Virus record (IMG/VR): IMGVR_UViG_2529293240_000011 | Span: 1-4,732 of that record | Source of the DNA: a virus | Lineage: Duplodnaviria; Heunggongvirae; Uroviricota; Caudoviricetes | Strand: one strand, 5' to 3' | Length of the DNA stretch: 4,732 nt | In this document: positions 1-4,732 of the stretch, piece after piece | Position numbering within the stretch: position 1 is the first letter of the stretch | Layout: each line of letters opens with the position of its first letter | The notes under the pieces: model-generated | What the model saw: the letters and a program-made list of their open reading frames with translations, nothing else | The model's database searches: none | What the model was told of the DNA's origin: nothing | Position numbers and translations under genes: made by a program

Positions 1-742
1 TGCCGTAGGGGCCAGCAACGGAATATTCAACTGGCAGCGCATTCCTTACCCAGGCCAGGAAATCACTCTTAGTGTCAAAACGGATAACATCTTCAGGCAG
101 AAAAGCACACCCAAAGCCGAATGCGCCGGGTATCGCCAGACGGCCTTTTGTCCGGTCGTAAATGTCGCTCTGTGCTTCCATCGTGGCCGCACTTTTCAGC
201 CCCAGATTATCCCGGGACTTCTGTTGTGCCTTTTCGCCTGCTGCTGCGATTTCAGACAGATGGTTAGCCGTTTTCAGGGTGCCGGTCAGCGCAGCATCAA
301 TGTCATTTTTGGCCTGTTCTGCTGCGCGGGCATAACCTGCGGCTGCCGCCACATCCTGCGCCGTCTGCTGTGCGTTTCCGGCTGCGGCCCCGGCGCTCTG
401 CTGCGCCTGCGCCACCATTTCCTCAAAGCGTTTGACGACATCCGGTTTCAGGTCGCCCTCATCAGGAGCAATCAGAAAGTCATTCAGCGTGCCGGGCTTT
501 GAGTCCTCATATACAGCAATGTCGCCAACGTTGTACTCGTTGCGCCAGTCCTGTTTCAGATACACACCATATTTTCCAGTCCGCGCATGGAAACAGTATT
601 CACCATCGTTTCCTGTCATCACATCAGCAACAGTGTTCATCACCACTTCCGGGGTGTTTACCCGGGATTTCAGAATAATATGGTATCCGGACATGGGGAT
701 ACCTGCGCCATCAGTCAGCGCACCTGATATCACTACAGACAT
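1..742 (-). CDS. side tail fibre protein, lambda Stf-like N-terminal domain (partial; 3' end lies beyond window start)
   Basis: ATG at 742..740 is the first start after an in-frame TAA at 763..761; I translated the frame by hand and it stays open for 247 codons to position 1. Not in the ORF track because it has no stop in the window. N-terminus MSVVISGALTDGAGIPMSGYHIILKSRVNTPEVV...GDIAVYEDSKPGTLNDFL matches from memory the conserved N-terminal domain of lambda Stf-type side tail fibres (MAVKISGVLKDG...TITVYEDSQPGTLNDFL), followed by an Ala/Gln-rich stretch typical of fibre shafts. Only a weak GAG Shine-Dalgarno in the 23-bp spacer after the upstream gene. Confidence 0.8.
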   Translation of the reverse strand, partial: MSVVISGALTDGAGIPMSGYHIILKSRVNTPEVVMNTVADVMTGNDGEYCFHARTGKYGVYLKQDWRNEYNVGDIAVYEDSKPGTLNDFLIAPDEGDLKPDVVKRFEEMVAQAQQSAGAAAGNAQQTAQDVAAAAGYARAAEQAKNDIDAALTGTLKTANHLSEIAAAGEKAQQKSRDNLGLKSAATMEAQSDIYDRTKGRLAIPGAFGFGCAFLPEDVIRFDTKSDFLAWVRNALPVEYSVAGPYG

Positions 743-765
743 TGTTTTTCTCGCGATAAATTAAA

Positions 766-1311
766 TCAGGAAGAACCTTCCGGAGAGGCGGGCCATTCAA
801 TGGCGTTGTATGAGGATTTATCAGTGATGGTGCTGAAATCCATCGCCTGCAGCGATTTCGCGTAAATACGACAGGCTTTCAGCTTTTCTTTATCTTCGTC
901 GCTGATTAACCCCAGCAGCAGGTCTTCTTCCCATTCCCCTGTCCGGGCACTGACCTGAGCCAGAAGGGCATCACGCTCATCTTCCGCTTTGAGTCTGTAG
1001 TCAAAGACAAATTCATCATTGCGGTAAAACCAGTAACCCGGCGCGGTAATCCGTCGGTTAGCGGTAATATCAGGAACTTCAATAACACTGGCATTGCGTG
1101 GCTCGATGCCTGTCACATCCTTACCGACCCACACCACGCGACCATCTCCGGTGTAAGCTATTTTTATTGTGTCGCTGGCGAAATTCTTCAGCTCTTCATA
1201 CCAGTTTTTTCCGTCTTCTGAAAAAAGCCAGGAGACCGAATATCGTTTTGTCATCTGATATTGTTCTGCTGTTTTCGGATTACCCGCAGTAATATTTTTT
1301 AAATGCAACAT
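766..1311 (-). CDS. tail fibre assembly protein (Tfa chaperone; P2 gpG-like N-terminus, lambda Tfa-like C-terminus)
   Basis: 181-aa ORF whose ATG (1311..1309) lies 2 nt after the fibre stop (TAA, 1316..1314). N-terminus MLHLKNITAGNPKTAEQYQMTKRYSVSWLFSEDGKNWYEE...VIEVPDITANRR resembles P2 gpG as I recall it; C-terminal ...AIEWPASPEGSS resembles the lambda Tfa C-terminus (...DIEWPAVPVME). Position directly downstream of a fibre gene fits a Tfa. Confidence 0.88.
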   Translation of the reverse strand: MLHLKNITAGNPKTAEQYQMTKRYSVSWLFSEDGKNWYEELKNFASDTIKIAYTGDGRVVWVGKDVTGIEPRNASVIEVPDITANRRITAPGYWFYRNDEFVFDYRLKAEDERDALLAQVSARTGEWEEDLLLGLISDEDKEKLKACRIYAKSLQAMDFSTITDKSSYNAIEWPASPEGSS

Positions 1312-1313
1312 TG

Positions 1314-2699
1314 TTAAATACTCGCTACGTTATACCAGGTGCCATTAATCAGTTTTTGCAGTGGTCGGTAATACACACCGTCAACGTTATCCGCTGAGTT
1401 ACGGCCGGTATCCGATATCGCCATCCCTGACAGCCCGTGTCCCGAAGGTGCGCAAAATCTCCACGAAACGGTGTTACTGCCGGGGCTGTAATACATTTCA
1501 TGGCCATACCGTACATCCTGTACCCCCTCTGTTCGATATTTATAGCGGGCATCGAAGTTTCCGTAATTTAACGGAATTACCTGTCCGTTAACAGTGAACA
1601 CTATGCTGTTATCCGGGTTTCTCTGGCTGAAAAAATGCCAGCCTGAATCATCACCAAGCTCTGCAACAACAGGCCTGGATGGATTACCCCACAAATAAAA
1701 CGCTGCATTTTTCGTGGAGTTGTTGGCGCTGGATAACGTGAATTTTCTGGCAGTTCCGGCCTGAATATTCTTAAAAGCAATAGCCACTCCATTCTGAAAG
1801 CGGAATACACGCTGACTATTAGCATAAACATCCAGAATACCGTCTCCATTCTGTTTAAATCCGGTGTCATTATCACCAAGAACAATTGAATTCCCCCCCA
1901 GGGCGTTCTGAACGCCGATACCCAGCGCACCATTGACCTGCGAACCACCGCCAACAGACACTTTATGCGACATGGATATTTCACCCGTCCGCAAATTAAT
2001 GGTGAACGGGCGCAGGGGACCAATATCGCCATTTTCCCCCTGACCTTCACTGGTGGGAATAAGGTGCAGGCACTCTTCCGAACGACGAAAAATCAGGCCA
2101 AAAGCTTCGTTGAAAATCCTCAGCGCATTAACACCACGGATTTTCAGCTCTCCGGTTATTTTATCGCCTTCCCGATGAACATAGCGTTGATCTGACTGCT
2201 CTTTACTGTAAACCTGAAGATTATCCCGTGCCGTCCCTTTATTCTGAAGGTCTGACAGATTGTTCTTCTGCCGCAGGAATATCCTTTTCGGATCCTCAAG
2301 AAGATTTACCCAGCCCGCACTGTCGGAGCCTTCAGGATCGGTCAGGTTATCGTCTGTGGTATTCAGCCAGACCGCTGTTGTTGCGACTCCGGCGAGAATG
2401 GCTCCTTTTGCATATCCACCAATGGCCCCCGCAAAACCGGCATTATACGTGTACAAACCGCCAGCCTGGGCGAACCGTATTGCTGCGGTAATATCGTACA
2501 TCAGACCGTTAAAATCCTTGCCGTGTGGCGGTATACCTCCCGCTGAGACCGCTGTCATGGTCACCGGAGGAAAACCTGAATCATACGCAGCATTACCGCT
2601 CTCTCTGGTCTGCTGTGTCGCCTTGTCCGGGATACGGTTTTTATCTCCGGTACTCGCAAAGGGGACCGCCAGCTGGCGGGGTTTATCACTGGCCTTCAT
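1314..2699 (-). CDS. tail fibre protein with P2 gpH / Mu S-type C-terminal receptor-binding region
   Basis: 461-aa ORF. C-terminal half contains [51 protein letters not shown]...[20 protein letters not shown]...[11 protein letters not shown], which matches the conserved C-terminal region shared by P2 gpH-family fibres (recall, not a search). The N-terminal ~260 aa are not recognisable to me. Start ATG at 2699..2697 is preceded by a strong Shine-Dalgarno (minus strand AAAGGAGTCCCGTAATG). Confidence 0.88.
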
Positions 2700-3290
2700 T
2701 ACGGGACTCCTTTAAAACTACTGAAACATAAACACCCGGCGGGGATGGCAGTGCACCCGACGACTGGATAATCGCCAGTTCTGCCAACGAGAGCGCGGAC
2801 TCAAAGACGTAACTCATCCTCAGCCCACCATTATTCAGAACATAAGCCCGCCGTTTTTTTCCGAACATAAATCTCAGCATCCGGTTAATATCCGGAACGG
2901 AACAGTCAGTAATGTTCGACATGGCTTTCATCAGTATCAGCCGCCGGTATACAGCATCAGACAGGTCAACAGTCCGGGTATCCGATTTTCCGTTGTAAAA
3001 CGGTGCCTGATTAAACGGACAGGGATCATCCATTACCGGGGTGTCCATCCTGGACTCGCTGAAGCCAGGTAATTAAAATCGTCCTTTACCGTCAGCCGGC
3101 GACTGACACCCACAATCTTTCCCCAGACATCAAGACCATACTTTTCTGCGGTATCGATGTTCCAGATAAGACCATAAAAATCACTGATAAAACTGTCGGG
3201 GGAAAGCGCTGCGTTAAAGCTGTTAATGAGGGCATTGAGTCGGGGGCTGGCAGCATACTGCGCAAGCACAGTGGCAGCCACATTCTGCAC
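2686..3290 (-). pseudogene. YmfQ/DUF2313-like phage tail (baseplate) protein gene, split by an apparent 1-nt frameshift
   Basis: Two adjacent minus-strand ORFs in different frames: 3033..3290 (GTG start, 85 aa) and 2686..3048 (120 aa; that frame is open upstream to 3072). The first carries ...FYGLIWNIDTAEKYGLDVWGKIVGVSRRL..., the N-terminal signature I associate with the e14 YmfQ / Mu gp48 (DUF2313) family; the second carries the C-terminal pattern (...YRRLI...NITD...YVFESAL...ELAIIQSSGALPSPPGV). Together they give the expected ~200 aa. The frame change maps to about 3066..3075 (minus strand GATTTTAATTACCTGGC), where one extra T would restore ...DFNLPGFSES.... Could be a real pseudogene or a sequencing indel. 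Confidence 0.6.
2707..2712 (-). promoter_or_regulatory. Shine-Dalgarno (AAGGAG) for the tail fibre gene
   Basis: Minus-strand AAGGAG (plus-strand ctcctt at 2707..2712) sits 7 nt upstream of the ATG at 2699. It lies inside the 3' end of the preceding gene, which overlaps the fibre start by 14 nt. Confidence 0.6.
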
Positions 3291-3291
3291 G

Positions 3292-3534
3292 TTATGCCTC
3301 CTGGAGTTTCACACTGATATCCGACACATCCAGAACCGGAATCTCATCTATCCCGAAAGTGACAGCCGTTGTCCATGACGAACCGTCACGGCTCACAGTA
3401 AGGCCCAGAATATCAATATGTTCCGGATCGGTTTTGTAAATGCCGGCATAGTAGCGCCCGGCAGAGACAACAGAGGCAACCCTTGCCCGCAGACCACCAT
3501 CTGTACCATTAAATGCGTCCAGCACGGATTGCTG
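3292..3534 (-). pseudogene. 3' remnant of a tail/baseplate gene (baseplate J-like by synteny) truncated by the IS insertion
   Basis: The reading frame ending at TAA (3294..3292) stays open upstream across the proposed IS boundary at 3535 and into IS sequence, stopping only at 3603..3601, so the native 5' part of the gene is missing. The stop is 1 nt from the GTG start of the YmfQ-like gene, suggesting translational coupling. In P2/Mu/e14-type modules the gene before the I/YmfQ-like gene is baseplate J; I cannot recognise the 81-aa remnant itself, so identity rests on position. Confidence 0.45.
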
Positions 3535-3560
3535 GTAAGCGCCCCGAGAAGTACGTAGCG
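3535..3560. repeat. putative terminal inverted repeat (IRR) of the IS66-family element
   Basis: GTAAGCGCCCCGAGAAGTACGTAGCG at the inferred IS terminus. Its extent is a guess because the partner IR at the other IS end is outside the window. Confidence 0.4.
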
Positions 3561-3566
3561 TAAGGA

Positions 3567-4732
3567 TTATTTTACAGACGAGAAGTTCCAGGGCAGCAGT
3601 TCATGCACTTGGTTCGACGGCCAGTCATTGAGCTTCTCGATCACTTCGCGCAACCAGTCCTCCGGCTCCACTTCGTTCTGTTTGCAGGTGACCAGCAGAC
3701 TGTAGATGATCGCCGCACTTTCTCCTCCCTTGTCTGAGCCGAAAAAGAGATAATTTTTTCTTCCAACCGCCACCGATCGTAACGCGTTTTCACCGATGTT
3801 GTTGTCTATTTCCACCCAGCCGTCACGACAGAACTCGTTCAGCGCATTCCAGTGATTCAGGATATAGTCGAACGCCTTCGCCATCTCCGCATGTTTCGAC
3901 AGCGTTTTCCTCTGCAACTGTATCCAGTCGTACAACGACTGCATCAACTGGACGCTTCTGGCTTTTCTGACTGCAAGCCGTTCCTCTGCCGGACTGCCAC
4001 GTATCTCCGCTTCTATGTCGTATAACTCTGCTATCCGTCTGAGCGCTTCCTGAGTCATTTCTGTCGGACGGCGCACATCCTCGTCATGGATTTTTCGGCG
4101 GGCGTGGGCCAGGCACCCGGCTTCCTTCACCCGACCCGTTTCGTACAGTACGTTATAACCTGCATAGGCATCAGCCTGCAGTACGCCCTGATACTTTGCC
4201 AGGTGGAGCTGCGGATGTTCTCCTTTGCGATCTGCCGAATACGCGAACCAGACGGCTGCCGGCAGGGATGAACCCGCATTACGATCATCCCTGACGTATA
4301 CCCACAGACGACCCGTTTTCGTCTTTCCGTTCCCCGGGGCCAGTACTTTCACCGGAGTGTCATCTGCGTGCACCTTTCCTGCCTCCAGAACATAGTCATT
4401 CAGCGCTATATACAGAGGACGGAGTTTGTCTGCCATTTCTGATACCCAGCGCACCATGGTATTACGGCTCAGCTCCACGCCCTGTCGCGCGTATATTTCT
4501 GACTGGCGATATAAAGGGATATGTTCCATATATTTGCTGACCAGGATCCGTGCAAGTAACCCTGCACTGGCATAACCGCGTTCGATCGGTTTAGGGGGAA
4601 GTGGTGCCTGAACGATGACATCACACCGGCTACAGGCCAGTTTGGGACGTATGGTTTCGATAACTTTAAAGGCGGTATTAATGATATCCAGTTGCTCTGA
4701 GATTGTTTCCCCATTTCTTTCAGAACACCTCC
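3567..4732 (-). CDS. IS66-family DDE transposase (TnpC-type), partial; N-terminus beyond window end
   Basis: Stop TAA at 3569..3567. I checked by hand that the frame stays open from the ORF-track methionine (4529) up to the window edge (...[80 protein letters not shown]...), so the track's 4529 start is an artefact and about 388 codons are in the window. Motifs LACSRCD (zinc-finger region), [40 protein letters not shown] and ELLPWN are characteristic of IS66 TnpC proteins (recall). Confidence 0.85.

Follow-up and report, generated by a model that had tools for sequence, protein, structure and literature searches.

The window analysed here (the whole stretch of DNA, 4,732 nt) is the complete 4732-bp draft contig AFOW01000034.1 (GCA_000217895.2), and the end of the second fibre gene at position 1 is therefore the edge of a contig rather than a biological boundary. 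All gene calls agree with the original prediction, which had described a fibre gene (fibre 1) and its Tfa in tandem on the minus strand, followed after a 23-nt gap by a second fibre gene with an Stf-type N-terminus (fibre 2; Table 1). The domain assignments also bear out its claim that the two fibres are co-oriented and have N-termini of different families: the first 132 residues of fibre 2 match PF08400 ("prophage tail fibre N-terminal", E 1e-70), and the whole 461-aa fibre 1 protein, found in identical form on nine contigs, has no Pfam match. The protein encoded between them qualifies as Tfa both by family (PF02413, Caudo_TAP, E 8e-27 over aa 40-178; phrog_136, E 1e-59) and by position, since it starts 3 nt past the fibre 1 stop, directly downstream. 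At the other end of the window, the transposase ORF of the IS66-family element matches PF03050 (E 1e-94) as well as PF13817, and the terminal repeat of the element, GTAAGCG, starts at 3535. Scanning the region for promoters and terminators gave a result no better than chance. The window represents the proximal three-quarters of a four-gene cassette, whose last gene, encoding a DUF4376 protein, lies just outside it.

Table 1. Features of the 4,732-nt window
Feature	Position	Strand	Remarks
Fibre 2 gene, 5' part	1-742	minus	ATG 742-740, open to position 2 (247 codons)
Stf-type N-terminal "collar" domain, subtype B	347-742	minus	fibre 2 aa 1-132; PF08400
Spacer TTTAATTTATCGCGAGAAAAACA	743-765	minus	exactly 23 nt, Tfa stop to fibre 2 start
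Tfa (tail fibre assembly protein for fibre 1)	766-1311	minus	181 aa
Fibre 1 gene	1314-2699	minus	complete, 461 aa; PHROG tail-fibre families, E 9e-124
Fibre 1 distal tip, Mu S / P2 H type	1320-1616	minus	aa 362-460; PDB 5yvq
Fibre 1 baseplate-adaptor N-terminus	2295-2699	minus	aa 1-135; linkage to DUF2612/J loci
DUF2612 / Phage_Wedge1 baseplate wedge pseudogene	2686-3290	minus	85-aa and 120-aa ORFs, both PF11041
Baseplate J gene, last 81 codons	3292-3534	minus	same as nt 999-1242 of the L005 J gene
IS66-family element end, interrupting J	3535-4732	minus	transposase ORF 3567-4732 leaves the contig

Decay of the window locus and spread of the cassette

The window locus is a dead Shigella-type prophage remnant, and its copy of the cassette is non-functional. 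Compared with the intact 201-aa gene of a close relative, L001, the wedge gene lacks 1 nt at about position 3067. Two twins of the locus (L005 and L006, complete genomes, 99.9% identical to it) lack the IS66-family element, the J protein of L005 being 413 aa long, and their upstream tail genes are interrupted by IS elements. In both twins a 4-nt deletion brings fibre 2 to a stop at codon 304, and the DUF4376 gene, which is not part of the window, is present 300 nt from the truncated gene. Fibre 2 is intact in L001 (422 aa), and the twins have lost the distal ~118 aa, so that this lineage largely shows the short Stf remnant that, according to the original prediction, would count against two receptor-binding fibres. 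Being a dead remnant, the locus cannot give rise to a two-fibre virion.

In full, the cassette has the order fibre 1, Tfa, 23-nt spacer, Stf-type fibre 2 and DUF4376 protein, and is annotated in the Stx2e-converting myovirus phiP27 (NC_003356, L54-L57), where it lies at the attR end. The window has the same order from fibre 1 to the PF08400 fibre; its cassette is a further decayed copy of a widespread type annotated since phiP27, and no new system. The two are 86% identical in DNA over window positions 375-2180, their Stf-type domains are 86% identical, and the phiP27 Tfa is 74% identical to that of L001. PhiP27 differs in its Mu-like baseplate (L52/L53) with a matching fibre 1 N-terminus, and it is a complete phage with an intact fibre 2 (490 aa), whereas the window is a remnant. 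The same layout occurs elsewhere (E. coli CFSAN029787; W-type prophage at the Rac site), and 122 of the 5426 complete E. coli genomes contain the junction between Tfa and fibre 2. Intact carriers include phiP27, Rac-SA53 and the CFSAN029787 prophage, which lies between sitD and ttcA. Thus, the possibility raised at the outset that the tandem is a common layout, already described, largely proved to be the case.

In IMG/VR, 163 stretches encode the Stf-type domain, and 80 loci were kept for counts. Of these, 36 have a W-type baseplate, 18 the Mu-like baseplate of phiP27 and six the DUF2612/J type, the remaining 20 consisting of three with lambda J/Lom and 17 without a baseplate marker. The loci cover three mutually unrelated types of contractile-tail baseplate and a few lambda-like tails. 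The 23-nt spacer, near-invariant in sequence, recurs in 68 of the 80 loci, and is also 23 nt long in phiP27, L001, L003 and L004. At eight loci the domain stands beside a lambda-type Tfa whose C-terminus is different, as is the spacer, and we therefore rejected a strict pairing of the subtype-B domain with one Tfa C-terminus. The "recombination joint" that the original prediction offered as one reading is correct only historically, in that one junction, far from being unique to this locus, has been distributed over four tail types. We conclude that the cassette is a portable host-range unit that closes the late operon of temperate Escherichia and Shigella phages.

In relatives, the cassette lies at the prophage end with cargo genes (sitABCD or ipaH3, for example) as neighbours. 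Tandem copies of the two Stf subtypes occur in some lambdoid prophages. Two to three copies of the cassette per genome, ~99% identical, are present in the species-representative genome of Shigella flexneri and in a small E. coli genome. This repetition probably accounts for the break of the draft contig within fibre 2, and contigs ending inside such repeated cassettes call for caution against over-reading.

Fibre 1 and the question of inversion

Fibre 1 had been described as "H-like", which is true of its distal part but not of its N-terminal ~135 aa. Window positions 1608-1889 (fibre 1 aa 270-364) share 82% DNA identity with P2 gene H, and the tip of Mu fibre S (PDB 5yvq) is matched by aa 362-460 (E 6e-14), a further match to 5yvq lying at aa 181-283. 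These matches are confined to aa 181-460. The N-terminus of fibre 1 is not of the P2 H or Mu S type, the only matches to its first 135 aa being PHROGs and loci with a DUF2612/baseplate J type of baseplate. Baseplates of the phiP27 and W types each come with their own fibre 1 N-terminus; the N-terminus of fibre 1 thus co-varies with the baseplate type, while that of fibre 2 stays constant. In Tfa, the C-terminal ~70 aa remain conserved even in copies with a divergent N-terminal half (42% overall identity). Of an XM1/E217/Pam3-type baseplate, all that remains in the window is the frameshifted Wedge1 gene and the final 81 codons of J; the intact J of L001 matches E217 gp44 (8env, E 6e-25) and XM1 gp16 (7kh1, E 3e-10).

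The cassette shares with Mu S/U and P2 H/G the fibre tip, the stretch of P2 H DNA and a PF02413 Tfa directly downstream of the fibre, and differs from them in the N-terminus of fibre 1, in having no invertible segment and in possessing a second, co-oriented fibre. Two fibre/chaperone pairs ending a Mu/P2-like fibre module occupy the usual location of a switch, and one may therefore consider that they are alternative fibres, expressed singly in the manner of the G segment of Mu, the C segment of P1 and the P segment of e14, all of which are invertible. However, both pairs lie on one strand, as do all four genes, and the two fibres differ in their N-termini and so have no common constant part. 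Neither the window nor the 10 kb downstream in L005 and L006, where the genes beyond fibre 2 are DUF4376 and then sitDCBA, contains a recombinase, and the longest inverted repeats in the region are of 16-19 nt at 88-89% complementarity. An invertible segment was consequently rejected, there being neither a nearby invertase, for which the original prediction had proposed to look, nor a meaningful inverted repeat, and alternative expression of the two fibres is hardly credible.

Fibre 2 and its possible place in the virion

The Stf-type domain of fibre 2 matches the collar domain of lambda Stf (9e7m/9mgh, E 8e-17; aa 1-92, 92 aa ungapped) and the neck spike gp40 of phage XM1 (7kjk, E 7.7e-6). 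Its identity is ~46% to lambda StfN and 74-88% to copies on other tail backgrounds, and judging by a median dN/dS of 0.12 across backgrounds it is under purifying selection. A single-sequence AlphaFold2 model of the domain has six strands followed by a helix, with a mean pLDDT of 42.9, which made it too poor to use in a fold search. Neither Pfam nor the PDB contains a relative of the distal part of fibre 2, and hence no receptor can be proposed for it. At most loci the intact fibre 2 of relatives is 422-1047 aa long, and its gene abuts or overlaps that of the DUF4376 protein.

Fibre 2 could be a fragment of a lambdoid stf gene that was caught near the attachment site by illegitimate recombination, has no function and is merely a passive passenger. 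Its position at the prophage end, beside sitABCD or ipaH3, would fit such an origin, as would the fact that the known docking partners of the domain are lambda proteins; moreover, fibre 2 is frameshifted in the lineage of the window, and ~11 of ~60 evaluable loci have truncated copies. These truncations, however, cluster in an IS-ridden Shigella-like group, and most copies are intact, differ in length and have a DUF4376 gene as co-varying partner. The low dN/dS also speaks against dead cargo, and with only three of the 80 loci lambdoid, it is unlikely that lambdoid phages were the source and myoviruses the recipients. We therefore regard this origin as improbable.

Our main explanation, which we hold with moderate confidence, is a portable two-fibre cassette whose intact relatives build both fibres into the virion, the copy in the window being a relic. 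In those relatives fibre 2 is an intact ORF under purifying selection and has its own partner gene, and for them the "dual-fibre virion" of the original prediction is accordingly the better of its two readings. These relatives probably assemble particles that bear two receptor-binding fibres. Fibre 1 would sit on the baseplate wedge, whereas the N-terminal domains of fibre 2 would attach it by forming a ring that encircles the tail axis, most probably at the neck in the way of XM1 gp40; with both in one virion, the phage would have two receptor specificities. The DUF4376 protein is a candidate chaperone of fibre 2, as suggested by its position and co-variation only. Two receptor-binding proteins per virion are established experimentally in the T5-like phage DT57C (branched LtfA/LtfB fibres) and in T4 (long and short fibres); the principle of wider or staged host recognition is alike, whereas the proteins and attachment adaptors are unrelated, and the two-fibre virion of the cassette is a prediction from sequence. 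Our literature search found no functional study of this two-fibre layout, nor any virion proteomics or imaging of a cassette-bearing phage.

The two solved homologues of the domain offer precedents for its attachment. In lambda, twelve copies of StfN assemble into a collar where gpV meets gpM (PMC12617516), and the N-terminal domain of XM1 gp40 binds the neck proteins gp4 and gp5 of a Vibrio myophage that has both neck and baseplate spikes (PMC10457771). Lambda Stf (Ur-lambda; PDB 9E7M, 9MGH) resembles fibre 2 in being an accessory fibre with its own downstream partner gene, its homologous N-terminal domain being followed by an Ala/Gln-rich shaft. The two differ near the beta4-beta5 hairpin, which in lambda contacts gpV and gpM, where lambda has VE-Y-G-Q and subtype B has AR-T-G-K (the strands being taken from a low-confidence model). 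They also differ in context, since fibre 2 of the window follows Tfa and has a DUF4376 partner, whereas lambda stf follows lom and has a PF02413 partner. XM1 has a simple contractile tail with a neck "collar spike" (gp40) and a baseplate spike (gp18); the N-terminal domain of gp40 is a sequence homologue of that of fibre 2, but the distal parts are unrelated, and the numbering of gp18 and gp40 suggests that their genes are far apart, unlike the fibre genes of the cassette. Neck attachment is demonstrated for gp40, and homology suggests it for fibre 2.

Most carriers are contractile-tailed and have no homologue of gpV or gpM. What speaks against our main explanation is that these two proteins are absent from contractile tails, in which the tube is covered by the sheath. 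Furthermore, BLASTP detected no sequence similarity among the neck proteins of three backgrounds, so that a domain conserved at 74-88% identity would need to bind dissimilar neck proteins. PDB searches with E. coli neck proteins gave only a non-significant match of the neck terminator to XM1 gp5 (E 0.74) and an irrelevant match. When the virion proteins of three full myovirus prophages were compared by BLASTP, only the four cassette proteins were common to them, and no conserved docking partner was found outside the cassette.

This last result would be expected if the fibre were branched, i.e. if fibre 2 docked on fibre 1 or on a tip-bound Tfa and thereby added a second specificity to each baseplate fibre, like LtfA/LtfB in DT57C, because the cassette proteins are the sole virion proteins that the backgrounds share and the docking domain is nevertheless so well conserved. 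The C-terminal domain of Tfa, the 23-nt spacer and the Stf-type domain also travel as a block. Mu-type Tfa reportedly stays bound to the mature fibre, and the tip of fibre 1 is homologous to that of Mu fibre S (5yvq). Nonetheless, both solved homologues of the domain ring the tail axis rather than a fibre, the eight loci with a lambda-type Tfa have the domain beside another C-terminus and another spacer, and linkage of adjacent DNA accounts for the co-inheritance with no physical contact at all. We thus consider a branched fibre rather unlikely.

Within the two-fibre explanation, the subtype-B Stf domain might be a docking adaptor that is independent of tail type and uses a new docking mode, a suggestion that we make only tentatively. 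It may be a collar that assembles by itself with little need for specific contacts, or may dock on fibre 1 or its chaperone. The basis for it is the occurrence of one domain, 74-88% identical, at the head of a second fibre in three contractile lineages with no detectable virion protein in common outside the cassette. The same subtype-B domain is also found in lambda-like tails that already have a subtype-A Stf. If true, fibre 2 and the DUF4376 protein would constitute a plug-in second receptor-binding module. The way in which a single conserved Stf-type domain would mount a second fibre on unrelated tails could be of use for host-range engineering.

Gene order and decay of the locus

Every gene in the window lies on the minus strand, and the gene coordinates and domain matches bear out what the original prediction described, namely a fibre gene with its Tfa followed, after a 23-bp gap, by a fibre with an Stf-type N-terminus. 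Its designation of fibre 1 as H-like holds for the distal half only, which resembles P2 H (82% DNA identity at window 1608-1889) and Mu S (PDB 5yvq, fibre 1 aa 362-460, E 6e-14), while its initial ~135 aa make up a different adaptor. A small hairpin, GGAAGGTTCTTCC, with TGATTTAATTT coming next, overlaps the last Tfa codons (window 769-781, minus strand) and could be a weak attenuator ahead of fibre 2; terminator-like sites in this region were not clearly more frequent than expected by chance.

Features of the window and their coordinates, in order of transcription
Feature	Position	Strand	Remarks
IS66-family element end	3535-4732	-	transposase PF03050, E 1e-94; terminal repeat GTAAGCG from 3535
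Baseplate J gene, last 81 codons	3292-3534	-	
DUF2612/Phage_Wedge1 wedge gene, broken into two ORFs (85 and 120 aa)	2686-3290	-	1-nt deletion near 3067
Fibre 1, 461 aa	1314-2699	-	
Tfa, 181 aa	766-1311	-	PF02413, E 8e-27
Spacer, 23 nt	743-765	-	
Fibre 2, open for 247 codons	742 down to position 2	-	PF08400, E 1e-70

The window is the entire contig AFOW01000034.1 (assembly GCA_000217895.2), and its positions 1-3534 are found at 99.9% identity in two complete chromosomes, L005 (UGYT01000001) and L006 (CP024470). The IS66-family element splits J at codon 333 of 413, and its transposase ORF runs past the contig end; since both of these 99.9%-identical loci lack it, the insertion is either strain-specific or an assembly join. 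The deletion behind the wedge gene split falls in a G run, and seven of the other loci with the identical fibre 1 protein (L005-L008, L010-L012) have their gene divided in the same way, into 85 aa and 115-120 aa.

Beyond position 1, where the original prediction proposed to look for a full-length fibre 2 and a nearby invertase, L005 and L006 have a fibre 2 that stops at codon 304 and a DUF4376 gene downstream, with no recombinase near the cassette. Compared with E. coli CFSAN029787 (L001), where the gene is intact at 422 aa, both carry a 4-nt deletion that throws fibre 2 out of frame; the frameshift region (L005 12870-13173) lies directly past window position 1, and what follows can still be read in a different frame. 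After the stop come a 300-nt gap, a 207-aa DUF4376 gene and sitDCBA, which marks the prophage end. The same 304-aa truncation occurs in the IMG/VR loci L018, L019, L022 and L026. Upstream in L005 and L006, IS elements truncate the tail module, and there are no genes for sheath, tube or head. Given this decay, the sit or ipaH3 genes that adjoin the cassette in the nearest named relatives, and the two cassette copies (~99% identity) in the GTDB representative of Shigella flexneri, the locus is a prophage remnant in decay, of the type found in Shigella and enteroinvasive E. coli.

The block from the fibre 1 tip through Tfa and fibre 2 to DUF4376 has two or three copies per genome, ~99% identical to the window, in S. 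flexneri SFBU1023 and E. coli ECMA0423 (L098-L102), which is probably why the draft contig stops inside fibre 2. Virulence or fitness cargo directly follows DUF4376 at the prophage end (L001 4250-7699; L004 3008-4723): sitABCD in CFSAN029787 and the Shigella twins L005 and L006, ipaH3 in strain RMDEC465 (L004).

Distribution of the cassette

The tandem layout recurs widely. The order fibre 1, Tfa, 23-nt spacer, PF08400 fibre, DUF4376 is that of L54-L57 in the phage phiP27 annotation, of CFSAN029787 and of the W-type prophage at the Rac site, and a 401-nt junction probe was found at a coverage of at least 80% in 122 of 5426 complete E. coli genomes. Public annotations have included the layout since phiP27, and many E. 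coli genomes share it; the literature searched yielded no study of its function or structure. To this known layout the window contributes one degraded copy.

Close relatives of the fibre 2 N-terminal domain were found in 163 IMG/VR stretches, from which 80 loci were kept. The spacer is exactly 23 nt in 68 of the 80, and its near-invariant sequence, TTTAATTTATCGCGAGAAAAAC(T/A), persists even where the upstream Tfa is just 42% identical overall. Tail backgrounds were W-type (36 loci), phiP27 Mu-like (18), DUF2612/J, the window's type (6), and lambda J/Lom (3), the remaining 17 having no baseplate marker in the DNA examined; the lambdoid order is J, lom, lambda-type Stf, Tfa, subtype-B fibre (the window's domain type), DUF4376. 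Subtype B is found in only 4 of the 296 isolated-phage records with the domain, the others being lambda-type at ~47% identity or less, and among species-representative genomes the exact spacer occurs only in S. flexneri SFBU1023 and E. coli ECMA0423.

Two records deserve comment. 'Actinobacillus phage vB_Apl-pPE4' (PP818812.1 42424-43766) matches the Escherichia fibre cassette at 85% DNA identity, and at 87% protein identity in the Stf-type domain, which is unexpected given its Pasteurellaceae host. NZ_CP026085.1 (L003/L097), labelled E. coli DH5alpha, gives the same match to the window as E. coli W records (85.3% identity over the same ~1.8 kb) and carries a ~45-kb myovirus prophage at the Rac site, where a K-12 strain would presumably have the defective Rac prophage; its label therefore looks doubtful.

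Maintenance and possible docking of fibre 2

In most evaluable loci the fibre 2 ORF is uninterrupted, at 422, 474, 490, 608, ~655, ~760, ~860 or ~1045 aa, and it runs up to or into the start of DUF4376. A constant N-terminus with variable distal length is typical of a receptor-binding protein under diversifying pressure. Across backgrounds the median pairwise dN/dS over the first 110 codons is 0.12, an indel inflating pairs with L093. Fibre 1 shows another pattern: its N-terminus changes along with the type of baseplate, and there is shuffling of its tip and Tfa. Together these observations argue for a maintained two-fibre module and speak against the single accidental recombination joint that had been proposed as one origin of the tandem. 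Dead cargo is a description that fits this locus but not the family, for which we reject it; truncated copies (125-304 aa) are concentrated in the IS-rich group at least 95% identical to the window. An invertible switch is excluded, since no invertase lies in the window or within 10 kb downstream in L005 and L006, no inverted repeat is usable, and the genes all point the same way.

The W-type fibre 2 (1046 aa; L003 5227-8367) contains three module copies, each opening with Q.DIYDRT.GRLA.PG.FG.G, whereas fibre 2 of the window has a single such module, from near aa 186 (window 1-185); no Pfam or PDB relative of the module was found.

Two domains of solved structure are homologues of the fibre 2 N-terminus. 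In Ur-lambda, twelve copies of Stf residues 1-94 encircle the gpV/gpM junction as a collar, from which four trimeric fibres hang (PMC12617516). In Vibrio myophage XM1, gp40 attaches to the head-completion and tail-terminator proteins through its ~100-aa N-terminal domain, so that the neck bears six gp40 trimers, and the baseplate bears another spike, gp18 (PMC10457771). The window's prophage type has the same simple kind of baseplate as XM1, and J of CFSAN029787 matches E217 gp44 (E 6e-25) and XM1 gp16 (E 3e-10).

When three contractile-tail prophages were compared in full by BLASTP, only the four cassette proteins were common to them, apart from a 23% match between two of the J proteins, with no similarity detectable among neck, sheath, tube and head proteins. 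The docking domain is nevertheless 74-88% identical across these dissimilar backgrounds, which may mean that the ring needs hardly any specific contact. The same conservation would also suit a branched fibre, in which fibre 2 may have its docking partner inside the cassette, as would the joint inheritance of the Tfa C-terminus, spacer and Stf-type domain; however, linkage alone accounts for the latter, and 8 of the 80 loci join a subtype-B domain to a lambda-type Tfa. The subtypes differ in the hairpin with which lambda Stf contacts gpV/gpM, the strands having been assigned on a model with pLDDT 43. Subtype-B domains of phiP27 and W-type prophages have cysteines at 20, 59 and 70 (some copies also at 46 and 50), where the window lineage has Y20, G59 and N70 (fibre 2 aa 20-70, window 533-683); one thought is that they may form disulfide bonds in a collar.

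The best reading by analogy is that in intact relatives fibre 1 and Tfa would form baseplate fibres and fibre 2, probably folded with the help of DUF4376, a ring of collar or neck fibres, so that the two sets may provide two receptor specificities.

Follow-up and report, generated by a model that had tools for sequence, protein, structure and literature searches.

Intact phages have six baseplate wedges, each built from one wedge protein and two Baseplate_J proteins. Two such wedges have been described structurally in phages whose wedge proteins are relatives of the gene considered here. The XM1 wedge has the composition (gp16)2-gp17 and is homologous to the (gp6)2-gp7 wedge of T4 and the (PA0618)2-PA0619 wedge of pyocin R2 (PMC10457771). 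Within gp17, residues 1-48 form a helix-turn-helix that is contributed to the core bundle, and the tail spike is bound by a disordered loop made up of residues 80-106 (PMC10457771). The E217 wedge consists of two conformers of the Baseplate_J-like gp44 and one copy of gp45, whose 'fiber attachment loop' (residues 76-123) grips the N-terminal coiled coil of the fibre and relays the attachment signal to the baseplate (PMC10329688).

The locus studied here lies in a 4,732-nucleotide stretch of viral DNA, which was analysed as a whole and is referred to below as the window. An ORF list together with Pfam and PHROG searches places all of its genes on the minus strand, where they are transcribed in the order 3' part of an IS66-family transposase, Baseplate_J remnant, split gene, tail fibre, fibre assembly and second tail fibre. 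The features are as follows.

3535..4732, minus strand: one end of ISSfl3 (IS66 family), leaving the window at 4732 (99.8% to annotated ISSfl3 copies; Pfam DDE_Tnp_IS66)
3292..3534, minus strand: 3' remnant of a Baseplate_J (T4 gp6-like) gene, 243 nt, codons 334-413 and stop (match to the finished-genome loci L002/L003)
3290..2686, minus strand: probable wedge pseudogene, whole split gene (frame analysis, PF11041)
3033..3290, minus strand: 5' half of the probable wedge pseudogene (PF11041, frame analysis; exact product on record as DUF2612 domain-containing protein, Shigella flexneri)
3065..3066, minus strand: position of the lost G (pairwise alignment with E. coli VL40)
2686..3072, minus strand: 3' half of the probable wedge pseudogene (PF11041, frame analysis)
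1314..2699, minus strand: tail fibre gene, 461 codons, uninterrupted (ORF list, PHROG tail-fibre profiles)
766..1311, minus strand: tail fibre assembly (chaperone) gene, 181 aa, uninterrupted (Pfam Caudo_TAP, E 7.9e-27; phrog_136, positions 2-177 of 178)
1..742, minus strand: second tail fibre gene, first 247 codons, with a prophage tail fibre N-terminal domain, leaving the window (phrog_2636, E 2.5e-127)

The order sheath initiator, Baseplate_J, wedge gene, tail fibre is found in E. coli VL40, in the sister loci L002-L008 and in Pantoea phage PA-1; of Baseplate_J, the window has just the 3' end. VL40 has an annotation for the second tail fibre gene, which in L002 carries PF08400.

A wedge gene split at codon 76

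Two minus-strand ORFs in different frames make up the split gene, one of 85 aa with a GTG start (3290..3033) and one of 120 aa (3048..2686). In Pfam, the first corresponds to positions 1-73 of the PF11041 profile (E 2.4e-25, 90 bits) and the second to positions 79-180 of 181 (E 3.2e-33, 115.7 bits), collinear matches to one family that lie far beyond chance. Aligned pairwise with E. coli VL40, in which the 606-nt gene is intact, the window shows 99.4% identity, three substitutions and exactly one gap, with CCTGGGCTTC on the coding strand of VL40 becoming CCTGGCTTC in the window. The gap reduces the GGG run of codon 76 (GGC, Gly) to GG, visible as CC at 3065-3066 of the plus strand.

The initial annotation had read this region as a single tail or baseplate gene split by a 1-nt register change, and had proposed alignment with an intact homologue as the means of placing the indel. 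The split is borne out, since both halves belong to the same family and the VL40 alignment contains a single gap, at the GGG run. The position given for the change, 3066..3075, was essentially right, but the indel does not lie inside the A/T-rich string quoted for it, GATTTTAATTACC (window 3080..3068); it lies in the adjacent G run, 2 nt downstream of the string in the coding sense.

Restoration of the G in silico yields a 201-aa protein with a single PF11041 match, spanning profile positions 2-180 of 181 and scoring 220.4 bits (curated cut-off 23.5 bits). Seven complete E. coli genomes have 802 nt where the window has an 801-nt stretch, with an intact 606-nt gene and 98.4-99.5% identity, and E. 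coli annotation shows one 'DUF2612 domain-containing protein', flanked by a 'baseplate J/gp47 family protein' on one side and by a gene for a tail fibre or tail protein on the other. A single frame covers 80% or more of the wedge gene in 230 of 237 phage records, and homologues from phages and bacteria measure 195-201 aa with few exceptions. The collinear fragments, the 1-nt gap against an orthologue and the recurrence of the indel in independent assemblies (described below) together indicate a frameshift pseudogene that arose by a real mutation.

Family assignment and solved relatives

The family is PF11041; the local Pfam copy names it DUF2612, and precomputed annotations Phage_Wedge1. The gene had initially been assigned to YmfQ/DUF2313, an assignment that fails on several counts: the restored protein has no DUF2313 hit in Pfam even at E<=10, BLASTP against E. 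coli K-12 YmfQ gives a non-collinear match of 71 residues at E 0.40, hhalign of the 30-sequence profile against YmfQ gives a probability of 0.3%, and the PHROGs differ (587 for the wedge gene; 203, 'baseplate wedge subunit', for YmfQ). With Pfam, BLASTP, hhalign and PHROG all against it, remote homology to YmfQ/DUF2313 was rejected. What had been recognised is the position of the gene rather than its family. Both e14 YmfQ and Mu gp48 resemble the wedge gene in lying directly after a Baseplate_J-type gene and before tail fibre and fibre assembly genes, and probably also in role, as small wedge subunits, judging from the pyocin and T4 comparison (PMC10457771), but they have no detectable sequence relationship to it.

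Solved relatives were found with a HMMER profile of 30 homologues, and include the XM1 gp17 'baseplate wedge protein' (7KH1; E 4.7e-12, residues 8-186 against 12-195), gp89 of 9ZD7 (E 2.3e-6), Pa193 gp46 'baseplate wedge 2' (9B45; E 4.1e-5) and E217 gp45 'triplex' (8ENV/8EON; E 5.1e-5). These matches indicate that, in a contractile-tailed prophage, the wedge gene very probably encoded the small subunit of the heterotrimeric baseplate wedge, equivalent to T4 gp7, XM1 gp17 and E217 gp45. The Shigella protein and XM1 gp17 belong to the same sequence family and match over nearly their whole length (201 and 242 aa), both genes follow a Baseplate_J-type gene and precede a fibre or spike gene, and both proteins have a GFSE motif where the spike-binding loop begins. 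They differ in that identity between them is low, that gp17 has an extra C-terminal tail (201-242) which binds a second set of spikes, and that the Shigella gene is broken by the 1-nt deletion. For E217 gp45 and Pa193 gp46, the homology covers the N-terminal ~150 residues, including the region of the fiber attachment loop, and genes neighbouring the wedge gene in the sister loci belong to Pfam families named after E217 and Pam3; gp45, however, is 504 aa long, with a large C-terminal part that the Shigella protein lacks.

The comparison also suggests where in the protein the break would fall. By counting along the weak HMMER alignment, Gly76 would lie opposite Gly80 of gp17, the first residue of its spike-binding loop; a second weak alignment would pair it with approximately residue 83 of E217 gp45, which belongs to the fiber attachment loop. 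The break would thus mark the start of the fibre-docking loop. An AlphaFold2 model, made from 30 homologues headed by the intact S. flexneri protein, predicted N-terminal helices but was too poor (mean pLDDT 48.7) to support a fold; it was worst at residues 42-112, which would be compatible with a loop that becomes ordered when the complex forms.

Predicted consequences for the products

The 85-aa product comprises native codons 1-75, beginning with the GTG at 3290..3288, followed by ten out-of-frame residues (ASASPGWTPR) and a TAA stop at 3035..3033. Downstream, the native frame can be read only from 3072; its first ATG (3048..3046) is native Met82 and its stop is at 2688..2686, and this 3' half overlaps the start of the fibre gene by 14 nt. 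Residues 76-81 (GFSESR) are present in neither product, because the upstream ORF leaves the native frame after residue 75 and the first ATG of the downstream ORF is Met82. Two of these residues, Gly76 and Glu79, are invariant in the 30-homologue alignment.

In the proposed mechanism, one G would have been lost from the GGG at codon 76, most likely through replication slippage or a simple deletion. Translation would then end 10 codons after the loss, giving an 85-aa product that would retain the N-terminal helices only, and the remaining 60% of the gene, now in the -1 frame, would be expressible only from the internal ATG at Met82. The mutation is heritable and belongs to a set of independent lesions, among them IS insertions and further 1-nt deletions, that are eroding the prophage remnant and its paralogue. 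Loss of function of the wedge gene appears to be the best-supported reading, and the region is very probably a pseudogene of a PF11041 wedge subunit, which lost its G by an inherited deletion in the course of ordinary prophage decay.

Spread of the allele and alternative explanations

The exact 85-aa frameshift product contains the out-of-frame tail and is therefore specific to the GG allele. The index of public assemblies has it in 291 blocks, and a cluster look-up found the same sequence on 209 contigs, with many NCBI accessions, under the name 'DUF2612 domain-containing protein [Shigella flexneri]'. All seven sister loci that were fetched (L002-L008) have GG, and come from two finished genomes, GCA_900457175.1 and GCA_002741395.1 (CP024470), and five assemblies of SRA runs. 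Because the exact product occurs across many assemblies, finished genomes included, the GG allele is real and inherited, and it is widespread in Shigella flexneri. GGG is present in L001 and L012-L019, and the exact restored allele also occurs in the public collection. Other S. flexneri strains (e.g. 4343-70), EIEC-like E. coli and both of the species-representative genomes that contain the site likewise have GGG, and the GG lesion is therefore polymorphic.

This distribution bears directly on the possibility, put forward in the initial annotation as an equal alternative, of a homopolymer sequencing error, by which the source genome would truly have GGG and the split would be a miscall in this assembly. 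The deletion site is indeed a short homopolymer, and the window contains a second 1-nt loss from a G run (G5 to G4 in tnpC of ISSfl3, at 4709-4712), for which the resulting 320-aa ORF comes mostly from assemblies that also split rpoC, marking them as error-prone. An error confined to this assembly is nonetheless highly improbable, given that GG and the identical product recur in finished genomes, many NCBI surveillance assemblies and independently assembled SRA runs, and that window 1-3534 shows only 3 substitutions and no gaps against the two finished genomes (L002/L003). Another possibility is that the gene is functional as a fission, both ORFs being translated, the second by coupling at Met82, to give a wedge subunit in two pieces that would still work because the break lies in a flexible surface loop. 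Such a fission would be in keeping with the break at the start of a loop that is disordered in XM1 gp17, with the arrangement of the ORFs, which overlap by 16 nt and have the ATG at 3048 placed 13 nt upstream of the stop of the upstream ORF, and with the GG allele of L004-L008, which is found in an otherwise mostly complete tail module. It is very unlikely all the same: the two pieces would both lack residues 76-81, with the invariant Gly76 and Glu79; the broken loop serves for fibre docking in XM1 and E217; AGGA, as read from the sequence, directly adjoins the ATG and therefore leaves no usable spacing; homologues are nearly all single ORFs; sister contigs have further frameshifts in other tail genes; and in the window the Baseplate_J partner is destroyed by ISSfl3, so that no wedge can form here.

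A full-length protein could alternatively be made from the GG allele by programmed -1 ribosomal frameshifting or transcriptional slippage. A -1 slip after the CUG of codon 75 would re-read G-GC and give the exact wild-type sequence, but the 40-nt stretch in which rescue would have to occur (3072..3033) contains neither an X_XXY_YYZ heptamer nor a run of at least 5 bases, and the relatives are single-frame, so that there is no conserved recoding site. Rfam gave no element in the whole window, and no repeats, inverted repeats included, were found in 2600-3600. Programmed frameshifting was rejected after the frame and motif analysis of 3072..3033, and its probability is close to nil.

Truncation of Baseplate_J by ISSfl3

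The initial annotation was correct in placing an IS insertion in the gene just upstream of the split gene. The match to L002/L003 extends only to window 3534, corresponding to position 1000 of the 1242-nt Baseplate_J CDS in those loci, and the terminal repeat of ISSfl3 (IS66 family), GTAAGCGCCCC, begins at 3535, so that Baseplate_J is truncated at the junction 3534/3535; the 3' part of tnpC in the window has its stop at 3567. Baseplate_J is intact (413 aa) in L002-L008, and the ISSfl3 insertion is therefore later or more restricted than the frameshift. The ISSfl3/Baseplate_J junction of the window has no match among genome representatives or viral contigs. A look-up of the 77-aa remnant ORF returned only the paralogous locus described below, with a different junction, and a look-up of the 320-aa ISSfl3 ORF returned many IS copies in two error-prone assemblies, none of them in the arrangement of the window.

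The G5 run present in tnpC of an intact 533-aa copy is shortened to G4 in the window (plus-strand CCCC at 4709-4712), and the transposase gene is therefore itself frameshifted, leaving the 320-aa ORF. Because this ORF occurs mostly in the two assemblies that also split rpoC, the loss may not be a real mutation but an error of assembly.

Fibre genes

The initial annotation contrasted a decaying baseplate with intact fibre genes. Baseplate decay is right, and in the window the fibre (461 aa) and assembly (181 aa) genes are uninterrupted, but the intactness of the fibres holds for this copy only. The 461-aa fibre matches PHROG tail-fibre profiles from residue 1 and to the last profile position, and has the identical length in L002/L003; in E. 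coli VL40, the fibre gene is IS-interrupted. The second fibre gene encodes 304 aa in L002/L003, against 421-429 aa in VL40 and L013 and 409-429 aa across VL40 and L013-L015, and is probably truncated in these closest finished S. flexneri genomes. The truncation would fall outside the window, where the gene starts at 742 (the copies compared are at 12549-13463 in L002/L003 and at 9843-11108 in L001).

Similarity to VL40 is uneven along this part of the window. Positions 1593-2161, in the central and C-terminal parts of the fibre gene, have no high-identity match in VL40, and positions 7-1592 match at 95% only. In L004, substitutions are clustered at 868-1821. Set against the nearly identical baseplate genes, the region of the fibre and chaperone has the look of a mosaic or recombinant.

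Sister loci and a paralogous copy

The sister loci differ in how much of the tail module they retain. In L002/L003, IS elements replace the upstream tail genes, and a sit-like ABC transporter operon comes after the fibre genes. L004-L008 have GG and one further substitution, at window 2808, and their tail module is much more complete, with terminator, sheath, tube, tape-measure/SLT, hub, spike and sheath initiator, although some of these contigs have additional split genes. As the module in L004-L008 is otherwise largely complete, other decay does not invariably go along with the wedge lesion.

S. flexneri also has a second copy, near pdxJ/acpS and ipaH (L012, L014-L017). The wedge gene of this paralogous copy keeps the GGG, and has a C5 run shortened to C4 at about codon 30 (window 3198-3202; ~10310-10320 in L012, L014-L017). 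Its Baseplate_J gene contains ISSfl3 at 9949/9950 (L012/L014-L017), 42 nt further upstream than the site in the window, and its fibre gene is IS-interrupted. One further locus, L013, has an intact 201-aa wedge gene at the paralogous position. The lesion in the paralogous wedge gene is an independent inactivation of the same gene.

Genes of other kinds adjoin these modules. A sit-like Mn/Fe ABC transporter operon flanks the tail-fibre module at one locus, and an ipaH effector gene (LRR_TTSS + NEL) at the others, the coordinates of this cargo being 14588-18037 in L002/L003, 11862-12802 in L001 and about 16100-17970 in L012-L017. These virulence-associated cargo genes persist where phage structural genes decay.

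The recurrent, independent loss of two genes, the wedge gene and Baseplate_J, in each of the two paralogous remnants might be taken as a sign of selection against tail assembly that spares sit and ipaH, or of a fission tolerated at the fibre-docking loop; this is unlikely, and neutral decay in an IS-rich genome explains the two-copy loss well enough. If selection were at work, the loss might, for example, stop particle production that would be costly or lethal, while the sit and ipaH cargo would be kept.

Implications

Prophage pseudogenes of this kind, and reductive decay driven by IS elements, are typical of Shigella genomes. The present locus conforms to Shigella prophage decay in having 1-base deletions in short homopolymers and IS insertions (ISSfl3, IS2/IS3-type and IS1) in prophage structural genes, and in that the decayed structural genes adjoin virulence or cargo genes, which at these loci are ipaH and genes of a sit-like ABC transporter; the only notable point of difference is that the same two genes have been lost independently in two paralogous copies. 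The finding is an ordinary pseudogene from routine prophage decay, and its products are in public databases under the correct family name.

For annotation, it means that the two ORFs are correctly described as one DUF2612/Phage_Wedge1 pseudogene, rather than as two small genes or as a YmfQ homologue. The GG allele is a stable, lineage-informative marker in S. flexneri and, together with the differing lesions of the paralogue, provides a small and clean example of the erosion of Shigella prophages by homopolymer deletions and IS elements, with the adjacent cargo persisting.

Follow-up and report, generated by a model that had tools for sequence, protein, structure and literature searches.

A mosaic tail fibre gene of a Shigella flexneri prophage, probably a relic, with a Mu S/P1 S/P2 gpH-type distal cassette

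The window, by which we mean the whole 4,732-nt stretch of DNA that was analysed, carries a tail fibre gene that very probably encodes a subunit of a contractile-tailed S. flexneri prophage, recombined in four nucleotide patches from a baseplate anchor and a Mu S/P1 S/P2 gpH-type distal cassette and likely now a relic. In an exact look-up, the ORF product was identical to the S. flexneri 'tail fiber protein' EGM60825.1 / EIQ11028.1, and the PHROGs tail fibre family phrog_6859 matched it with E = 8.9e-124; no Pfam or NCBIfam family was found for the 461-aa protein. E-values of the fibre matches span 1e-14 to 1e-186, all far beyond chance. The ORF encodes a genuine, mosaic tail fibre, already annotated and ordinary. 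Assembling a fibre as a patchwork of modules from unrelated phages is a long-known route to host-range change. The fibre is textbook modularity, and the gene changes no open question in Shigella biology. A preliminary description of this DNA had proposed a mosaic, domain-shuffled fibre with a distal end of P2 gpH / Mu S type. This core idea holds, and the peptides quoted there were found in the product of the ORF at 1314..2699 on the minus strand. The features of the window are as follows.

2..742, minus strand: second fibre, N-terminal 247 aa with a lambda Stf-type anchor (PF08400, E = 1e-70); the gene runs off the window
766..1311, minus strand: tail fibre assembly chaperone (Tfa), 181 aa (PF02413 Caudo_TAP, E = 7.9e-27)
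1314..2699, minus strand: tail fibre gene, 461 aa plus stop, an uninterrupted ATG-to-stop ORF
2295..2699, minus strand: predicted N-terminal baseplate-anchor domain of Pbunavirus gp47 / Bcep781 type, aa 1-135 (homologues and fold match)
2162..2276, minus strand: linker with a KNNLSDL...GD motif, aa 142-179 (to ~180), aligning with Mu S and phiP27 L54
1895..2161, minus strand: patch B, module of Mu S / P1 S / T4 gp34 type, aa 180-268, aligning with Mu S 268-365 and T4 gp34
1765..1888, minus strand: patch C, conserved homology box [30 protein letters not shown], aa ~271-312, P2 H-like
1314..1764, minus strand: patch D, distal shaft and putative receptor-binding tip, aa 313-461 (nucleotide identities and Mu S alignment)
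2686..3290, minus strand: DUF2612 baseplate wedge gene, predicted docking partner of the anchor (PF11041 on both halves)
3292..3534, minus strand: baseplate J, C-terminal remnant cut by an IS element (homology to the relatives L001 and L003 ends at 3534)
3535..4732, minus strand: ISSfl3 (IS66 family), partial in the window, transposase frame broken (PF03050 and PF13817)

The fibre subunit, presumably trimeric as in its relatives, would run from the anchor (aa 1-~135) through a short KNNLSD...GD linker into the distal cassette (aa ~174-461). Within the cassette, aa 181-254 would form a Mu S/gp34-like module and aa ~255-314 a conserved homology box; beyond a shaft segment, the variable tip would span aa ~387-445, with the conserved [15 protein letters not shown] sequence as its cap.

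Structure prediction gives aa 1-~135, a widespread anchor domain, the bead I fold of Pa193 gp47. The AF2 model of this domain reached a pLDDT of 90.8, and its top Foldseek match was PDB 9b45, the Pa193 tail fibre (E = 7.8e-7, TMq 0.59, probability 1.00, 134 columns). Only the fold search yielded a full-domain match; searching the PDB with the N-terminal profile gave partial matches only (aa ~79-136), to Acinetobacter phage tailspikes. In an exhaustive search (E ≤ 1e-3), the domain was matched by 5114 cluster representatives at 50% identity and, among the best 150 of these 5114, nearly every match fell on the first ~135 residues of a protein of 177-1208 aa, ahead of distal parts that vary. Finding these homologues required the exhaustive search, as a word-indexed protein search gave 9 close matches only. 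Pseudomonas phage Pa193 (Pbunavirus) gp47 (PDB 9B45) has the fold of its N-terminal ~135 aa in common with our fibre at only 22% identity, whereas gp82 of Aeromonas phage 56 and gp33 of Bcep1 share 32-52% sequence identity with the fibre N-terminus. Beyond aa ~140 the fibres of Pa193, Bcep1 and phage 56 are unrelated to this one and lack a Mu S/P2 H-type cassette. The ~260 N-terminal residues were initially called unrecognised, which does not stand, given the PHROGs families and the thousands of homologues for the N-terminal part. Neither do they form one unit: the region divides into anchor (1-~135), linker (142-180) and a Mu S/P1 S/gp34-type module (181-254). No Pfam or NCBIfam model covers aa 1-135, which leaves an annotation gap for a very common fibre anchor.

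By analogy with Pa193, in which bead I of gp47 binds a loop of the wedge protein gp46 (PMC11456595), the anchor would dock on the DUF2612 wedge encoded immediately upstream. An intact homologue of the DUF2612 protein matches the wedge proteins 9zd7 gp89 and 7kh1 gp17. Pa193 gp46 itself is matched only weakly (E = 0.17), so we infer the docking partner from gene order and from the stronger matches to those other wedges. Genes for baseplate J, the DUF2612 wedge and the fibre come in this order in the window, in L001 and L003, and in phage 56, Bcep1, phiAC-1 and Pantoea PA-1, with a further fibre gene interposed in phage 56 and phiAC-1. The fibres of phiP27 (L54) and of an Escherichia coli FDAARGOS_944 prophage (L006) instead begin with an unrelated N-terminus (MHRIDTL...) and are preceded by a homologue of the Mu gp48 wedge gene; Mu gp48 bears the fibre docking loop (PMC11915804). 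Of the two prophage types, one has the DUF2612 wedge and the other the Mu gp48/phiP27 wedge. The anchor family that would pair with DUF2612 spans >5000 clusters at 50% identity.

Distal to the anchor, alignments place the fibre in the Mu S / P1 S / P2 gpH-type distal cassette group that is accompanied by Tfa. The linker motif also aligns with the gp92 short tail fibre (PDB 9zd7), and similarity to Mu S, P1 S, SfMu, P7 S and T4 gp34 begins at aa ~181, with SfMu and P1 S aligning from there to the end. For Mu S (5yvq_A, E = 5.6e-14), aa 181-283 align with S 268-365 and aa 362-460 with S 416-503; identity to Mu S is only about 25-50%, and Mu S docks on gp48 whereas our fibre gene follows DUF2612. 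Because the Mu S/P1 S similarity starts at aa ~181, the exchanged part is about 280-290 aa long, rather than the roughly 200 aa first proposed. Patch D also aligns with residues 481-552 of the PhiTE short tail fibre, and its variable tip (aa ~387-445) is followed by a conserved [17 protein letters not shown] end. An AF2 monomer model of aa 181-461 was of low confidence (pLDDT 58.7), and its first Foldseek match, again 5yvq_A, had E = 6.1e-9 and a TM score of only 0.35. Since this model is poor, its fold match to Mu S adds little beyond the sequence match, and the extra tip residues cannot be placed in loops.

P2 gpH 477-669 aligns with aa 255-461 (61% identity, E = 3e-80), which agrees with the earlier estimate that a P2 gpH-type C-terminus starts at about aa 260. 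A 47-aa stretch (aa 268-314) is 100% identical to P2 gpH, about 125 nt are 92-95% identical, and the two proteins share the C-terminal INGTWYNVA motif; the terminal motif stays conserved across the aligned sequences. In contrast, gpH carries an N-terminal PF12571 domain and PF03406 repeats, neither of which the fibre has, and aligning gpH 1-476 with aa 1-254 revealed no counterpart. A full-length P2 gpH of Peduovirus type is ruled out by the same lack of a Pfam match and of an alignment to gpH 1-476. A lambda Stf-type side tail fibre is ruled out as well, because the fibre lacks PF08400, which is present in the next gene (2-742). The statement that the N-terminus is not a P2 gpH or Stf attachment domain was thus correct. 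Of the proposed C-terminal resemblance to P2 gpH, Mu S and Stf, the first two were borne out and Stf was not, as BLASTP found no similarity between the fibre and the lambda Stf C-terminus (orf-314; best E = 1.4). The tip region is strongly diverged from gpH and 14 residues longer, in three gaps between GNFDxRY and the terminal motif, so extra residues do exist where a C-proximal insert had been described; the same region is gap-free in L001, L003 and L006, however, and nearly so in the PhiTE short tail fibre (PDB 9cuy). Read from these alignments, the 'insert' is a length-variable tip cassette, not an insertion into a fixed backbone.

The Tfa gene begins 3 nt after the stop codon of the fibre, and its product matches Mu U (chain 5yvq_B, E = 4.6e-37), P2 gpG (39% identity) and phiP27 L55 (73% identity). 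The second fibre is 44% identical to lambda orf-401 and 58% identical to phiP27 L56, and in phiP27 (L54, L55, L56) and L006, as in the window, the fibre gene is followed by Tfa and then by an Stf-type second fibre. The tip would rely on the downstream Mu U/P2 gpG-type chaperone for folding, and would bind a cell-surface receptor that, going by Mu and P2, is probably LPS. The tip is at most 50% identical to any characterised fibre, and the closest tip among PDB sequences belongs to a flagellotropic phage fibre with an unmodelled C-terminus.

Close relatives resolve the fibre gene further. L003, the 466-aa fibre of the enteroinvasive E. coli (EIEC) strain RMDEC465, and L001, the 410-aa fibre of CFSAN029787, share both their prophage type and their chromosomal neighbourhood (sitABCD, ipaH3) with this locus. 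Both prophage types adjoin ipaH effector genes in relatives. The first 178 residues of L003 and L001 are identical to the fibre, aa 180-267 are replaced by a P2 gpH-type module (aa 180-254 being of Mu S type in the fibre and of P2 type in these two), and from aa 268 onward L003 is again ~97% identical, while L001 lacks a ~50-aa shaft segment of the fibre. Collinearity with L006 extends from aa 174 to the C-terminus (85% amino acid and 91.6% nucleotide identity). L54 of the Stx2e phage phiP27 is identical to the fibre over aa 183-271 and 81% identical over aa 142-304, with the ~50-aa shaft segment missing and a different, shorter tip. Elsewhere in Escherichia/Shigella prophages, one cassette with 75-98% identity is carried on the PF12571 P2-type anchor, the Mu/phiP27-type anchor and the present one, and a single distal cassette can thus serve three different baseplate anchors.

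At the nucleotide level, the gene falls into four patches, with 100% identity to the EIEC prophage, 98.5% to the Mu/phiP27-type prophage, 92-95% to P2 H and 97-100% to the EIEC prophage, and sliding-window identities leap from 100% to about 30% and back. The sharpest breakpoint, at the 3' end of the linker, is the anchor/cassette crossover zone at window positions 2162-2180 (aa 174-180), where identity to L003 holds at 100% down to about 2165 and identity to L006 starts at 2180. This mapping at the nucleotide level, which the preliminary description had suggested, produced a sharp switch from L003 to L006 and moved the main junction away from the proposed aa 260; aa 255-268 mark the start of the P2-like patch only. 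Patch B is 98.5% identical to the L006 fibre and 92.8% to phiP27 L54, and nucleotide comparison found no similarity to L003. Patch C is 92-95% identical to P2 H compared to 78-84% to L003 and L006, and an allele from E. marmotae has a non-P2 version of the box. In patch D, identity is 97-100% with L003, 91% with L006 and no more than 70% with P2 H. Taken at face value, these identities describe a fibre gene recombined from four patches, with its nearest relatives in two resident Shigella/EIEC prophage types and in P2-like phages and its crossovers in short conserved motifs. Full-length collinear matches do exist, at 98% in S. boydii and at 92% in E. marmotae; being uncharacterised prophage alleles of this gene, they do not amount to the single well-characterised family that would have contradicted the preliminary mosaic.

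Three other accounts of the gene's structure and origin were weighed against this patchwork. A single fusion of a novel ~260-aa N-terminal region to a ~200-aa P2 gpH-type module, followed by a C-terminal insertion, would fit the start of gpH similarity at aa 255, a protein without a Pfam or NCBIfam family and the 14 residues extra to gpH. It is nevertheless very unlikely, because aa 1-135 have thousands of homologues and a structural match, aa 181-254 match Mu S, P1 S, gp34 and phiP27, the sharpest nucleotide breakpoint lies at aa 174-180 and the 'insert' is gap-free in the nearest relatives. Fibre tip regions evolve fast under host selection, which is the one general argument for a single lineage with some faster-evolving segments and no recombination. 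Such a lineage would hardly go, over some 20 nt, from 100% identity with one relative to an unalignable ~30% just as identity with another climbs to 98-100%, nor exchange modules that differ in length and fold (P2-type in L003, Mu S-type here), nor place one cassette on three unrelated anchors, and we give this account almost no chance. Homology of the cassette and Tfa to Mu S/U and P1/P7 S, together with the second fibre gene that comes next, might also suggest a host-range switch in which alternative fibre ends are exchanged by inversion, as in the Mu G or P1 C segment. The second fibre is co-oriented and has its own complete Stf-type N-terminus, however, positions 1-3534 hold no inverted repeat >16 nt, and the inspected parts of the L001, L003 and L006 loci carry no annotated invertase, so that a switch of this kind is extremely improbable.

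The prophage that carries the recombinant fibre is defective: ISSfl3, 99.8% identical to annotated copies (1198 versus 1199 nt), truncates baseplate J, which in intact form in L003 is a 413-aa protein with PF04865, and the DUF2612 gene is split into two ORFs by a 1-bp deletion near 3067 (GGG to GG compared with the intact L003 gene). With both baseplate genes damaged, the fibre could probably not be mounted on its own baseplate, so the most likely status of the intact ORF is that of a recent relic, not a working adhesin. A fibre that still functions, either because particles of another intact DUF2612-type prophage or tailocin in the genome carry it or because selection retains it in a different role, would account for an ORF and Tfa that are intact amid broken neighbours and for the persistence of 461-aa alleles in S. 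flexneri, S. boydii, S. dysenteriae and E. marmotae. However, nucleotide identity with the EIEC allele is 97-100% in patches A and D, so the intactness of the ORF may reflect too little time for decay; ISSfl3 also interrupts the upstream late operon, and a promoter and terminator scan gave nothing above chance, with no promoter-like site in front of the fibre gene. We consider continued function unlikely, though less so than the three accounts above. Even as a relic, the intact fibre ORF could serve as a recombination donor.

More tentatively, and with somewhat more doubt than conviction, we suggest that two unrelated contractile-tail prophage types fixed in Shigella/EIEC re-shuffle one fibre cassette within the same cell, and that the DUF2612-pairing anchor represents a large unmodelled family. 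EIEC strain RMDEC465 holds both donor prophage types. If re-shuffling does occur, decayed prophages would serve as a lasting store of receptor-binding modules on which incoming phages could draw; a literature search on ipaH prophages found nothing specific to this tail module. The fibre offers a clean, nucleotide-resolved case of module rebuilding with crossovers in short conserved motifs, and chimeric fibres can be designed around these motifs. In an engineering study (PMC9594776), a fusion point was set in a gpH homology region, aa 481-516, which overlaps the start of the present box.

The fibre gene is an open reading frame of 461 codons without interruption (window 1314..2699, minus strand), in which all of the peptides quoted by the preliminary description are present. 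Its product is an exact match to Shigella flexneri entries EGM60825.1, EIQ11028.1 and others, which carry the names ‘tail fiber protein’ or ‘phage tail protein’, and belongs to a 90%-identity cluster of just 6 members. Alleles of 461 aa were found in S. boydii (98% identical), S. dysenteriae and Escherichia marmotae (92% identical). The protein falls in PHROGs tail-fibre families (phrog_6859, E 8.9e-124), and searches of Pfam and NCBIfam with it found no model.

Features of the tail module, reading the minus strand 5' to 3' (window coordinates)
3535-4732: ISSfl3 (IS66 family), the first element; transposase frame broken
ending at 3534, minus: baseplate J remnant; only the last ~80 codons left, the rest removed by ISSfl3
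2686-3290, minus: DUF2612 wedge gene, as two ORFs (85 aa and 120 aa)
1314..2699, minus: fibre gene, next after DUF2612 and overlapping it by 14 nt
766-1311, minus: tail fibre assembly chaperone gene (Tfa), PF02413
2-742, minus: second fibre, first 247 codons, downstream of Tfa; N-terminus of lambda Stf type (PF08400)

The N-terminal ~260 aa had been described as unrecognised, which proved incorrect. Using aa 1-140 in an exhaustive HMMER search, we recovered representatives of 5114 clusters at 50% identity (E<=1e-3; 3886 at E<=1e-10). Among the matches listed, the match almost always lay at residues 1-~135 of proteins 177-1208 aa long, which is how an anchor domain joined to variable distal parts would look. 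Phage homologues (32-52% identity) included fibres of Aeromonas phage 56, Klebsiella prophages, Pantoea PA-1, Acinetobacter phages and Burkholderia Bcep1. A confident AlphaFold2 model of the anchor, built from 32 diverse sequences (pLDDT 90.8), had as its best PDB match the baseplate tail fibre chain of Pseudomonas phage Pa193 (9B45; E 7.8e-7, probability 1.00, TMq 0.59 over 134 of 140 columns). The second half of the anchor (aa ~79-136) is also similar to the part of Acinetobacter phage tailspikes that follows their particle-binding domain, and its pattern GGYPxGA...W...N..DP...GW is found in the tailspike depolymerases of such phages (PDB 24qi, 8opz and 5js4). In the cryo-EM work on Pa193 (PMC11456595), bead I of the fibre, gp47, is described as binding a loop of the wedge protein gp46. 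In all four distant phages checked, a fibre with this anchor comes immediately after DUF2612 or is separated from it by one fibre gene, and the order of DUF2612 followed by the fibre supports a docking role for the anchor here. An intact DUF2612 protein matched the solved wedge proteins 9zd7 gp89 and 7kh1 gp17 (E ~1e-7) and, weakly, Pa193 gp46 and E217 gp45 (E 0.17). By fold, position and synteny, the fibre belongs to the Pa193/Bcep781-type anchor family, whose domain (aa 1-135, window 2295-2699, minus strand) is covered by PHROGs families only, Pfam-A and NCBIfam having no model of it.

With aa 181-461 as the query, 2496 proteins were recovered; the best 120 matched it over nearly all of its length (71-100% identity), and fell into three classes of length and architecture.

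Architectures carrying the distal cassette
Class 1, 461 aa: anchor of the type in the window; Shigella species and E. marmotae
Class 2, 395-402 aa: Mu/phiP27-type N-terminus
Class 3, 453-476 aa: PF12571, the P2 gpH N-terminal domain

This occurrence on three anchors is direct evidence that the unit exchanged is a distal cassette of ~280-290 aa, correcting the module of ~200 aa proposed initially. Nucleotide comparison with five relatives further divided the gene into four patches.

Patches of the fibre gene (gene nt; window; aa)
A (1-~535; 2699..~2165; 1-178): 100% identical to the fibre of the RMDEC465 prophage
B (~539-805; 2161..~1895; 180-268): RMDEC465 unalignable; E. coli FDAARGOS_944 fibre 98.5%; phiP27 L54 92.8%
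C (~812-925; ~1888..~1765; ~271-312): P2 H 92-95%; RMDEC465 and FDAARGOS_944 78-84%
D (~936-1386; 1764..1314; 313-461): RMDEC465 97-100%; FDAARGOS_944 91%; P2 H at most 70%

The FDAARGOS_944 and phiP27 fibres, from Mu/phiP27-type prophages, differ from that of the window in their N-terminus and in being preceded by a Mu gp48 homologue; the E. marmotae allele has a non-P2 version of patch C. The junction between A and B, at window 2162-2180 (aa 174-180), lies inside a conserved motif, V-H/Q-R-E/D-G-D. Those between B and C and between C and D lie inside a homology box, NALGGxSIxxGDNDTGxKQNGDGxLDVYANxQxVFRFQNG, that hardly varies among the six aligned fibres. Its first part overlaps the homology region (gpH aa 481-516) in which an engineering study set a gpH/gp37 fusion point (PMC9594776). 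RMDEC465 carries both prophage types on one chromosome, which makes it physically plausible that resident prophages recombine.

Within the cassette, two stretches aligned with Mu S (PDB 5YVQ chain A; whole-sequence E 5.6e-14), aa 181-283 with S 268-365 and aa 362-460 with S 416-503; matches to P1 S, SfMu S and P7 Sv' began at aa ~181 and ran to the end, and aa 182-263 and 325-379 matched T4 gp34 C-terminal structures. P2 gpH aligned over aa 255-461 (gpH 477-669, 61% identity; aa 268-314 identical). The downstream Tfa matched Mu U of the same crystal structure as Mu S (5yvq_B, E 4.6e-37) and was 39% identical to P2 gpG. A monomer model of aa 181-461 had low confidence (pLDDT 58.7), with 5yvq_A at the top Foldseek rank and a TM of only 0.35, so that the assignment of the distal part as Mu S/P2 H-type rests on sequence. 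By sequence and chaperone, the fibre is a member of that cassette family. The proposed C-terminal likeness stands for P2 gpH and Mu S and fails for lambda Stf, to which the fibre showed no similarity (orf-314, E 1.4); a Stf-type fibre was rejected, the protein also lacking PF08400. The possibility of a P2 gpH orthologue was rejected as well, since gpH has PF12571 and PF03406 features and the window fibre lacks both, as was membership of an invertible switch, no inverted repeat longer than 16 nt having been found in window 1-3534.

A C-proximal insert had also been proposed. Across six aligned fibres, the stretch between the GNFDxRY...V(Q/K)DVRxG box and the RPxQKxINGxWxNVA end has three versions: long (window, CFSAN029787, RMDEC465 and FDAARGOS_944), shorter in phiP27 and shorter in P2. 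That of the window has 14 residues more than P2 gpH and 11 more than Mu S, shows no gaps against close relatives and is nearly gap-free against the phage PhiTE short tail fibre sequence (PDB 9CUY, where the C-terminus is unmodelled). The longer stretch is a hypervariable, length-variable tip, which would hold receptor specificity, rather than an insertion. Overall, the mosaic was borne out in part and its interpretation supported in part, with boundaries corrected.

Intact versions of the tail module occur in enteroinvasive or other E. coli (CFSAN029787, beside sitABCD; RMDEC465, beside ipaH3), which makes the window, in Shigella, a prophage tail module in decay. ISSfl3 interrupts the late operon, and two baseplate genes are broken in the genome studied. 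The edge of the element (3534|3535) is the truncation point of baseplate J, and homology to related prophages ends exactly at 3534; DUF2612 is split by a 1-bp deletion (GGG to GG) near 3067 relative to the intact RMDEC465 gene. The ISSfl3 copy shares 99.8% identity with annotated E. coli copies, being one base shorter over the stretch (1198 versus 1199 nt), and is itself probably frameshifted, its transposase frame being split into overlapping ORFs of 320 aa and 81 aa. A scan upstream of the fibre gene found no promoter-like site above chance. Because patches A and D are near-identical to the enteroinvasive allele, the intact fibre frame is no evidence of selection. For these reasons, the fibre gene is most likely a relic that may yet pass sequence to incoming phages, the latter an idea reportedly already known from work on defective prophages.

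Domain homologies, gene order, patchwork and damage to upstream genes were observed directly; the working steps draw on Pa193 and Mu cryo-EM and on general knowledge of P2/Mu fibres and chaperones. The fibre would comprise three chains, with the anchor docking on the DUF2612 wedge and Tfa helping the tip to fold; the tip would bind a surface receptor, probably LPS, and binding would be relayed to the baseplate. The biology of the gene is ordinary, and only the fine-scale patch map, the spread of the cassette over three anchors and the absence of a curated anchor-domain model are mildly new. Knowledge that the fibre ends of P2 H, Mu S and P1 S are exchanged horizontally dates back to the sequencing of the P2 fibre genes (Haggard-Ljungquist et al. 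1992, as cited in PMC9594776).

Several other features of these loci were observed. The N-terminus of the second fibre matched PF08400 at E 1e-70 and was 44% identical to lambda orf-401. The order fibre, Tfa, Stf-type fibre, DUF4376 is common to two unrelated myovirus tail modules, of DUF2612 and Mu/phiP27 type. Both prophage tail types sharing the cassette adjoin ipaH effector genes (ipaH3 and ipaHe, in RMDEC465 and FDAARGOS_944), and one adjoins sitABCD. Finally, a shaft segment of ~50 aa, flanked by two conserved boxes, is a further presence/absence cassette, kept in the window, RMDEC465, FDAARGOS_944 and P2 gpH and missing from the CFSAN029787 (L001 10314-11546) and phiP27 (L004 4755-5753) fibres.

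What the first reader, a model, noticed from the sequence alone, without database searches (positions are those of the whole stretch)
3292..4732. IS66-family element inserted into a phage baseplate gene
The tail-gene reading frame that ends at 3292 runs unbroken across a GTAAGCG IS66-type terminus at 3535 into transposase-proximal sequence, so an IS66-family element has cut off the 5' portion of a structural gene (baseplate J-like by gene order). This would inactivate baseplate assembly and leave the downstream fibre and chaperone genes as a stranded, possibly still-expressed cargo. The IS is co-oriented with the tail operon, so read-through from the IS could drive them.
Basis: partly seen in the sequence, partly recalled or inferred. 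Interest (0 to 1): 0.5.

Follow-up and report, generated by a model that had tools for sequence, protein, structure and literature searches.

The report
ISSfl3 truncates a dead prophage's baseplate gene
The right end of the known IS66-family insertion sequence ISSfl3 cuts off all but the last 80 codons of a baseplate J gene in an already defunct Shigella prophage remnant next to the sit iron-transport genes, which is ordinary insertion-sequence-driven genome decay.

Summary
Window 3535..4732 is the right 1198 bp of ISSfl3, 99.8% identical to annotated copies. It starts with the terminal repeat GTAAGCGCCCC at 3535 and carries the 3' part of tnpC on the minus strand. Window 3292..3534 is identical to codons 334-413 of a 413-aa baseplate J/gp47 gene that is intact in closely related genomes.

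- The window is an entire 4732-bp draft contig (AFOW01000034.1) that stops inside the repeat, so it cannot be extended.
- One complete genome (CP100042.1) is collinear with the whole window at 99.94%. There the full 2754-bp IS has IS600 DNA on its far side, not the 5' part of J. The flanks are GGTTTTTC and CAGCAATC, so there is no 8-bp target duplication. This indicates an IS-associated deletion or rearrangement, not a simple insertion.
- The prophage was already dead. Head and tail genes are missing, and the next gene (DUF2612/wedge) carries a 1-bp deletion that IS-free relatives share.
- Read-through expression of the fibre genes is possible but untested.

A second, commoner ISSfl3 insertion lies 42 bp upstream in a paralogous prophage remnant and has a clean duplication (AAAAAAAG).

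Low interest; a known kind of event.

The parts
3535..4732 (-). Right-hand 1198 bp of the 2754-bp IS66-family element ISSfl3. The contig ends inside the IS. The terminal inverted repeat GTAAGCGCCCC is at 3535..3545 on the + strand.
   Evidence: 99.8% identity to annotated ISSfl3 copies. The boundary was mapped by BLAST and direct reading. An 11-bp perfect terminal inverted repeat is seen in the full copy in L017.
3567..4732 (-). 3' part of tnpC, the IS66 DDE transposase (last 387 of 533 codons). The stop codon is at 3567..3569. A 1-nt deletion near 4713 relative to all other copies lies 20 nt from the contig end.
   Evidence: Pfam DDE_Tnp_IS66, zf-IS66 and IS66_C. NCBIfam transpos_IS66. Difference map.
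3292..3534 (-). 3' remnant of a baseplate J/gp47 gene: codons 334-413 plus the stop. Gene callers report it as a 77-aa GTG-start ORF at 3292..3525.
   Evidence: Identical to the C-terminus of the intact 413-aa J protein of L002, L003 and L005. The intact protein hits PF04865. Homologues in intact phages cover up to residue 406-410. The remnant alone has no Pfam or NCBIfam hit.
2686..3290 (-). DUF2612 / Phage_Wedge1 pseudogene. A 1-bp deletion (a G in a GGG run, near 3067) splits it into 85-aa and 120-aa ORFs.
   Evidence: The two ORFs hit profile positions 1-73 and 79-180 of PF11041. Alignment with the intact 201-aa copies of L001 and L012 locates the deletion, and IS-free L003 shares it.
1314..2699 (-). 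Tail fibre gene, intact, 461 aa. It overlaps the end of the wedge pseudogene by 14 nt.
   Evidence: ORF list. The same protein occurs on 9 contigs. No Pfam hit. Its position matches the fibre gene in the E. coli relative.
766..1311 (-). Tail fibre assembly (chaperone) gene, 181 aa.
   Evidence: Pfam Caudo_TAP, E=8e-27.
1..742 (-). 5' part of a second tail fibre gene (prophage tail fibre N-terminal domain). It runs off the contig.
   Evidence: Pfam phage_tail_N, E=1e-70.

Best explanation
The window is a whole short draft contig from a Shigella genome, most likely S. flexneri. It shows the right end of ISSfl3 (IS66 family: tnpA-tnpB-tnpC, GTAAGCG termini, 8-bp duplications on simple insertion) fused to the last 80 codons of the baseplate J gene. 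That gene belongs to a degraded prophage remnant lying next to the sitABCD iron/manganese transporter genes.

The IS arrived by transposition of its right end into J at the sequence CAGCAATC. This is inferred from the sharp boundary.

The 5' 333 codons of J and the upstream baseplate genes are most likely not on the other side of the IS. They were probably lost in one of two ways. An ISSfl3 copy already sitting in an IS600 element may have made an intramolecular transposition (an 'adjacent deletion'). Alternatively, a simple insertion in J may have recombined with a second, directly oriented ISSfl3 copy. Both routes leave the IS with unrelated flanks and no target duplication, which is what the one complete collinear genome shows.

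The event has no functional consequence for phage production, because the prophage was already non-functional. The J remnant is a pseudogene fragment. The fibre and chaperone genes downstream are leftover prophage genes, and whether they are expressed is unknown.
For: Identity of the window:
- It equals contig AFOW01000034.1 (4732 bp), reversed.
- The remnant protein is named as a Shigella protein by its sources.

The boundary:
- IS/tail boundary at 3534|3535.
- ISSfl3 identity 99.8%.

The intact gene and its surroundings:
- Intact J in L002, L003 and L005 is 99.9% identical to the window flank, and the break falls between L003 9165 and 9166.
- sitDCBA lies downstream in L001-L003 and L017.

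The complete collinear genome:
- L017 matches the whole window at 99.94%.
- It carries a full 2754-bp ISSfl3 whose left flank is IS600 interior...GGGTTTTTC|GTAAGCG. Q antiterminator and holin genes lie further upstream, and there is no J 5' part.

Other ISSfl3 copies do show 8-bp duplications, so the absence here is meaningful: GGGAAGTC in L010 and AAAAAAAG in L011 and L013.

The reciprocal junction was not found:
- The predicted reciprocal junction proteins are absent from the protein collection.
- The predicted reciprocal DNA junction is absent from 5426 complete E. coli genomes.

The prophage was already decayed. The wedge frameshift is shared with IS-free L003. IS3-family elements bound the remnant, and no head or tail-tube genes are present.
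Against: The far side of the IS in the window's own genome is unknown, because the contig stops inside the IS. A simple insertion there, with the L017 lineage rearranged later, is not excluded.

The negative protein look-up requires an exact sequence. It would miss a product with a single substitution, a different called start, or a contig break.

L017 has homopolymer errors, so its gene calls are imperfect. Its flank sequences were read directly, however.

The look-up of a chimeric IS600 OrfA that would mark the L017-type left junction found nothing. This neither supports nor refutes the same arrangement in the window's genome.
Confidence: 0.75

Rival explanations
1. Simple transposition. ISSfl3 sits inside an otherwise complete J gene. 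The 5' 335 codons and an 8-bp CAGCAATC duplication lie just beyond the other IS end, which falls on another contig of the same draft assembly.
For: ISSfl3 makes such insertions. The paralogous J copy in L011 and L013 carries a full ISSfl3 flanked on both sides by J sequence with the duplication AAAAAAAG. The window's own far flank was not observed.
Against: The only complete genome with this exact junction has IS600 on the far side and no duplication. The predicted 336-aa truncated J product is not in the 15-billion-protein collection, which includes gene calls from the window's assembly.
Confidence: 0.2
2. Assembly artefact. The contig is a chimera that joins a multi-copy IS to one of two nearly identical prophage remnants, and no such junction exists in the cell.
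For: The window is a short-read-era draft contig ending in a repeat. The genome family carries two paralogous tail remnants that are 99.5% identical. The two differences unique to the window (near 4713 and at 30) lie within 30 nt of the contig ends.
Against: The identical junction and the whole 4732-nt arrangement recur in an independent complete chromosome at 99.94%. All diagnostic SNPs along the tail flank are of the sit-locus type, with no switch to the paralogue. The junction differs from that of the paralogue, so it cannot have been copied from it.
Confidence: 0.03
3. The junction is secondary to the commoner ISSfl3 insertion 42 bp upstream in the paralogous remnant. That IS-bearing segment moved to the sit locus by recombination or gene conversion, and 42 bp next to the IS end were then deleted.
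For: The two junctions are only 42 bp apart and in the same orientation in paralogous genes. That is unlikely for two random insertions in a genome of about 4.6 Mb.
Against: The flank is sit-locus type from the first diagnostic SNP, at 3481, 54 bp from the junction. The window's IS differs from the paralogue's IS copy at 3 of 1198 positions, but from the L017 copy only by the indel near 4713 that all copies show, and from an E. coli copy at only one further site. The left flank in L017 is IS600, not the J sequence that flanks the paralogue's IS.
Confidence: 0.05

Closest known systems
ISSfl3, an IS66-family insertion sequence of Shigella flexneri (name as used by NCBI's annotation)
   Same: 99.8% nucleotide identity over the 1198 bp present. 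The TnpC domains match. The GTAAGCG terminus is present. The full collinear copy is 2754 bp with tnpA, tnpB and tnpC.
   Different: Only the right 43% is in the window. This copy lacks the 8-bp target duplication in the one genome where both flanks are visible. The original pCP301 record AF386526.1 labels the gene under a 71-nt, 100% match to this IS end 'ISSfl4 ORF3', so the naming is inconsistent between sources.
IS-driven pseudogenisation and prophage decay in Shigella
   Same: Several different IS elements (IS600, IS1, other IS3-family elements, ISSfl3) interrupt or bound the same prophage remnant in different strains. The breakpoints are lineage-specific. That IS expansion drives Shigella genome decay is established knowledge recalled from memory, not read here.
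   Different: Nothing differs in kind. This particular breakpoint is rare. Of the places and contigs examined, only the window and L017 carry it.
Baseplate J/gp47 family protein (PF04865) of myovirus-type simple baseplates
   Same: The remnant is the exact C-terminal 80 residues of a 413-aa member. Gene order in intact relatives is plug, hub, spike, sheath initiator, J, wedge1, fibre. The closest phage homologues (Pantoea phage PA-1, Klebsiella phages) are 55-57% identical over 97-98% of the length.
   Different: Here 81% of the protein is missing, including the whole stretch that matches the Pfam domain (residues 90-241), so it cannot be a functional baseplate protein.

Membership tests
IS66 family / ISSfl3 | DDE transposase TnpC with IS66-type domains | tested here: met
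   PF03050 E=7e-102, zf-IS66 and IS66_C. NCBIfam NF033517, 431.7 bits against a cutoff of 180.
IS66 family / ISSfl3 | Terminal inverted repeats beginning GTAAGCG | tested here: met
   GTAAGCGCCCC at 3535..3545. The same 11 bases are inverted at the other end of the collinear full copy, L017 7238..9991.
IS66 family / ISSfl3 | Accessory genes tnpA and tnpB upstream of tnpC | tested here: met
   They are not in the window, because the contig ends. In the collinear copy in L017, tnpA is 224 aa (HTH_Tnp_1) and tnpB is 115 aa (TnpB_IS66).
IS66 family / ISSfl3 | 8-bp target-site duplication flanking the element | tested here: not met
   The L017 flanks are GGTTTTTC and CAGCAATC. Other copies meet the feature: GGGAAGTC and AAAAAAAG. 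A missing duplication marks a secondary rearrangement of this copy, not non-membership. The window's own genome could not be tested.
IS66 family / ISSfl3 | Near-identity to the named element | tested here: met
   99.8% over 1198 bp to copies that RefSeq annotates as ISSfl3. It was not compared with the ISfinder reference entry, which is unavailable here.
Baseplate J/gp47 (PF04865) | Sequence membership of the gene from which the remnant derives | tested here: met
   The remnant is identical to residues 334-413 of a 413-aa protein. That protein hits PF04865 at E=5e-12 and is named baseplate J/gp47 by RefSeq. The remnant alone gives no hit.
   In L017 the far flank is IS600, with no J 5' part in the 7.2 kb upstream. 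The predicted truncated product is absent from the protein collection. This was not testable in the window's own assembly.

The most novel reading that the evidence does not exclude
The 3' region of this baseplate J gene may be a preferred ISSfl3 target. Two different ISSfl3 right-end junctions, 42 bp apart and in the same orientation, occur in two paralogous prophage remnants. That would give a rare handle on target-site choice by IS66-family transposases, which is poorly understood. Alternatively, the window's junction may be a direct footprint of an IS66-family intramolecular (adjacent-deletion) transposition.
Probability: 0.15. Interest if true: 0.25.

Novelty: already known. Interest (0 to 1): 0.08.

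Why it matters
It matters little beyond annotation. The 77-aa ORF at 3292..3525 should be labelled as a baseplate J pseudogene fragment. The contig end should be recognised as a repeat-induced assembly break. The locus adds one more lineage-specific IS breakpoint that could serve as a strain marker in Shigella, for the prophage remnant that carries the sit iron/manganese uptake genes. It gives no evidence of a new mechanism or system.

Tried and rejected
- An exact search for the 45-nt junction in the one-genome-per-species collection found nothing. This is probably because the collection holds only one genome per species, so few or no Shigella-type genomes are included (not checked).
- No E. 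coli complete genome holds 80% or more of the window.
- Exact look-ups of the predicted reciprocal products found nothing: the 336-aa product with the duplication and the 377-aa product without it. The chimeric IS600 OrfA (102 aa) that would mark the L017-type left junction was also absent.
- BLAST of the L017 left junction and of the predicted reciprocal junctions found no contiguous match. It was run against complete E. coli genomes (L017 IS600|ISSfl3 left junction; predicted J|ISSfl3 junction) and against plasmids (predicted ISSfl3|IS600 junction; L017 left junction). The rows showing 98-100% coverage are two separate pieces, 245-577 bp apart in the record. No donor IS600::ISSfl3 copy was identified.
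- A literature search for ISSfl3 returned only resistome and genome-survey papers that mention the name. A search on the sit locus and prophage returned general S. flexneri genome papers, which I did not read.
- The promoter/terminator scan of 2600..3800 gave nothing above chance on the minus strand.
- The partial 59-84-aa proteins in the remnant's cluster were inspected to count window-type junctions. None of them carries IS-derived residues. The 1.0-2.5-kb lengths of their contigs fit the interval between the two IS elements of the paralogous locus (my inference). They are uninformative either way.

Full report
**What is in the window**

All coding capacity is on the minus strand. Reading 5' to 3' on that strand:
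- The 3' 387 codons of an IS66-family transposase, 4732 down to 3567. It hits Pfam DDE_Tnp_IS66 at E=7e-102, plus zf-IS66 and IS66_C, and NCBIfam transpos_IS66 at 431.7 bits.
- 32 bp of IS end.
- An 80-codon open frame, 3534 down to 3292, with no family hit of its own.
- Two ORFs of 85 and 120 aa that match the two halves of DUF2612/Phage_Wedge1.
- A 461-aa fibre gene.
- A 181-aa tail-fibre assembly gene (Caudo_TAP).
- The first 247 codons of a second fibre gene (phage_tail_N).

**Where the window comes from**

The window is exactly the reverse complement of a complete 4732-bp draft contig, AFOW01000034.1 of assembly GCA_000217895.2. Both ends are therefore assembly breaks. The right end stops inside a multi-copy IS, so 'extending past 4732' is impossible in this record.

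Source names for the remnant protein and its cluster say Shigella or Shigella flexneri. The intact J protein is catalogued under a S. flexneri UniRef entry. No complete E. coli genome carries the whole window.

**The boundary**

BLAST against related loci places the switch between 3534 and 3535. Window 1..3534 is 99.9% identical to L002 and L003, two large chromosomal records (UGYT01000001.1 and CP024470.1). Window 3535..4732 is 99.8% identical to copies annotated 'IS66-like element ISSfl3 family transposase'.

It is the only occurrence in the window, though 0.3 would be expected by chance. The motif alone is weak, and its coincidence with the homology switch is what counts.

A full reference copy in L010 is 2754 bp. 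It has 11-bp perfect terminal repeats (GTAAGCGCCCC) and an 8-bp duplication, GGGAAGTC.

**The remnant**

In L002, L003 and L005 the same DNA continues upstream as an intact 1242-nt gene. Its 413-aa product hits Pfam Baseplate_J and is named baseplate J/gp47 by RefSeq. It lies in the order plug, hub, spike, sheath initiator, J, wedge1, fibre.

The window's 80 residues are identical to residues 334-413. Homologues in intact phages align to residue 406-410, so the remnant is real coding sequence of J. The break in L003 is between 9165 and 9166...CGACAGGTA|CAGCAATCCG.

The frame stays open for 22 IS-derived codons, to a stop at 3601..3603. This has no significance.

**Is it a simple insertion?**

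Looking up the 77-aa ORF that gene callers report here returned many Shigella chromosomes. They fall into two groups.

- **Group A: L011, L013-L016 and L018-L020.** This is a paralogous remnant next to acpS and an ipaH gene.
  - In the two read in full, L011 and L013, a full ISSfl3 lies 42 bp further upstream in J. J sequence flanks it on both sides, with a perfect 8-bp duplication, AAAAAAAG. This is a textbook simple insertion.
  - L019 was read at its right junction only, and that junction is the same.
  - The other loci of the group show the same BLAST coordinates, with a 42-bp offset between the IS end and the tail homology.
  - L012 is the same acpS-adjacent remnant without ISSfl3.
- **Group B: L017 only (CP100042.1).**
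  - It is collinear with the entire window at 99.94%, with one mismatch and two single-base gaps, and it sits next to sitDCBA.
  - The junction is therefore real and not an assembly chimera.
  - The full ISSfl3 occupies 7238..9991.
  - Its left flank is the interior of an IS600 copy (IS600 position about 1198 by my alignment), reading ...GGGTTTTTC|GTAAGCG. Lambdoid Q and holin genes lie further upstream.
  - The two flanks do not match, and the 5' 333 codons of J and the other baseplate genes are absent.

The predicted reciprocal products are not in a collection of about 15 billion proteins that includes gene calls from the window's own assembly. These are J residues 1-335 plus Ser and a stop, which is what the CAGCAATC duplication followed by GTAAGCG would give, or a 377-aa product without the duplication.

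The far flank is thus most likely lost. The route was either intramolecular transposition of an ISSfl3 resident in IS600, or recombination between two ISSfl3 copies. I could not distinguish these, because no donor IS600::ISSfl3 copy was found. I also could not see the far flank in the window's own genome.

**Independence from the group A insertion**

Every SNP that distinguishes the two paralogous remnants is of the sit-locus type in the window, starting at 3481, 54 bp from the junction. The window's IS differs from the group A IS at three sites. It differs from the L017 copy only by the indel near 4713, which is seen against every other copy. The two junctions are therefore best read as separate events. 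Their closeness (42 bp, same orientation) is unexplained.

**Functional reading**

The prophage was dead before this event.
- IS-free relatives L002 and L003 keep only the baseplate-to-fibre segment, bounded by IS3-family elements, with no head, sheath or tube genes.
- The DUF2612 gene carries a 1-bp deletion (a G near 3067) in the window and in IS-free L003. It is intact in E. coli CFSAN029787 (L001) and in L012.
- 'Inactivating baseplate assembly' is therefore not a meaningful consequence.

The IS and the tail genes are co-oriented. No terminator-like element lies between the tnpC stop (3567) and the IS end. No minus-strand promoter-like site was found in 2600..3800. Read-through from tnpC is possible. 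It would have to cross a frameshifted gene, where untranslated RNA invites polarity; that is inference, not a test.

**Comparison and verdict**

This is ISSfl3, a known IS66-family element, truncating a known gene family (baseplate J/gp47) in a known kind of decayed Shigella prophage remnant. That IS expansion drives Shigella genome decay is my own background knowledge, not something read here. The same structure is already present and annotated in a public complete genome. Its interpretation is right on identity and orientation, but wrong or unproven on 'insertion within an otherwise recoverable gene' and on functional impact. Interest is low.

Noticed in passing
window 3067 (within 2686..3290, minus strand): The DUF2612/Phage_Wedge1 gene is a pseudogene. 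One G of a GGG run is missing, which splits it into 85-aa and 120-aa ORFs. IS-free Shigella relatives (L003) share the deletion. The gene is intact (201 aa) in E. coli CFSAN029787 (L001) and in L012.
   Followed up: yes
L011 and L013 7196..9949 (paralogous locus next to acpS and ipaH): A second ISSfl3 insertion sits in a paralogous baseplate J copy, 42 bp upstream of the window's breakpoint. It has the same orientation and a clean 8-bp duplication, AAAAAAAG. It is much commoner among complete Shigella genomes than the window's junction. Such closeness of two apparently independent events hints at a target preference.
   Followed up: partly
window ~4713 and window 30: A 1-nt deletion in a C/G run in tnpC, relative to every other ISSfl3 copy examined, and a base at position 30 that differs from every related locus compared (L003, L011, L017). 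Both lie within 30 nt of the contig ends, so they are probably assembly-end errors rather than biology.
   Followed up: partly
window 1587..2161 (inside the 461-aa fibre gene): The central part of the fibre gene has no megablast match to the otherwise 96-99% identical E. coli CFSAN029787 prophage, where the gene is 410 aa. This looks like a mosaic replacement of a fibre segment.
   Followed up: no
L011-L020 ~11727..13058: In the paralogous remnant the equivalent fibre gene is itself split by an IS3-family element (409-aa transposase), at the position matching window 1799..1804. The flanking matches overlap by 6 bp, which is consistent with a short target duplication.
   Followed up: no
L001-L003 and L017, downstream of the window's left end: The prophage remnant lies directly next to sitABCD (an iron/manganese ABC transporter) in E. 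coli and Shigella relatives, so the tail genes are the edge of the element that carries this uptake system.
   Followed up: partly
L017, at the position matching window 1893..1899: The complete genome CP100042.1 lacks one base of a C7/G7 run in the fibre gene, so the 461-aa ORF is not called there. This is probably a long-read homopolymer error, and it limits the use of exact protein look-ups for that genome.
   Followed up: no
AF386526.1 167727..167797 (hit H74): The original S. flexneri 301 pCP301 record labels the gene under a 100% match to this IS end 'ISSfl4 ORF3', whereas RefSeq calls the element ISSfl3. The naming is inconsistent between sources.
   Followed up: no
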